A stretch of DNA of 64,000 bases from Calditrichales bacterium (GTDB taxonomy: Bacteria > Calditrichota > Calditrichia > Calditrichales > J004), in assembly GCA_965267575.1 (NCBI GenBank), contig OZ254086.1, positions 1,344,001-1,408,000 on the forward strand, given 5' to 3'. The notes beneath the pieces were generated by a model. That model worked only from the letters and a program-made list of their open reading frames with translations, searched no databases and was not told where the DNA came from. Each line of letters begins with the position of its first letter. Position 1 is the first letter of the stretch. The position numbers and the translations under genes were made by a program. Positions 1-64,000 of the stretch are shown in pieces.

Positions 1-566
1 CCGTAAACCGCCATTTGCTGATTCCATAAATCGAGCTCTTTATCAATTAATCTTTTATCTTCAGAATTAAGCAGCCTGTTTTTTTGATTAACAACGCGTT
101 TGTAATTCTGTAGATTTATCAAATATTCTTTACTTACCTGTGATAACAGAATGTCTGCAAAACGTCTTCTTGACGACGGAACACCGTATGTGATGTCCAA
201 ATCTTCCAAAGAAAGGAGGGTCACGGGGATATAACCGATTAACTCCGAAAATGCTTTTATTTTTTGATTATTCAAAAAGGCGTGTTTGCCATCTTTAGAA
301 GAATAATAAAGTCTCAATTTGGTTGTACGGTCAACACCGTCAAAAAGGCTCCCTGTAATATCAAAAAAGCTGGCACTATTATTAACAGCCACTGCATCAT
401 TTCCGGATCTAAAGCTTTTTGTTATAGCCAGATAATAGATGGCCTCCAAAAGCGTGGTTTTACCCTGGGCGTTAAGTCCGTGAATAATGTTTACAGCAGG
501 GTGGAAATCAATTTCAATATTTTCAAAAAGTCGAAAATTTTTTAAAACTAATTTATTCAAAAACAT
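1..566 (-). CDS. recF: DNA replication/repair protein RecF (5' part; runs off the window)
   Basis: Not in the ORF track. Hand translation from ATG at 566 (TAATG overlap with the dnaN stop) gives MFLNKLVLKNFRLFENIEIDFHPAVNIIHGLNAQGKTTLLEAIYYLAITKSFR, with the RecF Walker A GxNAQGKT and KSFR. Canonical position after dnaN. Confidence 0.95.
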   Translation of the reverse strand, partial: MFLNKLVLKNFRLFENIEIDFHPAVNIIHGLNAQGKTTLLEAIYYLAITKSFRSGNDAVAVNNSASFFDITGSLFDGVDRTTKLRLYYSSKDGKHAFLNNQKIKAFSELIGYIPVTLLSLEDLDITYGVPSSRRRFADILLSQVSKEYLINLQNYKRVVNQKNRLLNSEDKRLIDKELDLWNQQMAVY

Positions 567-1681
567 TAATTTATGCGCACAGGCATAATTAACATAACAA
601 TGTTTAGACCGTTACTTTCTTCCTGTACAGGATAAACAAGTGCGGGTCCGTCAGCATCGTTTACTGTAAAACGGATTGAACTGGTATCCAAGTGTCGCAA
701 TAGATCTATCAGATAGTTTGCATTATAGGCTATATCCAGGGCATCGCCGGCATAATCACACTCTATCCGCTCATTAGCTTCTCCGCCAAAATCAATATCC
801 TGTGCTGAAACACTTACTATATTTGTGTTCAACCCGAGGCGTATTTGAGACGTAATAGGATTTGAAAAAAGCGAAACACGTTTGACGGAGGAAATAAAAT
901 TACTTCTTTCAATAACAAATTCTTTAGAAAATTCAGCCGGGATAACCCGTTCATAATCAGGATAAGGTTCATTTATTATACGTGAGTAAATCTTTGTTTC
1001 AGGAAGTTCAAACAGAACGTGGTTTTCGCTAAGAGTAAATACCTGATCGCCGTTTTCAGGAAGGTTGCGTGCAACAAAGTTGAGTGCTTTAGTCGGAATA
1101 ATTAAATCGCGCGTAAACCCGGAACCCTTAAATTCCGTATCGAGAATTTTTACAAGGCGATGGCCATCGGTCGCAACCATTCTGAATTCATTTTCAAGAA
1201 TCTGGCATAATACGCCTGTTAATGCCGGACGAAAATGATCGGTTGAACAAGCAAAAATTGTTTTTTCAATCATCTTTTTAAAATGATTGTTTGATATGCT
1301 TGTCTTTTGTTCGGTATCGACTTCAGGAGTAGAAGGAAAGTCAGACTTACTTTCTCCGGAAAGTTTATATTCTCCCAAATCGGATTTTATCAATATTTTA
1401 AGATTTGAATCAGCGGTGAATTCAATTTTAGTATTAGGCAGTTCCCGAATGATATCCATCAACAGTTTTCCGGGAATGGTAATTTCACCTTCCGTTTCAA
1501 CATCACAATCAGTCCAGGATATCTGTGTTATTTCGAGATCAGTTGCAGTTATTTGAAGACGACCGTCTTTTGCGGATAATAATACGTTATATAAAATATC
1601 AACGGTAGATTTAGTAGGAATTACATTTATTACCTTTTGAAGAGCTTTGTGAAAACCGTCGCGCGCAACTGTAAATTTCAT
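566..1681 (-). CDS. dnaN: DNA polymerase III beta sliding clamp
   Basis: 371 aa; ATDLE, ATDGHRL, YPDYERVIP and C-terminal LIMPVR motifs; GGAGG SD upstream. Confidence 0.98.
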   Translation of the reverse strand: MKFTVARDGFHKALQKVINVIPTKSTVDILYNVLLSAKDGRLQITATDLEITQISWTDCDVETEGEITIPGKLLMDIIRELPNTKIEFTADSNLKILIKSDLGEYKLSGESKSDFPSTPEVDTEQKTSISNNHFKKMIEKTIFACSTDHFRPALTGVLCQILENEFRMVATDGHRLVKILDTEFKGSGFTRDLIIPTKALNFVARNLPENGDQVFTLSENHVLFELPETKIYSRIINEPYPDYERVIPAEFSKEFVIERSNFISSVKRVSLFSNPITSQIRLGLNTNIVSVSAQDIDFGGEANERIECDYAGDALDIAYNANYLIDLLRHLDTSSIRFTVNDADGPALVYPVQEESNGLNIVMLIMPVRIN

Positions 1682-1710
1682 CGATCCTCCCTGTCCCTTA
1701 AAAACTTTCG

Positions 1711-1739
1711 AAATTAACCAAATAGTAGGAATAGGTCAA
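1711..1739 (-). promoter_or_regulatory. Putative sigma70 promoter of dnaN-recF
   Basis: Minus strand TTGACC-17 nt-TAATTT, about 30 nt upstream of the dnaN start. Confidence 0.55.
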
Positions 1740-1744
1740 GGTAA

Positions 1745-2060
1745 CAATTAGATGTCTTTTTATCATTATTAATATTAAGAATTTAATATATAATTCATTT
1801 TAGTAGTATATGATGTTGATATGTTTATAACCCTGCTTAAGACCCGAAAAATAAGAGAAGGATTAAAAAATAATTATGTGTATGAAAAAGCAAAATCAAT
1901 GGATAATACAATTTAAATCGAAGATTGAATTATGAAATTAATGCTTATTAACATGCAATAAAGATTTTGTACACATAGTTATTAACAACACATATAGATT
2001 AAATAAGCTGTTGTTTTTACTTATTTTGCAGTTAAAAAAATAAAAAAATACATATTTTGC
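1745..2060. other. oriC: Putative chromosomal replication origin (oriC)
   Basis: Very AT-rich gap between divergent dnaN and rpmH. Abutting DnaA-box-like pair at 1814-1830 (minus strand TTATAAACA-TATCAACA) is followed by an ACTACTA trio-like tract (1801-1807) and an AT-rich stretch. Further 2-mismatch boxes lie at 1877-1885, 1898-1906, 1945-1953, 1967-1975 and 1979-1987. Confidence 0.8.
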
Positions 2061-2118
2061 TTGCACAGATATTTTTTATTTAAATTATGAGTCTTTTACG
2101 AAAATAATTGGAGGTAAA

Positions 2119-2277
2119 ATGAAACGCACTTTTCAACCAAGCAATAGAAAGAGAAAAAATAAGCACGGGTTTAGGGAAAGAATGCAATCCAAAAACGGAC
2201 GTGCTGTTTTGGCCAGAAGACGCGCAAAGGGAAGAAAACGCCTGTCTGTTAGTGATGAATATAATAGGTCAGCCTAG
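2119..2277 (+). CDS. rpmH: 50S ribosomal protein L34
   Basis: Not in the ORF track. [52 protein letters not shown] (52 aa); GGAGG SD at 2110-2114. Confidence 0.98.
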
Positions 2278-2596
2278 TATTTCGACAATTACTAAGAAAA
2301 ACGAAATTAGCCGAATATTTAAAGAGGGTAAAAAAGTACATACCGTATTTGGCCCGGTATTTTTATTAAAAACAAAAGATACCGATATGCGGACAGCTAT
2401 ACTTGTAAAAAGTAAAATAGGTAATGCCGTATACAGGAATAAACTAAAGAGACGCGTACGTCATTTTATAAGAACACATATCACCCTGTTTGATGAATAT
2501 AACAGGGTGATATTTTTATTAAGAGCAGATAAAGAAAATTCTGCTTCTTATAAAAATATAAAAAAAGAATTTGAGTTAAGGCTTCATTTAGGATGA
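2255..2596 (+). CDS. rnpA: Ribonuclease P protein component
   Basis: RNR motif [16 protein letters not shown]; lies between rpmH and yidD; start placed at ATG 2255. Confidence 0.9.
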
Positions 2597-2826
2597 AAGT
2601 CCTTTTGTTAATTATTCGCCTGTATCAAAAATGGATATCTCCATTATTCCCGCCTTCTTGTCGTTTTTATCCGACTTGCAGTGAGTATGCTTACCAATCA
2701 CTTAAAGTGCATGGTTTTTTTAAGGGTAGCTGGTATTCTGTAATCAGGATTTTGAAATGTCATCCGTTTCATCCGGGCGGTTTTGATCCCGTAAAGGAAA
2801 AAAAGGAAGTTTTGAAAAATGGATAA
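2593..2826 (+). CDS. yidD: Membrane protein insertion efficiency factor
   Basis: [10 protein letters not shown] and [12 protein letters not shown] motifs. Confidence 0.96.
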
Positions 2827-4588
2827 AAAGTCACTCATCGCAATGTTGTTTATTGCGGTCATTCTGATATTGATGCCCTATTATAATGAATATATCCTGG
2901 GCGTTAAACCACAAGAGGAAACGCAGCAACAGAGTGCCGCGGATACAACTGCTATTAATGATACTGTTATTTCAGAGGTTACACAGCCGGAAACTGAATT
3001 GCCCGTAGCAGATGAAAATATCAGGCAAAAGGAGGTTATCAACGATTCCTTGAAGAGAATCATTGTTATAAATACTGAAAATTATAGCGCTGAGTTTTCT
3101 AATATAGGTGGAGGCAGTCTAAAGAATTTTGTTCTGAATGATTACATCAAATATGATTCCACGCAGGTAAATATGATAAGCGAGGAATTACAAAATGGGA
3201 TCACTGTTTCATTTCAGGATGTTAGTGGAAAATATATATCATTAGAAGATTTTGTTTTTAAAGTAAATGAAGATAGAGAAGAAGTAGAAATCAAGCCAGG
3301 TGAAAAATACGTTTTAAAGTATAGCTATAACTATAACGGAAGCCTAATTGAAAAGACGTTTATTTTTTATGGCAGCACATATCATTTTGATTTTGTGGTT
3401 TCCTTTTCTGAGCCGGATGAAGTACTCTTAAATAGGCAATACCAGGTTAACTGGGTTAACGGCCTTCCCTCGACAGAAACATATTTGGCTGATGATAATG
3501 AATATAAATTGGCAATCGCTTATATGGCCGATGAGTTGGTGGATTTTAAAGTAAGCGAAGCCGGTGAAACAGAAAGGCAAAGTCTATCCGGTACGGCTGA
3601 ATGGATAGCACTGCGCACGAAGTACTTTATTTCCAGTATCTCCAATAAAAATGCCAATGTTTCTGAAGGTGTTTATTTTGAAGGATTTGGTATAGAGTTT
3701 CCTGATTTTATTAAAAGGATTTATAACGCTGGCTATTATGTCAATTATGAAGGAAAGCCGGATAGTTTTATGGTCTATATTGGTCCTTTGGATCATAGGC
3801 AGCTGGGTCAGTATTCCAATCACCTTGATGAAATGATCATGAACAATGGTTGGTATGAGAGGCTGTTCCGGCCAATTAGCCTTTTGATTTTGCCGATTCT
3901 TGAGTTTCTGTATTCCTTTATTCCTAATTACGGGATAGTAATAATAATTTTTTCGATAATTATTAAGCTTGTTCTTTATCCATTGACCAAAAAGAGCTAC
4001 CACTCAATGAAAAAGATGCAGGTGGTTCAACCTAAAATGGCCGAGCTGCGGGAAAAATATAAAGGTGATCCGCAACGCCTTAATAAAGAAATGATGAAGA
4101 TGTACCAGGAGTACGGTGTTAATCCTTTAGGTGGTTGTTTGCCGATGCTGCTGCAGATGCCTTTGCTTATCGCGCTATTTATTGTATTCAGAAGTACAAT
4201 TCAGTTGCGGGGTGCAGGTTTCATCCCGGGGTGGATTCCGGATCTATCGCAAACGGATACACTTTTTACACTGCCTTTTTCATTACCGTTTTACGGAAAT
4301 GAGTTTAACCTTCTTCCCGTATTAATGGCGTTAACGATGTTTTTTCAAACCAAAATGACCATGCAGGATCCAAAGCAAAAGGCCATAGCTTATATCATGC
4401 CGATATTCATGCTGGCTATATTTAACAGATTTCCTGCAGGATTAAACCTTTATTATACAATGTTTAATCTGCTTACGATTATTCAGCAAAAGTTTATTCA
4501 CGTTGATGCAGAGAAAAAGGACAGCGGCGGCAAAAAAGGACTTGCTCCCGGAAAGAGCAATAAAAAACCAGGGAATAGAAAAAGATAA
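2819..4588 (+). CDS. yidC: Membrane protein insertase YidC
   Basis: N-terminal TM, large periplasmic domain, [16 protein letters not shown] and FPAGLNLYY motifs. Confidence 0.97.
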
Positions 4589-4616
4589 AAGACAGCTCTG
4601 TTAAAAAGAGCTTTAC

Positions 4617-6008
4617 ATGACCGCAATCACGAAAGAAACCGACACCATAATCGCTCCGCTTACTTCGACAGGGGGCGGTACGGTGGCATTAATACGAATA
4701 TCCGGGCCTGATGCTATTACCATCTGTGCCCGTTTTTTTAAGCCTCATAATTTGCTTGATAGTGAAGGAGGGCGCTTTTTTTATGGTCGCCTGATCAAAC
4801 CCGATAAGGCGATTGTAGATGAAGTATTGGTATATGTTTTTAAATCGCCAAATTCCTTTACGGGTGAGGATGTAATTGAAATAAGCTGCCATAATAATAT
4901 CTTTATCCTGGAAGATATTATTCAAATGCTTGTTGACGCCGGATGCAGGCTGGCTGAACCGGGAGAGTTTTCCAAGCGGGCTTTTCTAAATAATAAAATA
5001 GATTTGGTTCAGGCTGAAGCTATCGCTGATCTGATTGCGGCAAAATCCAGGGCGAGCACGCGAAATTCTCTTAAAATGCTTGAAGGTCGCCTTTCCAATG
5101 AGCTAAAAATGCTTAAGGAAAAGCTTATTAAAGCAGCGTCGATGTTGGAACTAGAACTAGATTTTAGCGAGGAAGATCTCGAAATCATCCCGGATGAAGA
5201 ATTACTTAAGATTCTGGATGGGATTATTTCTTTTACGAGGAAATTACAATCGAGCTATAAAAACAGTAGAATGCTTCATAAAGGCGCAGAAGTACTTATT
5301 GCCGGAAAACCAAATGTTGGAAAGTCCAGCTTGATGAATGCGCTCTTAAACAAGGACCGCGTTATCGTTTCAAGCATTCCCGGTACGACGCGTGATCTAA
5401 TACATGAAGACATTTTGATGGATGATGTTCTTGTCCGGCTTATAGACACAGCCGGAATCCGGTTTACTGAGGATGAAATTGAAGCTGAAGGAGTAAACAG
5501 AGCAAAAAGCCTTCTGCATGATTCTGATATGGTACTTTTTCTAATAGACCTGTCTGATGAAGTAAGTGCCGATGAAAAGGAAATGCTTGAAAGTCTGCTT
5601 AATCATGTTGGCGAACACGTCATTCTGGTAGGGAATAAAACAGATTTAAAGCATCACCCGCAGAGCAGAGACTTTTACGGTAAAACAAAAGCGCACAAGG
5701 TAAATATATCGGCCCATGACGGGGAGGGCCTTGACGGCCTAAAAAAGCTGATCACCAATACGGTTAAGAAGTCTTTTACCCAATCTCAAGAGGATATTCT
5801 CATTACAAATCAGCGCCAGTTCAACGTATTGGGTCGTGTTGAAAAAGGGTTGGCACAAGCAAAAGAAGCCTTGAATTCAAAAATGAGTTCCGAGTTTATA
5901 GCGATTCACATACGCGATGCTATAGACGCTTTGTCCGAGCTGACAGGTGTTATTAGCACAGATGACATTTTAAATTCAATATTTAAGGGTTTTTGTATCG
6001 GCAAATAA
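4617..6008 (+). CDS. mnmE: tRNA modification GTPase MnmE
   Basis: GKPNVGKSS, PGTTRD, DTAG, NKTD and C-terminal FCIGK. Confidence 0.98.
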   Translation: MTAITKETDTIIAPLTSTGGGTVALIRISGPDAITICARFFKPHNLLDSEGGRFFYGRLIKPDKAIVDEVLVYVFKSPNSFTGEDVIEISCHNNIFILEDIIQMLVDAGCRLAEPGEFSKRAFLNNKIDLVQAEAIADLIAAKSRASTRNSLKMLEGRLSNELKMLKEKLIKAASMLELELDFSEEDLEIIPDEELLKILDGIISFTRKLQSSYKNSRMLHKGAEVLIAGKPNVGKSSLMNALLNKDRVIVSSIPGTTRDLIHEDILMDDVLVRLIDTAGIRFTEDEIEAEGVNRAKSLLHDSDMVLFLIDLSDEVSADEKEMLESLLNHVGEHVILVGNKTDLKHHPQSRDFYGKTKAHKVNISAHDGEGLDGLKKLITNTVKKSFTQSQEDILITNQRQFNVLGRVEKGLAQAKEALNSKMSSEFIAIHIRDAIDALSELTGVISTDDILNSIFKGFCIGK

Positions 6009-6017
6009 GCGCCGAAT

Positions 6018-6033
6018 AGTTCCACGTGAAACA
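6018..6033. promoter_or_regulatory. parS: parS centromere-like site
   Basis: AGTTCCACGTGAAACA against consensus TGTTNCACGTGAAACA (1 mismatch); intergenic between mnmE and mnmG. Confidence 0.85.
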
Positions 6034-6044
6034 TATAATGATTT

Positions 6045-7937
6045 ATGAACAGATATTTTGATATAGCCGTGGTTGGCGGCGGACATGCCGGAATTGAAGC
6101 AGCGCTTGTTGCTGCCAATATGGGTCTTAGGACTGCTTTGATTTCTCTTGAGGCCAATAAAATTGGACTGATGTCCTGTAATCCTGCTATCGGAGGCTTG
6201 GCCAAAGGTCAGTTGGTTCGGGAAATAGATGCCCTTGGTGGCTACATGGGCAAAATAATAGACAGGGCAGGCATTCATTTTAAGATGCTAAACATGTCCA
6301 AGGGTCCGGCAGTGCAATCTCCGAGGGCCCAGGCCGACCGTAAAATGTATGCCTCTGTGGCGCAGGATTTTATCCGCCAAAATACGAATATTACGATAAT
6401 TGAAGACATGGCTACGGCTCTTTCCGTTGATGGCGAAACGGTCGACGCTGTTTTGCTTGAGAAGGGCGGGTGGTTGCCGGTGAAGGCGGCGGTGATAACG
6501 GCGGGTACGTTCTTAAACGGCATTATCCATGTTGGAACCCAGCATATGGCTGCGGGCAGGGCAGGGGAGTTGCCCGCCAGAGGCATAACCGAATCGCTGA
6601 TTGAGCTGGGTTTTCGATCGGGGCGACTTAAAACCGGAACACCCCCGCGCATTGATCGGCGTAGTATTGATTACTCGAAGCTGGAAAAGCAGGCAGCGGA
6701 CGAATCGCCCACACCATTCTCTTTCTCAAACGAGCAAATAAAGCAAAAACAGATTGATTGCTATATTACTTATACCAACGGCAAAACCCATGATATTTTG
6801 CGCGAGGGCTTTAGCCGTTCTCCCATGTTTACCGGCAGAATCAAAGCCATCGGACCGCGGTATTGTCCCTCTATTGAGGATAAAATAGACCGTTTCGCTG
6901 ACAAGCTGCGTCATCAAATCTTCCTGGAGCCGGAGGGCTACATCAATAATGAGGTGTATGTGAACGGTTTTTCCACCAGCTTGCCAGGCGAAATTCAGGA
7001 GCGCGCATTGCGTACCGTGGCCGGCCTGGAGAAAGCACATATATTAAGATTGGGTTATGCCGTAGAATATGACTTTTTTCCGCCGGATCAACTCAAAGCT
7101 TCGCTCGAAACAAAAATGGTTTCAAACCTCTTTTTTGCCGGACAAATAAACGGTACCTCCGGATACGAGGAAGCAGCAGCCCAGGGATTTATGGCTGGCC
7201 TTAACGCTGCGTTAAAGCTAAAGGGCGAAAAAAGGCCGTTCATATTAAAAAGATCGGAAGCTTATATCGGCGTGCTGGTGGATGATTTAATAAATAAAAT
7301 CCATGAAGAGCCGTACCGCATGTTTACCTCGCGGGCTGAGTTTAGGCTTATTCTTCGTCAGGACAATGCGGATCTCAGGCTAATGGCCTATGGCAGGGAA
7401 TTTGGACTTATCGATGATAAAACCTGGTCACGATTTAACAAGCGCGTAGCTGACATAGAGGCAATCAAAGAAAAAGAGCTGAACAAAAAAGTTGACCCTG
7501 CGATATTTAATGAGAGCTTTGAGGGTAAGAGTTCTCCTTTGGCGCACGCACAGACCGTAAAGCAATTAATAAAACGGCCGGAGTTGAAGTTAGCCGATTT
7601 GCTGGACCTTGTAAGCGATGAAAAATATATCGAATCTTCCGTAAAGGAGGTCGAATACGAAATAAAATACAGTGGTTACCTCGACAGACAACAGGCTTTG
7701 CTCGACAAATTTAACAAGATGGAATCCCAAAAAGTCCCGAATGATATTGATTACTATGCAATAACGGCTCTTTCCGCTGAAGCCAGGGAAAAGCTTGCGG
7801 CCATCCGGCCGGCTAATCTTGGTCAGACTTCCAGGGTTACCGGAGTAACCCCGGCCGATATTTCGGTATTGTTAATATATATCGAAAAGAGAAATTCATC
7901 GCGTAGCGTTTCACGTGAAACAGTTGATGCACGCTGA
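6045..7937 (+). CDS. mnmG: tRNA uridine 5-carboxymethylaminomethyl modification enzyme MnmG (GidA)
   Basis: GGGHAGIEAA, MSCNPAIGG, GPRYCPSIEDK and AGQINGTSGYEEAAAQG motifs. Confidence 0.98.
   Translation: MNRYFDIAVVGGGHAGIEAALVAANMGLRTALISLEANKIGLMSCNPAIGGLAKGQLVREIDALGGYMGKIIDRAGIHFKMLNMSKGPAVQSPRAQADRKMYASVAQDFIRQNTNITIIEDMATALSVDGETVDAVLLEKGGWLPVKAAVITAGTFLNGIIHVGTQHMAAGRAGELPARGITESLIELGFRSGRLKTGTPPRIDRRSIDYSKLEKQAADESPTPFSFSNEQIKQKQIDCYITYTNGKTHDILREGFSRSPMFTGRIKAIGPRYCPSIEDKIDRFADKLRHQIFLEPEGYINNEVYVNGFSTSLPGEIQERALRTVAGLEKAHILRLGYAVEYDFFPPDQLKASLETKMVSNLFFAGQINGTSGYEEAAAQGFMAGLNAALKLKGEKRPFILKRSEAYIGVLVDDLINKIHEEPYRMFTSRAEFRLILRQDNADLRLMAYGREFGLIDDKTWSRFNKRVADIEAIKEKELNKKVDPAIFNESFEGKSSPLAHAQTVKQLIKRPELKLADLLDLVSDEKYIESSVKEVEYEIKYSGYLDRQQALLDKFNKMESQKVPNDIDYYAITALSAEAREKLAAIRPANLGQTSRVTGVTPADISVLLIYIEKRNSSRSVSRETVDAR
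7907..7922. promoter_or_regulatory. parS: parS centromere-like site inside the mnmG 3' end
   Basis: CGTTTCACGTGAAACA (1 mismatch to consensus); encodes VSRET in MnmG. Confidence 0.85.
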
Positions 7938-8577
7938 GCGGTTTTTCGAATTCCTGATAGATCAGGGGATAGAAATTACTCAGGGGCAGGCGGAATCAAT
8001 CCTGGTTTTCAAGAGAGAGTTGGAGTTAAATGCCCGTCTACACAGGTTTATTAGCCACAGCGACGTCGACCGTATAATCGAAAACCATTTGAGCGCCTCG
8101 TTCTATTTTGTAAAGCAGTTTCAAGCCTATTCTTCAGAACGGCTAAAATATGCCGATTTTGGCACCGGTGCAGGACTGCCCGGTTTTGTGGTTACCATCA
8201 TGTTCCCACAATGGGACTGCCGGTTAATTGACAGCAATAAGAAAAAGATCAACTTTCTTAAAAGAGTTGCCGCGTTAACGCCTAAAAAGCTTTCTAATGG
8301 TTTTCTGGACTGCCGTATTGAGGCACTGGGCTCAGAAACCGGATATAATTTAATTTCTGCCCGGGCCTTAACTTCGCTTGAAAATCTGGCTTCGATGGCG
8401 CAACGCTACTTGTTGCCGGGAGGCGAACTGCACACATTAAAGGGCGCCGAAAGCTACAAAGAGGAAGCTTCACAAGAGACGATTAAAAATATTGCCATAA
8501 CGCCTGTGGACAAGGAGTGGTCGGACGAGTTCCCAAAACTGAAAGACAAGGTTTACATAAGGATATTTAGGAAATGA
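7927..8577 (+). CDS. rsmG: 16S rRNA m7G527 methyltransferase RsmG (GidB)
   Basis: DFGTGAGLPG, IDSNKKKINFL and SARA motifs; follows mnmG; start uncertain (7915 GTG or 7927 ATG). Confidence 0.9.
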   Translation: MHAERFFEFLIDQGIEITQGQAESILVFKRELELNARLHRFISHSDVDRIIENHLSASFYFVKQFQAYSSERLKYADFGTGAGLPGFVVTIMFPQWDCRLIDSNKKKINFLKRVAALTPKKLSNGFLDCRIEALGSETGYNLISARALTSLENLASMAQRYLLPGGELHTLKGAESYKEEASQETIKNIAITPVDKEWSDEFPKLKDKVYIRIFRK

Positions 8578-9503
8578 ATGAAAACAGCATCTTTAATGAG
8601 CTTTCTCTGCTCGTAACAGAAAAGAGAAATCCTAATTCGGAAAGAATTGACGAACTGGATAGCGCCGGTATTCTTAAGGTTATTAATACGGAGGATCATC
8701 TTGTTGCCCAAGCAGTAAAGCAGGAAATTCCTTACATAGCCCGGGCCGTAGACGTTATAACCGAGCAGTTCAAAAAAGGTGGCCGTCTCGTTTATGTCGG
8801 TGCCGGGACATCCGGCAGGTTGGGTGTGCTTGATGCATCAGAGTGTCCTCCGACATTTGGCGTGCCGAATGGTATGGTTGTTGGTTTGATTGCCGGCGGA
8901 TACGAAGCTTTACGTAAGGCTGTGGAGGGATACGAGGATTATAAGGAAAACGGCGCCAAAGATGTTGATTCAGTTAACCTTACCGACAAAGATGTACTTT
9001 GCGGAATAGCCGCCAGTAAAAGGACGCCATACGTTATCGGCGCGATTGAAGAGGCTAAAAAAAGAAAAGCCAAGACGATTGTTGTTGTCTGCAATCCGCG
9101 CGAGCAGGTAAACTATGATGTCGACATCGCCATATGTCCTGTGCCCGGGCCGGAAGTGGTAATGGGTTCCACCAGGATGAAAGCAGGCACCGCCCAGAAA
9201 ATGGTCCTGAATATGCTTACTACGGCATCCATGATAAAACTGGGCAAAGTCTACCAAAACATGATGATTGACCTGCAGCAGAACAACAAAAAGCTCGTGG
9301 AGCGCTCCAAGAAAATTATTATGATGGCCTGCGACTGTGACTATAAGGAAGCTTCTGAATTGCTCGCCGCATCAAACGGACATGTTAAAACCGCCATATT
9401 TATGGGATTGACAGAGGCAACGGCCGAAACAGCAAGGAAATTAATCAATGAACATGACGGCTTTCTGAAAAAGGCTGTTCAATCTTACTTGTCAAAAAGC
9501 TAA
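8574..9503 (+). CDS. murQ: N-acetylmuramic acid 6-phosphate etherase
   Basis: TEKRNP, GAGTSGRLGVLDASECPPTFG and GSTRMKAGTAQK motifs. Confidence 0.97.
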   Translation: MNENSIFNELSLLVTEKRNPNSERIDELDSAGILKVINTEDHLVAQAVKQEIPYIARAVDVITEQFKKGGRLVYVGAGTSGRLGVLDASECPPTFGVPNGMVVGLIAGGYEALRKAVEGYEDYKENGAKDVDSVNLTDKDVLCGIAASKRTPYVIGAIEEAKKRKAKTIVVVCNPREQVNYDVDIAICPVPGPEVVMGSTRMKAGTAQKMVLNMLTTASMIKLGKVYQNMMIDLQQNNKKLVERSKKIIMMACDCDYKEASELLAASNGHVKTAIFMGLTEATAETARKLINEHDGFLKKAVQSYLSKS

Positions 9504-9524
9504 ACCGCTGTTTTTAAATAACTT

Positions 9525-10691
9525 ATGTCAACTTTAAGCGCCATAGTTATTCTGTTTATCGTATCATTCGCTTTTTACCTGTTTATAAAAAAGCTTTCCA
9601 CCGCAAATATGTTTTTGCACGAGCTTTCATACAGCGGTATCGGGTATATAGCCATAGGATTTTTACTCGGCCCCAAAATACTTGGTGTTTTTAATGCTAC
9701 CCTGCTTGAGCAGCTGGATATTTTTATTTTTCTGATTCTGGGCTGGGCCGGATTTCTTGTTGGCTTACAAACGCAATTAAAAGGGCTACGGCGGTTTTCT
9801 GCAGAATACTATTCTTACAGCATAAGCTTTTTTGTTCTGTCTGCCCTGCTGGCCTTTGTGTTGCTTTATTATTCAACGGCACTTTTGAATATCGAGCTGG
9901 GTTTGAATTATATCATTTTTCTGTCCATTGTTAATGCCTGCACATCCCCAATTCTTATTGCTCTAATGAGCAAAAAACTAAAAGGACAACTTTCCTTTCT
10001 TTTACGTTTTAATTCCGCTTTTGATAATGTAATTGCCGTAATCGTGTATGGCATCCTGATAGTTTATTTTTTGCAGCGTGCCCATGAAGGCTCAATCGGA
10101 ATGGCGCTTTTGTCTTTCCTGATTGTATGCGTGGCCACGTTCGCCGCTGTGCTCGTTTATCGTGTTCTTGATAAACAGGTAAGCGACAATTATGAAAACC
10201 AGCTCTATGTGGTGGGTCTGCTCCTGGTGATAATCGGGCTCTCCTATTACATGCATCAGAGCATTATCCTTTTTTCCTTTATCTTTGGTGTTGTTCTTTC
10301 CAACATGAAGATCAATACCAAAAAGATTTACTTGAGCATCGATGAGCTGCAAAAGCCACTCTATATATTGCTGCTATTTATAGTTGGAGCTCAGATAGAA
10401 TACAGTCTAAATATTTTATTATTAACGATTGTATTTATCGCCGTGCACGTATTTAGCAAATGGGTGTCGGGCTACTTTACAAACCGATTGTTTTGGAAGG
10501 GCAAAGCCATAGATAATCACATCGGGCTTGCCAACCTGGGCATGGGCGGGATTGTGCTAGCCTTTTTTCTGGAGCTTTCATACCTGGATGATAGTACGAT
10601 AACACAGATGATGCTTTTTCTGCTGGCCATATCCATCATAGTCAGTGACATAATCAGCAACCGATACCTTAAACAATTACAGGCTAAATAA
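9525..10691 (+). CDS. Cation:proton antiporter (CPA) family membrane protein
   Basis: About 12 hydrophobic segments; GYIAIGFLLGP and SAFDN motifs typical of the Na+/H+ exchanger fold. Confidence 0.7.
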   Translation: MSTLSAIVILFIVSFAFYLFIKKLSTANMFLHELSYSGIGYIAIGFLLGPKILGVFNATLLEQLDIFIFLILGWAGFLVGLQTQLKGLRRFSAEYYSYSISFFVLSALLAFVLLYYSTALLNIELGLNYIIFLSIVNACTSPILIALMSKKLKGQLSFLLRFNSAFDNVIAVIVYGILIVYFLQRAHEGSIGMALLSFLIVCVATFAAVLVYRVLDKQVSDNYENQLYVVGLLLVIIGLSYYMHQSIILFSFIFGVVLSNMKINTKKIYLSIDELQKPLYILLLFIVGAQIEYSLNILLLTIVFIAVHVFSKWVSGYFTNRLFWKGKAIDNHIGLANLGMGGIVLAFFLELSYLDDSTITQMMLFLLAISIIVSDIISNRYLKQLQAK

Positions 10692-11483
10692 ATGGCCATC
10701 CACTTAATCGGATCCGAACCCGTTTTTACGCTGGCCGGTTCAAGCGGGATATTAATGATACACGGTTTTACCAGCACGCCTTTCGAGTTCAGGGAAATGT
10801 CGGAACACTTTGTAAGGCAGGGTATTTCTGTTTCTGTGCCGCTAATCCGCGGACACGGCACAACTCCGGAAGACCTGAATGAAGTGAAGTGGTACGAATG
10901 GTTTGAGGATGTTAAAGGCGCCCTATTTGAACTGAGAAAACATTGTAAAAAGGTGATCGTGATTGGTCAGTCCATGGGCGGAACTCTGGCCCTGCACCTT
11001 GCTTCACACTACCAGGTGGAGGGGGTTGTTACTCTTGCAGCGGGCGTTTTTGTCAAGCAAAAAAAGAAAAGTCGCCTGCTCCCGTTTGTCACACCATTTG
11101 TTAAGGTTGCCAGGAATAATCGCGGACCGGACATCTTTGATGAAACGGCAAAGAAAACAGCCATATCATATAAGGAGACCCCGCTCTCAGCGGCGCAGCA
11201 ATTGCAGAAGATGTTTACGCATGTAAAGCGCGATTTAAGTGAAGTGTATGCGCCGGCCCTCTTAATACATTCCACAAATGATCACGTTATTGATTATAAA
11301 AGCTCCAGGTATATATATGATCATATTTCCTCAAGGGACAAGAGGTTATTGTCATTAAGCAAATCCTATCATGTTCTTACACTGGACACGGACAAGGCAA
11401 TCGTCCTTTCGGAAACGGACAAATTTGTAAGACGCATTTTCAGGATAAAACAGAGCAGCACCTTCTACAAGCCGTCATCTTGA
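10692..11483 (+). CDS. Alpha/beta-hydrolase carboxylesterase (Est/YvaK-like)
   Basis: HGFT oxyanion motif, GQSMGG nucleophile elbow, DHV and SYH triad positions. Confidence 0.9.
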   Translation: MAIHLIGSEPVFTLAGSSGILMIHGFTSTPFEFREMSEHFVRQGISVSVPLIRGHGTTPEDLNEVKWYEWFEDVKGALFELRKHCKKVIVIGQSMGGTLALHLASHYQVEGVVTLAAGVFVKQKKKSRLLPFVTPFVKVARNNRGPDIFDETAKKTAISYKETPLSAAQQLQKMFTHVKRDLSEVYAPALLIHSTNDHVIDYKSSRYIYDHISSRDKRLLSLSKSYHVLTLDTDKAIVLSETDKFVRRIFRIKQSSTFYKPSS

Positions 11484-11508
11484 TTAAAGTCTATAAAAAT
11501 CTTAAATT
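11480..11508 (+). promoter_or_regulatory. Putative sigma70 promoter upstream of the glgA-like gene
   Basis: TTGATT-17 nt-TAAATT; a TTGACA also lies at 11528-11533. Confidence 0.4.
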
Positions 11509-11684
11509 TAGCCGATGAAAATTTGCCTTGACAAATATCTGTAAATTTAGTGACCTAACACCCCAGAAAAAGGTAAAAACCAGCCCATATATTTTTTCCG
11601 GAATTCCACAAACCATAGTATTGACCACATCCGGCAAGCAGGTGCGGACTTCCGGGGATAAACCATGTGAAAGGCGAGGCTAAA

Positions 11685-13163
11685 ATGGACCAAATAAAAA
11701 TCTTGTATCTTGCTTCGGAAGTAGCGCCTTTTGCGCGTTCCAGCAGTGTTGCGGACGTGACGGGCGCCCTGCCAAAGGCGCTAAAAAATCTCGATCACGA
11801 GATCCGCATAATTATGCCCAAGTACAAGTTTATCAATGAACGAAAATTTGTACTGCGGGAAGTAATACGTTTGCGCGAAATACCGGTTACCCTTAACGGA
11901 AAAACTGAAGTAGCCAGTGTGAAATCCGCATTTTTGCCGGACAGCAAGGTACAGGTTTATTTTGTTGATATCCCCAACAACTTTGACCGGCCCGGCCTCT
12001 ATATAGATCCTGTTAAGAATGCGCCTTATCCGGATAACGCGGAGCGTTTCGCCTTCTTTTGTAAAGCTGCCATGGAAACCTTGAAAACCCTCTCCTGGCA
12101 ACCGGATGTGATCCATTGTAATGACTGGCAAACGGCATACGTACCTGTTTATCTGAAAACAATATACCAGGGCGAGGATTTCTTTAAGGGTATCAAGACA
12201 ATCTATACTCTGCACAACCTTCATTTTCAGGGGGATTTTGATCCCTCCAAGGCCGCAAAAATTGAATTTGACGAAAACGAGGCACGTAAAGGCGGTATGT
12301 TCGAAAAGGACGGAAAACTGAACCTTACCAAGGCAGCCATTTACTTTTCAGATTTTATTACGACTGTTTCTGAAAATTATGCCAATGAGATCATAGAAAA
12401 TAATGAAAAGGGTTTCGGTTTCGGCGACCTGCTTGATCAAAAAGGCGAAAACTTCGAGGGCATTTTGAACGGAGTGGACTATTCCGTATGGTCTCCGGAG
12501 AAAAACAAGAACCTGCCCGTCAGCTATTCGCAGGAAGATTTAAGCGGTAAAGAAGAGAATAAGAAAACCCTGCTTACACGGCTGGGCATGCAATACGAGG
12601 AAGGCAAGGCTCAAATAGGCGTTATTGCCAATATAAATGAGCAAAAAGGCATGGATATCGTACTTAATGCCATTCCCGAAATAATGAAACTTGATGTTAA
12701 AATGTGTGTTTTGGGCGAGGGAGATCCTGATTTGATAGACGCTTTCATGGATGCCCAGCAAAAGTTCCAGGGCAGACTTACCGTAAATGTTACTTACGAT
12801 GATAAAATCGCTCACCTGATGGAAGCCGGTTCGGACATATTTTTAATTCCATCGCGCAATGAGCCGTGCGGCTTGTACCAGATTTTCAGCATGAAGTACG
12901 GAACCGTGCCCGTGGTTGCGCCCACCGGAGGCCTTCTGGATACGGTTGACGAATATGACCCCAAAATCGAAGAAGGTTCCGGATTCATCATGGAAAAGCA
13001 TGATGCTAAAAGCCTGGTCAATGCGATCAAAAAAGCCCTTGATGTTTATGCAGACAAAGAAAAATGGAGCAAACTGCAAAAAGGAATAATGCAGGAGGAC
13101 TACTCGTGGGATATTTCGGCAAAACGCTATGTGGACATTTATAAACGCATCTTAGCTGTCTGA
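11685..13163 (+). CDS. glgA: Glycogen/starch synthase family (GT5) protein with degenerate active-site motifs
   Basis: EVAPF, HCNDWQT, TLHNL, GILNGVD, EPCGL and TGGLLDTV are present. The KTGGL position reads RSSSV and the SRL..QKG position reads ANINEQKG. Confidence 0.85.
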   Translation: MDQIKILYLASEVAPFARSSSVADVTGALPKALKNLDHEIRIIMPKYKFINERKFVLREVIRLREIPVTLNGKTEVASVKSAFLPDSKVQVYFVDIPNNFDRPGLYIDPVKNAPYPDNAERFAFFCKAAMETLKTLSWQPDVIHCNDWQTAYVPVYLKTIYQGEDFFKGIKTIYTLHNLHFQGDFDPSKAAKIEFDENEARKGGMFEKDGKLNLTKAAIYFSDFITTVSENYANEIIENNEKGFGFGDLLDQKGENFEGILNGVDYSVWSPEKNKNLPVSYSQEDLSGKEENKKTLLTRLGMQYEEGKAQIGVIANINEQKGMDIVLNAIPEIMKLDVKMCVLGEGDPDLIDAFMDAQQKFQGRLTVNVTYDDKIAHLMEAGSDIFLIPSRNEPCGLYQIFSMKYGTVPVVAPTGGLLDTVDEYDPKIEEGSGFIMEKHDAKSLVNAIKKALDVYADKEKWSKLQKGIMQEDYSWDISAKRYVDIYKRILAV

Positions 13164-13171
13164 AAAAAGGC

Positions 13172-13199
13172 GCCATCCGAAAGGGTGGCTTTTTTTTTT
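13172..13199 (+). terminator. Intrinsic terminator after the glgA-like gene
   Basis: GCCATCC-GAAA-GGGTGGC hairpin followed by T10. Confidence 0.85.
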
Positions 13200-13202
13200 G
13201 AA

Positions 13203-13793
13203 ATGAAACCAAACAAAGCAATCTTTCTGGACAGGGACGGAACACTCAATGAGGAGGCAGGTTATATCAACCATGTTTCCAGGCTGAAATTTCTACCGGG
13301 CATCTGGGAGGCAATAAGAGTGCTGAAAGAAGCGCGATATAAAATTATCGTTTTAACAAACCAGGCCGGGCTTGCCAGAGGTTATTTTAATGAGGAAACA
13401 CTCGGGCAGGTACACGGCAAGCTTATGCAGACGGCGAAAAAAAATAATGCTGAAATCGACGCGCTCTACTTTTGCCCGCATTTGCCGGGAGCCACTGTCG
13501 AAAAGTATAACCACGAATGCGATTGCAGAAAGCCAAAACCGGGCATGCTGATTAAGGCGCAGAAAGAACACAATATCGACCTGAAACAATCGTTTATGAT
13601 CGGTGATCGATTTAAAGATGTTGAATTCGGAAAGGGACAAGGGCTTTCGACGGTTTTTTTGCTAACGGGATACGGACTGGGCGAGTACTGCAACGAGCGA
13701 AAGACCTGGCCTTTTCAACCGGATTATATTTGCAAGGATCTGGAAACAGCCGCCAATGTCATCCTTGCAAAACGGCATAAAACGCATAATTGA
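13203..13793 (+). CDS. gmhB: D-glycero-D-manno-heptose 1,7-bisphosphate phosphatase (HAD IIIA)
   Basis: FLDRDGTL, TNQAG, CPH...CDCRKPKPGM and MIGD motifs. Confidence 0.88.
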   Translation: MKPNKAIFLDRDGTLNEEAGYINHVSRLKFLPGIWEAIRVLKEARYKIIVLTNQAGLARGYFNEETLGQVHGKLMQTAKKNNAEIDALYFCPHLPGATVEKYNHECDCRKPKPGMLIKAQKEHNIDLKQSFMIGDRFKDVEFGKGQGLSTVFLLTGYGLGEYCNERKTWPFQPDYICKDLETAANVILAKRHKTHN

Positions 13794-13818
13794 CTCATAA
13801 AAACATGATACTTAAATT
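13790..13818 (+). promoter_or_regulatory. Putative sigma70 promoter of the lipoprotein-OMP-TPR-rpiB-glyA run
   Basis: TTGACT-17 nt-TAAATT, 27 nt before the ATG at 13846. Confidence 0.55.
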
Positions 13819-13845
13819 CGCTTTCTTTTCAATTTTAGGATAATA

Positions 13846-15042
13846 ATGAGATTTCTATTTTTTGCATTACTGACAGTACTGATTTCTTCTTGTGCCAATC
13901 TTGATCCGAATGATAACCCAAACAGCGAATATGGAGGGACGGACCGTTACGGAAATCTTACTGCTGATACGTTGTACGCGCTTCAGGATACGGTAAGACA
14001 ATTTGATTACGTTTCTTCCGGAACGAGTTTGAAATTGTCCTTGGCCGATCTGGGCGGCTTAAAGGCCGGCTTTTTTATTCGCTTTACAACATTACCGGAT
14101 TCGCTGGAGAGATTACTTTCTGCCCAGGTTGATTTTATAACCAATGAATCATTCGGTTTGAATATCGGTGATTCTATGCAGGTGGATGTCTTTTCCGTTT
14201 CGCGTGAATGGATCTCCACGGATGTCAATACGACCGAAGATTTCCGCAATAATCCACCGGCTGACTACATTGAGACGATATCCTTTAGCGCCGCTGATTC
14301 CGCCCGAAGCAGCTACGTTCTGCCGATGAACCTGGCGGAACAATGGATTCTGAATGACTCGCTGAATTATGGCCTTTATTTTACACCAAGAGCAGGCCAG
14401 GGAGACGTGGCCATAAACGTTGGTGCGCTTGGAGCGTCCCTTGCGCCACAGCTTATTATTGAAAGAAGCACGGATTCCACAGCTGTCAGAGATACACTTG
14501 CCACGGGACCAGACGCGACGCTGTTTTCCATGAACATGAATCCGCCTGCTCTGCAAATAAGCGGAGAGCAGGTAGTCGTTGCCAGCGGCGTACCGGTAAG
14601 AACTTTTTTAAAGTTTGACCTATCCAGCCTGCCACGTAATGCGATCTACTATGACGCTTATGTAACATTATTTGATGTAGAAGATAATCCATACGAAAAC
14701 CCGGAAAAGAATAATTTGTTTTATTTGCGCAATATTTCGGAAGCAGGCCCTGATCTGTCGACATTTACAATAGATTCCAGCTTCACAACCAACTTCAGGC
14801 AAAGCTTTTCCCTGGAGCAGACTTCATCCAATAATTTTGCCAAGCTGCGCGGTTTTGAGCGCAATTATTTCGCTGAGGATTTTATTCAGCTCTACCTCAA
14901 TGGCGAAATTGATCATGAATGGTTTTTGCTGCATTACATCAACGAAGGAACCGATCTTTCTGTAAAAAGGTTTTATGGAGCAGGCGTAGCAGACAAAAAT
15001 CTGAGACCGATACTGGTCGTTAAATATATAAACGGAAATTAA
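13846..15042 (+). CDS. Lipoprotein, DUF4270-like
   Basis: Lipobox LISSC; beta-rich two-domain body with LKFDLS and P-x-L-x-V-x-Y ends; near a GT5 gene as in Bacteroidota (inference). Confidence 0.6.
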   Translation: MRFLFFALLTVLISSCANLDPNDNPNSEYGGTDRYGNLTADTLYALQDTVRQFDYVSSGTSLKLSLADLGGLKAGFFIRFTTLPDSLERLLSAQVDFITNESFGLNIGDSMQVDVFSVSREWISTDVNTTEDFRNNPPADYIETISFSAADSARSSYVLPMNLAEQWILNDSLNYGLYFTPRAGQGDVAINVGALGASLAPQLIIERSTDSTAVRDTLATGPDATLFSMNMNPPALQISGEQVVVASGVPVRTFLKFDLSSLPRNAIYYDAYVTLFDVEDNPYENPEKNNLFYLRNISEAGPDLSTFTIDSSFTTNFRQSFSLEQTSSNNFAKLRGFERNYFAEDFIQLYLNGEIDHEWFLLHYINEGTDLSVKRFYGAGVADKNLRPILVVKYINGN

Positions 15043-15046
15043 TATT

Positions 15047-16243
15047 GTGAGACAGCTAATTATTTGTACCCTAATAGGATTTACTTTTGCCTTTGCCGGA
15101 GAGAGCCGTTTCGGGCTTGTGACCAATTCTCTTGGAAAGCTGGATACCCATTATGGAGCGGCGGGCAGTGGACGCAATTTTAGTATTGCGCTGCGCGATT
15201 CCCTTCAAATCAACTTCCGGAATTTTAGTACCAGCACGGATATATCGCGAGCGACGTTTACTATAAACGCAGGCTACAATGCCATCTGGGGCGATAACAG
15301 CATATCTAAAAATTTCATCGATGATGCCAATTTCAGCGGCGCTTTTCTTGGTATTCCGCTGATGGAAAAAAAGATGTCCATGGTTGCCAGTGTAACACCG
15401 TACACATCCCTTGAACAGCGCATAGAGAACAGAACAACATTTCAAGGGCAGCCGGTAGTTGAAAACCTGGTAGTGCGCGGCGGTATCGCGCGAACCAATC
15501 TTAACCTGGCTTATAAATTTTCCGATCAGCTGTCCGTCGCAGCCGGATACGAATTTACGTTCGGCCGCATTTCCGAGGACATCGTTTACGACATTGAAGA
15601 CGATCTTAATTCTCAGGTCGAATTCAGCTACGATAACCAGGTCCGTGGCCAGGGAGTTTTATTATCCGCTTATTACCGCCCGGTTGATCGTTTGCATTTG
15701 GGATTTGCGGTGCGTCCGCCCGTTGTAGGTACTTTTTCGAGAATGGGCAATACCGGTTCAAATGAGCTTGACCTGGAAAGAGAAGTGGACCTGCTGTTAC
15801 CGGCAGAGTACAGCCTGGGCATGGTTTATGACTTGAGTGAGTTTTATGCGCTGGGAACAGATCTTATTTACCAGGGCTGGAAGAAAGGTTATGAGCTGGA
15901 TAACCAATCCGTTTCTAACCATAATGACTATTTCAGGCTGGGAGTAGGCCTGGAAAGAAAAGCAACCGACAGGCGTTTTGTAAACTATGGCGAGCAAGTA
16001 AGCTACCGCGCCGGTCTCTATTACAGTACATTGGCGCAGACTTTTAATAATAAAACCGTTAATGAATATGGATTTTCAGTTGGTGTTTCATTGCCCGTAC
16101 AAAGATTCCGTTCCAAGGTGGATCTTGCATTGATTGCCGGGCGCCGGGGAGATGCTGGAGTTGTCGGCCTGGAGGAAACATTCCTTGGAATTGGTTTTTC
16201 AATAAGTGCAAATGAAACATGGTTTGTTAATATAGAGGATTAG
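15047..16243 (+). CDS. Outer-membrane beta-barrel protein (FadL/TodX-like)
   Basis: Signal peptide, alternating amphipathic strands, YRAGLYY and C-terminal NETWF. Confidence 0.65.
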   Translation: MRQLIICTLIGFTFAFAGESRFGLVTNSLGKLDTHYGAAGSGRNFSIALRDSLQINFRNFSTSTDISRATFTINAGYNAIWGDNSISKNFIDDANFSGAFLGIPLMEKKMSMVASVTPYTSLEQRIENRTTFQGQPVVENLVVRGGIARTNLNLAYKFSDQLSVAAGYEFTFGRISEDIVYDIEDDLNSQVEFSYDNQVRGQGVLLSAYYRPVDRLHLGFAVRPPVVGTFSRMGNTGSNELDLEREVDLLLPAEYSLGMVYDLSEFYALGTDLIYQGWKKGYELDNQSVSNHNDYFRLGVGLERKATDRRFVNYGEQVSYRAGLYYSTLAQTFNNKTVNEYGFSVGVSLPVQRFRSKVDLALIAGRRGDAGVVGLEETFLGIGFSISANETWFVNIED

Positions 16244-16257
16244 AGAAGGGGCGGATT

Positions 16258-17526
16258 ATGAAGCGTACACTAATACTTTTGCTTTTTGGCTTGTCCAGCC
16301 TGCTTTACGCACAGGATGAAGATATGCTGCTTTTTGATACTGAAGAAGAGCAGGAAGAGACTCAATGCGTTCCGGATGATCTGACGGTGCCGTATGAGAA
16401 ATTTGCCAATACGGCTGAGGGTGAAACGCAGGTGAGGCAGTGGTATTCTTTTGGCAGTGAGCACCATAAAAATCAGAACTACCGGGCCGGCCTGACCTAT
16501 TTGTGGAAAGTGTTTTTCAATGACAGCACCCGTTATGCGGAACTGGCCATCGGAAAAGTAGCAGAAGCCTATTTTTATCTGCAAAACGCAGACAGCTCTC
16601 TTATTGCCTGTTACCTTGGGCTGGACCGCTACCCGGACCAGCAGAAGCTGCATTATTACGCCGGCTATTTACAGGAAAAGCTGGGCCGCGGCTCATGTGC
16701 CATACCTCATTACGAAGCTCTGGTAAATGCCAATCCCCAGCAAAAGTCTTATTTGTCTACTCTTGCGCGCCTTTATTATAAAGAAGGCGACGAAAGATGT
16801 ATCGATATGCAGCAACGTGTTGTCGATCTCGATCCGTCCGATTCCCAGGCCAGCGGGGCCCTGGCCGAGATGATCACACAAATACGAGGTGAAGGCGCTG
16901 CGCTGGAAATTCGCGAATCCACCTGGAGAAACGAACCGGATAATCTTTCCTATGCTCTGGCCTTTGCGCGCGAAGCGGTTAATGCCGGCAGCTATAAAAA
17001 ATCCCTGGAACCACTGGACAAAATAATTTCCACGGAACCCTCGGCAGAAGCGTATCGTTTGCGGGCCCGTGCCTATGAAAACATGTCTCAGTACAGCAAT
17101 GCCGTGCAGGATTATGAAGGCGTTCTGAATTTTGAAAAAGACAATGCAGACGTCATGCTTGAAATTTCTAAAAACTATGTATATGCCAAACAATTCAAAT
17201 CGGCAGACGCTTGGATCAACCGCGCTTTATCCGCGCGTTCCGGTTACGGTAAGGCCTACATTGCCCGCGGAGAAATGATTGAATCCCTGGTAAGTTATTG
17301 CCAGGACCAGCGCGGGGATGGCAAGTTATCGCTGCAGGATAAAATGGCTTACGAGATCGCCCAGTCACAATATCGCCGTGCGCAGCAGGATCTTGGGTTT
17401 AAGGCACAGGCCGAGTCCAAATTCAACAACCTTGCCGGCTTTATCCGTACAGCAGAAGATAAATTTATGGAGCCAAACGCCAAAATTGACGACACCTGCT
17501 ATAGCTGGATCGTAAAATATCAATAG
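16258..17526 (+). CDS. Exported tetratricopeptide-repeat protein
   Basis: Signal peptide followed by multiple TPR-like helical repeats (AEAYRLRARAYENM, KAYIARGE). Confidence 0.75.
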   Translation: MKRTLILLLFGLSSLLYAQDEDMLLFDTEEEQEETQCVPDDLTVPYEKFANTAEGETQVRQWYSFGSEHHKNQNYRAGLTYLWKVFFNDSTRYAELAIGKVAEAYFYLQNADSSLIACYLGLDRYPDQQKLHYYAGYLQEKLGRGSCAIPHYEALVNANPQQKSYLSTLARLYYKEGDERCIDMQQRVVDLDPSDSQASGALAEMITQIRGEGAALEIRESTWRNEPDNLSYALAFAREAVNAGSYKKSLEPLDKIISTEPSAEAYRLRARAYENMSQYSNAVQDYEGVLNFEKDNADVMLEISKNYVYAKQFKSADAWINRALSARSGYGKAYIARGEMIESLVSYCQDQRGDGKLSLQDKMAYEIAQSQYRRAQQDLGFKAQAESKFNNLAGFIRTAEDKFMEPNAKIDDTCYSWIVKYQ

Positions 17527-17537
17527 GTTAAATTTTT

Positions 17538-17978
17538 ATGAAAGTTGCCATTGGCGCAGACCATGCCGGTTATCTAATGAAAGAAACGGTAAAAAAATAT
17601 CTTCATGATAAGGAGATTCAATTTACCGATTTTGGTACGTTTAAAATGGAACGCACCGACTACCCGGATTACGCCTATAAAGTGGCAAACGTTGTCTCCA
17701 AACAGGAAGCGGATCTGGGAATACTTATTTGTGGTACCGGCATTGGAATGTGTATTGCCGCGAACAAAGTAAAGGGAGTCCGGGCGGGATCTGCCTGGAA
17801 CACCAGGTCGGCGGAGCTAAGCCGCTTGCATAATAATGCCAATATTCTATGCCTTGGCGCGCGCCTTCTTGAAGAAGAAGAGGCGATCATGATTGTCGAG
17901 ACCTGGCTGAATACATCATTTGAAGGCGGTCGGCACGAAAAGCGCATTGAAAAGATTCATTCTATAACCGGCATTTAA
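17538..17978 (+). CDS. rpiB: Ribose-5-phosphate isomerase B
   Basis: [27 protein letters not shown] and FEGGRH motifs. Confidence 0.97.
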
Positions 17979-17992
17979 GCCTGGGGATTAAA

Positions 17993-19279
17993 ATGTTAGA
18001 TCACGTCAGAGAGCAGGACAAGGAAATTTTTGATTCTATTTCCCGGGAAACTGACAGACAAAATAATACCATTGAGTTGATAGCATCGGAGAATTTCGTT
18101 TCCCATGCCGTTCTGGAAGCGGCCGGCAGCGTCATGACCAACAAATACGCCGAAGGCTATCCGGGCAAACGTTATTATGGTGGCTGTGAGTTTGTCGATG
18201 AAGCAGAAGACCTCGCCCGTGATCGCGCAAAAAAGCTTTTTGATTGTGAATATGCCAACGTCCAGCCGCACTCCGGTTCACAAGCCAACATGGCGGTCTA
18301 TTTTACCTACCTCAATCCGGGAGATACTGTTCTCGGGATGGACCTTGCCCACGGCGGACACCTGACCCACGGTTCGCCCGTAAATTTTTCAGGGAAACTC
18401 TACAATTTTATTAGCTATGGCGTGGATAAGGAGACGGGCCGCATCGATATGAGCCATGTCTCCACGCTGGCCAGGGAAAACAAACCCAAAATGATCGTTG
18501 TGGGCGCTTCCGCTTATTCGCGTCATTATGAGTTTGAAAAATTCCGCGAGATTGCAGATGCAGTGGGCGCCATTCTGTTTTGCGATATCGCCCATCCCGC
18601 AGGCTTGGTAGCCGCAGGTGTTCACCCTTCGCCGATCCCTTATTGTGATATTGTAGCAACTACAACGCACAAAACCCTGCGCGGACCGCGGGGCGGTATG
18701 CTCATGATGGGCAAGGACAGCGAAAACAAACTGGGTATTGTCGCTCCAAAATCCGGCCGCACAAAAATGATGTCGGAGTTGTTTGACAGTACCGTGATGC
18801 CTGGTATACAGGGCGGACCGCTGATGCATGTCATCGCGGCCAAAGCCGTTGCCTTTAAAGAGGCGTTGCAGCCCGGTTTTAAAAACTACGCCAGGCAGAT
18901 CATAAATAACGCGCAGGAGTTGGCCAATGCCCTTGTTGAGCACGGCTATGATATTGTATCCGGCGGAACCGATAACCATGTATTTCTCGTGGATCTCAGT
19001 AAAAAAGATATAACGGGCAAAGCGGCGGAAAATGCGCTGCATGCTGCCGGAATCACGGTTAACAAAAATATGGTTCCTTTTGACCAGAGAAGCCCCTTTG
19101 TAACAAGTGGCATTCGCCTCGGAACGGCTGCGATGACGACAAAGGGCATGAAAGAAGAACAAATGCGCAGCATCGCGAACATGATTGATACGGTATTGCG
19201 TGATGTTGAATCGCAGGACGTGCAAAATAAGGTCCTGCAGCAAGTACGCGACTTAAACAAAGATTTTCAACTGTACTAA
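17993..19279 (+). CDS. glyA: Serine hydroxymethyltransferase
   Basis: [21 protein letters not shown] and [13 protein letters not shown] motifs. Confidence 0.99.
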
Positions 19280-19300
19280 AATCTAACTACGATTTTTACG

Positions 19301-19326
19301 GCCTCCACGATGGGGGCTTTTTTTTT
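19301..19326 (+). terminator. Intrinsic terminator after glyA
   Basis: GCCTCCA-CGA-TGGGGGC hairpin followed by T9. Confidence 0.75.
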
Positions 19327-19336
19327 AGGCCTGAAT

Positions 19337-20062
19337 ATGGAAATGTCATTTCTCGATCACCTTGAAGAGTTGCGCTGGCGCCTGCTCAAAAGCATTGTCA
19401 GTATTGTCGTTTTCATGCTGGGTGCCTTTTTTATCTCCGATTATGTGCTGGACTTTTTGCTTCTACCGATGCAGGACATCAATGCGCAGATCTCCATGCA
19501 GGTACTTAAGGTTCAGACTATTTTTGTTATAAAGCTGGAGATTGCCTTAATACTCGGGATAATTTTGAGCCTGCCGGTAATTCTTTATCAACTTTGGGCG
19601 TTTATCGCACCCGGTTTACTGCCCAAAGAAAAAAAATATATCTGGCCGATTATCTTCTTTGCTATGCTAAGCTTCCTTATAGGCGCATCGTTTGCCTACT
19701 TTATAATAATACCCTATGCCCTGGAGTTTTTTCTTGGCCTGGCGCCGTCAACCGTGAGCAATAATATTGCCATCGATTTTTACATGGGCTTTATCCTGCG
19801 CCTTATCCTGGTGTTCGGTATTGTATTCGAGCTGCCCATTTTAAGTGTCGTGCTGGCCAAACTGGGGCTGATCTCACCCCAGTTTCTGCGCAAATACAGG
19901 CGCCACGCTATTGTAACAATTTTTATAATCGGGGCTATACTTACACCACCGGACCCTACAACACAGGTCTTTCTGGCAATCCCGCTGGTTATCCTCTATG
20001 AGGTCACCATATGGATGGCTGCCGTTTTCGGGAAAAAGAGAAACGTGCAATTGAATCAATAG
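19337..20062 (+). CDS. tatC: Twin-arginine translocase subunit TatC
   Basis: EMSFLDHLEELRWRL, FIAPGL, FELP and LTPPDP motifs. Confidence 0.97.
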   Translation: MEMSFLDHLEELRWRLLKSIVSIVVFMLGAFFISDYVLDFLLLPMQDINAQISMQVLKVQTIFVIKLEIALILGIILSLPVILYQLWAFIAPGLLPKEKKYIWPIIFFAMLSFLIGASFAYFIIIPYALEFFLGLAPSTVSNNIAIDFYMGFILRLILVFGIVFELPILSVVLAKLGLISPQFLRKYRRHAIVTIFIIGAILTPPDPTTQVFLAIPLVILYEVTIWMAAVFGKKRNVQLNQ

Positions 20063-20111
20063 CACCAAATGTTTATTTTCCCTGTCTGTTATTTTTAAAC
20101 CCACACATTTT

Positions 20112-21089
20112 ATGGCTAAAAAATTAAGCGCTATTAAGAAACCTTTTGAGGCTGAGCTAAAAGCATACGACCGGGTTTTTAACGAGATCATGTCTTCAAA
20201 TGTGAAGCTGATCGATACGATCCTTAAGTATATTATAAAGCATAAAGGCAAGAATCTGCGTCCCCTGCTTGTGCTGATGTCAGCGAAAATTACCGGCGCA
20301 CCCAACGAAAACACCTATATCGTCGCGTCAATCATTGAAATGCTGCACAGCGCCACCCTGATCCATGATGATGTTGTGGATGATGCGGAACTGCGGCGCT
20401 CTTTTCCCTCGATCAACGCGGTCTGGAAGAATAAGATAGCCGTCCTTATGGGCGATTACCTTCTTTCCAAGTGCCTTATAGGCGGCACAAAAACCGGCAG
20501 CCTGGAGGTGATGAATATTCTGGCAGACTCATCGCGGCGTTTGAGCAAAGGCGAGCTTCTCCAGATAGAACGTTCGCGAACGCTCAACATCACCGAGGAA
20601 GAGTTTATCGATATGATTTCAGATAAGACAGCGGCTTTGATTGGTGCTTCCGCGGAGTTGGGAGCGATTACCGTAAGCGAAAAGCAGGAAGACCGCGACA
20701 ACCTGCGGCGCTATGGCGAAAACCTCGGCATCGCCTTTCAGATCAAAGACGATCTTCTGGATTATTATGGCAAGCAAAGCATTGTCGGCAAACCCGTCGG
20801 AAACGACTTCAAGGATAAAAAACTGACTTTGCCACTGATACATGCCTTTAGCAAGGCGCCGGAAAAAGAAGTAAAGTCAATCAAAAAGATGATTAAAAAC
20901 GGCGTGAAGAGTAAGGACATTCGCACAATTATTCAGTTTGCAGAATCCTTCGACGGCATATCATACGCGCGACAAAAACAGGATGACTATGCCGAAAAGG
21001 CAACGCAGGCTTTGCAGAGTTACCCGGAAAGTCCGGAAAAGCAAGCAATGATCCGCTTTGTGGATTATGTAATTGAGCGGTCCATGTAG
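20112..21089 (+). CDS. Long-chain polyprenyl diphosphate synthase (IspB-like)
   Basis: GKNLRP, HDDVVD...RR and FQIKDDLLD aspartate-rich motifs. Confidence 0.93.
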   Translation: MAKKLSAIKKPFEAELKAYDRVFNEIMSSNVKLIDTILKYIIKHKGKNLRPLLVLMSAKITGAPNENTYIVASIIEMLHSATLIHDDVVDDAELRRSFPSINAVWKNKIAVLMGDYLLSKCLIGGTKTGSLEVMNILADSSRRLSKGELLQIERSRTLNITEEEFIDMISDKTAALIGASAELGAITVSEKQEDRDNLRRYGENLGIAFQIKDDLLDYYGKQSIVGKPVGNDFKDKKLTLPLIHAFSKAPEKEVKSIKKMIKNGVKSKDIRTIIQFAESFDGISYARQKQDDYAEKATQALQSYPESPEKQAMIRFVDYVIERSM

Positions 21090-22109
21090 ATGGAGCGGAC
21101 GAAAATTTTGATAATCCGGTTAAGTTCAATCGGAGATATAATTTTAACCAGCGCTTTTGTAAGGCAGACCCGCCGGGCTTTTCCGCAGGCGGAAATACAT
21201 TTTACCGTAAAGAAAAAATTCGCCGATCTGCTGCGTTTTAATCCGCACATAGATAAACTGATTGAGTTTGATGATGCCGGCGGCTATAAAGAGTTGCAGA
21301 AACTGGCGTCCACCATACGGGCCAGCAACTACAGCCATATCTTTGATCTGCATAATAATCTGCGCAGCAACCGGATAACGCGGGGCATAAAACCTTCCTA
21401 CCTAAAAAGAATCAGTAAAGACAAGATCAGGCGGGCGGTTCTGGTATACCTGAAAATTAATCTCTATAAAAGAGCGATCGCCATTCCCCAGCGCTATCTT
21501 GCCGTGGGTGCTGAAGCCGGTGTACAGGATGACCAAAAAGGGCTGGAGCTGTTTTGGGATGATGCGATCGAAAAGAAGCTTGATAACGCCTTAAGCGCCA
21601 ACGGAATAGGGCAACGTTTTTGGGCGGTTGCGCCGGGGGCCGGTTTTGCTACCAAAATGTGGCCTCATGACTACCTGAACAAACTGCTCAAAGAGCTGGC
21701 CGGCCATGAAGATGATCTGCCCGTTGTTTTGTTGGGTTCCCAGGCGGAACGTGCGATGTTTTCCAGACTGGCAAAAACAAAAAAAGTGTATAACCTGGCC
21801 GGAAAGCTTAGTTTGCTGGAGTCGGCCGCCGTTTTGAAAAGAGCTGACTTTCTGCTTACCAACGATTCCGGCCTTATGCATATGGCCAGCGCCGTCGGCA
21901 CGCCGGTAACGGCTATTTTCGGTTCAACGGTGCGCGAGCTGGGCTTTTTTCCCTACCGCGTGCAGAATAAAGTTTTGGAGCAGCAGCTGTGGTGCCGCCC
22001 CTGTTCGCACGTTGGCAGAAGAACCTGTCCCCTTGGCCATTTTAAATGCATGCGTGAGATAACGCCGGATATTGTGCAAAAACATTTAAACAAAGCCTAT
22101 TCTTTATGA
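21090..22109 (+). CDS. GT9 LPS heptosyltransferase (WaaF-like)
   Basis: IRLSSIGDIIL, APGAG, TNDSGLMHMA and AIFGST motifs. Confidence 0.92.
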   Translation: MERTKILIIRLSSIGDIILTSAFVRQTRRAFPQAEIHFTVKKKFADLLRFNPHIDKLIEFDDAGGYKELQKLASTIRASNYSHIFDLHNNLRSNRITRGIKPSYLKRISKDKIRRAVLVYLKINLYKRAIAIPQRYLAVGAEAGVQDDQKGLELFWDDAIEKKLDNALSANGIGQRFWAVAPGAGFATKMWPHDYLNKLLKELAGHEDDLPVVLLGSQAERAMFSRLAKTKKVYNLAGKLSLLESAAVLKRADFLLTNDSGLMHMASAVGTPVTAIFGSTVRELGFFPYRVQNKVLEQQLWCRPCSHVGRRTCPLGHFKCMREITPDIVQKHLNKAYSL

Positions 22110-23377
22110 GCCGCCTTTTTTACAATTTTTTTGTTTTGCCGCTTTTGTGTCTGTTTGCCCACGTCGCAGCTGTTTTCGATCGCAAATGGCGCGCGGCGAT
22201 AAGCGCGAGATATAAAACGGTTAAACGCTATAAAGAATGGGTTGAAAAAATTCCACGCGAGCGGTCTGTTGTTTATTTCCACGCTGCTTCAATGGGCGAG
22301 TTCGAGCACATAAAGCCGCTTCTGCAAAACCTGGCAAGCGCAGGCCGGGGCAATGTAGAGATTGTCGTTTCATTTTTCTCACCGTCGGCCTATGACCATG
22401 TTCAATCCCATGAAGGCGTCGGATTGTTTATCTACCTGCCGTTCGATTTTACCTTTACCTGGAAGAAATTATTCAACGCACGCAAACCCGATGCCATCCT
22501 GATCTCCAAGCATGATGTCTGGCCCAACATGACGCATACCGCGCGGCGCTATGACATCAAGGCTTTTCTCGTAAACGCTTCTTTGTCAGAAAAATCCAGT
22601 CGTGGCGGCGCACCCTCGCGCTGGTTCCTGGCGCCGGCCTACAGAAATCTTGAGAAGATATATGCTATCAGTAAACAGGATGCGGCACGCTTTGAAAACC
22701 TGTTTAATTGTAAAAATGTCGTTATTAACGGGGACACAAAGTTTGACCAGGTCTTTGAAAGAAAAAAAAGCGCCGAACAAAAAAAGCGTTTGGACCAAAG
22801 CTGGGAAGAGGCTACCGTTCTGCTGTATGGCAGTATTTGGCCGCAGGATGGAGCGGCCGTTCTGCCGCACCTGGAAAAATTTCTAAACGGTTCGGGCAAG
22901 CGCCGCGCGATCATTGTTCCTCATCAGCCCAAAAATGAAATTATTGATCAGCTTACGACGCATATTAAGAAGACGAAAACAGCCCGGTTTTCGGAGAACG
23001 ATTTTAAAACCAGCATTCTTATTGTTGACAGGATTGGCCTTTTAGCAGAACTGTACAGCTATGCAGATATCGCTTACGTAGGCGGCAGTTTTAGACAGGG
23101 TGTGCATAATGTGATGGAACCGGCTGTATATGGCATACCCGTTTTGTACGGACCGGTACACAAAAACGCCTATGAGGCGGTTGAGCTGGCAGAATTTGGT
23201 GCGGGCATTGTTATTAACAACGCGAACGAATTCTACGAAACTGCAGAAAAACTGGCCACGGATAGCGCATACAGAAAAAGCATTGGCGAGAAAGCGGCGG
23301 CATTCGCCCAAAAACATACCGGCGCCACAAAGCGTGTCATGGACGATTTAAAGACTTTCCTTAAAACTTCAGGTTGA
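22106..23377 (+). CDS. waaA: 3-deoxy-D-manno-octulosonic acid transferase
   Basis: HAASMGE, YLPFD, GDTKFD and VGGSF..HNVMEPA motifs. Confidence 0.95.
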   Translation: MSRLFYNFFVLPLLCLFAHVAAVFDRKWRAAISARYKTVKRYKEWVEKIPRERSVVYFHAASMGEFEHIKPLLQNLASAGRGNVEIVVSFFSPSAYDHVQSHEGVGLFIYLPFDFTFTWKKLFNARKPDAILISKHDVWPNMTHTARRYDIKAFLVNASLSEKSSRGGAPSRWFLAPAYRNLEKIYAISKQDAARFENLFNCKNVVINGDTKFDQVFERKKSAEQKKRLDQSWEEATVLLYGSIWPQDGAAVLPHLEKFLNGSGKRRAIIVPHQPKNEIIDQLTTHIKKTKTARFSENDFKTSILIVDRIGLLAELYSYADIAYVGGSFRQGVHNVMEPAVYGIPVLYGPVHKNAYEAVELAEFGAGIVINNANEFYETAEKLATDSAYRKSIGEKAAAFAQKHTGATKRVMDDLKTFLKTSG

Positions 23378-23402
23378 ACTGAGGCACATCTCCCTTTAAT
23401 AT

Positions 23403-26400
23403 ATGGCTGTTTCATTCAGGGGAAGCTGTATTATGCTGGCTTTGCGCGTGCTGTTAGCGGCGGCTGTGCTTTTATCCGCCAGTGCATTTAATCCGGATTT
23501 TAAACATATTACAATTGAGGATGGCTTATCTCAGGGTACGGTCTTTGCTATCCTTCAGGACAGCCAGGGCTTTATGTGGTTTGGTACCGAAGACGGCCTT
23601 AACCGCTATAACGGTTATGAGTTTACTATATTTAAAAATGATCCAACCGATAGCACAAGCCTGCACAATAATTTTGTAACTGCCCTCCTGGAAGACGAGG
23701 AAGGATATATCTGGATAGGCACGATCCAGGGCCTTTCGCGTTATAACCCGCGCACAGAAAATTTCTTGCAAATAGACCAACCTAAACTGGCGGACGTTTA
23801 TGTCAACAATCTTAGCCAGGACCAGGCGGGAGCCATTTGGATTGCCACCCTAAAGAATGGCGTTTTTTCCTTTGATCATGCAGACGAGAGGATTAAACAT
23901 TACAACAGCAAAACAGGCCTTTCCGATGACCGCACCTGGAAAGTCATCGCGGATAAAGACGGCGCATGGATCGCAACCTCGTCCGGATTGAATTATCTGG
24001 ACCTTACCGTCGGCACGGTTAAAACATACCGTTTCCCGCAAGCGGACGATAACGCCGTTCGTGATTTTATAATTAACAGCGATAGCTCTCTGTGGATATG
24101 CTTTTACAGCTCGGGAATCGGTTATCTTGACACGACGCGCAGCATTCAAAATATATATGCGACAGGGTTTGAAGGACAAAACGCGCGAAAAATTATGAAG
24201 GACGGAGAAGGACGCATTTGGATCGCCACGATGTTTGACGGCGTAAATGTTTTCGATCCTGAAAACGGCACACTTCAAAGCTTGCACTATGAAAAGGATA
24301 ATCCAAGCAGCCTGAGCGGCAATTATGTTGAATCTATTTACCTCGACAAAAACGGATTGATCTGGGTGGGCTGTAACGCAAACGGAGTAAATTTATACGA
24401 TCCGAACAAAAAAAAATTTACGCATATCGGTGCCGAAGACGGACTTAGCGACGTGATGGTGTACGAAGTTTACGAAGACCCAAAATACGGTGGCGAAATT
24501 GTCTGGATCGGGACAGACAAAGGCGGACTGAACAAGCTGGAAAAGAGCACAGGCCAGATTACCGTTTACAGTAAGAATGAGAACAATCCGAATTCCCTGC
24601 AAAATAATTCCGTTCGCGTGGTTTTCCGGGATATAAACTCCCGCCTGTGGATTGGCACCGCCGACGGGCTTTACTTGTTTGATGAAGCAAATGAGCATTT
24701 TAGCAGGCTGGAAAGTGAAAACCCGAAACTATCGACAATTTCCGTTCGAGCGCTGTTGAATCGCCCAGGTGAGGACGGCGATGTGTTGTGGATAGGCGGC
24801 GCCAGCATGGGCTTTGTGCGCTACGATTTGAAAAACCGCACCTATAGAACTTTTGCAGCTAAGGAAGACGGCGGGATATTAAGTTCGGGATTTGTGCGTT
24901 CGGCCATGTTCGACCACGGGGGCGATTTATGGATAGGCACACTGGGCGGCGGCTTGAACAGATTGTATCCGGATAAAGATACGGTTGACATATTTTTGAA
25001 TGATCCGCAAAACCCAAACAGCCTAAGCAATAACATTGTGCTTAGCATAATTGAGGACATCAGTCCGCAGAAAAAGGATGTTTTGTGGCTGGGCACGGCG
25101 GCCGGCATCTCCAGGCTTGAACCGCAAACCGGGATATTCAGCTCGCTTACTCAAAAAGACGGATTACCCAATGATGTTATTTATGCGGTCCTTCAGGATG
25201 AAAAAGGCCGTCTGTGGGCATCAACCAATAAGGGGATCTCTCGTTATAATCCCGCTGACAGCACCTTTAAAAATTTTGACGTAACCGATGGTTTGCAGGG
25301 TGAGGAATTTAATGCCGGGGCTTACGATAAAAGCGTCACCGGTTACCTCTATTTTGGCGGCGTAAACGGTGTTAACTACTTTCATCCGGACAGCATCATG
25401 ATCAACACATCACCGCCAAGGGTGCACATAACAAGTTTTAAAAAGTTCAACAAAGAGACGGACCTTCCGCAATCGATCACCTTTACTGAACAGGTCGATC
25501 TATCCTACAAGGATGATTTTTTTTCGTTTGAGTTTGCGGCGATAGACTACGGTGCCCCGGAAAAAGTTGAATATGCCTATATGATGGAGGGCTTTGACAA
25601 GGATTGGATTTATGGCGGAAACCGGCGTTACGCGGGTTATACCAATCTTGATCCCGGTGAATATATGTTCAGAGTAAAAGCCGCGAATTCCGACGGAGTA
25701 TGGAATGAACAGGGGGCGTCAATGGCAGTTACTATCGCTACGCCGCCCTGGAAAAGCTGGTGGGCTTACCTGCTTTATGCCCTGGTGCTTGTCTTGCTGG
25801 TGCAGGGCCTGCGTTGGGCTGTCAAAAACCGTAAAAGCATTCTGGCCCTGCGCAAGAGAAAGATATCGCACTATAAATTGATTGAAGTGATTGGCGAGGG
25901 CGGACTGGGCATTGTTTACAAGGCTTTAGATTTTAATACAAACGAGCAGGTCGCTGTAAAGTTGTTAAAGCCCGATTTGCTTGAAGATGAAAAGAACCGG
26001 CAGCGATTTGCCAACGAAGGCCGCATGCTTACGGAGCTGGAGCATGAACATATTATAAATGCATATGAAATCGGTGAAGCGGACAAGCAGGGCTATATCG
26101 CAATGGAGTATTTGCCGGGCGGTACATTGCAGCAGTACCTCCACCGATCCCATCCACTGGAAATAAAGGAAATCCAACGCATTTGCCTGCAAATTACGGA
26201 TGCACTTGAACTGATCCATGCAAAGAATATTATACATCGTGACCTGAAGACGTCAAACATCATGCTGGATGAGAACGGTAATGTCCGCGTTATGGATTTC
26301 GGATTGTCAAAGTCGCCCATCGTTGCTACAATGACAACCCTGGGGACGGTGATGGGCACGCTGGGTTATGTGGCACCGGAGCAAATAACCAACATTGATG

Positions 26401-26675
26401 TTGATCACCGGGTGGATATATTCAGCTTTGGAGTGATTTTATATGAAATGCTAACGAATACACTTCCTTTTATCGGAGAAAACGAAATGGCTATGATCCA
26501 TGCGATCTTTAACGCACGGCCTGAAAAACCAAGCGTGCTTCGCGATGACATTGTGCCGGATTGGGATACAATTGTCTTTCGCTGCCTTAAAAAAGAACCA
26601 TCCCGGCGCTATCAGAGCTTTTCTGAGATCCGCGTTGAACTCAAAGAACTCACACTTATCCCGGTTAGATTGTAA
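23403..26675 (+). CDS. Membrane receptor: beta-propeller (Reg_prop) and Y_Y_Y sensor fused to a Hanks-type Ser/Thr kinase
   Basis: Signal peptide; repeated GxxWIGT/GLNR blades; YAGYTNLDPGEYMFRVKAANSDG; PPWKSWW and a TM; then GEGGLG, VAVK, HRDLKTSN, DFG and APE. The start may be 23433. Confidence 0.92.
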   Translation: MAVSFRGSCIMLALRVLLAAAVLLSASAFNPDFKHITIEDGLSQGTVFAILQDSQGFMWFGTEDGLNRYNGYEFTIFKNDPTDSTSLHNNFVTALLEDEEGYIWIGTIQGLSRYNPRTENFLQIDQPKLADVYVNNLSQDQAGAIWIATLKNGVFSFDHADERIKHYNSKTGLSDDRTWKVIADKDGAWIATSSGLNYLDLTVGTVKTYRFPQADDNAVRDFIINSDSSLWICFYSSGIGYLDTTRSIQNIYATGFEGQNARKIMKDGEGRIWIATMFDGVNVFDPENGTLQSLHYEKDNPSSLSGNYVESIYLDKNGLIWVGCNANGVNLYDPNKKKFTHIGAEDGLSDVMVYEVYEDPKYGGEIVWIGTDKGGLNKLEKSTGQITVYSKNENNPNSLQNNSVRVVFRDINSRLWIGTADGLYLFDEANEHFSRLESENPKLSTISVRALLNRPGEDGDVLWIGGASMGFVRYDLKNRTYRTFAAKEDGGILSSGFVRSAMFDHGGDLWIGTLGGGLNRLYPDKDTVDIFLNDPQNPNSLSNNIVLSIIEDISPQKKDVLWLGTAAGISRLEPQTGIFSSLTQKDGLPNDVIYAVLQDEKGRLWASTNKGISRYNPADSTFKNFDVTDGLQGEEFNAGAYDKSVTGYLYFGGVNGVNYFHPDSIMINTSPPRVHITSFKKFNKETDLPQSITFTEQVDLSYKDDFFSFEFAAIDYGAPEKVEYAYMMEGFDKDWIYGGNRRYAGYTNLDPGEYMFRVKAANSDGVWNEQGASMAVTIATPPWKSWWAYLLYALVLVLLVQGLRWAVKNRKSILALRKRKISHYKLIEVIGEGGLGIVYKALDFNTNEQVAVKLLKPDLLEDEKNRQRFANEGRMLTELEHEHIINAYEIGEADKQGYIAMEYLPGGTLQQYLHRSHPLEIKEIQRICLQITDALELIHAKNIIHRDLKTSNIMLDENGNVRVMDFGLSKSPIVATMTTLGTVMGTLGYVAPEQITNIDVDHRVDIFSFGVILYEMLTNTLPFIGENEMAMIHAIFNARPEKPSVLRDDIVPDWDTIVFRCLKKEPSRRYQSFSEIRVELKELTLIPVRL

Positions 26676-27742
26676 TGATACGGTTTATCAGTATTCCCGC
26701 GCTCATCGCCGCTATTCCACTATTAAACGGCCTGGCCCTGGTCGTTTACATGTATGCTCACCCGGATCAGTCACTTGCCATTAAAGTGTGGAATTACCTG
26801 GAATCAGACACTTTTAAGCTTATCAGCGGTTCGCTGATTATTCCGTTGTTCTTTTCCGTGCTGGAAAAGCGTTACAGTTTTTTGGAAAGTCTGCGCAAGC
26901 AGCGTGAAGACAAGCACCGCCAATTGAGAGACGAAAAAAGAGCGGCCAGGAGAAAGGTGATTGATGAAACCCTTGAGATGTGGCGCAAATTGTACGACCT
27001 GGCCGGAAAGCTTATCTTTTTTGTGCCTCAGAAGGATGATCCGGAAAAAATGAATAGCATTGTCTCGGAGATGATGGCATTTACCTCCTTCGCCGAGCAA
27101 ATCGTCAACAAGTGGTCGCATCAGTTTCCCGTATTAAGCCGCCGCGACCAGGACCTTTTTCTTGAATTTATAAATGTTCTCTACCAGTCATCCTTAAGTG
27201 TTGCCTTTTTTATCCAGGACGAAAAGGACGAAAAAATCCGCGGATATTATCAAAATATGCTATACCTCATCCAGGACCAGATAAAGTCCATTGCCCATCA
27301 TCGAATTTTGAATTCCCTAAAATATGCTTTAAACGTGATGGAGTTGCGCGAGGATTACGCGGAAAAAGCAGCGATCGAGCAAGCTGAGAGTCAGTTGCAG
27401 GAGGTATTGAAGCAGTTGCGCGAATGGTATGATCACCTACGCAGGCTGGATGACAAGTTCGATAACTTTATGTCGCCGGCAACCGGAAAAGCCATAGAAG
27501 AGCTGCGATCGACGGCGCGGAAAATAGAAACGTGGCTGAAGGAAGATGAGAAAAGGCTTGTATGGAATCATGACGAATACTGGCCGGTATTTGAAAAGCA
27601 GTACAATGCGTTGACGCTGGAAGAAAAACTGGCCTCTTACCGCGCGCCTTATTCAAAGGAGTATCTGGAAGCACTGGCGCATGACTTCAGTTTGTCGTCC
27701 GCGTGCGAATATATTTATAACAGAGCACATGGTATTTGGTAG
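26675..27742 (+). CDS. Hypothetical membrane-anchored helical protein
   Basis: Two N-terminal hydrophobic segments and a charged helical body; TAATG overlap with the kinase stop. Confidence 0.75.
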   Translation: MIRFISIPALIAAIPLLNGLALVVYMYAHPDQSLAIKVWNYLESDTFKLISGSLIIPLFFSVLEKRYSFLESLRKQREDKHRQLRDEKRAARRKVIDETLEMWRKLYDLAGKLIFFVPQKDDPEKMNSIVSEMMAFTSFAEQIVNKWSHQFPVLSRRDQDLFLEFINVLYQSSLSVAFFIQDEKDEKIRGYYQNMLYLIQDQIKSIAHHRILNSLKYALNVMELREDYAEKAAIEQAESQLQEVLKQLREWYDHLRRLDDKFDNFMSPATGKAIEELRSTARKIETWLKEDEKRLVWNHDEYWPVFEKQYNALTLEEKLASYRAPYSKEYLEALAHDFSLSSACEYIYNRAHGIW

Positions 27743-27748
27743 ATAAGA

Positions 27749-27788
27749 AAAAACCCGTGCACGCCGGGAAATGTATGCACGGGTTTTT
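27749..27788. terminator. Bidirectional intrinsic terminator
   Basis: AAAAACCCGTGCA...TGCACGGGTTTTT between convergent genes. Confidence 0.8.
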
Positions 27789-27806
27789 GGGGTTTGGGGG
27801 CAGGTT

Positions 27807-28259
27807 TTAGAAGCTGTCTAAAGACGCGTAAATATTTTTCACGGTCTGCTCAACGACGTGTTCTCCGTGCCGCGCAGCCGTGAGGATTAATACGATCTTA
27901 TCTTTTACGGCGTCATCTTTTTCAAATTTTTGTGTTCTTTCCAGAAAATCCAGCGCCCAGCTGTTGTTCATTTTATAAAGTGTTATAAGCGAGAGCATGC
28001 GTACTTTACGGTTCTCGTTGTTGCGGAACTCGCGCATTACGTCATAGACGGCGTCTGACACATTTACATAATCGCTGTGGCGGATGACGAGCTGCATCGC
28101 AGAATACTTAACGCCGATGTTATCGGACTTGAGGGCCTGGGTAAGATTGTCCGAGAAGCGCGTCCAGTTTACTTGATCGGGAGAGTCAGGAGTCGTTTGG
28201 GAAATGGCCAGTGAGAAGGTTACTAATAAGGCGACAACGCCGGGTAACAACTTTTTCAT
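27807..28259 (-). CDS. Exported helical (HEAT-repeat-like) protein
   Basis: GGAGG SD, signal peptide MKKLLPGVVALLVTFSLA, and HEAT-like ALKSDNIGVKYSA / ENRKVRMLSLITL. Confidence 0.7.
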   Translation of the reverse strand: MKKLLPGVVALLVTFSLAISQTTPDSPDQVNWTRFSDNLTQALKSDNIGVKYSAMQLVIRHSDYVNVSDAVYDVMREFRNNENRKVRMLSLITLYKMNNSWALDFLERTQKFEKDDAVKDKIVLILTAARHGEHVVEQTVKNIYASLDSF

Positions 28260-28301
28260 TTCTTCCTCCTGCACATAATGTGCTTTGATTTTGATTGTAT
28301 C

Positions 28302-28327
28302 TACGGCCTGGGCGCGGCAAGGTTACG
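28302..28327 (-). promoter_or_regulatory. Putative ECF sigma promoter
   Basis: Minus strand CGTAAC-16 nt-CGTA (AAC/CGT pattern), about 42 nt upstream of ATG 28259. Confidence 0.55.
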
Positions 28328-28386
28328 AATAAAGCCGGAATTATTTTTTAACAGCCTGAAAGAAAGGGTGAAAGGTAGAAACGTCT

Positions 28387-28863
28387 ATGTCATTGGAGAT
28401 TCGCTTTGCGCAGGAAAGTGATGTCAAGCTGATCCTGGAGTTTATCAGGGGCCTGGCCGTATATGAAAAGCTGGCACATGAAGTGGTGGCAGATGAAGGG
28501 CAGCTCAGAAATACACTATTCGGAAAGCACGCCTATGCAGAAGTGTTGCTGGCATTTGAAGGCGCAAGCGCAGTAGGCTTTGCTTTGTTCTTTCATAATT
28601 ACTCAACATTCCTGGGTAAACCGGGCATTCATCTGGAAGATCTTTTTGTTCCGGAGAAATACAGGGGTCGCGGATATGGCAAAGCACTATTAAAGAAATT
28701 GGCACGAATTACCGTAGAACGCGACTGCGGCCGTTTGGAGTGGGCGGTACTTGACTGGAACAAGCCGGCGATAGAGTTTTATGAAAGCATAGAAGCAAAG
28801 GCCATGGACGAATGGATTACGTACCGCATGACAGGCGATACGCTGATAAAGTTTGCCAAATGA
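28387..28863 (+). CDS. GNAT N-acetyltransferase (SSAT/diamine acetyltransferase-like)
   Basis: NYSTFLG, LEDLFV...RGRGYG, RLEWAVLDWN..AIEFY motifs. Confidence 0.92.
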   Translation: MSLEIRFAQESDVKLILEFIRGLAVYEKLAHEVVADEGQLRNTLFGKHAYAEVLLAFEGASAVGFALFFHNYSTFLGKPGIHLEDLFVPEKYRGRGYGKALLKKLARITVERDCGRLEWAVLDWNKPAIEFYESIEAKAMDEWITYRMTGDTLIKFAK

Positions 28864-29396
28864 ATGAGAGACCGGAAATTGGCGAGATAGTAACAGACAG
28901 GTTGATCCTTACAGCACTCCGTTATGAGAAGCATTATTTGCTTATCAAAGAGCTTTTTAAAAACGATCCATCCATGTTTTTTCACGACGATGCGGCTATA
29001 AGCGCCGCTGCCGAACATTGGTTTGAGAAATATGCTGCCAGTAAAACAAGCCCGGTCTTTGGTTACCGCGCGTGCGTCTTAAAAAAGACGAACCAGCCAA
29101 TCGGGCAGTGCGGCTTTTTGTCGTCGGAAAATCCGGAAAACCCAGAACTTGGGATTTCTATTTTAAGGCCATTCTGGAACAAGGGTTATGCGACGGAAGC
29201 GATCACAGCCTTGATGGATTGGGCCGAAGTTAACCACAGTGTGTGTGGGTTCAGCGCTTTTGCTATGACTTATAATGAAGGGGCCAAAAGAATTCTTGAA
29301 AAGGCCGGATTTTCTTTTCTGCGGGAAACGACGCAAAATGGCCACCCCGCCTGCCATTATACGCGTTTATTAAATAAGCGCAACGCCGGCAGCTGA
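28860..29396 (+). CDS. GNAT N-acetyltransferase (RimJ/RimL-like)
   Basis: TDRLIL, PELG, FWNKGYATEA and N..A..ILEKAGF motifs; ATGA overlap with the upstream GNAT. Confidence 0.85.
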   Translation: MNERPEIGEIVTDRLILTALRYEKHYLLIKELFKNDPSMFFHDDAAISAAAEHWFEKYAASKTSPVFGYRACVLKKTNQPIGQCGFLSSENPENPELGISILRPFWNKGYATEAITALMDWAEVNHSVCGFSAFAMTYNEGAKRILEKAGFSFLRETTQNGHPACHYTRLLNKRNAGS

Positions 29397-30203
29397 ACAA
29401 TCAACATGGCGCTTAACATTAAAACCATACCGGTCATTTTTCTTCCATCCACACCCTCGCCAAGGAAATAAAACCCAAACAACGCGGCAAAAACAGTTTC
29501 CAGCGAAAGAATGATACCTGCCTGAGATGCGCTGGCATGACGCTGTCCGAAAAGCTGTAACGTATAACCAAAGGCAATTGAAATTACTCCCGTATACAGG
29601 ATAGCCGGTGTTGCAAGGTAGAGCATTTCAAAATGAAGGCTTTCGCTAAACAAAGCAGCCAACAGGCTAAACGCAGCGCAGCTAAAATATTGCCCGACAG
29701 CAAGGTCCACGGGCGCCAGGTGCTGTACGATACGTGAAATAAGCAGTACGTGGGCGGCCCAGAAAAAGGCACCAAAAAAGACCAGGATATCACCAGGGTT
29801 AACATGCAATGAAGCATCAAAACTGATCAGGTAAAGCCCCGCCAGGGACAGCGCTACGGAAATCCAGACAACAGCAGGAATACGTTCTTTAAATTTCAAA
29901 ACAGCCATCAGTGGGATAAGCACGACATAGAGACCGGTAATAGGTGGTGTGCTCGATACCGGCCTGCTGAAAAAAGCTGCCTAAAAAGAGCAGAGCACCA
30001 GGCAGGATCGTTTGTTTCCAGTATGGAGCACTGCGTTTAAAAGGCCGGCTGATAAAGGGCAGTAATACAATCGCGCCGATTAGAAAGCGGCTGGCATTAA
30101 AAGAAAAAGGGCCCACGTAGCGGGCCCCGATACTTTGCGCCACAAAAGCGCTGCCCCAAAAAATGGCGGCAAGAAGCAGAAACAGATGACCTTTGAAGCG
30201 CAT
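29357..30203 (-). pseudogene. Frameshifted EamA/DMT transporter
   Basis: Two ORF halves. The junction near 29942 reads CAC ACC ACC T ATT ACC GGT CTC TAT, i.e. ...EHTT / +1 nt / ITGLYVVLIP. Confidence 0.85.
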
Positions 30204-30222
30204 TTCAGTTCGCGCGTATCAT

Positions 30223-31644
30223 TTAGTGAACTCCAAAATAGCTCTTCTTTTTTGCCGTTTGTTCGATATCGCTTATCGACCTGGGCGCGGCTTTGGAAAG
30301 ATTGACATACCCATCCTCCGTAACCAGAATATCGTCCTCGATACGTACACCTATATTCTTGTACTTTTCAAAAACGGGACGCACTTTTTCAATAAACGTG
30401 GTAAGCTCATTGGTGTCGCTAATAAATCGCCCAAACATATGGGGCAGATTGTCCAGGGCATCAGGCGCAAAATAGAGACCGGGCTCAACCGTTAAAACCA
30501 TACCGGGTTCCAGAACCCTGCCTGTGGCCATATCCCCGGAACGGTAGCCGGAAGCGTCGTGTGTATCCAATCCCAGCCAATGCGACGTACCGTGCATAAA
30601 CCAGACGCGGGTCTGCCATGTGCTGTTCGGGCTTGTTATCAAACCCAGTTCAAACAATCCTTCGGAAAGTACGCGCTGCGCGATACGGTGGATTTCCCGG
30701 AATCCTACAGCGGGCTTAACAGCTTCGATCGCTTCGTTCTGTGCTTTTAATACCAGGTTATATATCTGCGTTTGCTCCTTGGTAAACCTTCCGTTTACGG
30801 GAATAGTACGGGTAACATCCGCGGAATACATACCGTACTCCGCGCCGATGTCCATTAACAACAGGTCACCGTCCTGCATGGTATCATTGTTATCCGAATA
30901 GTGCAAAATAGTAGCATTTGCGCCAGAGGCTACGATAGAGGGAAATCCGACACGGGGACTGCCGTTTTTGGTATAGGTGTATTCTATCAGAGCGGCGATT
31001 TCGTTTTCGGTTGCTCCGGGAGCCGCGGCCATCATGGCCTGGACCTGGGCTTCAACCGTAATGTCAATAGACTTTTGCAACATTTGTATTTCATAAGCGC
31101 TCTTGTAAAGACGCATTTCGCCAATAATCGGCGTAAGGTTCTGCATTATGTCGGGCCCGCTGAACCAGGCTCCACCCGTATTGTTAATTTCTTCAAGCAG
31201 TTCATCATCACTAAAGGGCAGATACACTTTTTCGTTTCCGCGCAGCAGCGCGGCCAGTTCGTCGGTAAAACGATCAACGGTATAAACAGTATCGGCGCCG
31301 TATTTCTCCTGGGCGCTTTGAGGAGTATGGTGCTTACCTTCCCATACGGCGTGCAGAGGATTATAAGGTTTGATAAAGAGGATAAAGCTCCGGACGTTCT
31401 CACCAGACGTGAAGACAGCAATGGCCCCCGGTTCATCAAAACCGGTTAAATAATAGAAATCGCTGTTTTGCCGGAAAGGATAATTAATATCGTTGTTGCG
31501 CACCACTTCCACACCGCCCTTAATGACCGCGACGCCGTCGATCTCGCTATAAAGCTTTTGTCTTCTTTGGGCAAACTCTTCAACCGGGAATTCCTGCGCA
31601 TAGGAAGTGCAAAAAATTAGAACAACTGCAATCCAAAATTTCAT
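30223..31644 (-). CDS. pepP: Xaa-Pro aminopeptidase (M24B) with signal peptide
   Basis: FRQNSDFYYLTG, DIGAEY..YSADVTRT, HWLGLDTHD, TVEPG and GVRIEDD motifs. Confidence 0.93.
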   Translation of the reverse strand: MKFWIAVVLIFCTSYAQEFPVEEFAQRRQKLYSEIDGVAVIKGGVEVVRNNDINYPFRQNSDFYYLTGFDEPGAIAVFTSGENVRSFILFIKPYNPLHAVWEGKHHTPQSAQEKYGADTVYTVDRFTDELAALLRGNEKVYLPFSDDELLEEINNTGGAWFSGPDIMQNLTPIIGEMRLYKSAYEIQMLQKSIDITVEAQVQAMMAAAPGATENEIAALIEYTYTKNGSPRVGFPSIVASGANATILHYSDNNDTMQDGDLLLMDIGAEYGMYSADVTRTIPVNGRFTKEQTQIYNLVLKAQNEAIEAVKPAVGFREIHRIAQRVLSEGLFELGLITSPNSTWQTRVWFMHGTSHWLGLDTHDASGYRSGDMATGRVLEPGMVLTVEPGLYFAPDALDNLPHMFGRFISDTNELTTFIEKVRPVFEKYKNIGVRIEDDILVTEDGYVNLSKAAPRSISDIEQTAKKKSYFGVH

Positions 31645-31711
31645 ATCTTGCTCCTTGAAAAACAGAGCGTATTTTAGACCATTGAGGGTTAAAACTCAAC
31701 ACGGAGGAAGA

Positions 31712-32206
31712 ATGAAAAAAAAGAAATCAGAAACGATTTCAAGTTGGGACATTGTTTTTCCAAACGATGCAAACCCGCTGGGGACGATGTTTGGCGGTAA
31801 AATGATGGCGGTTATGGATGAGATCGCCGGTATCGCTGCGGCACGCTATTGCGGCAGGCCATCCGTGACAGCCTCAACCGAGGCCATCATCTTTAAAAGT
31901 CCCGTAAAGGTAGGAGACAGGATAGAGTCCGTGGCGCGGGTGGTTTTTACCGGCAACACATCGTTGGTCGTTAAAGTTGATGTATATGCTGAAAATCCGA
32001 TTGCCAACCGTCCGCGAAAGCACTGCACCACGGCACACTTCAATATGGTGGCGCTGGATGATGACGGCCGCCCGACGCCGGTACCGGATCTGATTACCGA
32101 AACAGAACAGGAGCGGCAGGACTATGAAATTGCTGAGATCGTTAAAAAACAAGCTTTAATACGGAAACAGGAAGTACTAAAGCGTAGGGGCAATAAAGCG
32201 AGGTAG
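31712..32206 (+). CDS. Acyl-CoA thioesterase (hotdog fold, YciA-like)
   Basis: PNDANPLGTMFGG..M..MD motif; GGAGG SD before ATG 31712. Confidence 0.92.
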   Translation: MKKKKSETISSWDIVFPNDANPLGTMFGGKMMAVMDEIAGIAAARYCGRPSVTASTEAIIFKSPVKVGDRIESVARVVFTGNTSLVVKVDVYAENPIANRPRKHCTTAHFNMVALDDDGRPTPVPDLITETEQERQDYEIAEIVKKQALIRKQEVLKRRGNKAR

Positions 32207-32225
32207 CCGAAGAATGCAGGCCTTA

Positions 32226-32420
32226 TTACCGGTTAGACCTGCGGGCCTTTAACATTTTTTTGCGGGCTTCTTTTTGTTTGCGCTTCTTTTTTTCAGAAGG
32301 CTTTTCATAAAAACTTCTTTTCTTCATTTCTTTGTAAAAGCCCTCTTTTTGCATGAGCCTTTTCAAAGTCTTCAAAGCACGTTCTACATTATTGTCATGT
32401 ACTTTAATCTTCATTGGCAT
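32226..32420 (-). CDS. rpsU: 30S ribosomal protein S21
   Basis: NVERALKTLKR...FYEKPSEKKKRK. Confidence 0.95.
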   Translation of the reverse strand: MPMKIKVHDNNVERALKTLKRLMQKEGFYKEMKKRSFYEKPSEKKKRKQKEARKKMLKARRSNR

Positions 32421-32539
32421 AGGCAATCTTCCTTTCTTTGGTTTTATTTTAGAAACCTTAAATATAACAAATATTTTTCTTATGATAAAATTTATTTTAT
32501 CTTATTCTCTTTTTCCAACGACACGGTTTACTGACTTTT

Positions 32540-34204
32540 ATGCCCTTTATATTGCCCAAGCCCGATGCTTCCGTGATAAGCCTGTTCAAGGCCCTCAAAA
32601 AAGAATGGCAGGTTGAACGGCTGCTGTTATTTACCACAGACGAGAAATCCAATAAAACAGTATGCGTTTTTTCCTCGGTGGAGCTAAACAATCATAAAGC
32701 CTTTGATTATGATATTTTATCATTAACCGATGAAATCAGGGCATCAGCCGTGACGGACACAGCGCTAAAGTCTATATTCGACTATTACAAAGTGGATGTC
32801 CTGTCTCCCATTGAATTACCGGCCTCAGGAAAAATCGTTCTGGGCCTGGCCCAAAACGCATCATTTAGCACTCATTCACGGGAGCTTATTCGTTTTACCG
32901 TCCAGCAAAGCCTTAGCCGCCTCTATTTCAAGAGCATGCTGGAAGAGCAGCAGGTGATGATGAATCAGGTCATGTCGGAAGTGTCCTACATGCATGAAAT
33001 AGGGCGCGCCTTTGAAACGACCAGCAATCTTGATAACCTGCTTGAATACATTTTGGGCAAGGCGCAAAAGCTGCTGCAGGCAGAGTCATCTTCACTGATG
33101 ATGTATATTCCTGAAAGCAATGAGCTTGAATTTCGTGTTGTTTTCGGACCCAAGGCGCAAAAGGTAAAGCCGTTTAGATTGCCGGTGGGTCGCGGTATCG
33201 CCGGGTGGGTTGCGCAGAACCAGGAGCCCATTCTTATCGAAGACGCTTACAAGGATCCGCGCTTTGATCCCTCCTTCGACAAGCGCAGCGGATACAGAAC
33301 GCGAAGCATCCTGTGTGTACCGATGGTGCATAAGACAAATACGATCGGTGTAATGACCGTTCTGAACCGGTTGGACAAAAAGCCCTTTGAGAAAAAAGAC
33401 AAAGAGGCGCTAATGCTTTTTGCAACGCAGGCAGCGCTGGCAATCGAAAACGCGCGTCTTCTTATTGATGCCCTGGACAAAGAACGCCTGCACAAAGAGC
33501 TTCAGGTTGCTTCGGAAATACAAAAAAAGCTCATTCCTGATACCCTTCCTGTAATAAAGAATCTGGATATCAGCGCGGTTTATCTGCCCAGTAAAGAAGT
33601 AAGCGGCGATTACTACGATGTTATCCAGATAGATGAAAGGCGCTATGCTTTTGTAGTGGCGGACGTTGCCGGAAAGGGCATTCCCGGCGCTTTGCTGGTT
33701 TCCAATATGCAGGCCAGCCTCTATGCTTACCTGGAGGAAAACCCTGATCTTATTCACGTGGTTTCAAGGCTTAACCGGCGGCTTATTAATACCACCACAT
33801 CCGATCGTTACATCACCTTTTTTATAGGGATATACGATATGCAGGCCGGCGACTTTACCTATGTTAACGCCGGACACAACCCGCCAATGTTATTCAAAAA
33901 AAACTCCGTTGAGCTTTTAAGCACGGGCGGCATTTTTATCGGCAGCATGCAATGGCAATACCAAAAGGCAACAATTGAGCTGAGGCAGGGTGAACTGCTG
34001 CTGCTTTACACGGACGGCCTGGTGGAGGCCATGGATGAAAGCGAGGAAGAGTTTGGTGAAGAGAGACTTAAGCAGATTGTGCAAGATACCCGGGATAAAA
34101 GCAGTGCGGAGATAGAAAGTGGTATCCGGCGTGCCGTTAAGAAGCATACCGGCGGCAAGCAACTGGATGATGATTTTACGCTTATTGTAATTAAAAGAAA
34201 CTAA
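32540..34204 (+). CDS. GAF and SpoIIE/PP2C phosphatase (RsbU-like)
   Basis: GIAGWV...DPRF GAF domain; VSGDYYD, ADVAGKG, NAGHNPP, YTDGLVE and DDFT motifs. Confidence 0.93.
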   Translation: MPFILPKPDASVISLFKALKKEWQVERLLLFTTDEKSNKTVCVFSSVELNNHKAFDYDILSLTDEIRASAVTDTALKSIFDYYKVDVLSPIELPASGKIVLGLAQNASFSTHSRELIRFTVQQSLSRLYFKSMLEEQQVMMNQVMSEVSYMHEIGRAFETTSNLDNLLEYILGKAQKLLQAESSSLMMYIPESNELEFRVVFGPKAQKVKPFRLPVGRGIAGWVAQNQEPILIEDAYKDPRFDPSFDKRSGYRTRSILCVPMVHKTNTIGVMTVLNRLDKKPFEKKDKEALMLFATQAALAIENARLLIDALDKERLHKELQVASEIQKKLIPDTLPVIKNLDISAVYLPSKEVSGDYYDVIQIDERRYAFVVADVAGKGIPGALLVSNMQASLYAYLEENPDLIHVVSRLNRRLINTTTSDRYITFFIGIYDMQAGDFTYVNAGHNPPMLFKKNSVELLSTGGIFIGSMQWQYQKATIELRQGELLLLYTDGLVEAMDESEEEFGEERLKQIVQDTRDKSSAEIESGIRRAVKKHTGGKQLDDDFTLIVIKRN

Positions 34205-34233
34205 AAAGCCCCGCTCACAGGAACGGGGCTTTT
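34204..34233. terminator. Bidirectional intrinsic terminator
   Basis: AAAAGCCCCG...CGGGGCTTTT between convergent genes. Confidence 0.8.
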
Positions 34234-34247
34234 AATTAATCTTCCCT

Positions 34248-34700
34248 TTACTCTACAACCTTCATAATACCATTCATTGTTTGCCAGTGACCGGGATAGG
34301 TGCAAACATAAGGATAATCACCCGGTTCATCCGGCACTTTAAACGTGACTTCCGTTTGCTGACCGGGTTGAGCCAGACCCGTTGCGGCGATAATGGCATC
34401 ACTATCCGGCAGGTAGCCTTTATCCGGACCGGCCGTCAAAGCATCCTGACCAATAACACCAATATCTGTACCGATATCAGTAATGACTACATTATGAACC
34501 ATGGCCGGTGATGTGGCCGTGTTGTTCATGATAATTTTTACCTGGCTGCCGGCCTTAACGGTAAATTCGGTCTGCTTATACTTCATTTCATTGCCAACCG
34601 GTAAAATGGTAATAACCTCTACTGAGCTACCACCGCAGCTGACAATAAATGCGAACGATATAACAGATAAAAACAAAGCTGATATCTTTTGGCGTATCAT
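34248..34700 (-). CDS. Blue-copper lipoprotein (azurin/auracyanin-like)
   Basis: Lipobox IVSC; type-1 Cu ligands in HNVV and CTYPGHWQTM. Confidence 0.92.
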   Translation of the reverse strand: MIRQKISALFLSVISFAFIVSCGGSSVEVITILPVGNEMKYKQTEFTVKAGSQVKIIMNNTATSPAMVHNVVITDIGTDIGVIGQDALTAGPDKGYLPDSDAIIAATGLAQPGQQTEVTFKVPDEPGDYPYVCTYPGHWQTMNGIMKVVE

Positions 34701-34767
34701 ATTTCCTCCATTTTAAAATTCGCAATATGAAACAAATTACCAAAATCACATATTTCAAAATGTGAAT

Positions 34768-35613
34768 TTAAAAACGAAATGAACCGCCAATGGCAAAAGT
34801 AAAAGTCCTCGTCAGACCGTCCACATTTACTTTACGCTCCAGCGTGGCAAAAGCCGTTTTGACATACGCGCTCAAGTTTTGCTCCAAAGGATAACTGGCA
34901 ACAAATCCAATATTAACCTGCAGCGGATCGCTGTCCGCGACCGGCTCGTCAACACCGTTTGTGCGCACAAGAGATTCTTCAAGCCGCTTTATGGCCAATA
35001 CTTCGGCTGTTACGACAAATGGCTCGGCGTTAAACGAATAAGCGCCCTTAACGAATACATCATCACCACGCTTTAGGGGTTGTACATTATCGTTAAAAAC
35101 CCGCTCAACATATTGGTACCCAGCGGCAACAAGCCATTGGGAGTGGCGGTAATTCACGCCAAATAAAATATCACTTGTGCCAAGCCCCGTTTGGTACGAC
35201 ATGGGCAGGGCAGCGTCTGCGCGGGGATCACCCGTGGCGAGCTTGGAACCGATTTGTAAAGCCAGGCTGCTCTCATGCACTTTGTAAACAACCTGTTCCC
35301 AGGCGGCAATAATGTCACCGAAACCGGAAACGCTGCCCAGGGGACCGTCCTGCAACCTGAAAACCGGCGCGAAAATCAACAGGTAGCCGTTTTCTAAAAT
35401 CTTGAACCGGCCGTTAACCCGAATGGAATGATAATTGATCTCATCGTCCATACCGCTATAAGCATAGGAATACTCCAGACCAAGCTCGTTATGCAGGGCA
35501 AGAGCGCTGTCGGCGTTGCCCATGCCCAGATTGCATACACCCGCGTCTGAGCACTGTGCGGAAAGATTCGTGGCGCCGGTAAAAATTAAAAAGGCCAGAA
35601 AAAGCGTTCTCAT
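34768..35613 (-). CDS. Exported probable beta-barrel protein with N-terminal CSDAGVC motif
   Basis: Signal peptide, GFGD / KLATG / QTGLGTSD pattern and C-terminal Phe (SFRF). Confidence 0.6.
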   Translation of the reverse strand: MRTLFLAFLIFTGATNLSAQCSDAGVCNLGMGNADSALALHNELGLEYSYAYSGMDDEINYHSIRVNGRFKILENGYLLIFAPVFRLQDGPLGSVSGFGDIIAAWEQVVYKVHESSLALQIGSKLATGDPRADAALPMSYQTGLGTSDILFGVNYRHSQWLVAAGYQYVERVFNDNVQPLKRGDDVFVKGAYSFNAEPFVVTAEVLAIKRLEESLVRTNGVDEPVADSDPLQVNIGFVASYPLEQNLSAYVKTAFATLERKVNVDGLTRTFTFAIGGSFRF

Positions 35614-35625
35614 AAAAGCTCCTTG

Positions 35626-36825
35626 TTAAAAGCTGTAGATTTCAGGCTCCCGGATATCATATTTACGCCGCGTAAAAAAGTGATGTCTCTCTGTACTCAA
35701 CATGCGTCTGAAACCAAGCAGATGAAAAAAATCGACAACCAGCCAGCGCGCGATGCGTCTGTTAACCCGAAAGGTATGCGGATCATCATCCAAAGGTTTA
35801 ATACCGGGAAGCCACATCAGATAGCGATCGACATCCAGGCGGCGCAGCTTTGCGGATAACCGCAGCCAGAACATTCTTATTTCCGCGATTACAAAGAAAC
35901 CGTCGTCACCCTGTTTTTGATAAAGCGGCATAAATATGCGCCCACCCCTTGGTGCAACGATATCATTGTTTTCGCTGCGCGCCAAAAGCTGGCCGCGTCG
36001 TATCGACTGAAAATTAAAGTAACCGGGCAGCATGGTGAAATTCTCGTTCTTTCTGACCCCGTAGCGATAGCAGATCTCAAATACGCGTTTATTAAAAGCA
36101 TTACTTTGCTTCAGGCGCTTAAGGTGCTCGGCAAAAAAAGGAATACTGTCATTACTGATACATCCGGCAAAAACAAGCGCCAGCCAAATAAAGGAAATAT
36201 GATTTTCAATAGATGAAAGCGCGTCATGATGGCCGGCTTCAAAACCCATGGCCACGGGTCCCACTTCATTTATGTAGCTAAGCAACGGTCCATCGAGAAA
36301 CTCCTCGATACCCAGAATGATCGGTACAGGGAAGTGTAGTGCATACTCCCTGTTACGGATCGTATCACCGATGGTGATAAAAGGACAGCTATGTGACGAT
36401 GTAGTGTGAAGGTCGATCAGGTAGAACGGGGGCTTTGAGTTGTCAAAAATAGTCTGCAGACGGCGGTAAATTTCTATCTGTTCTAAAAAATCGGCGCCGC
36501 CGGGTTCCGGGCCGGAGCCGTTTTTCTTAATTGTTTCGATCCGCTCCGCCTGCCAAATGCGGTTTAAATCCTGGGCGATGTAACGCTGGCCCTTTTCCAG
36601 CGCCCGCAAATTACCACTCAGCGCGATAAACTCGCCACGAAAGCCAAAAACATTTTCACGGAGATAATTCAGGATATGCAGCAAAGCGAAGACGCCGCTT
36701 GGCTCATTGCCATGAATACCGGCCATAAAAATAAGCGTCGGTCCTTCTTCCTTGCCCGTAAAGCGGCCAATTTCCCTGTCAACGCGGACTTCTTTTTCAA
36801 GAGCTTTGCTTTTTACCGTAATCAT
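35626..36825 (-). CDS. Succinylglutamate desuccinylase/aspartoacylase (M14) family deacylase
   Basis: GIHGNE, DLNR, DLHT and FEAG zinc-carboxypeptidase motifs. Confidence 0.9.
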   Translation of the reverse strand: MITVKSKALEKEVRVDREIGRFTGKEEGPTLIFMAGIHGNEPSGVFALLHILNYLRENVFGFRGEFIALSGNLRALEKGQRYIAQDLNRIWQAERIETIKKNGSGPEPGGADFLEQIEIYRRLQTIFDNSKPPFYLIDLHTTSSHSCPFITIGDTIRNREYALHFPVPIILGIEEFLDGPLLSYINEVGPVAMGFEAGHHDALSSIENHISFIWLALVFAGCISNDSIPFFAEHLKRLKQSNAFNKRVFEICYRYGVRKNENFTMLPGYFNFQSIRRGQLLARSENNDIVAPRGGRIFMPLYQKQGDDGFFVIAEIRMFWLRLSAKLRRLDVDRYLMWLPGIKPLDDDPHTFRVNRRIARWLVVDFFHLLGFRRMLSTERHHFFTRRKYDIREPEIYSF

Positions 36826-36831
36826 AAATTT

Positions 36832-38751
36832 TTATGAATTTGATCCTTCCAGTTCCTCAAACAGGGCATGACAGATTTTAACGAAATCGTACTCCGTAAC
36901 GATGCCGACCAGCTTCTTGCCAACCGTAACGGGAAGGCATTTCAGGTTCTTTTTGCGCATCACGCGCAGGGCGTCGATGGTGGGTGTTTCCGGTTTAACC
37001 GTTACGGGATTGCGGATCATGACATCGGCGATCGTAAGCCGGCCTGTTTCACCGCCGAAGCTTGTGCCGTAATAATGCATCAACAGGTCGGAAGAAATCA
37101 ATCCGCGCAGCTCGCCCTTGCTATTTTCCACGGGTACATGATGAAAATTGCGCCAGTCCATGATATTGGTAACGAGGTTAACCAGGTCTTCTTCCTTAAC
37201 CGTAAACAGATCCGTGGACATAATCTGAGAAATGTATTTATATCGGTTCACCCAGCTACCCCCTTCCTTTAACTGTGCCATATTCCAGGTGTGCACCGGC
37301 TTGCCGGCACGCTGGCGGTAAAACATGGCTGCCGTACAGGCCACGAGCGCCTCATCATTGGTCACTTCTTTTTTGAGTTGTGAAAAGGAGTCCAGCAGCC
37401 ACTGCGACCCGGTTCTTTGCGAATCTACACGTTCTTCAATAATGCCCATATAGGTGTCAATATCCTTTTCATCTATTTCGGCGTTTTTTAAGCCTGTGCG
37501 TGCTATGGGTATAAGCTCCTTAATGATCAGCTCATGAGAAGGGATCATCTTTTCGTGGCCGATCCATTTGAACTGCGCCCCAAGGCCCATGCGTCCGGCC
37601 TTTACGAAATTTGTCTTGGCTTCATCAAAATCGAGCTTTTCCCAGATGTTGCCGTACTCCGCGGGCATGCCTTTCATCAGGCCAAGCCAGAATGAGGTAT
37701 TGGCAACTTCGTCCACAATGGTAGGGCCGGAAGGCAGCAAGCGGCATTCGATGCGCAGATGCGGCTTGCCATTCATGATGCCGTAACACGGACGGTTCCA
37801 TTTATAGATCGATCCGTTATGCAGCATCAGGCTGTGCAGGCGGGGTATGCGTCCTTCACTGATCATCTCCATGGAATCTTCCTCGATTGGCGAGGTAAAG
37901 ATGACGTGGTGGCGGGCAATGTCTTCCTGGAAAAGCTCAATGATAGAGTTTTGAACCCAGTTGTTGCCAAAGAGCACACGCGGGCTCTTGTCGCGGATAA
38001 CTTTTGTCGATTTGCGAATATCAATGGACTGCTGGAACAGGGCAATCCGCGTTTCCCGCCAGAGCCGTTTGCCCAAAAGCAGGGGGCTGTTGGTCAACGC
38101 CGCCAAAACAGGCCCGGAAATAGCCTGGGCCCAATTATACTTGTCAACAAACTCATCGGTGTCAATCTGGTAATGTACCTGGAAGCTGGTGTTACATGCT
38201 TCGAACAAAATATTCTGATGTTTGGTGATCAGCTCGTCCGTGCCGTTTATATGCAGCTCAAAATGACCGCCGCGGAATTCCAGTAAAAGATCACTAAGAA
38301 TTTTATAGCGCGGGTTGGGTGTAATATTGTCCATTTCCAGATCGCTTTTCTGGATGGTTGGTAGAATACCGGTAAGCAGCGGTTTGGCCTCAAATTTCTC
38401 GGCAGACTTTTCCACGCGCTCCATTGCCTTGCGCAGACCCTGTTCAAGCTGGCTGAAACAATCGCCCTTAAAAAGCAACGGATCAAGATTCATTTCCATG
38501 TTGAAACGGGCGAGTTCCGTGGTAAAATGGGGATCGTTCAAATCTTCGAGAATATTCAGGTTTACCGGCGCAGGCTTCCAGTGCTTGTTAACAAGGCATA
38601 GTTCCTGCTCGGCGCCAATACGTTCAACGCCCTTTTCAAAAAGCCCCTTTTCAAGCATAATTTCAAGCGCTTTCACGTCTTTCAGCATGTTGTAGATAAA
38701 GTCGTTTTTTTCTTCCAGGCGCTTGCTGGTTTTAACACCATATTCACCCAT
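36832..38751 (-). CDS. Glutamate-cysteine-ligase-family (GCS2) carboxylate-amine ligase with a C-terminal CBS pair
   Basis: IGAEQE, TELARFNME, TSFQVH, NSP, WNRPCY and RIECR motifs; then IMS.../GIVTEYD CBS repeats. Confidence 0.88.
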   Translation of the reverse strand: MGEYGVKTSKRLEEKNDFIYNMLKDVKALEIMLEKGLFEKGVERIGAEQELCLVNKHWKPAPVNLNILEDLNDPHFTTELARFNMEMNLDPLLFKGDCFSQLEQGLRKAMERVEKSAEKFEAKPLLTGILPTIQKSDLEMDNITPNPRYKILSDLLLEFRGGHFELHINGTDELITKHQNILFEACNTSFQVHYQIDTDEFVDKYNWAQAISGPVLAALTNSPLLLGKRLWRETRIALFQQSIDIRKSTKVIRDKSPRVLFGNNWVQNSIIELFQEDIARHHVIFTSPIEEDSMEMISEGRIPRLHSLMLHNGSIYKWNRPCYGIMNGKPHLRIECRLLPSGPTIVDEVANTSFWLGLMKGMPAEYGNIWEKLDFDEAKTNFVKAGRMGLGAQFKWIGHEKMIPSHELIIKELIPIARTGLKNAEIDEKDIDTYMGIIEERVDSQRTGSQWLLDSFSQLKKEVTNDEALVACTAAMFYRQRAGKPVHTWNMAQLKEGGSWVNRYKYISQIMSTDLFTVKEEDLVNLVTNIMDWRNFHHVPVENSKGELRGLISSDLLMHYYGTSFGGETGRLTIADVMIRNPVTVKPETPTIDALRVMRKKNLKCLPVTVGKKLVGIVTEYDFVKICHALFEELEGSNS

Positions 38752-38826
38752 AAGAAGCCCTCTGTTCGTGATACTGTGCAGGAATTTGTGCTGTAGAAAT
38801 GCGCGACCGGCTTGACCGCTCAGCTT

Positions 38827-38855
38827 AAAATAATACAGACGCTGTTAGCTGACAA
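38827..38855 (-). promoter_or_regulatory. Putative sigma70 promoter of the ligase-deacylase operon
   Basis: Minus strand TTGTCA-17 nt-TATTTT. Confidence 0.4.
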
Positions 38856-38856
38856 C

Positions 38857-39555
38857 TTATAAAACCTGGTGAATTCCAAGGATATCAAGGTCGTTGCCGT
38901 CATAGCGGACCTTGTATCGGCGACCGTGATTTTCCAGCCGGGCAACGAAAGGGGAGGCCAAAACAGGCGTGTCCTGCGGCACCCAGGTCTTTTTCTTTTT
39001 GTCTACAATTATAAACAGACCGTTTTCATCGCCTGAAGCACCAAATGCGTCATAGTCGCCGCTCCAGTGTTCGATGGACGCTTCCTGTTCAAGCTTCTCA
39101 GCCATGGCGGCAACGTCGTCACAGGGCAGCCCCAATTCAGATATTTCCTGAATATTTTTTACCGAAAATGATTGATGCGGTGAGGATGTTAAATTATGGC
39201 GGGCGATGAATTCTACAATATTTCCGGCAGGATCTTCAAAATAAACCGCGTGCGCGTTCCAGGAGGGATAGTCCATAATAATATTGCCGCTGTCATCCAC
39301 CGGCAGCACATCGATCTTTTGCTGCTTTAGCCATTCGGCGGATTCCCCTATGAGGTTTTCTGATATGTTGAAAGCGAAATGATATTGGGCCGGACCGTCA
39401 TAGGGCATCTGCTCGAAAGTAAGCCAGCTGCGGCCGGCGCAAAAGGTGGCGTGCCCGGGACCTGAGCTTTCAGCATCCAGCTTTAGTGTGTTGCGGTAAA
39501 AATCCTCCATTTTATCCAGCTCTTTGCTATAGAGCGTAATGTGCTGAAAAAACAT
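38857..39555 (-). CDS. VOC/glyoxalase family protein
   Basis: FY..TL, YHFAFNI and YFEDPAGNIVEFIAR motifs. Confidence 0.85.
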   Translation of the reverse strand: MFFQHITLYSKELDKMEDFYRNTLKLDAESSGPGHATFCAGRSWLTFEQMPYDGPAQYHFAFNISENLIGESAEWLKQQKIDVLPVDDSGNIIMDYPSWNAHAVYFEDPAGNIVEFIARHNLTSSPHQSFSVKNIQEISELGLPCDDVAAMAEKLEQEASIEHWSGDYDAFGASGDENGLFIIVDKKKKTWVPQDTPVLASPFVARLENHGRRYKVRYDGNDLDILGIHQVL

Positions 39556-39557
39556 GA

Positions 39558-40241
39558 TCAACCCTTTACGAGACGAGCGAGGCCGCTTCGGCTGACGGGT
39601 ATCTTTTCGCCGCTCTTCAAAACAGCAAGGCGGCTCTGCTCAATTTTTTCCAGATAATCCATATTTATGATATAAGAGCGGTGTACACGTTGGAACGCCT
39701 GTGATTGCAGTTCATCTTCCAGGCTGCTTAATGTTCCGTGGCGAAGATATTTCCCGTTTTCTGTAACAAAACAAACATAATCACCCTGGGCTTCAACGTA
39801 TTGAATATTATTAACAGGCACTACCATCCAGTTGTTGTTTTCCTTTATAAAAATACGACCGACATCAGGTTCCCGGCCTTCCGTACTCTGCATCTTCTGG
39901 CGCAGTTTGTCCAGGCAGCGCGCCAGTCTTTCATCGCTGACAGGCTTTAGCAGGTAATCCACCGCTTCAGCTTCAAAAGCCCGTACCGCATAGTCGTCGT
40001 AAGCTGTAATAAAAACAACGCGCATTGAATGCGGTGTCAGCTTCTGCAACAGTTCAAATCCATCCATTTCCGGCATTTGAATATCCAGAAAAAGTACGTC
40101 AACAGGTGTATTGGGGATTGTTTTTAAAGCCTGATGCGGATCGGTGGCAATACCTGTAATTTCAACATCGGGGTGTTTTTGAAGAGAGATCTTTATACTC
40201 TCGATGGCAAGTGGCTCGTCGTCAACCAGAAAGAGGTGCAT
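39558..40241 (-). CDS. LytTR-family response regulator
   Basis: DDEPLA, FLDIQMP, TAY, DYLLKP and FQRVHRSYIIN motifs. Confidence 0.96.
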   Translation of the reverse strand: MHLFLVDDEPLAIESIKISLQKHPDVEITGIATDPHQALKTIPNTPVDVLFLDIQMPEMDGFELLQKLTPHSMRVVFITAYDDYAVRAFEAEAVDYLLKPVSDERLARCLDKLRQKMQSTEGREPDVGRIFIKENNNWMVVPVNNIQYVEAQGDYVCFVTENGKYLRHGTLSSLEDELQSQAFQRVHRSYIINMDYLEKIEQSRLAVLKSGEKIPVSRSGLARLVKG

Positions 40242-41313
40242 CTTCTTGTGCCTGCGGTTTAGTCAATCTTGGAAGAAACATTCTTACACTAAAATATTGC
40301 TCTCCCTTATGGATTGTCAACCGTGCCTTTTCGCCGTAGCTGTGTTTTATACGATCTCGCAGGTTGTTAAGACCAAAACCGCTTCCGCTGCGCTTGCTGC
40401 TGTTTGCCCGCCAGGGGTTACTTACTTCAATAACAAGGTAGTGTTCGTTGGAATCAATTGTAAGTTCTACGGTGGACCCGCCGGAAATAGTTTCCACACC
40501 GTGCTTGACGGCGTTTTCCAAAAGCGGTTGAAGGCAAAAGGAGATGACGTATTCTTTATCCGGCCGGGTGTTTATGTTGCTTAGGAATTTGAGGCGGTTA
40601 CCCAAGCGCGTGCTTTCAATGGCGATATAATTTTCAGCGTGCTCCAGTTCTTCGGCCAGCGTTACATAATTATTGTCACTGTAGGCAAAGCTGTATCGTA
40701 AAAAATCTGCCAGGTTAAGACAGAGGGCACGCGCTTTGTCCGGCGCCGTGATGCACAAAGCGGAAAGCCCGTTCAGGCTGTTAAATAAAAAGTGCGGGTG
40801 AATGCGCGATTTGAGAAATTGCAGCTCCTGCCGGCCTGCCTTTAGCTGGCTTTGCAGAGCAAGGTTTTCAACCTGGCGGCCTTCTTCCAGCGCGAGGATA
40901 AGATAGCTTATACTGGTGCCCGAAATATATACAAGAAAAGACAGGATCAACAGAACGGGCACAAGCCGCTCAAAGGCGGTACGGTAAAGTTCCAGTCCGG
41001 TTAGCTGAACCAGCAGTTCACTGTACATCATCGAAAGTTGCAGGCCAATGGCCGACATAACCATGACGGTAATGCCGTGGCGCGCCAAAAAAGCACCAAG
41101 ACCAGCCGTATTAAGCGGCGTTACTTTGCAGAGATACCAGACGGAAAGAAATATGAGCAATTGCCCGGCGGCAACCGGTGCCGTCAGAATAAAGGCCTGC
41201 AAAAGGGCTAGGTCCGCAATCAGGTGAACAACGTAAATAACAGCCGCGCTGAACAAGGCCCATGCGATGCCCAGCGCGACTGTTGGTTTCCATTCCCCCA
41301 GAAAAGGATGCAT
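40222..41313 (-). CDS. LytS-family sensor histidine kinase
   Basis: Four TMs; PHFLFNSLN, LQPLLENAVKHG and GFGLNN motifs. Confidence 0.95.
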   Translation of the reverse strand: MHPFLGEWKPTVALGIAWALFSAAVIYVVHLIADLALLQAFILTAPVAAGQLLIFLSVWYLCKVTPLNTAGLGAFLARHGITVMVMSAIGLQLSMMYSELLVQLTGLELYRTAFERLVPVLLILSFLVYISGTSISYLILALEEGRQVENLALQSQLKAGRQELQFLKSRIHPHFLFNSLNGLSALCITAPDKARALCLNLADFLRYSFAYSDNNYVTLAEELEHAENYIAIESTRLGNRLKFLSNINTRPDKEYVISFCLQPLLENAVKHGVETISGGSTVELTIDSNEHYLVIEVSNPWRANSSKRSGSGFGLNNLRDRIKHSYGEKARLTIHKGEQYFSVRMFLPRLTKPQAQEDAPLSG

Positions 41314-41319
41314 GACAGA

Positions 41320-42009
41320 TTAGTTCTTGATTTCCACGCCACCCATTATCGCCGCTCCCGTAATTGTCAGTTTCCGGGGTTTTAGCGACGCAGCCGTTGT
41401 TTCGGGTTCGGGCGCTTCGGTTACGTTTTCCATTCCACCCAGCAAGGGCGTTCCCTTAAGATTTACCTGCCAATGGCGCGGCACACGGATTTCAATGCCA
41501 CCCCAGAAGGCAAACGTGTCAATAACCATTTCATCGCCGCTCATTTCGGCCTGGCGCAGATCCACCGTACCGCCGCCCATTATGGCCGTAATTTTGCCAC
41601 CCGTAAGCTGGCGCGAGGTAAACACCTGGTCGCCGCCGCCAAGAATCATATCCAGATGAATGTGATCACCGCTTAAATCGGTTTTATCGGTCTTCCAGAA
41701 ATGGTTTTTCAAAATGGCAATGCCAATCGCGATTAACACAAAAGGCCAAAGTTCAAATACGCGGAAGTAGACGACATCCAGACTGCGCAGCAAAAACAGC
41801 ACGCCGGCAATCAGAAAAAGCCAGCCCGAAAAAGACTGCCCGGTCTTATGCCCGTTTATGAGCTGGTTGGCACCGATGGCGATGAGAAAAACAGGCCAGA
41901 AATCAAACAGGTCCACTCCAAGACCCAGGCCCACATTATCCAGGAAAAGCATAATGCCTATAAAAATGATGGCCAGGCCAAAAAACGCTTTAATATCCAG
42001 TGAACGCAT
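41320..42009 (-). CDS. LiaF-like membrane protein (DUF5668/DUF2154 type)
   Basis: Four TMs with WP motifs; GG..VDLR.A and FWGGIEIRVP..W cytoplasmic domain; GGAGG SD. Confidence 0.85.
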   Translation of the reverse strand: MRSLDIKAFFGLAIIFIGIMLFLDNVGLGLGVDLFDFWPVFLIAIGANQLINGHKTGQSFSGWLFLIAGVLFLLRSLDVVYFRVFELWPFVLIAIGIAILKNHFWKTDKTDLSGDHIHLDMILGGGDQVFTSRQLTGGKITAIMGGGTVDLRQAEMSGDEMVIDTFAFWGGIEIRVPRHWQVNLKGTPLLGGMENVTEAPEPETTAASLKPRKLTITGAAIMGGVEIKN

Positions 42010-42071
42010 GATACACCTCCTTTTGTGTGTGGCCTAATGTACAGGCGCAGGGGGCATTATGTTACGAACCT

Positions 42072-42103
42072 TTCGATGAACGGTCATATGGTTCGGTGAA
42101 TGA
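42072..42103 (-). promoter_or_regulatory. Putative LytTR binding direct repeat
   Basis: Minus strand TCATTCACCGAA and CCGTTCATCGAA with a 20-nt period, upstream of a -10 TACATT (42036-42041). Confidence 0.7.
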
Positions 42104-42108
42104 CATTT

Positions 42109-43344
42109 TTAGCCAAAAAGTTTTATTGAAAGCATGTGCTTAAGCTCTTTGGCAGAATCAAAATCCGGCTTGATGTTTAAAGCCTGGTCCACATCATGAA
42201 CGGCGCTAACCCAATCATTCAGGTCGTAGTAAGTCAGCGCGCGCATGTAAAAACATTCATATTGCGATTTATTAATGCTCAATGATTGCTCGAAATCGTC
42301 CAGCGCCTGTTTGTATTTGCCACGCATACGGCAGGTAATGGCGCGGTTATTATAAGCACGGAAATTCTTGTCGTCATAATCCAGGGCCCTGCTGAAATCG
42401 TGCTCGGCCTTTTTGTATTCGGATAAAACAAAATAGGCCATACCACGGTGATTGTAGATTACCGAGCGTACGGGATCTTGCGTTTTCATCCGCAAAATTC
42501 GGGAATAGATCGCAATGGCTTTTTTAAAATTACCGTTACTGTGATACTGTAATCCTTCCAGAAGCAGCTTTTCCAGTGTGCTCTGCGGCTGTGTCGAGGA
42601 AGCCAGATCGAAGGTGCTGTTGCTCAGGTCCGGCTTTTCAACATTATCCAGAAGCGAAATACCCTTGGATATGTCTACCTTGTCCTCAACCGTCTTGCGC
42701 AGTTTAATGCCCTGAAGCTGGGTTTCGCGCTGGTAATCCCGTATTTCCTGGAAGATGACATCAGAAAGAGTGAGGATGGCGTTCAGCGAAGCCAGTTTTC
42801 TTTTTATGGGCTCATTAAGTAGCGAGAAGTTAGCTTTGTAAATCAACTCATGCTCAACCTCGGCCCAGGCATCCTGCAGGATTGTGCGCAACTGAACCTC
42901 GAACACATTGGCCGAAAAGGGCAGCAATTCATCCAGCGTATCGTCAGGAAGGCGAATAAGCATGTGGATAGAATCATAGCCGAATTCACGGAAAGAGTGT
43001 TTCAATCCCTTGCGCTCAATCTCCTGAATTTTAAAATGCTGCGATAAGATATTTTCAACACGGTCCAGGTCCTCCAGGAAGGGACAGATAATGCGCAGGC
43101 CCAGAACATCCGTCAGCTCCGGCCGCGAAGTCATATTTTTGAGACGCAGGATTTTTTCAAAATAGCTGGAGAAGCTTTTAACGCGGTATTTTACGTCGAT
43201 GTCGAGCCCGTTTTGTTCAAGCAGGTTGATGATGCGCTTTTGCAGCTTACGGATAATGACTTCATAGTCCCGGACAATTTTTTCGTAAGCCTGCTCGACT
43301 TTTTTCCGGTTGGGTATGTTTACGCGATTCTTTTTTCTGCTCAT
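42109..43344 (-). CDS. RelA/SpoT-domain small alarmone synthetase with C-terminal TPRs
   Basis: RVKSFSS..EK, DVLGLRI, GYDSIH and EVQLRT..QDAWAEVEH..IYK motifs; TPRs YNHRGMAY and AYNNRA; no HD hydrolase domain. Confidence 0.92.
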   Translation of the reverse strand: MSRKKNRVNIPNRKKVEQAYEKIVRDYEVIIRKLQKRIINLLEQNGLDIDVKYRVKSFSSYFEKILRLKNMTSRPELTDVLGLRIICPFLEDLDRVENILSQHFKIQEIERKGLKHSFREFGYDSIHMLIRLPDDTLDELLPFSANVFEVQLRTILQDAWAEVEHELIYKANFSLLNEPIKRKLASLNAILTLSDVIFQEIRDYQRETQLQGIKLRKTVEDKVDISKGISLLDNVEKPDLSNSTFDLASSTQPQSTLEKLLLEGLQYHSNGNFKKAIAIYSRILRMKTQDPVRSVIYNHRGMAYFVLSEYKKAEHDFSRALDYDDKNFRAYNNRAITCRMRGKYKQALDDFEQSLSINKSQYECFYMRALTYYDLNDWVSAVHDVDQALNIKPDFDSAKELKHMLSIKLFG

Positions 43345-43404
43345 CTCATTCCCGTATTGCGTTGATACATAATATAAAAATAATTCCGGCACATTAAATG
43401 ATTA

Positions 43405-44121
43405 TTAGTCGCTGTATGACCTTAAACGCGACAGCAATTCAGCCGGAATTTCCGCCGAAAAACGGTAGCGCCCCTGATGTAGCAAGTCATTCATTTTTAT
43501 CAGCTCTTCATACCCCGGTCGTCCCACGTCAAAAGGCACTTTTTTTAAACGCGGCTCCTTTTTGCCAAAAGGCGGTTCCGGTTCGGCGGCAAACAGTTCG
43601 CCCCATAAAACAGGCGTGCAGCTGAACAAGACCCCGTGCCACCAGTTGGCTTCCCACCATTCGTTAAGACATTCGTTTATATCCTGAAAAAAGGCGCGGC
43701 TTTCGGCCAGGCGGATGCGTGAACCGGCCCGGGATTTGCCCTTGGTTTTTAAATAGCTGATCTGGGCCTTGCCCTGTTTTTTGCGCACCATATAGCGCCG
43801 GATGGATTTGTGCCGCTCACAAACGCCGTTTTCAAAGGTGCCCACGGCGGCGTAACCGGCCTGAATCAGAAACATCAGGTATGGCGGCGATTGCTCCTGC
43901 CAGGTATCAATATATTTGGTAGATTCCTGCCTGTTTTCGGAAAGGGCCCAAAAAACGGGAACATGAAGCCAGCCCAGGGCGTCTCCCTTTTCGCTGTACA
44001 CATCGATGCGGTTGCGTGATCTATCGATATCGGCAGGAAGATCTGAATTGAGAATAAAACGAAGCAGATTTACAACGGAACTGTAATTTAAGGTTCCTGA
44101 TATATTTTGCTCTTGATCCAT
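43405..44121 (-). CDS. Vms1/ANKZF1-like release factor (bacterial VLRF1 clade)
   Basis: LIQAGYAAVG...HKSIRRYMVRKKQGKAQ...KSRAGSRIR matches the Vms1 HKxxxRYxxRxKQGxxQ...AGSxLR signature. Confidence 0.85.
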   Translation of the reverse strand: MDQEQNISGTLNYSSVVNLLRFILNSDLPADIDRSRNRIDVYSEKGDALGWLHVPVFWALSENRQESTKYIDTWQEQSPPYLMFLIQAGYAAVGTFENGVCERHKSIRRYMVRKKQGKAQISYLKTKGKSRAGSRIRLAESRAFFQDINECLNEWWEANWWHGVLFSCTPVLWGELFAAEPEPPFGKKEPRLKKVPFDVGRPGYEELIKMNDLLHQGRYRFSAEIPAELLSRLRSYSD

Positions 44122-44188
44122 ATAGGCCCGAAAAACATATTGTAAGGTTTATTAACGGCACCTGAACTTAGTACAATCCGGAGGAAAA

Positions 44189-45298
44189 ATGAAGCGAACG
44201 GTTGCTTTGATTGTAATCTTTTTAACTACAAGCCTTTTTGCCCAGAGTGCCAATTTCGATTTGCGATTAAAAGTGCACAACCCACCGCCCAGCATGAAGG
44301 TTCTTCTAAAAAAGTACAACCTGGCCCAAAACGTACAGCCGCTTATTGATACGCTGGCGCTGGATGCGGATAATTTTTTTCACCAGAAGTTGCAGGTAGA
44401 GCCGGGTATATACCAGCTTCATTTTACCGGTCTGGCAAAGGTGCCGCTGCCTGTGGTGCAGAACGGTCTGATGGGCGTGGTGGTCGATAATCGGGTTAAA
44501 AGCGGACCGGAAATTTTTCACTCCGGCGGCGTGCTGGCGGACATGATTCAGGAGTATGAATATTTCAGGAAGAAGACGTTCGCCAGACTGGTAACACCGG
44601 AACAGAAGAAGCTGGAAAAGGCGCTGAGCGATACATCCGACCTGGACCCGGCGCAGATTACGAGCGAAAAAGATCGCCAGGCGGAAAAATACCGCCAGGA
44701 GCTGGCCGATTTTGCCGCCCAATATTTAAAGAAAAGCGTCGTTTTCCTCTACGCCACCCTGCGAATGGATGAGCGCCACCTGGGCTTGATGAAAGAACAG
44801 CTGGCCTGGTTTCGTGAAAACATGCCGGATTTCGATCACCTGGATGAGCTGGAAGCAAAAATTAAGACCCTGGAAAAGCTGGCCACCGGCGCTGTTGCTC
44901 CGGAGATAACCCTGCCCGACCCGCAAGGCGAAATGCACAGCCTTTCCGGTTTACGCGGCAAGTACGTGCTGCTGGATTTCTGGGCCAGTTGGTGTTTGCC
45001 CTGCCGCCGGGAAAATCCGTTCTACGCCGAGCTATACAATCGTTATAAAAAGGACGGCTTTGATATTTTTTCGGTGGGTCTGGAAACCAACAAGACGCTA
45101 TGGGAGCAGGCCATTAAGCGTGACGGCATGACCTGGACACAGGTTTCCGATTTAGAGGGTTGGGGGAGCGCGGCGGCGGCCGAATATAACGTCACCTCTA
45201 TCCCGGCTAATTTTCTTATTGATCCGCAGGGCAGAATAATTGCCAGGGATTTGCGCGGCAGCCGTCTGGAAGAAAAGCTCCGGGAGCTGTTCGAATAG
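44189..45298 (+). CDS. TlpA-family thiol-disulfide oxidoreductase
   Basis: Signal peptide; LDFWASWCLPCR and IPANFLID motifs. Confidence 0.92.
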   Translation: MKRTVALIVIFLTTSLFAQSANFDLRLKVHNPPPSMKVLLKKYNLAQNVQPLIDTLALDADNFFHQKLQVEPGIYQLHFTGLAKVPLPVVQNGLMGVVVDNRVKSGPEIFHSGGVLADMIQEYEYFRKKTFARLVTPEQKKLEKALSDTSDLDPAQITSEKDRQAEKYRQELADFAAQYLKKSVVFLYATLRMDERHLGLMKEQLAWFRENMPDFDHLDELEAKIKTLEKLATGAVAPEITLPDPQGEMHSLSGLRGKYVLLDFWASWCLPCRRENPFYAELYNRYKKDGFDIFSVGLETNKTLWEQAIKRDGMTWTQVSDLEGWGSAAAAEYNVTSIPANFLIDPQGRIIARDLRGSRLEEKLRELFE

Positions 45299-45304
45299 CC
45301 GCGA

Positions 45305-47122
45305 TCAGGTTTTTTTAAAAAGCAGGATTTTAAAAATACGAGGCCTTTTACGCTGCATATAGACGCTCTTGGAAAGGTGTTCCAGCAATTTCAGCTTGAG
45401 CGATTTGTCGTTTTCGGCCAGGTGCACCATAACATCATCGCCCGGCAGAATAACCGTTTCATGCTCCAGTTTTATTTCAGGGTTTTCCACCAGCAGGGCT
45501 ACTTTCCCGCCCTTTTCACATTGCGCCGCCAGATGCGCAAGGATTTCCGCGTGATTTTTCCAGAGATAGAAAAGACGGATGATGTCATCCTTTTTGCCCA
45601 TTAACTCCAGGCGGTTGATTGCGTCCTGAACATGGCGCGGTATTTTGGCAAACAAGCCCCGTTTTAAGCCCAGTTCACTTTCCAGCTGCTCTTTTTCCTC
45701 CTCGCTCATCGGTCTGCTGCCGATGATATTGGCCTCTTCCGCGCTTTTGTAGGCGCCCTTGCTGTTCAATATGGCGATCAAACGGCGGTCCTTTTCGAAA
45801 ACCCCGCGCAATGGCCAGGACGGTAAAACAGAAATAATGGCCGGATAGTTGCCTTCGGATTCGCTCATCACATCGCTGCAGCTTACAGTTGCCTCTCCCG
45901 TGGTTTTGCGGACAAAGGAGCGCCCTTTATGCAGGAGGAAAATATTGAAACAGATATCGAGAAGGTTCTTCTTGTACACTTCCATGAAGCGGATGGGCTC
46001 TTTTTTGCGCAAAGCCAGCGCCAGCGTGTTAACCAGTGCTGCAAAAAAGAGGCGGTTGACAGCTTCGTTGCGGGTCACAGCGGACATCTCGATTAAAAAC
46101 CGCGTAGCGGCAACAAACTTCAAAGTCATTTCATCGGGGGTGGCGTGGCCCAGCGTTTTAAGTCGCTTACGTTCTTCCGCCCAGAAAGAGAGGAACTGAC
46201 CTTCTGCGCTGTACAGGAAAAGATCTACCTGCGTGGCGGCACTGGCATTCATCAGCATCTTGATTTTACCCTGCATCTCGCCGATAAGCCGGTTGAACTC
46301 CTGGAAATCCACATGACCCTGAACGGCGTTTGCTGCTGCCAGCGCCTGCTGAATGGGATTTATGTCCAAGCCTATCATGTTTTGGCCGGCCAGCATGGCC
46401 TCCACCAAAATCATGCCTTCTCCGCAAAAAGGATTCAGCACGGCTGCATTTTCATCCGCGGCCAGGCTGTTTATCAATGCACGCAGCCAGCGTTTATCCG
46501 AGAAATCATGGACAGCATAACGGCGATCCAGCTGCAACGTGTAGTAATTGCCTTCGCCGGAGTAGGCGATCATTTCCGAAGGGTCTTTTGTGAAAGGCTT
46601 ATCCGGTTTATGCGAAAGTTCATCCTTTAAAATGCGCAGGTCCTGCTCTACTTCGGCCTCAAGCTGCGTGGTGCTGCCAATGTAAAAAGCACGGTCGAGA
46701 AAGTAGGCGTAGCTCCAGAAGCGATAGACGCGCCACAGGTAAATATTGAATTCCTGCAGGGGGCAATTCCTAAGCTCGTTGTTTAAAAAAGGCGGTTCGG
46801 GATCGAGAAGCTGCTGGAAAATGAAAAATTCTTTTATATAGGCCAGGCGACTCACCGCGCGGATCACATCAGGTAAATCTGTTCCGACCCACAAGTAGCC
46901 GTGGCGGCCGCGGCGGGGCAGGGAGTCGGTCAGTGCCTGCTGCAGGGGCAGGTCTTTTTCGACAATACGCTTTACTTCCGGTTGCTGGCTAAGCTGGAAA
47001 ATGTTATCAATAGCTGTTACCGGCCCGACCAGATGCTCGATTTCCCGTGCGGAAAGTTTTTCAACGGCGTCAGGATGTTCGTTGTGGTCGAAGATCTTAA
47101 AGAAAATAAACTTTCTGCGCAT
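45305..47122 (-). CDS. Amino-DNA-methyltransferase-like protein, motifs degenerate
   Basis: Motif I-like VLNPFCGEGMILVEA...GLDINP; the SPPY position reads SVLPSW; late GGKVALLVEN. Confidence 0.6.
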   Translation of the reverse strand: MRRKFIFFKIFDHNEHPDAVEKLSAREIEHLVGPVTAIDNIFQLSQQPEVKRIVEKDLPLQQALTDSLPRRGRHGYLWVGTDLPDVIRAVSRLAYIKEFFIFQQLLDPEPPFLNNELRNCPLQEFNIYLWRVYRFWSYAYFLDRAFYIGSTTQLEAEVEQDLRILKDELSHKPDKPFTKDPSEMIAYSGEGNYYTLQLDRRYAVHDFSDKRWLRALINSLAADENAAVLNPFCGEGMILVEAMLAGQNMIGLDINPIQQALAAANAVQGHVDFQEFNRLIGEMQGKIKMLMNASAATQVDLFLYSAEGQFLSFWAEERKRLKTLGHATPDEMTLKFVAATRFLIEMSAVTRNEAVNRLFFAALVNTLALALRKKEPIRFMEVYKKNLLDICFNIFLLHKGRSFVRKTTGEATVSCSDVMSESEGNYPAIISVLPSWPLRGVFEKDRRLIAILNSKGAYKSAEEANIIGSRPMSEEEKEQLESELGLKRGLFAKIPRHVQDAINRLELMGKKDDIIRLFYLWKNHAEILAHLAAQCEKGGKVALLVENPEIKLEHETVILPGDDVMVHLAENDKSLKLKLLEHLSKSVYMQRKRPRIFKILLFKKT

Positions 47123-47139
47123 AAGCCCCCGAAGATCCG

Positions 47140-48417
47140 CTAGATTAGGGTGTTGTCCGGAATAACCGTGCCTTTGGCTATGATAATGATCCCGTCACGG
47201 ATCGTAAAAAGCTCCTCTTCCGCTTCCTGGCGATTGTCTTTGTTTATGATCTGTACATTGTTGCCAATGCTGCAATTCATATCAATAATCGCGTTGCGGA
47301 TAATACAGTTCTTACCGATGCCCATATTGGGAGACTGGCGGTATTCATTCACAATGCGCTGTTCTATTGTCTCATAACGCGCGTTACCCATTATAATGGA
47401 GCGCTGCACAAGCGTACCTTCATCGATGTATGAACGAATCCCGATGACCGAATTTTCAATAATCGAACCCAGCAGGATCGACCCTTCGGCAATGATGCTT
47501 TGGTTTATCTGACACTTATTGATCTTGGATGCCGGCAGATAGCGCGGACGCGTGTAAAAAGGATAGCGCTCATCGTAAAAGTTAAAGCGCGGCACAGGAT
47601 TTGTGAAATCCATATGGGCGTCAAAAAAGGCCCGCACTGTCCCGATATCTTCCCAGTAGCCGTCAAAAAAGTAGGCCGCTACCTTTTTTCTATCAAGGCA
47701 ATCGGGAATGATCTCCTTGCCGAAATCTTCCTTGTCGTTATCGGCAAGCAGTTCAAAAAGCACCTCTTTTTTGAAAATATAAATCCCCATGGACGCGACA
47801 TGGGAACGTCCTTCGGGTTCTATCTTAAAGTTGCTGAAGAGTTTTTCATCTATGCGGTAATCATCCAGAACTTTCTGCTCTTTCGGCTTTTCATAAAATG
47901 ATGTTATTGTGCCTTTTTCATCGGCTTTCAATATTCCAAAACCACCTGCTTCGCCTTCAAAGATCGGCTTTACGGCGATAGAAATATCCGCTTCCATTTC
48001 AAGGTGAAAATCCAGAAAGGTTTTGTAATCCATCCTGTATAAATGGTCGCCGGAGAGGATGATGATGTTATCCCCGCAATCATGCAGAAAAGAGATGTTT
48101 TTGCGTACGGCATCCGCCGTTCCCTGGTACCAGTCCTGGCTCTCCGCTGTCTGCTGGGCGGCAAGAATGCGTATTGAGCCCTGGCTGAAATTGTCAAAAC
48201 GGTATGTATTGTAAATATGGCGGTGTAATGACTCAGTGTTGAATTGCGTCAGAATAAAGATATCGCGCACACCTGAGTGCAGGCAGTTGCTCATGGGTAT
48301 ATCGATAAGGCGGAATTTACCGCCGATGGGGACGGCCGGTTTAGCGCGCACCTTGGTTAACGGATCAAGGCGTGTGCCCCGACCTCCCCCAAGGATGACA
48401 GCTGACATATTATTCAT
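47140..48417 (-). CDS. glgC: Glucose-1-phosphate adenylyltransferase
   Basis: GGGRGTRL.PLT..RAKPAVP, WYQGTADAV, SGDHLYRMDY and DFGKEIIP motifs. Confidence 0.97.
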   Translation of the reverse strand: MNNMSAVILGGGRGTRLDPLTKVRAKPAVPIGGKFRLIDIPMSNCLHSGVRDIFILTQFNTESLHRHIYNTYRFDNFSQGSIRILAAQQTAESQDWYQGTADAVRKNISFLHDCGDNIIILSGDHLYRMDYKTFLDFHLEMEADISIAVKPIFEGEAGGFGILKADEKGTITSFYEKPKEQKVLDDYRIDEKLFSNFKIEPEGRSHVASMGIYIFKKEVLFELLADNDKEDFGKEIIPDCLDRKKVAAYFFDGYWEDIGTVRAFFDAHMDFTNPVPRFNFYDERYPFYTRPRYLPASKINKCQINQSIIAEGSILLGSIIENSVIGIRSYIDEGTLVQRSIIMGNARYETIEQRIVNEYRQSPNMGIGKNCIIRNAIIDMNCSIGNNVQIINKDNRQEAEEELFTIRDGIIIIAKGTVIPDNTLI

Positions 48418-48430
48418 AGTGGCCTTTCGT

Positions 48431-48778
48431 TTATGAGGATTGAGAAAATTTCAGGATGGCCTGTTCGTCAAATCCGATATGATAGCGATTGTCTTTTTCC
48501 AGCAGCGGCCTGGTGATCATGCTCTGGTTTTGCAGGAGCAGATCAAAAAGCTCTTCATCCTGAATGTCTCTGCCGGAAAGACCCAGCTTTCTGTAGGTTG
48601 TACCTCTTTTATTGACAATCTTTTCAAGACCAAGTTCCTGAGTTATCCCGCTAAGCTTTTCGCGGGTTAGGGGATGTTTCTTAACATCAATAAAAGTATA
48701 AGAAATATTTTTTTTATCCAAGAGAGAACGGGTTTCGCGTATCTTGTTGCAAGAAGGAACACCGTAAAGCGTTATCAA
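48431..48778 (-). CDS. ArsC/Spx/YffB family protein
   Basis: LYG.PSC, NKRGTTYR and MITRP motifs; TTG start. Confidence 0.85.
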   Translation of the reverse strand: MITLYGVPSCNKIRETRSLLDKKNISYTFIDVKKHPLTREKLSGITQELGLEKIVNKRGTTYRKLGLSGRDIQDEELFDLLLQNQSMITRPLLEKDNRYHIGFDEQAILKFSQSS

Positions 48779-48849
48779 AGTATTTCTCCCGGTATGATTA
48801 TTAGCACACTTGTTAATATAAATATGGTATAATCAAAAAGCCATGCAAC

Positions 48850-50040
48850 CTATTCATTAAAAGCCGCGGCAACAACATTGGCTACCAGGCTTCTCAAACG
48901 CACCACGCTGCCTTTATCATGGGGATGTGCGCGGTTTGTTAACAATACGATCGCTAAATCCTTTTCCGGATCTATGACCAGCGATGTACCCGTATAGCCT
49001 GTATGTCCGTAGGCTCCGGCGCTTAGCAAATCGCCCTGGTTGGAGGCGTAGGCGCTGGAAAAATCCCAGCCCAAAGCACGGCCGAATTGTTCATAGCCCT
49101 GCGGAATATGCGTAAGCGCGTGAACCGCGGCAGGACTTAATATGCGTTTCCCGCCCAATGTACCTTTATGCAGCATCATCCGGGCAAAAAGAATAAGATC
49201 ATCCGCAGTGGAGAAGAGTCCGGCATTACCGGACACACACTTCATTGATTCGCGCGCCAGGGGATCATGAACGGTTCCCTTCAGGGGCGTGTCATTAATA
49301 ATCTCCGTCGGGGCACAAAATGCAAGCATCTCGCTATCCGGCTCGTAAAATGTATTGTGCATGCCCAGCGGCTCAAAGATGTTGCGGCTGCAAAAAACAT
49401 CCAGCGATTGCCCGCTGACTTTTTCGACGATCCTTTGCAGTGTCACAAAGTTCAGACAGCTGTACACGAATTTGCTGCCTGGTGCTGAATGGCGTTCCAC
49501 GTGCTGAATATGGTTAAAAAGTATCTCTTCGTCGGCACCGTTGTATTTTTCCCGCAGCATCTCGGGGGCTGCGTATGCAGGCAGGCCGGACGTATGTGTT
49601 AACAGATGAATAAGCCGCACCGGCGCGCGGTTGCCGTTTTCACCGGGTCCGCTCTCGAAGTCCGGGAAAAAGCGTGCAACGCGATCCAGCAAACGCAACT
49701 CGCCTCGCTCTATCAACATCATGATGGCGCTGGCTGTGGCGACCGGCTTGGTGATGGAGGCCAGATCAAAGATCGTTTCCTCCGTCATGGGCGTTTTTTC
49801 CGGGACAAGGCTTTTATGCCCGTAGGCTTTTTTGTAGATCGTTTTATCCTTGTACAGCACGGCAAGTACCGCCCCCGGAATGTCTCCGTTACTAATCGCT
49901 TTCTCAATGACGTCATCGGCGATCGCTAATCGATCACTGTCAAATCCGCCGGAAATGTTCTGTGCCAGCGCAAAATTAGCGGCTATTAACACTGCCATAA
50001 ACTGCGGTGTGATTTTTTCCCTAAGTATATTAAAAATCAT
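48850..50040 (-). CDS. Serine hydrolase, beta-lactamase-like (AmiE-type)
   Basis: SITK, LLTHTSGL, YSC, VHDP, GNAGLFS and GHTGYTG motifs; start uncertain. Confidence 0.9.
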   Translation of the reverse strand: MIFNILREKITPQFMAVLIAANFALAQNISGGFDSDRLAIADDVIEKAISNGDIPGAVLAVLYKDKTIYKKAYGHKSLVPEKTPMTEETIFDLASITKPVATASAIMMLIERGELRLLDRVARFFPDFESGPGENGNRAPVRLIHLLTHTSGLPAYAAPEMLREKYNGADEEILFNHIQHVERHSAPGSKFVYSCLNFVTLQRIVEKVSGQSLDVFCSRNIFEPLGMHNTFYEPDSEMLAFCAPTEIINDTPLKGTVHDPLARESMKCVSGNAGLFSTADDLILFARMMLHKGTLGGKRILSPAAVHALTHIPQGYEQFGRALGWDFSSAYASNQGDLLSAGAYGHTGYTGTSLVIDPEKDLAIVLLTNRAHPHDKGSVVRLRSLVANVVAAAFNE

Positions 50041-50125
50041 AATGATACATCCTTCTGCGAAGTTGCTAATATGGGGCAACTCTGTTAAATTTCACTAATT
50101 TACTTTTATCGTCCATGGAGTTGAA

Positions 50126-51445
50126 ATGTCCCGGAAAATCGCGATTCGCAAGGAAAATATAGATCTAACTGAAAAACGCGCACCACTTTCACCCAAACAT
50201 GTCGGTCGTCTCATAAAAGAACACAACATTACGGTTATGGTGGAGTCCTGGCCCAACCGCCACTTTCCTGATCAACAATTTAAAGAAAATGGTGCTTTTA
50301 TTTCCAGCCAATTGGAAGATGCCAACCTGATTCTCGGTGTAAAAGAAGTGCCCATAGACGATTTGATTGAGAATAAGGCGTTTTGTTTCTTTTCCCATAC
50401 CATCAAAGGCCAATCCTATAACATGCCTCTGCTGCGTAAAATTCTGGATATGAACGTTACTTTAATGGATTATGAAAAAGTAACCGATGAAAAAGACCGT
50501 CGCCTGATTTTTTTTGGTCCGTATGCCGGGCTGGCAGGGGCCATTAACGGGCTGTGGCTGCTTGGCCGCCGCCTGGATTGCGAGAATATTGATAATCCGT
50601 TTAGTTTAATTAACCAGGCGCGCAGCTATAAAAACCTGGGAGAAGCCAGGCAGGCGGTACGGCGTTGCGCCGAGCAGATCAAGAAGAATGGATTGCCCGA
50701 TACCGGCAAACCATGGACTATTGCCATAACGGGCAATGGTACCGTCTCACATGGCGCTCAGGAGATTATCGATCTGCTGCCGGTGAAGAATGTTACGCCC
50801 GAAGAATTCCGTAGGATGCAAAAAGACAACAGCTTTGATTTGACCTCTCTGTACAAAGTGGTTATCGATTGCGACAATTTTGTAAAGACCAAAGACCCTA
50901 ATGGCGAATTTGGCTGGGAGGATTATTTTGCCCATCCGGAGAAATATGAAGCCGATTTTGCGCGCTATCTGCCGGATATCACTTTGCTTGTAAATGCCAT
51001 ATTCTGGGACAAAATGTATCCCAGGCTTGTAACGAAGGAAGACATAGCCTCGCTTTGGGAAAAAGACGATCAACCCAACCTGCGCGTTATTGCAGACATA
51101 ACCTGCGACCCGGAAGGCTCGATAGAGTGCACCTTGAAGACAACGACTTCGGAAAACCCGGCGTATGTTTTTCACCCGGAATCGGAAGATCTTGATTATG
51201 GCGTTAAAGGGCGCGGCCCGGTTATTCTGGCCGTTGACAAATTGCCCAGCGAGCTGCCCGAGGAAGCAACACACTTTTTCGCAGACGCGCTTTCGCCTTT
51301 TATCCCGGGCCTGGCAGGCACGGATTTTACAAAGCCGTTTGAAGATCTGGACATGCCGGCGGAATTCAAGCGCGCCGTCATCGCTCATCAGGGCGAGCTG
51401 ACACCGGATTTTGAATATCTCTATCAGTTTTTGCAGGGCTATTGA
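50126..51445 (+). CDS. Saccharopine dehydrogenase / lysine-ketoglutarate reductase (AlaDH/PNT fold)
   Basis: EKRAPLSP, GVKE, FSHTIKGQ, DYE, DITCD and AVDKLPSELP motifs. Confidence 0.85.
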   Translation: MSRKIAIRKENIDLTEKRAPLSPKHVGRLIKEHNITVMVESWPNRHFPDQQFKENGAFISSQLEDANLILGVKEVPIDDLIENKAFCFFSHTIKGQSYNMPLLRKILDMNVTLMDYEKVTDEKDRRLIFFGPYAGLAGAINGLWLLGRRLDCENIDNPFSLINQARSYKNLGEARQAVRRCAEQIKKNGLPDTGKPWTIAITGNGTVSHGAQEIIDLLPVKNVTPEEFRRMQKDNSFDLTSLYKVVIDCDNFVKTKDPNGEFGWEDYFAHPEKYEADFARYLPDITLLVNAIFWDKMYPRLVTKEDIASLWEKDDQPNLRVIADITCDPEGSIECTLKTTTSENPAYVFHPESEDLDYGVKGRGPVILAVDKLPSELPEEATHFFADALSPFIPGLAGTDFTKPFEDLDMPAEFKRAVIAHQGELTPDFEYLYQFLQGY

Positions 51446-51464
51446 ACGGAGGCAGCACAAAAAA

Positions 51465-53249
51465 ATGGCCTCAATAAGCAAAACAACAAAACGGACTATG
51501 AAAGATCAAAACGATCAAAATATTGTCCTTGAAGGAATTACGGCTTCGGAAGGAATCTCGATCGGCCGGATCGTCGTTTATCGCACCGATTTTGACGACG
51601 TAACCCGTTATGATATTTCCGACGATGAGATCGAAGAGGAACTGGAACGATACCACGCTGCTGTGGAAGAGATAAATGCTGTTTTCAAGGAGAACAAGTC
51701 CCGCGTCGAATCTGAGATAGGCGAAGAGAGCGCCCGGATCTATGATGCCTACCTGCTCATCCTGAGTGATCCCTTTTTTCAGCAGGAGATCCCCGATGCC
51801 ATAGAACAGGAAAAGACCAACGCCGAAGCGGTGATACTTTCGCATCTGCGCCGCTATGAAAAGCACTTTACCGACGTAAAAAACGAGTATCTGCGCGAAC
51901 GTATCGGCGACATCCGCGGCATAAGCCGGCGTATTATTTATCATCTTTTGCAGAGCGAATCACAATCAGGCACCTCCGGCAGGACCGCGCGTATTGTGGT
52001 GGCCCGTGAACTAACCCCGGCAGACAGCATCCACTTTCACCACAAAAGCCTGCACGGGATCATAACGGAATATGGCGGAAAAACCAGTCATGCCGCCATT
52101 CTGGCCCGCTCCATAGAAGTACCCGCCCTGGTCGGTGTTAAAAATCTTCTCAAGCACGCGCAAAACGATCAAAAAGCGATAATTGACGGCGCCACCGGCA
52201 AGATCATCCTCAATCCCGATGAACGCTGGCTGAAGATCTATGAGGACAAAAAGCAGGATTTTCTTAAACGTAAAAAAGACCTTTACGGGCTGATTGACAG
52301 GCCCCTTAAAAAAATCGGATCGCGCTGCATACGTCTGTTGGCCAATATCAACGAGCCTGGTGAGGTGGAAGCTGCCCTGCGCTACAAAGCGGATGGTGTT
52401 GGTCTCTACCGTACGGAATTGCAGTTTGTGGCCCGCGAACGGTTTCTTACCGAAGAGGAGCAGTTTGCGCTCTACAAAGATTGCGTTGAAAAGTTTAACG
52501 GCAGCGAAGTGGTAATACGCATTCTGGATCTCGGCGGCGATAAGTTTTTACCGTTTTCCGACCTGCAACGCGAGGCCAATCCGTTTCTGGGCTGGCGCTC
52601 CGTGCGCATTCTGCTAAGTGAAACAGAGATTTTCAAGCATCAACTAAAAGCTATTTTCCGGGCCGCGGCATACGGCAAAGCCAAAATCCTGATCCCGATG
52701 ATCTCGAGCAAAGAAGAGATCATTGCCTGCAAGGAAATTATTCGTGAATCCCTGGCCGAACTAGAAGCCGACAAAATTAAACACGATCCCAATGTCGAGA
52801 TAGGCGTGATGATCGAAATACCGTCGGCGGCTATCCTGATCAGCTATCTGATTGAGGAGATCGATTTTGTAAGCATCGGCACCAACGATCTTATTCAATA
52901 CACGCTGGCCGTGGATCGCAACAACGAAAAAGTGGCGCATTTTTACCAGCCGCTAAATCCTGCCGTGCTTAATCTCATTTACAAGGTGGCCAAGGAGTGC
53001 CGGCACCATGGTAAGGGTCTCTCAGTGTGCGGTGAAATGGCCGGTGATCCGTTGTATACACAGTTGCTGCTGGCCCTCGGCGTTGATGATCTGAGCATGC
53101 AGCCTTCGTCAATCCCCGAAATCAAGAACATAATCCTCAACACCGAACCCCGCGTGCTGAAAGAGATCGAGAAGCGCATGTTATCTTACTGCTCGATCGA
53201 TACATTACGCGATTTTCTGGCCCGCGAAATGGAAAAAGCCAACCGCTGA
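51465..53249 (+). CDS. ptsI: PTS enzyme I (PEP-protein phosphotransferase)
   Basis: GGKTSHAAILARS phospho-His motif; GVGLYRTE, NPFLGWR, SIGTNDL and CGEMAGD. Confidence 0.96.
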   Translation: MASISKTTKRTMKDQNDQNIVLEGITASEGISIGRIVVYRTDFDDVTRYDISDDEIEEELERYHAAVEEINAVFKENKSRVESEIGEESARIYDAYLLILSDPFFQQEIPDAIEQEKTNAEAVILSHLRRYEKHFTDVKNEYLRERIGDIRGISRRIIYHLLQSESQSGTSGRTARIVVARELTPADSIHFHHKSLHGIITEYGGKTSHAAILARSIEVPALVGVKNLLKHAQNDQKAIIDGATGKIILNPDERWLKIYEDKKQDFLKRKKDLYGLIDRPLKKIGSRCIRLLANINEPGEVEAALRYKADGVGLYRTELQFVARERFLTEEEQFALYKDCVEKFNGSEVVIRILDLGGDKFLPFSDLQREANPFLGWRSVRILLSETEIFKHQLKAIFRAAAYGKAKILIPMISSKEEIIACKEIIRESLAELEADKIKHDPNVEIGVMIEIPSAAILISYLIEEIDFVSIGTNDLIQYTLAVDRNNEKVAHFYQPLNPAVLNLIYKVAKECRHHGKGLSVCGEMAGDPLYTQLLLALGVDDLSMQPSSIPEIKNIILNTEPRVLKEIEKRMLSYCSIDTLRDFLAREMEKANR

Positions 53250-53261
53250 AAGGAGTTGATC

Positions 53262-53612
53262 ATGCTGCGCAACCTGGTTCTACGTTTTTTTATTAACGCC
53301 GTGGCCCTGTGGCTGGTGGACGTGATGTTTACCGATATATGGTTCATGGATACGCCGGCGCTTTTCATAACGGCCATTGTTTTCGGATTGCTGAATGCCG
53401 TGATCAAACCGCTGCTGCTCTTTTTTACACTGCCCATCAATTTGCTTACCCTGGGTCTGTTCACGCTTATCATCAACGCGATTGTTCTGGAGCTGGCGGA
53501 TTGGCTTATTGACAGCTTTGTGGTTGACGGCTTCGGAACGGCCATCCTGGCGGCGCTTTTCATAAGCATAATCAGCACTATCCTTAGCAGCTTGTTGAGA
53601 GAAGAACGCTAA
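53262..53612 (+). CDS. 4-TM phage-holin-family membrane protein (YvlD-like)
   Basis: GLLNAVIKP...LPINLLTLGLFTLIINA signature. Confidence 0.88.
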   Translation: MLRNLVLRFFINAVALWLVDVMFTDIWFMDTPALFITAIVFGLLNAVIKPLLLFFTLPINLLTLGLFTLIINAIVLELADWLIDSFVVDGFGTAILAALFISIISTILSSLLREER

Positions 53613-53721
53613 TTGCACATTGACCGGGTCAATATTGATGAACGGGTTTATGTCCGTTAAAAAGAGAAAATAATCTTGTAAATCCTGTAATCCCGCTTAA
53701 AAATATTTAGGAGATTGTAAA

Positions 53722-54456
53722 ATGCGCACAGGAAACCCCGCACTTAGTGATAAAACTTTTGCGCTGACCGGTGCTTCGGAGCAGCGTATGACGCTAAACG
53801 GTGTTGTAAACAAAAGCGGCATCATGCTGATGATACTGCTGGTTTGCGCACTCTATGTCTGGAACCGCTTTTTCAGCACGGGCCAGGCGGCCGAAGCCGT
53901 TATGCCCTTTTTATGGGGCGGATTGATTGGCGGGCTTGTTGTAGCGCTGGTTACTGTTTTCAAGCCCCATCTCGCCAAATACACGGCGATACCTTATGCC
54001 GCCCTGGAAGGTCTGGCGCTGGGCGCCATCTCGGCTTTTTTTGAGGCGCGTTATCCGGGCATCGTGTTGCAGGCGGTAGGCCTCACTTTCGCTGTGTTTT
54101 TTAGCCTTTTGGTTGTCTACCGTTCGGGAATGATCAAGGTAACCGAGAACTTTAAAATGATGGTGGTCGCGGCCACCGGCGGCATTTTTGTGGTCTACAT
54201 GATCAGCTTTGTCATGTCCTTTTTTGGCAGTTCGATTCCGTTTATCCATGAAGGGGGCATTATAGGTATTGGTTTCAGTTTGTTTGTAGTGGCTATTGCC
54301 GCACTCAACCTGGTTTTGGATTTTGACTTTATCGAAAAAGGTGTGGAACGCGGTGCTCCACAGTACATGGAATGGTATGGGTCTTTCGCGTTGCTGGTGA
54401 CGCTGGTGTGGCTGTATTTGGAGATTCTGCGCCTGCTGGCAAAGACGCGCCGCTGA
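53722..54456 (+). CDS. Bax inhibitor-1/YccA family membrane protein
   Basis: MRTGNPAL, YAALEG, LVLDFDFIE and LVTLVWLYLEILRLL motifs. Confidence 0.92.
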   Translation: MRTGNPALSDKTFALTGASEQRMTLNGVVNKSGIMLMILLVCALYVWNRFFSTGQAAEAVMPFLWGGLIGGLVVALVTVFKPHLAKYTAIPYAALEGLALGAISAFFEARYPGIVLQAVGLTFAVFFSLLVVYRSGMIKVTENFKMMVVAATGGIFVVYMISFVMSFFGSSIPFIHEGGIIGIGFSLFVVAIAALNLVLDFDFIEKGVERGAPQYMEWYGSFALLVTLVWLYLEILRLLAKTRR

Positions 54457-54497
54457 CTGTGAGTAAATCAATAAATTTTTAAATCTTAGGAAGAGAA

Positions 54498-55694
54498 ATG
54501 AAAATATTATCGCAACGCGGCATGGAAATGCCTTCATCGCCCATTCGTCGCCTGGTGCCATTTGCCGACCAGGCATTGGCCGCGGGTAAGCACGTTTATT
54601 ATCTCAATATCGGCCAGCCGGATATAAAAACGCCCGAGCAGTTTTTACACCCCATAAAAAATATGGATATGCCTGTTGTGGCCTATGGCCCCTCGGCCGG
54701 GTACCTCTCGCTGCGCAAGAAGTTTGCAGAATACTATCGCAAAAATGACATAAACGTCGATGCCGAAAATATCCTGATTACCACCGGCGGCAGCGAGGCG
54801 ATCATTTTTACTTTAATGGCCATAACAGACCCCGGTGATGAGGTCATCATTCCCGAGCCGTTTTATACCAATTACAACGGCTTTGCGGTGGAGGCCGGTG
54901 TTAAAGTTGTGCCCATTCCATCTACCATTGAAGAAGATTTTCAGCTTCCGCCGATCAGCAGCATCCGCGAAAAGATCAACAAGCGCACCCGCGCCATCAT
55001 GATCTGCAACCCCAACAATCCCACCGGCTACGTTTACTCGCGGGGAGAAATGGAGGCTCTGCGTGATATCGTCAAAGAGCACGATCTGTTTCTGCTGACC
55101 GACGAGGTCTACCGTGAATTTGTTTATGACGGCCGCAAGCATGTTTCAGCGATGCATTTCCCGGAGATCAGCGACCGCGTGGTGATGCTGGACAGTGTTT
55201 CCAAGCGCTACTCGGCCTGCGGCGCGCGCATCGGGATGATCGTTTCGCGCAACATGGAAGTCATTGAATCCGCACTAAAGTTCGGTATGGCGCGATTGTG
55301 TCCTCCCAGTATTGAGCAAATCGGAGCGGAGGCAGCGGTAGATACGCCACAGAGCTATTTTGATGAAGTGATCGCCGAATATACGCAACGCCGTAATACC
55401 ATGGTTTCATTGCTGAAAGAGATTCCCGGTGTGATTTGTCCTGACGTGCGCGGGGCGTTTTACCTGGTGGCCCAACTGCCCGTGGATGATGCCGACCGTT
55501 TTTGCCAATGGCTGCTTACCGATTTCCACGTGAACAACGAAACAGTAATGATGGCACCGGCCAACGGTTTTTACAGCACACCCAACATCGGCCAAAACCA
55601 GGTGCGCATTGCTTACGTGCTGAACATCGAGTCGATCAAAAAGGCTATGCATATCCTCGCCGAAGGCCTGAAGGTTTATCCCGGACGCGCATAG
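54498..55694 (+). CDS. PLP-dependent class I aminotransferase (AspC-like)
   Basis: LNIGQPD, NPNNPTG, DEVY and SVSKRYSACGARIG motifs. Confidence 0.95.
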   Translation: MKILSQRGMEMPSSPIRRLVPFADQALAAGKHVYYLNIGQPDIKTPEQFLHPIKNMDMPVVAYGPSAGYLSLRKKFAEYYRKNDINVDAENILITTGGSEAIIFTLMAITDPGDEVIIPEPFYTNYNGFAVEAGVKVVPIPSTIEEDFQLPPISSIREKINKRTRAIMICNPNNPTGYVYSRGEMEALRDIVKEHDLFLLTDEVYREFVYDGRKHVSAMHFPEISDRVVMLDSVSKRYSACGARIGMIVSRNMEVIESALKFGMARLCPPSIEQIGAEAAVDTPQSYFDEVIAEYTQRRNTMVSLLKEIPGVICPDVRGAFYLVAQLPVDDADRFCQWLLTDFHVNNETVMMAPANGFYSTPNIGQNQVRIAYVLNIESIKKAMHILAEGLKVYPGRA

Positions 55695-55695
55695 C

Positions 55696-56295
55696 GTGCA
55701 GTTGCGACTCTTCCTTTCCGTTATTCCGCTGTTTGTGATTCTGCTTTTGGCGCCGGAGGGCATTTATGCTCAGCGCATTTCGCTGGAGGTGGAACGCGAT
55801 ACGGTCTATTATGCTGTCTTTGGCGAAGACCGTGCCGAGATTTACCACTGGCTCCGGAAAAACGGCCCCCAGGCCAACGGCACAAGGGCCGCGGCTCTGC
55901 TAAACTATGCCATTGGCTGGGACGTGGAGTACGGCGGCTTTAACGAGGGTAATTACACAATCCGCTCCGGCCGCGTTAAGCTGCATATGACATGGACCTT
56001 CCCCTTTTGGGCATCCTACGATAAAACCGATGACCCGTCACTCAGGTCTCAATGGGATGATTTTTACAAATCACTGGAAAGGCACGAGGACGGCCATAAA
56101 AAGATCGTGTTGGAACATGCCGGCCGCCTTGTAGATTTGCTGAAGGATTATACTGAAAGCGACAAAGTCAGATTCAGCGAAATACTTGAAGAAAAAGCCA
56201 ATGCCATCATCGATGCCTGCGAAAGGGAAAACAATGCCTATGATAATGACACATCCTACGGCAAAGAGCAGGGCGGCATCTGGCTGATTAAGTAA
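55696..56295 (+). CDS. DUF922-like secreted Zn-dependent peptidase
   Basis: Signal peptide, HEDGH zincin motif and YD..T..G..QG tail. Confidence 0.75.
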   Translation: MQLRLFLSVIPLFVILLLAPEGIYAQRISLEVERDTVYYAVFGEDRAEIYHWLRKNGPQANGTRAAALLNYAIGWDVEYGGFNEGNYTIRSGRVKLHMTWTFPFWASYDKTDDPSLRSQWDDFYKSLERHEDGHKKIVLEHAGRLVDLLKDYTESDKVRFSEILEEKANAIIDACERENNAYDNDTSYGKEQGGIWLIK

Positions 56296-56317
56296 AGTTC
56301 TCCTTCACTGAGGAAAT

Positions 56318-56344
56318 AGATCCCGGCGCGGGGGCCGGGATGAC
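56318..56344. repeat. REP-like palindrome, possibly a terminator
   Basis: AG-ATCCCGGC-N6-GCCGGGAT-GAC between convergent genes; no U-tract. Confidence 0.55.
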
Positions 56345-56362
56345 ACGTATGTCGTTCCGATA

Positions 56363-56992
56363 TTATTCTAATAATGGCTTCAACACCTCCCACACATTTT
56401 CAGCCACAATCACGTGGCCGGCGGCGTTGGGGTGAATGCCATCGGGCAGGTTTAGTTCTTTAAAGCCGCCGACATCCTTCAGCAAAAAGGGTATCAATTT
56501 TGTATCGGCCTCTTTGGCTACCTGTGGATAAACCTGCCTGAATTCCTTCGTGTATTCCGGACCCAGGTTGGGTGGTATCTGCATGCCGGCTAAAACGACC
56601 GTAACACCCGGGTTTTTTGCGCGTACCTTTTCAACAATCTCAAAGAGGTTTTGGCGCGTTACATTCAGCCCGATGCCGCGCAGGCCGTCGTTGCCGCCCA
56701 GGGCCAGGATGAAAATATCCACGGGTTGGCGCAGCAGCCAGTCGATGCGACGCAACCCGCCGCTGGTTGTCTCGCCACTGAGACCCGCGTTGACCACCTT
56801 GTAATTCAAACCGAGCGAATCGATTTTGTGTTGCAGGTGCGCGGGATAAGCCTGCTCTGTGGAAAGACCGTAGCCGGCGGTAATGCTGTTGCCGAGGATC
56901 AGAATATTTTTTGTTTTGGCGGAGTTTGTATCCTGCGCGCCGCAAAGCGCATAAAAGAGTAACAGAAACGAGATTAAAACAGAACTGCGCAT
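56363..56992 (-). CDS. tesA: SGNH arylesterase/thioesterase I
   Basis: GNSITAGYG, NAGLSGETT, LGGNDGLRG and DGIHPN motifs; divergent from the YbbAP-like pair. Confidence 0.9.
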   Translation of the reverse strand: MRSSVLISFLLLFYALCGAQDTNSAKTKNILILGNSITAGYGLSTEQAYPAHLQHKIDSLGLNYKVVNAGLSGETTSGGLRRIDWLLRQPVDIFILALGGNDGLRGIGLNVTRQNLFEIVEKVRAKNPGVTVVLAGMQIPPNLGPEYTKEFRQVYPQVAKEADTKLIPFLLKDVGGFKELNLPDGIHPNAAGHVIVAENVWEVLKPLLE

Positions 56993-57080
56993 GGTCGGGT
57001 TATCCTTTCGCTGGAATCGAATCGATGATTTCACAATCTAAGATGATCAGGACCTTTCAGCCACAGACGGAGCAAAAAAT

Positions 57081-57782
57081 ATGAAAGCCATTCTTGCCCT
57101 GAAAGCAATCGAAAAACGCTTTGAGAGCGCCGGGCGCTCATTACAGGTTCTCAACGACATCTCTTTTGAGATTGATCCCAAAACAAGCTGCGCCATTGTC
57201 GGCCCATCCGGCAGCGGCAAAACCACGCTGCTGGGAATTTGTGCAGGCTTGGAACGTCCCAGTTCGGGAAAAATTTCCCTGGCCGGTATGGAAATCAACA
57301 ACAAAAGCGAGGATGAGCTGGCCGCTCTGCGCAACCAGAAGGTCGGCTTTGTTTTCCAGAACTTCCAGCTGATGCCCACGTTGACCGCACTTGAAAATGT
57401 GATGGTACCGGCGGAGTTGCTGCAGCGCGATAATCCCCGTGAACGCGCCGTTGAGCTTTTGGGCCGCGTCGGGCTGGAGGACCGCCTCGATCATTATCCC
57501 GTTCAGCTCTCCGGCGGTGAGCAGCAGCGTGTGGCTTTAGCCCGCGCCTTTATCAACCAACCGGAAATACTTTTTGCCGATGAGCCCACCGGTAACCTCG
57601 ATGATGAAACCAGCCACACCGTGGAAGAGCTCCTTTTTGATTTGAACAGCACACAGGGCACAACCCTGATCCTTGTAACCCACGACCTGGAGCTGGCCCG
57701 GCGCTGTGACCGCGTGATCCGGCTGAAGGGTGGCCACATCGAAGAAGACACCCGTTCCGTGGAGCAGGAAAACTATGTCTGA
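57081..57782 (+). CDS. ABC transporter ATP-binding protein (YbbA-like)
   Basis: GPSGSGKTT, LSGGEQQR and ADEPTGNLD motifs. Confidence 0.95.
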   Translation: MKAILALKAIEKRFESAGRSLQVLNDISFEIDPKTSCAIVGPSGSGKTTLLGICAGLERPSSGKISLAGMEINNKSEDELAALRNQKVGFVFQNFQLMPTLTALENVMVPAELLQRDNPRERAVELLGRVGLEDRLDHYPVQLSGGEQQRVALARAFINQPEILFADEPTGNLDDETSHTVEELLFDLNSTQGTTLILVTHDLELARRCDRVIRLKGGHIEEDTRSVEQENYV

Positions 57783-60303
57783 TAAAATATCCTGGTCCTG
57801 GGCGGCACGCATGGCCTGGCGCGACAGTCGCAGCCGCCGCGGACGCTTTTTGCTTTTTGTCTCCTCCATCATGGTGGGCATTGCCGCGCTGGTTGCCATC
57901 GATTCTTTTCGCATTAACCTGGACGCCGCCGTAAATGAAGAGGCCAAAACCCTGCTCGGCGCCGACCTGGTGCTGCGTTCCAACCGCGCTTTTAATTATA
58001 ATGTAAACACCTTTTTGGACACCCTCTCCAACCCGGTCGTCCGTGAGATCAGCTTCAGCACGATGATCTACTTCCCGAAAACCGGGAACAGCCGCCTGGG
58101 ACGTCTGCGCGCCATCGAAGAGGGGTTTCCCTTTTACGGCTCGGTGAAAACCAATCCCGTGGGCGTGTATGAAAAGCTGGGCCAAAGCAATCATGTCTTG
58201 ATTGATGAAACGATGCTGGTGCAATACGACGCGCAACCGGGCGACACCGTGCGCATCGGCTACAGTACCTTTGAAATTGGCGGAGCTGTAAAGGCGGTCT
58301 CCGGCGAAACCGCTGCCGGTTCTACCATCGCGCCAATGGTGTTTTTACCCATGAGCGAGGTAGACAAAACCGGGCTGCTGCAATTCGGCTCCATCGCCAT
58401 TTACCGCGCCTACATCAAGTCGACCCCCGGACAGGACATAGATGCCTTTGTGGCGGCCAACGAAAATTTCTTTAAGGAAAACAGCGTCCGTTACCGCACC
58501 GTTGAATCACGCAAGCGCCAGTTGGGCCGGGTGATTGACAACCTCAACGCCTTTCTCAGCCTGATCGGTTTTTTTGCTCTGTTGCTTGGCGGCATCGGCG
58601 TGGCCAGCGCGGTGAATGTGCACGTGCGCCAGAAGCTGGACAGCGTAGCGATATTGCGTTCACTGGGAGGGGGCGCCTGGCAGGTCTTTGCCATCTACCT
58701 GATTCAAACGCTTTCTTTTGGATTTATCGGCGCGCTACTCGGTGTGGCCTTTGGCGTGGCCGTTCAGTTTGGCCTGCCGCTCATTTTCCAGAACTTTTTG
58801 CCGGTAACGGTGAACGTTTTTGTCGTGCCGTCGGCCTTGCTGCAGGGCCTGTTTGCCGGATTTTTTATGACCAGCCTGTTTACATTACTGCCGCTGGTTT
58901 CCCTGCGTCGCGTGCCGCCGTTGCGCAGTCTGCGTGCTTCGTACGAGGGCGAAAAAAACCGTGACCCGCTGCAATACCTTGTTCTTGTTTTACTGGGATT
59001 GTTTTTTCTGGCCTTTGTGGCCCTGCAGGTGAACAACTGGCAAACGGGCATCGTCTTTAGCCTGGCGTTACTTGTTGCCATCATTTTGTTCGGCTACAGC
59101 GCCCGTTTTGTAGTGCGACTGATCCGGCGCTTTTTCCCCAAGAGCTGGCCTTATGCCTGGCGCCAGGGTCTGGCCAACCTTTACCGTCCCAACAATCAAA
59201 GCTCTATTTTGATTTTATCACTGGGACTGGGTGCTTTCCTGATCAGTACGATGTTTTTGACACAGGACGCGCTGTTGCGCCAGGTCTCTTTCAGCGACGA
59301 AGGCGAGCGCCCCAACTTGGTGCTGTTCGATGTGCAAAGTGACCAGATTCAGGCCGTGGAAGATACACTACAATCTCGCGGATTACCGCTGCTACAGCAG
59401 GCGCCGATTGTGACCATGCGTTTGCAGGAAGTGCGTGATGAAGACGTGGTAGAGATGCGCAAAGACACCACCGACCGCTATGAAAAATGGGTTCTGAACA
59501 ACGAGCTGCGTGTGACCTACCGTGACTACCTGCAAGAGTCAGAAGAGCTGGTGGAAGGCAGTTTTCCGCGCACGGGCAGCGATACCATCTTCGTCTCCGT
59601 GGCCGATGGCCTGGTGGACGCGCTGGACCTGAAACTGGGCGATCGCATTGTCTACGATGTGCAGGGTGTACCCCTGGAAACCTACGTGGGCAGCATCCGC
59701 CGCGTAAACTGGCAGCAGTTCTCGCCCAACTTTCTCACCGTGTTTCCGCCGGGAGTGCTGGAAGCAGCGCCACAGTTTCACGTGGTTGTGACCCGGGTTT
59801 CTCCGCGTGAAAAAGCCGCCCAATTTCAACGGGCCATGGTGCAGGCTTTTCCCAATGTCTCTATCATAGACCTGGCGCTGGTGCTGCAAACCGTGGAAAA
59901 CGTGCTGGACCAGATCAGTTTTGTTATCCGTTTTATGGCCTCGTTTACAATCCTTACCGGCGTCATTGTTCTGATTGGCGCGTTGACAATAAGTCGTTTT
60001 CAGCGATTGACGGAGAGTGTCCTGCTGCGTACGCTGGGCGCCTCGAAGCAGATAGTGCGTCGCATTATGACGCTGGAGTATGTCTTTTTGGGAAGCCTGG
60101 CCGCGCTGCTGGGTATTTTAATGGCGCTGGCCACAAGCGCGCTGTTTACGGTGACGGTGTTTGATGTATTGTTCCAGCCGCCCTGGCTGGAGTTGGGTGG
60201 TTTGTTCGCGGCCCTTTGTCTGCTGACCGTCGCCATCGGCTGGCTCAACAGCCGCGGGATATTTGACCGCTCGCCGCTGGAAGTGCTAAGGCAGGAGGCG
60301 TAG
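57775..60303 (+). CDS. ABC transporter FtsX-type permease (YbbP-like)
   Basis: AWRD.R, LLGADL and two FtsX domains (AILRSLG, LLRTLGAS). Confidence 0.92.
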   Translation: MSDKISWSWAARMAWRDSRSRRGRFLLFVSSIMVGIAALVAIDSFRINLDAAVNEEAKTLLGADLVLRSNRAFNYNVNTFLDTLSNPVVREISFSTMIYFPKTGNSRLGRLRAIEEGFPFYGSVKTNPVGVYEKLGQSNHVLIDETMLVQYDAQPGDTVRIGYSTFEIGGAVKAVSGETAAGSTIAPMVFLPMSEVDKTGLLQFGSIAIYRAYIKSTPGQDIDAFVAANENFFKENSVRYRTVESRKRQLGRVIDNLNAFLSLIGFFALLLGGIGVASAVNVHVRQKLDSVAILRSLGGGAWQVFAIYLIQTLSFGFIGALLGVAFGVAVQFGLPLIFQNFLPVTVNVFVVPSALLQGLFAGFFMTSLFTLLPLVSLRRVPPLRSLRASYEGEKNRDPLQYLVLVLLGLFFLAFVALQVNNWQTGIVFSLALLVAIILFGYSARFVVRLIRRFFPKSWPYAWRQGLANLYRPNNQSSILILSLGLGAFLISTMFLTQDALLRQVSFSDEGERPNLVLFDVQSDQIQAVEDTLQSRGLPLLQQAPIVTMRLQEVRDEDVVEMRKDTTDRYEKWVLNNELRVTYRDYLQESEELVEGSFPRTGSDTIFVSVADGLVDALDLKLGDRIVYDVQGVPLETYVGSIRRVNWQQFSPNFLTVFPPGVLEAAPQFHVVVTRVSPREKAAQFQRAMVQAFPNVSIIDLALVLQTVENVLDQISFVIRFMASFTILTGVIVLIGALTISRFQRLTESVLLRTLGASKQIVRRIMTLEYVFLGSLAALLGILMALATSALFTVTVFDVLFQPPWLELGGLFAALCLLTVAIGWLNSRGIFDRSPLEVLRQEA

Positions 60304-60503
60304 TCCGGACTGCGATTCGTGTGATGGAATGATTTTGTGATTAGAATAAGGCCCAATCAGAGTCCGTCATGTAATCATCAAAATCATAGTTTATGACAAT
60401 TACCCCTGTCTGAACTATGATTCGTATGATGGTGTGATTTTGTGATTAGAAGATTTACAAAATCATAGTCCATCACATAATCCAAAAAATCAAGGTTCAG
60501 ACA
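60302..60503. repeat. Two tandem long-hairpin repeat units (60302-60398, 60407-60503)
   Basis: Each unit starts with a TGTCTGAACTATGATT-like end and finishes with its reverse-complement-like end, with 4x TGAT on the left arm and about 4x ATCA on the right. Confidence 0.92.
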
Positions 60504-60888
60504 ATTTTCTTTGCACCCGCTTAAACTGCAAACTCCTGCTGCCGAAATTAATCAATAGTCCTACTTCCATATTATACGCTTCCAGGTAGTTAATCGCTTG
60601 CGCCAGGTGTACATGTTCCAGTTGAATAATAGCTTTTAGCTCAACCATTATCTTGTCATCAACAAAAAAATCAACCCGTCGTGTGCCGATGTTTTGATCA
60701 TCATAATAAATGGGCATTTCCATCTCACGCTCAAAAGAAAGCCCCTGCTTGGTCATCTCAATCGCAAGGGCGCGCTGATAGATGACCTCCTGAAATCCAT
60801 TGCCCAACGTTGAATGCACTTTCATCGCGCAGCCAATGATTCTGGATGTTAAGTCGGAGTATTTGTATTCCGGGTTAATGTTACTCAT
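60490..60888 (-). CDS. GxxExxY protein (PD-(D/E)xK nuclease fold)
   Basis: 132 aa; IIGCAMKVHSTLGNGFQEVIYQRAL, RVDFFVDDKIMVELKA, AQAINYL and GLLINFG motifs. Confidence 0.95.
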   Translation of the reverse strand: MSNINPEYKYSDLTSRIIGCAMKVHSTLGNGFQEVIYQRALAIEMTKQGLSFEREMEMPIYYDDQNIGTRRVDFFVDDKIMVELKAIIQLEHVHLAQAINYLEAYNMEVGLLINFGSRSLQFKRVQRKLSEP

Positions 60889-60889
60889 G

Positions 60890-61110
60890 TGTCTAAACTT
60901 TGATTGTTGGTTGAAGCATTTGTCTGAACTATGATTCGTGTGATGAAATGATTTTGTGATTAGAAGATTTCTCCAATCACAGTCCGTCACAAAATCACAG
61001 TTTAGACAATCTTCCTGTCTGACCATGATTCCTGTGATGGTGTGATTTTATGATTAGAAGATTTCCTAATCACAGTCCATCACGTAATCAAATAAATCAT
61101 AGTTCAGACT
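60890..61110. repeat. Half end (60890-60905) plus two tandem long-hairpin units (60921-61008, 61016-61110)
   Basis: Same family as 60302-60503; shared core TGATTTT(G/A)TGATTAGAAGATTT...AATCACAGTCC. Confidence 0.92.
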
Positions 61111-62224
61111 ACTTCAAATTCTCAGGATTCAGCCCCTTCAAATCATCCACCACAAACAGACCGCCTTTGCGGATCAGTGTGTCATCAAAGTAGATTTCGC
61201 CGCCGCCATACTCCGCTGTCTGGATGCAGACCATGTCCCAGTGGATGTTGCTGCGGTTGCCGTTGTCGGCATCCTCGTAGGCCTGGCCCGGTGTGAAGTG
61301 GAAAGAGCCGGCGATCTTCTCGTCAAACAAAATATCCAGCATCGGTTTGGTGATCCAGGGGTTAAAACCGATGGCAAATTCACCGATGTAGCGCGAACCG
61401 TCGTCGGTATCTAAAATTTCGTTGAGGCGTGTGCTGTTGCTGGCGCTGGCTTCAATAATCTTGCCATCCTTAAATGTGAGCTTGATGTTGCTGAACACCG
61501 TCCCCTGGTAGATCGTATCGGCACTGTAACGTAGGGTGCCATTTACCGAATCACGCACGGGCGCTGTAAACACCTCGCCATCGGGAATGTTGTGGCTGCC
61601 GGCGCAGGGCACCACGGGGATATCCTTGATGCTGAAACGCAGGTCGGTGCCGGGACCCTTGATGTAGACTTTGTCTGTCTTTTGCATGCGTTCCTTCAGT
61701 TTTTTCGCGGCAGTGGCCATCTTCTTGTAATCAAGCGTACAAACGTCGAAATAAAACTGCTCGAAAGCCTCGCTGCTTTTCTGCGCCTGCTGGGCCATTG
61801 AAGGCGTCGGCCAGCGCAGTACGCACCACTTGGTTTTGGGCACGCGGATATTGAAATGAACCGGCTTCAGCCAATGCTCCTCGTACAAGCGCATCTTGTC
61901 GGAAGGCACATCGGACATCTCCGAGATGTTGTAGCTGCCGCGCAAACCAAGATAGGCCTGCACCTGCTTCATGCGATAAGCCTCCACATCGGCCGTAGCC
62001 AGCATCGTTTTTTCATCGCCGTCACGCAGCAGTTCGCGCATCAGCGTGTTGTTTTTGATTGTCAACAGGGGAATGCCGCCGGCTTGCCTTACCCGCCGTA
62101 TCAGCGCCACTATGAATTCCTTTGGAATGTCAATGGCCTCGATGAGAATTTTTTCCCCTTTTTGCAAATTTGTAGAATGGCCGATTAATACATTTGCAAG
62201 TTTGTCAAAGCGTGGGTCATGCAT
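61109..62224 (-). CDS. Aminopeptidase, M29 family (AmpS/AmpT-like)
   Basis: NIPDGEVFTAP, IGEFAIG, LFDEKI.GSFH and SNIHWD motifs. Confidence 0.93.
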   Translation of the reverse strand: MHDPRFDKLANVLIGHSTNLQKGEKILIEAIDIPKEFIVALIRRVRQAGGIPLLTIKNNTLMRELLRDGDEKTMLATADVEAYRMKQVQAYLGLRGSYNISEMSDVPSDKMRLYEEHWLKPVHFNIRVPKTKWCVLRWPTPSMAQQAQKSSEAFEQFYFDVCTLDYKKMATAAKKLKERMQKTDKVYIKGPGTDLRFSIKDIPVVPCAGSHNIPDGEVFTAPVRDSVNGTLRYSADTIYQGTVFSNIKLTFKDGKIIEASASNSTRLNEILDTDDGSRYIGEFAIGFNPWITKPMLDILFDEKIAGSFHFTPGQAYEDADNGNRSNIHWDMVCIQTAEYGGGEIYFDDTLIRKGGLFVVDDLKGLNPENLK

Positions 62225-62254
62225 GGTTTTTCTCCGTATTTCTTAAGATTCTAT

Positions 62255-62340
62255 TCCCCCTTATCAAAGGGGGTTAGGGGTTGTCTTTCAAGGTGTCCAT
62301 TATTTACAAAATAACCCGTTAATCTCTTTTTTGAGGGGAA
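62255..62340. repeat. Degenerate REP-doublet-like element
   Basis: CCCCCTT-ATCA-AAGGGGG-TTAGGGG at 62256-62280 with a decayed inverted partner at 62311-62340. Confidence 0.45.
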
Positions 62341-62366
62341 ACCAGATTGATTTTCAATTCACGGTA

Positions 62367-63188
62367 TTACTCGCCCGTAATTACTTCACCCTTCTCGTAA
62401 TCATATTCTGAGCCCATAGTGCTGTGCGGTATGGCAAAAACGAGAATCAGGATCACCGCTGCGGCGACAAATAGAGTGTTACGGCGTTGTTTTAAATTCG
62501 CAACTATGGCAATCGCCCAAACGATTACAGCGAGCAACGTTTTATTGTCCGTTAAATCCCAGCCAAACGGCACGCCTGTCCAGAAAGCATCGAAGGCGTA
62601 CTTTTGCACAATGGGTCCCAGGATGAGCCCGCCGATAAACAGGACGACCAGGGTACTCAGGGCCATGCGCCAGGCCAGTGGATGCTTGCGTAGCGCCAGC
62701 AACCCGCACCACGTGGAGAGCCACAATCCGACAAACATGAACACAATATGACTTGCCAGCACCGGCGTAGGAACGGCGCCCTTAAAACGGATCACCACCG
62801 GGTTATCCCGGGCAACTTCTGCCCGGTCATTGCCATCCTGCAACACAATGTAATAGGCCAGCTTGCCGGCAGCCGGTTGCTCGGGCAGCAGGGCGCTGAG
62901 CGTGTCGCGGGTGCGAATAAACGGAGCCGCGCTAAATTCATCATTCGTGGGATAGCGCTTGTAAAAAAGCGTCGCTGAAACCGACGTATCCGGCGCCAGG
63001 AGCGGAATCAGGCAGGGCGTGCCTTTTTCATGGCTGCGCGGAAGCTCAAACGTAAAGGACGTATTGTTAAGTGTAACCGAAACGTTTTTCTCCCAGGTAG
63101 GTCCGGTTGCCCGCTGGTAGTAAAGTGTGGCCAGTACAATTATAAGTGCCACTATCGCCCAGGGCCAGGATTTTTTTTGATTTTCCAT
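62367..63188 (-). CDS. Conserved hypothetical membrane protein
   Basis: N-terminal TM, extracytoplasmic domain and 4 TMs; YYQRATGPT, WTGVPFGWDLTDNKTL and IPHS..GSE. Confidence 0.75.
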   Translation of the reverse strand: MENQKKSWPWAIVALIIVLATLYYQRATGPTWEKNVSVTLNNTSFTFELPRSHEKGTPCLIPLLAPDTSVSATLFYKRYPTNDEFSAAPFIRTRDTLSALLPEQPAAGKLAYYIVLQDGNDRAEVARDNPVVIRFKGAVPTPVLASHIVFMFVGLWLSTWCGLLALRKHPLAWRMALSTLVVLFIGGLILGPIVQKYAFDAFWTGVPFGWDLTDNKTLLAVIVWAIAIVANLKQRRNTLFVAAAVILILVFAIPHSTMGSEYDYEKGEVITGE

Positions 63189-63307
63189 TTGCGATTTTTC
63201 TGTAAAACCACCTTAGTCAAAAAACTGATATTTCCCTTAGAAAAGGGGGCAAAACCTAATACTAAATTAAACAATGAAGCGATTACAAAAAACCACAGAC
63301 GGAAAAT

Positions 63308-63336
63308 AAAAAAGCCCGCCGGGTCAGGGCGGGCTT
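63308..63336 (-). terminator. Intrinsic terminator after the tricorn-like protease
   Basis: AAGCCCGCC-N7-GGCGGGCTT with a T-run on the minus strand. Confidence 0.8.
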
Positions 63337-63353
63337 GCTTGTGTCAGCTTATC

Positions 63354-64000
63354 CTAATTTTTTTTGTCAGGTGCCGGTGGCAGGCCGGGAATCTCTTTTT
63401 CGGCAGTCTCCAGTTCCTTCAGGATCTCTTCAATGGCGCGGTCAAGCTGCGCGTCATTGCCTATAAATTCCTGGTGCGGATCGTTGTCTACAAAAATGTC
63501 CGGTTCCACACCAATGCCCTCCATCAGCCATTCGGTGCCTTCCAGGTTGTAGCGCGAAAATTCCGGCTTGTTCAGCGAGCCGCCATCGATAAAGGGCAGC
63601 GAACCGCGGATACCGACAACACCACCCCAGGTGCGTTTGCCGACCACCTTGCCCAGGTTGTGCTTCTTAAAACGGAACGTGAAAATATCGCCGTCTGAAG
63701 CGGAAAATTCGTCGGCCAGGCAGATCATGGGGCCGTAGAGTGTGGCACCGGGGTTAACGCCGGGGCTGGCGTTACGGGCCATGTTGATCATAACCGCTTC
63801 ACGGCGCAGTCTTTCAATGATCATCGGTGAAACGTTGCCGCCGCCATTGCCGCGTACATCCACGATCAGCGCTTTCTTGCGCAACTGCGGATAGAAATGC
63901 TCCACAAATTCGTTCAGACCGCCGGGGCCCATATCAGGAATGTGCAGGTAGCCCACTTTACCATCTGTTGCTTCATTCACCTTTTTGATATTGGTATGCA
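63354..64000 (-). CDS. Tricorn-like S41 protease (3' end only)
   Basis: GYLHIPDM, DVRGNGGG, SASDGD, GKRTWGGVVG and GVEPD motifs; the ORF continues beyond the window. Confidence 0.92.
   Translation of the reverse strand, partial: HTNIKKVNEATDGKVGYLHIPDMGPGGLNEFVEHFYPQLRKKALIVDVRGNGGGNVSPMIIERLRREAVMINMARNASPGVNPGATLYGPMICLADEFSASDGDIFTFRFKKHNLGKVVGKRTWGGVVGIRGSLPFIDGGSLNKPEFSRYNLEGTEWLMEGIGVEPDIFVDNDPHQEFIGNDAQLDRAIEEILKELETAEKEIPGLPPAPDKKN

What the first reader, a model, noticed from the sequence alone, without database searches (positions are those of the whole stretch)
60302..61110. GxxExxY nuclease-fold gene embedded in an array of long hairpin repeats: candidate undescribed mobile or nucleic-acid-guided system
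Seen: the whole gap between two convergent housekeeping genes is filled by unit1 (60302-60398), 8 nt, unit2 (60407-60503), the GxxExxY gene, a half end (60890-60905), unit3 (60921-61008), 7 nt and unit4 (61016-61110). Each 88-97 nt unit is an imperfect palindrome with 16-nt termini (consensus TGTCTGAACTATGATT...AATCATAGTTCAGACA), four TGAT motifs at 8-9 nt spacing on one arm, matching ATCA motifs on the other, and a variable loop. Established: GxxExxY proteins have a PD-(D/E)xK fold (here D...ELK is intact) and no function known to me. No transposase, integrase or cas gene is present. Inference: a REP/RAYT-like arrangement run by a different enzyme class, in which the protein recognises, cuts or spreads its flanking hairpins, or uses them as structured RNA/ssDNA partners.
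Basis: partly seen in the sequence, partly recalled or inferred. Interest (0 to 1): 0.88.

Follow-up and report, generated by a model that had tools for sequence, protein, structure and literature searches.

The report
Nuclease gene inside hairpin-repeat cassette
A small nuclease-like gene and the long hairpin repeats around it form one unit of a widespread family of tiny insertable gene cassettes that seems not to have been described, and how these cassettes move is still unknown.

Summary
Four 88-97-nt palindromic units plus a 16-nt half end fill the gap between an FtsX-type permease gene and an M29 aminopeptidase gene, and they flank a GxxExxY (PF13366) gene at 60490-60888 (-).

The link between gene and repeat holds well beyond this locus. 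A detector for inverted arms built of 3 or more tandem short motifs was positive at:
- 68 of 80 GxxExxY loci from many phyla;
- 18 of 29 loci in order-level relatives;
- 12 of 545 shuffled flanks, 11 of 400 random genome positions and 4 of 30 PIN-gene loci (controls).

Arm type follows protein clade. In a sister genus, a hairpin array with an orthologous gene (1.65 kb) is present in one species, while three congeners have only 95-270 nt at that site.

The REP/RAYT-like reading is only partly supported. Avd-like four-helix-bundle genes (PF05635) carry the same architecture (26 of 28). Two relatives hold 63 and 66 model matches of this hairpin (both strands counted) without the cognate gene. The genome's true RAYT genes have different repeats.

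Best reading: a cassette like a 23S rRNA intervening sequence (IVS) or a foldback element, surrounded by gene-less derivatives. That the nuclease drives movement is inferred, not shown.

The parts
57730..60303 (+). Left boundary gene: FtsX/MacB-type ABC permease. Its stop codon TAG (60301-60303) overlaps unit 1 by 2 nt.
   Evidence: ORF. Pfam FtsX 9.1e-20 and MacB_PCD 4e-09.
60302..60398 (+). Hairpin unit 1. It is degenerate: the termini are eroded and only the inner stem pairs.
   Evidence: nhmmer 77-91 bits. Fold z -0.9.
60407..60503 (+). Hairpin unit 2, a full palindrome with TGTCTGAAC...GTTCAGACA termini. Its right terminus supplies the last 4 codons and the stop of the GxxExxY gene.
   Evidence: nhmmer 78-90 bits. 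Fold z -3.7 (+) and -4.6 (-).
60490..60888 (-). GxxExxY gene (132 aa). It has a PD-(D/E)xK fold with D74 and E84-x-K86 present.
   Evidence: PF13366 6.2e-41. TIGR04256 1e-42. Conserved columns.
60890..60905 (+). A 16-nt half end (a unit terminus only), 1 nt from the gene's start codon.
   Evidence: Inverted repeat I9: 94% complementary to the right end of unit 3. Sequence.
60921..61008 (+). Hairpin unit 3 (88 nt; one motif period shorter on the right arm).
   Evidence: nhmmer 67-79 bits. Fold z -4.6 (+) and -3.1 (-).
61016..61110 (+). Hairpin unit 4. Its right end overlaps the aminopeptidase stop codon by 2 nt.
   Evidence: nhmmer 80-91 bits. Fold z -3.0 (+) and -4.1 (-).
61109..62224 (-). Right boundary gene: M29 aminopeptidase.
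   Evidence: ORF. Pfam Peptidase_M29 1.6e-54.

Best explanation
The locus is one member, in 'array form', of a widespread family of very small insertable cassettes.

The basic unit. A single small ORF, here a GxxExxY PD-(D/E)xK nuclease, lies between two inverted arms. Each arm is built of 3-4 tandem copies of a short motif with a 7-12-nt period. The window's clade uses TGAT-type motifs behind a conserved (T/G)AAC terminus.

The 88-97-nt units. They are the two arms joined without cargo. They are gene-less derivatives in the MITE sense. They disperse to the 3' ends of genes and multiply locally by tandem duplication.

Shown:
- the architecture;
- its strong, cross-phylum association with GxxExxY genes;
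- the correspondence between arm type and protein clade;
- dispersed solo copies;
- presence or absence of an orthologous array at one site within a genus.

Inferred:
- The nuclease recognises the conserved terminus or the periodic motifs of its own arms, as an extruded hairpin/cruciform or as duplex. It nicks or cuts there, and host repair or replication then copies the cassette or a gene-less unit to a new site.
- In read-through transcripts the paired arms form a long stem that RNase III can remove, as for a 23S rRNA intervening sequence. This would let the cassette sit against or between host genes with little harm.
For: The locus itself. Four of the genome's 9 full unit copies lie here.

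Own genome: it has 6 PF13366 genes. By eye, 5 of them have inverted arms of tandem motifs, and the motif differs from locus to locus: TGATT here, CACAGAG, CATGAAG, and CGCAAAGA at two tandem genes.

Detector results. The detector asks for a 6-mer with at most 1 mismatch, at least 3 chained copies, plus at least 3 chained reverse-complement copies, within 300 nt of the gene:
- 18 of 29 loci in 30 order-level relatives;
- 68 of 80 loci from many phyla, including archaea;
- controls: 12 of 545 shuffled flanks, 11 of 400 random positions, 4 of 30 PIN loci.

Inverted-repeat alignment score z>5: 43 of 80 and 7 of 29 flank sets, against 1 of 109 gene bodies.

Clade specificity: at least 2 window-type termini occur at 9 of 9 loci of the window's protein clade (4 of these 9 were found through the terminus pattern itself) and at 0 of 94 loci of the GPGLLE clade. 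Controls gave 0 of 30, 0 of 28 and 1 of 1000.

Metagenomes: 36 of 80 fetched pattern hits hold a unit. Of these, 4 of 36 have a GxxExxY gene within 1.5 kb, against 0 of 44 hits without a unit. All four genes belong to the window's clade, and their arms directly flank the gene.

Covariance model of the unit: matches in 11 of 13 relatives that have a window-clade gene, against 4 of 18 without one (Fisher p about 0.001, but the genomes are kin and not independent).

Close orthologues: genes 82-88% identical in G015, G028, G007 and G006 have such hairpins abutting the gene.

Insertion polymorphism: G011 carries a 1.65-kb hairpin array plus gene between a B12-binding-domain gene and a RadC gene. 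G022, G014 and G029 have only about 95-270 nt there, with none of these hairpins. G018 has a Fic gene at the site.

The D...E-x-K residues are nearly invariant. No other recombinase lies nearby.

IVS precedent: an ORF inside a 28-bp terminal-repeat stem that RNase III cuts out (PMC4990558, passages read).
Against: - No assay, RNA data or structure bears on the nuclease step.
- The same architecture surrounds PF05635 genes, which have no nuclease fold (26 of 28), and at least two ordinary ORFs in this genome.
- G010 and G013 have 63 and 66 model matches (both strands counted) but no window-clade gene. The copies inspected there are solo units.
- 32 of the 36 metagenomic units have no GxxExxY gene within 1.5 kb.
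- No target-site duplication is visible at 9 copies.
- Terminal pairing is kept mainly by sequence conservation. Covariation is not above shuffles (54 of 500 reach it), and RNAalifold gave no consensus structure.
- Mismatches between arms show no G:U bias on the sense strand (92 G:T against 114 A:C). This gives no support to selection on a sense-RNA stem.
- In the window the gene lies between hairpins, not in a loop.
- Arrays elsewhere grow by tandem duplication, so the four units need not be four insertions.
- No clean empty site exists for this very locus. 8 relatives have the aminopeptidase, but with other neighbours.
- One of the 6 paralogues has no arms.
Confidence: 0.55

Rival explanations
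1. The hairpins are self-standing repeat elements of a broad family (inverted arrays of tandem short motifs). Something other than the GxxExxY protein makes or moves them. The GxxExxY gene, like Avd-like four-helix-bundle genes, is a passenger or a parasite that lands in or beside such palindromes. An example would be homing-type insertion at the symmetry centre or the base of the hairpin.
For: - The same build occurs around PF05635 genes (26 of 28) and around some ordinary ORFs.
- The genome has many empty hairpins of several motif types.
- G010 and G013 hold many window-type hairpins but no window-clade gene.
- Convergent pairs of tandem heptamers are already reported in Xanthomonas with no gene link (PMC4692102, passages read).
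- Two topologies exist, gene in the loop and gene at the hairpin base.
Against: - Arm type tracks protein clade without exception in the sample.
- Hairpin presence tracks gene presence across relatives (11 of 13 against 4 of 18).
- No other candidate enzyme is linked. The five Y1 transposase genes of the genome carry different palindromes.
Confidence: 0.27
2. The arms are cis-acting RNA structures, not mobility ends. Pairing of the 5' and 3' untranslated regions closes the small ORF in a stem. This controls its translation or stability, or lets RNase III cut it out of neighbouring transcripts. Solo units would act as terminator or stabiliser hairpins at the 3' ends of genes.
For: - The arms abut start and stop codons.
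- Units sit 0-25 nt from the stops of flanking genes.
- The IVS precedent involves RNase III.
- In many phyla the 5' arm is purine-rich and resembles a Shine-Dalgarno sequence (my reading; not tested).
Against: - No wobble bias on the sense strand.
- No covariation above shuffles.
- The units fold equally well on both strands.
- RNA function alone does not explain dispersal to new loci or the presence/absence polymorphism.
- No terminator-like site in the simple scan falls on a unit: all three predicted sites lie outside them.
Confidence: 0.12
3. A chance neighbourhood: an ordinary REP/MITE array next to an unrelated small gene.
For: Most unit copies are not next to a GxxExxY gene.
Against: Enrichment over every control. 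The gene's stop codon lies inside a unit.
Confidence: 0.03
4. A nucleic-acid-guided system in which hairpin transcripts guide the nuclease.
For: The loops vary between units.
Against: No RNA-guided nuclease family is present, Rfam gave nothing and no RNA data exist. The loops are only 10-25 nt long and no match to them was sought.
Confidence: 0.03

Closest known systems
ORF-bearing intervening sequences (IVS) of 23S rRNA (PMC4990558, passages read)
   Same: A small ORF is enclosed by terminal inverted repeats that form a stem of about 28 bp. The element is regarded as selfish, and how it moves is unknown. The IVS ORF family (PF05635) occurs in this genome and its relatives with arms of the same build.
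   Different: The element here lies between protein-coding genes, not in rRNA. The cargo is a PD-(D/E)xK nuclease. The arms are tandem short motifs. Gene-less units are dispersed. RNase III cutting has not been tested.
REP sequences with their RAYT transposase (REPtron; recalled knowledge)
   Same: Extragenic palindromes are dispersed near the 3' ends of genes. The cognate gene is flanked by its own repeats. The repeat type is specific to the gene lineage.
   Different: The enzyme class differs (PF13366, not the Y1 HUH family). The units are 88-97 nt, AT-rich and internally periodic. The genome's own five Y1 transposase genes carry other, short GC-rich palindromes.
MITEs and their autonomous insertion sequences (recalled knowledge)
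   Same: Gene-less units made of two terminal inverted repeats outnumber the gene-bearing copy.
   Different: No known transposase is present, no target-site duplication is seen, and the arms are tandem sub-repeats.
Foldback (FB) elements of Drosophila (recalled knowledge; no call)
   Same: Long inverted arms are made of tandem short sub-repeats. Most copies are non-coding and a few carry ORFs in the loop.
   Different: FB elements are eukaryotic and far larger, and their proteins are unrelated.
Intergenic tandem heptamers: GGGAATC pairs in Xanthomonas (PMC4692102) and TAACTGA repeats (PMC4679880); passages read
   Same: Tandem motifs of about 7 nt in intergenic DNA, with 70-75 convergent inverted pairs reported in each of two Xanthomonas genomes. 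A PF05635 gene in this genome is flanked by GGGAATT repeats.
   Different: The passages I read discuss those repeats as quadruplex-forming or regulatory and draw no link to GxxExxY or PF05635 cassettes.
Integron gene cassettes with attC hairpins (recalled knowledge)
   Same: A small ORF sits next to an imperfect palindrome of 60-140 nt with AAC...GTT ends. Arrays of hairpins and ORFs occur.
   Different: No integrase lies nearby. In canonical copies the arms lie on both sides of the ORF. The motif build is periodic. The core sites match only 5 of 7 positions, by eye.

Membership tests
GxxExxY protein (TIGR04256 / Pfam PF13366 PDDEXK_3) | Profile match above the curated cut-off | tested here: met
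   PF13366 139.9 bits (cut-off 22). TIGR04256 145.2 bits (cut-off 35).
GxxExxY protein (TIGR04256 / Pfam PF13366 PDDEXK_3) | GxxExxY motif and the D...E-x-K residues of the PD-(D/E)xK fold | tested here: met
   G32, E35 and Y38 are invariant. D74, E84 and K86 are conserved in at least 90% of 59 sequences.
REP/RAYT (REPtron) | A Y1 (HUH) transposase gene flanked by the repeats | tested here: not met
   The flanked gene is PF13366. The five PF01797 genes of the genome lie elsewhere and have other palindromes.
REP/RAYT (REPtron) | Short (about 20-40 nt) imperfect palindromes with a conserved 5' tetranucleotide | tested here: not met
   The units are 88-97 nt with four periodic TGAT motifs per arm. 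The definition of the feature is recalled.
REP/RAYT (REPtron) | Repeats dispersed extragenically and also flanking the cognate gene | tested here: met
   9 full copies at 5 loci, close to ORF ends. Units flank the gene here and at its orthologues.
MITE / insertion sequence pair | Terminal inverted repeats | tested here: met
   The terminal 16-bp helix is paired in 90.7% of cells.
MITE / insertion sequence pair | Target-site duplication | tested here: inconclusive
   None is visible in the 5-nt flanks of 9 copies. No empty and filled pair close enough for base-level comparison was available.
MITE / insertion sequence pair | An autonomous copy that encodes a known transposase | tested here: not met
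   The only gene-bearing copies encode PF13366.
23S rRNA intervening sequence (IVS) element | Inserted in a helix of 23S rRNA | tested here: not met
   It lies between a permease gene and an aminopeptidase gene.
23S rRNA intervening sequence (IVS) element | A small ORF enclosed by terminal inverted repeats that form a stem | tested here: inconclusive
   Met in canonical relatives. In the window the ORF lies between complete hairpins.
23S rRNA intervening sequence (IVS) element | Excision from the transcript by RNase III | not testable with these tools
   No RNA holder was listed.
Integron cassette / attC | An integron integrase at the array | tested here: not met
   No recombinase domain in the ORFs scanned at 45-64 kb of the window. 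The whole genome was not searched for IntI.
Integron cassette / attC | attC core sites RYYYAAC and GTTRRRY (recalled), with the hairpin only downstream of each ORF | tested here: not met
   The termini TCTGAAC and GTTCAGA match 5 of 7 positions by eye. Canonical copies have arms on both sides of the ORF.
Foldback-type element | Inverted arms made of tandem sub-repeats, with mostly non-coding copies | tested here: met
   The definition of the family is recalled.
RNA-guided nuclease system (CRISPR, TnpB/IscB type) | A nuclease of such a family with a cognate structured RNA | tested here: not met
   Pfam shows only PF13366. Rfam gave nothing above gathering score.

The most novel reading that the evidence does not exclude
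GxxExxY proteins are the mobility enzymes of a previously unrecognised class of prokaryotic foldback transposons. A roughly 125-aa PD-(D/E)xK nuclease reads the tandem-motif arms of its own lineage, as extruded hairpins or cruciforms. It mobilises both its own cassette and gene-less hairpins. Avd-like four-helix-bundle cassettes would be a parallel or dependent branch that binds the same kind of arms. This would give a function to two very large 'unknown' protein families. It would also explain ORF-bearing rRNA intervening sequences and the inverted tandem heptamers seen in many genomes.
Probability: 0.3. Interest if true: 0.92.

Novelty: new variant of a known kind. Interest (0 to 1): 0.8.

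Why it matters
GxxExxY (PF13366/TIGR04256) is a large family found in many bacterial and archaeal phyla. Its function was listed as unknown in the 2012 survey of the superfamily (PMC3424549, passage read). PF05635, apart from the Avd proteins of diversity-generating retroelements, is in the same position.

This work shows that both families come packaged in one stereotyped DNA architecture: inverted arms of tandem short motifs, specific to the protein lineage, inserted against host genes, and polymorphic between species. That turns two annotation dead ends into a concrete question that can be tested: what moves these cassettes, and what do the arms do?

It also gives a likely origin for several known oddities: ORF-bearing 23S rRNA intervening sequences, many 'orphan' intergenic hairpins, and tandem 7-9-mers. 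It further explains assembly breaks and spurious small ORFs at such repeats.

I found no description of the association. The searches were in PubMed Central open-access papers and bioRxiv. Subscription literature and database family notes were not searchable.

Tried and rejected
- Sequencing runs: no RNA holder was listed. Laying four runs gave only the source-like contig and short unrelated pieces, with no empty site and no transcript information.
- Empty site for this exact locus: 8 same-family relatives have the aminopeptidase (72-77% identity), but with other neighbours and no hairpins. That test was therefore not clean. The sister-genus site was used instead.
There was no PDB relative by sequence or by profile.
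- PADLOC: no hit for the window's protein, a second GxxExxY paralogue or one PF05635 protein.
- Rfam: only microRNA-precursor hits below the gathering score, which are generic hairpins.
A 13-sequence alignment worked.
- A first detector using exact 5-mers was specific but insensitive: 6 of 29 and 30 of 80 loci, against 0 of 580 and 2 of 1600 shuffles. A slow version timed out.
- Counting CRCNRAR motifs is a poor test. 89 of 94 loci reached the threshold, but so did 266 of 1000 random positions.
- RNAalifold on 25 units gave no structure.
- Gene remnants beside the solo units of this genome: none found.
- Integron reading: rejected (see the membership test).
- The idea that the arms act as Shine-Dalgarno and anti-Shine-Dalgarno sequences was noted but not tested.


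Full report
**1. The observation**

An FtsX/MacB-type permease gene runs from 57730 to 60303 (+), and an M29 aminopeptidase gene runs from 61109 to 62224 (-). Between them lie:
- unit 1 (60302-60398), then 8 nt;
- unit 2 (60407-60503);
- a PF13366/TIGR04256 GxxExxY gene (60490-60888, minus strand);
- a 16-nt half end (60890-60905), then 15 nt;
- unit 3 (60921-61008), then 7 nt;
- unit 4 (61016-61110).

TGAT sits at unit positions 12, 21, 29 and 37 in units 2-4. Units 2-4 fold end to end on either strand (z -3.0 to -4.6). Unit 1 has eroded termini (z -0.9).

The gene's last four codons and its stop lie inside the terminus of unit 2. Its ATG is 1 nt from the half end. Units 1 and 4 overlap the stop codons of the two host genes by 2 nt each.

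A profile of the units finds only 9 full copies, at 5 loci, in the 4.73-Mb genome, plus four partial copies elsewhere. Four of the full copies are here. The ORFs scanned between 45 and 64 kb of the window carry metabolic, transport and other non-mobile domains, or no Pfam domain at all.

**2. The other GxxExxY genes of this genome**

The genome has six PF13366 genes. The tandem pair near 4.494 Mb lies 1.9 kb from a partial TGATT unit, with unrelated genes in between. So there is no simple adjacency to this repeat family.

The flanks of the other paralogues nevertheless show the same build with different motifs:
- CACAGAG-type hairpins on both sides of the gene at 0.804 Mb;
- CATGAAG-type arms at 2.261 Mb;
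- CGCAAAGA-type arms directly around each gene of the tandem pair, with the ATG inside the last repeat.

Only the divergent paralogue at 1.019 Mb has none.

**3. Relatives and other phyla**

PF13366 is found in 30 of the 31 genomes searched (G000 plus 30 relatives). By eye, almost every fetched locus has inverted arms of 3-4 copies of a motif spaced about 9 nt apart. A scan of species-representative genomes gave 80 further loci. They come from Chloroflexota, Planctomycetota, Acidobacteriota, Verrucomicrobiota, Proteobacteria, Bacteroidota, Cyanobacteria and two archaea.

A detector was applied within 300 nt of each gene. It asks for a 6-mer with at most 1 mismatch, at least 3 chained copies spaced 7-12 nt apart, and at least 3 chained reverse-complement copies. 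Results:

| Set | Positive |
|---|---|
| GxxExxY loci, relatives | 18 of 29 |
| GxxExxY loci, many phyla | 68 of 80 |
| Shuffled flanks | 12 of 545 |
| Random positions of this genome | 11 of 400 |
| PIN-gene loci in the same relatives | 4 of 30 |

A plain inverted-repeat alignment gave z>5 for 43 of 80 and 7 of 29 flank sets, against 1 of 109 gene bodies.

The commonest form across phyla is canonical. A terminus such as TTAACC is followed by three CAC(A/G)GAG-type motifs, then the ORF, then the exact inverse. The whole sits in a short gap between two host ORFs. The identities of those host genes are my reading of the sequence and were not scanned.

**4. Arm type follows protein clade**

The window's protein belongs to a clade with the motif GNGFQE. 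All 9 loci of that clade have at least 2 termini of the form (T/G)AAC-NN-TGAT or (T/G)AAC-NN-CAGAT within 300 nt. None of the 94 loci of the GPGLLE clade does. Controls gave 0 of 30, 0 of 28 and 1 of 1000. Four of the 9 loci were found through the terminus pattern itself, so only 5 are independent.

Those four come from a metagenome scan. Of 80 fetched pattern hits, 36 hold a unit. Of these, 4 of 36 have a GxxExxY gene within 1.5 kb, against 0 of 44 hits without a unit. In all four the arms directly flank a gene of the window's clade, in canonical form.

A covariance model of the unit matches in 11 of 13 relatives that have a window-clade gene, and in 4 of 18 without one. The genomes are kin, so the Fisher p of about 0.001 overstates the case.

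The closest orthologues (82-88% identity; G015, G028, G007, G006) have such hairpins abutting the gene, as in the window.

**5. Presence and absence**

In genus g8, G011 has 1.65 kb of hairpin array plus a GxxExxY gene (76% identical to the window's protein). It lies between a B12-binding-domain gene and a RadC gene. At the same junction G022, G014 and G029 have about 95, 200 and 270 nt, with none of these hairpins. G018 has a Fic gene there. So the array and gene together form an insertion-type polymorphism.

For the window's own junction no clean empty site exists among the genomes held.

**6. What argues against 'run by the nuclease'**

- PF05635 genes encode four-helix-bundle proteins. They are the IVS protein family and are related to Avd (PMC10053308, passages read). 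They have the same architecture with their own motifs. This is seen at 4 of 4 genes in this genome by eye and at 26 of 28 loci in relatives. GxxExxY and PF05635 cassettes often sit side by side on one contig.
- This genome has dozens of empty hairpins of several motif types. A 5-mer chain scan found 77 pairs in 46 clusters, against 2 pairs in a shuffled genome. At least two ordinary ORFs are bracketed by GTGTTA-type arms.
- G010 and G013 have 63 and 66 model matches (both strands counted) but no window-clade gene. The copies I inspected there are solo units.
- No target-site duplication is visible.
- Arrays elsewhere are tandem duplications of a hairpin plus the adjacent spacer. In G006 that spacer is a 44-nt remnant of the gene's 3' end.
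- The terminal helix is paired in 90.7% of cells, against 26-43% when the partner is slid. This comes through sequence conservation, though: covariation is not above shuffles.
- Mismatches between arms show no G:U bias on the sense strand (92 G:T against 114 A:C in 53 cassettes). The arms therefore behave like DNA inverted repeats rather than like a selected sense-RNA stem.

**7. What it is not**

- It is not a REP/RAYT system. The genome has five Y1 transposase genes, each with its own short GC-rich palindromes and none with these hairpins.
- It is not a known RNA family.
- It is not a known defence family in PADLOC.
- It is not an integron array: there is no integrase nearby, and canonical copies have arms on both sides of the ORF.

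**8. Best reading**

The locus is an array-form member of a family of cassettes resembling a 23S rRNA intervening sequence or a foldback element. Each cassette has one small ORF for a protein that binds or cuts nucleic acid, set between lineage-specific inverted arms of tandem motifs. The four units are gene-less derivatives.

The closest documented relative is the ORF-bearing 23S rRNA IVS. It has a 28-bp terminal-repeat stem, is excised by RNase III, is regarded as selfish, and moves by an unknown mechanism (PMC4990558, passages read). Inverted pairs of tandem heptamers have been reported in Xanthomonas without any link to a gene (PMC4692102, passages read).

Two steps are inferences: that the nuclease recognises and cuts its own arms to move the cassette and the gene-less units, and that the arms insulate host transcripts. 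I put the cassette reading as a whole at about 0.55. Within it, the nuclease-as-driver step stands at about 0.3.

**9. Literature**

- 'GxxExxY' occurs in 3 held papers, none about its biology (one passage read).
- PF13366 is listed with function 'Unknown' (PMC3424549, passage read).
- Searches for the family names, STRR repeats, IVS proteins and the arm strings found no description of the association.
- Supplements were not consulted. Subscription journals and database family notes could not be searched.

Noticed in passing
G000 genome coordinates 2490652-2490996, 1198105-1198452, 2255819-2256163, 2815871-2816215 and 2428323-2428619 (outside the window): Five Y1 transposase (PF01797) genes of RAYT-like size (open frames 155-168 aa). 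Each is flanked by its own short GC-rich palindromes repeated on both sides. These look like genuine REP/RAYT systems that coexist with the tandem-motif hairpins.
   Followed up: partly
G000 genome coordinates 663384-663695, 665747-666055, 4661404-4661706 and 1528549-1528857 (loci L040-L043): Four PF05635 (Avd-like four-helix-bundle) genes, each bracketed by inverted tandem motifs of its own: AGTCTTG, GTGTTA, GGGAATT (period 7) and GATCATGATC. The GGGAATT heptamer is close to the GGGAATC repeat described in Xanthomonas (PMC4692102).
   Followed up: partly
G000 genome coordinates 285433-286499 and 3223453-3224713: Two ordinary-sized ORFs (326 and 397 aa) are bracketed by inverted GTGTTA-type tandem-motif arms. 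This is the same motif type as around one PF05635 gene. The ORFs were not scanned for families.
   Followed up: no
G000 genome coordinates 1863473-1863525, 4685378-4685418 and 234450-234494: Near-perfect tandem arrays of 7-8-nt units (6-7 copies) at gene ends, without an obvious inverted partner close by.
   Followed up: no
G010:C7:70047-71335 (locus L036): Three tandem GxxExxY copies with equal scores at 469-bp spacing, with hairpins between the copies inspected. This looks like local amplification of the whole cassette.
   Followed up: no
G017:C47, G027:C209, G029:C14, G022:C50, G028:C118, G009:C204 and G018:C261: GxxExxY and PF05635 cassettes lie within 1-2 kb of each other on the same contigs, as small cassette islands. 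G002 (96% complete) gave no match for either family.
   Followed up: no
L025 (G011) against G014, G018, G022 and G029: The junction between the B12-binding-domain gene and the RadC gene is a hot spot in genus g8. It holds a hairpin array with GxxExxY in G011 and a Fic gene in G018, and it is short and empty in three species.
   Followed up: yes
L021 (G009), L028 (G015) and L200 (metagenome): Three cassettes of the window's clade sit between ORFs whose ends read like type I restriction-modification subunits. This is my reading and was not scanned. In L021 and L028 the upstream ORF runs into the arm, which supplies its last residues and its stop.
   Followed up: no
window 62367-63188 (-) and 45305-47122 (-): Two ORFs (273 and 605 aa) without any Pfam match at E<=1e-4.
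   Followed up: no
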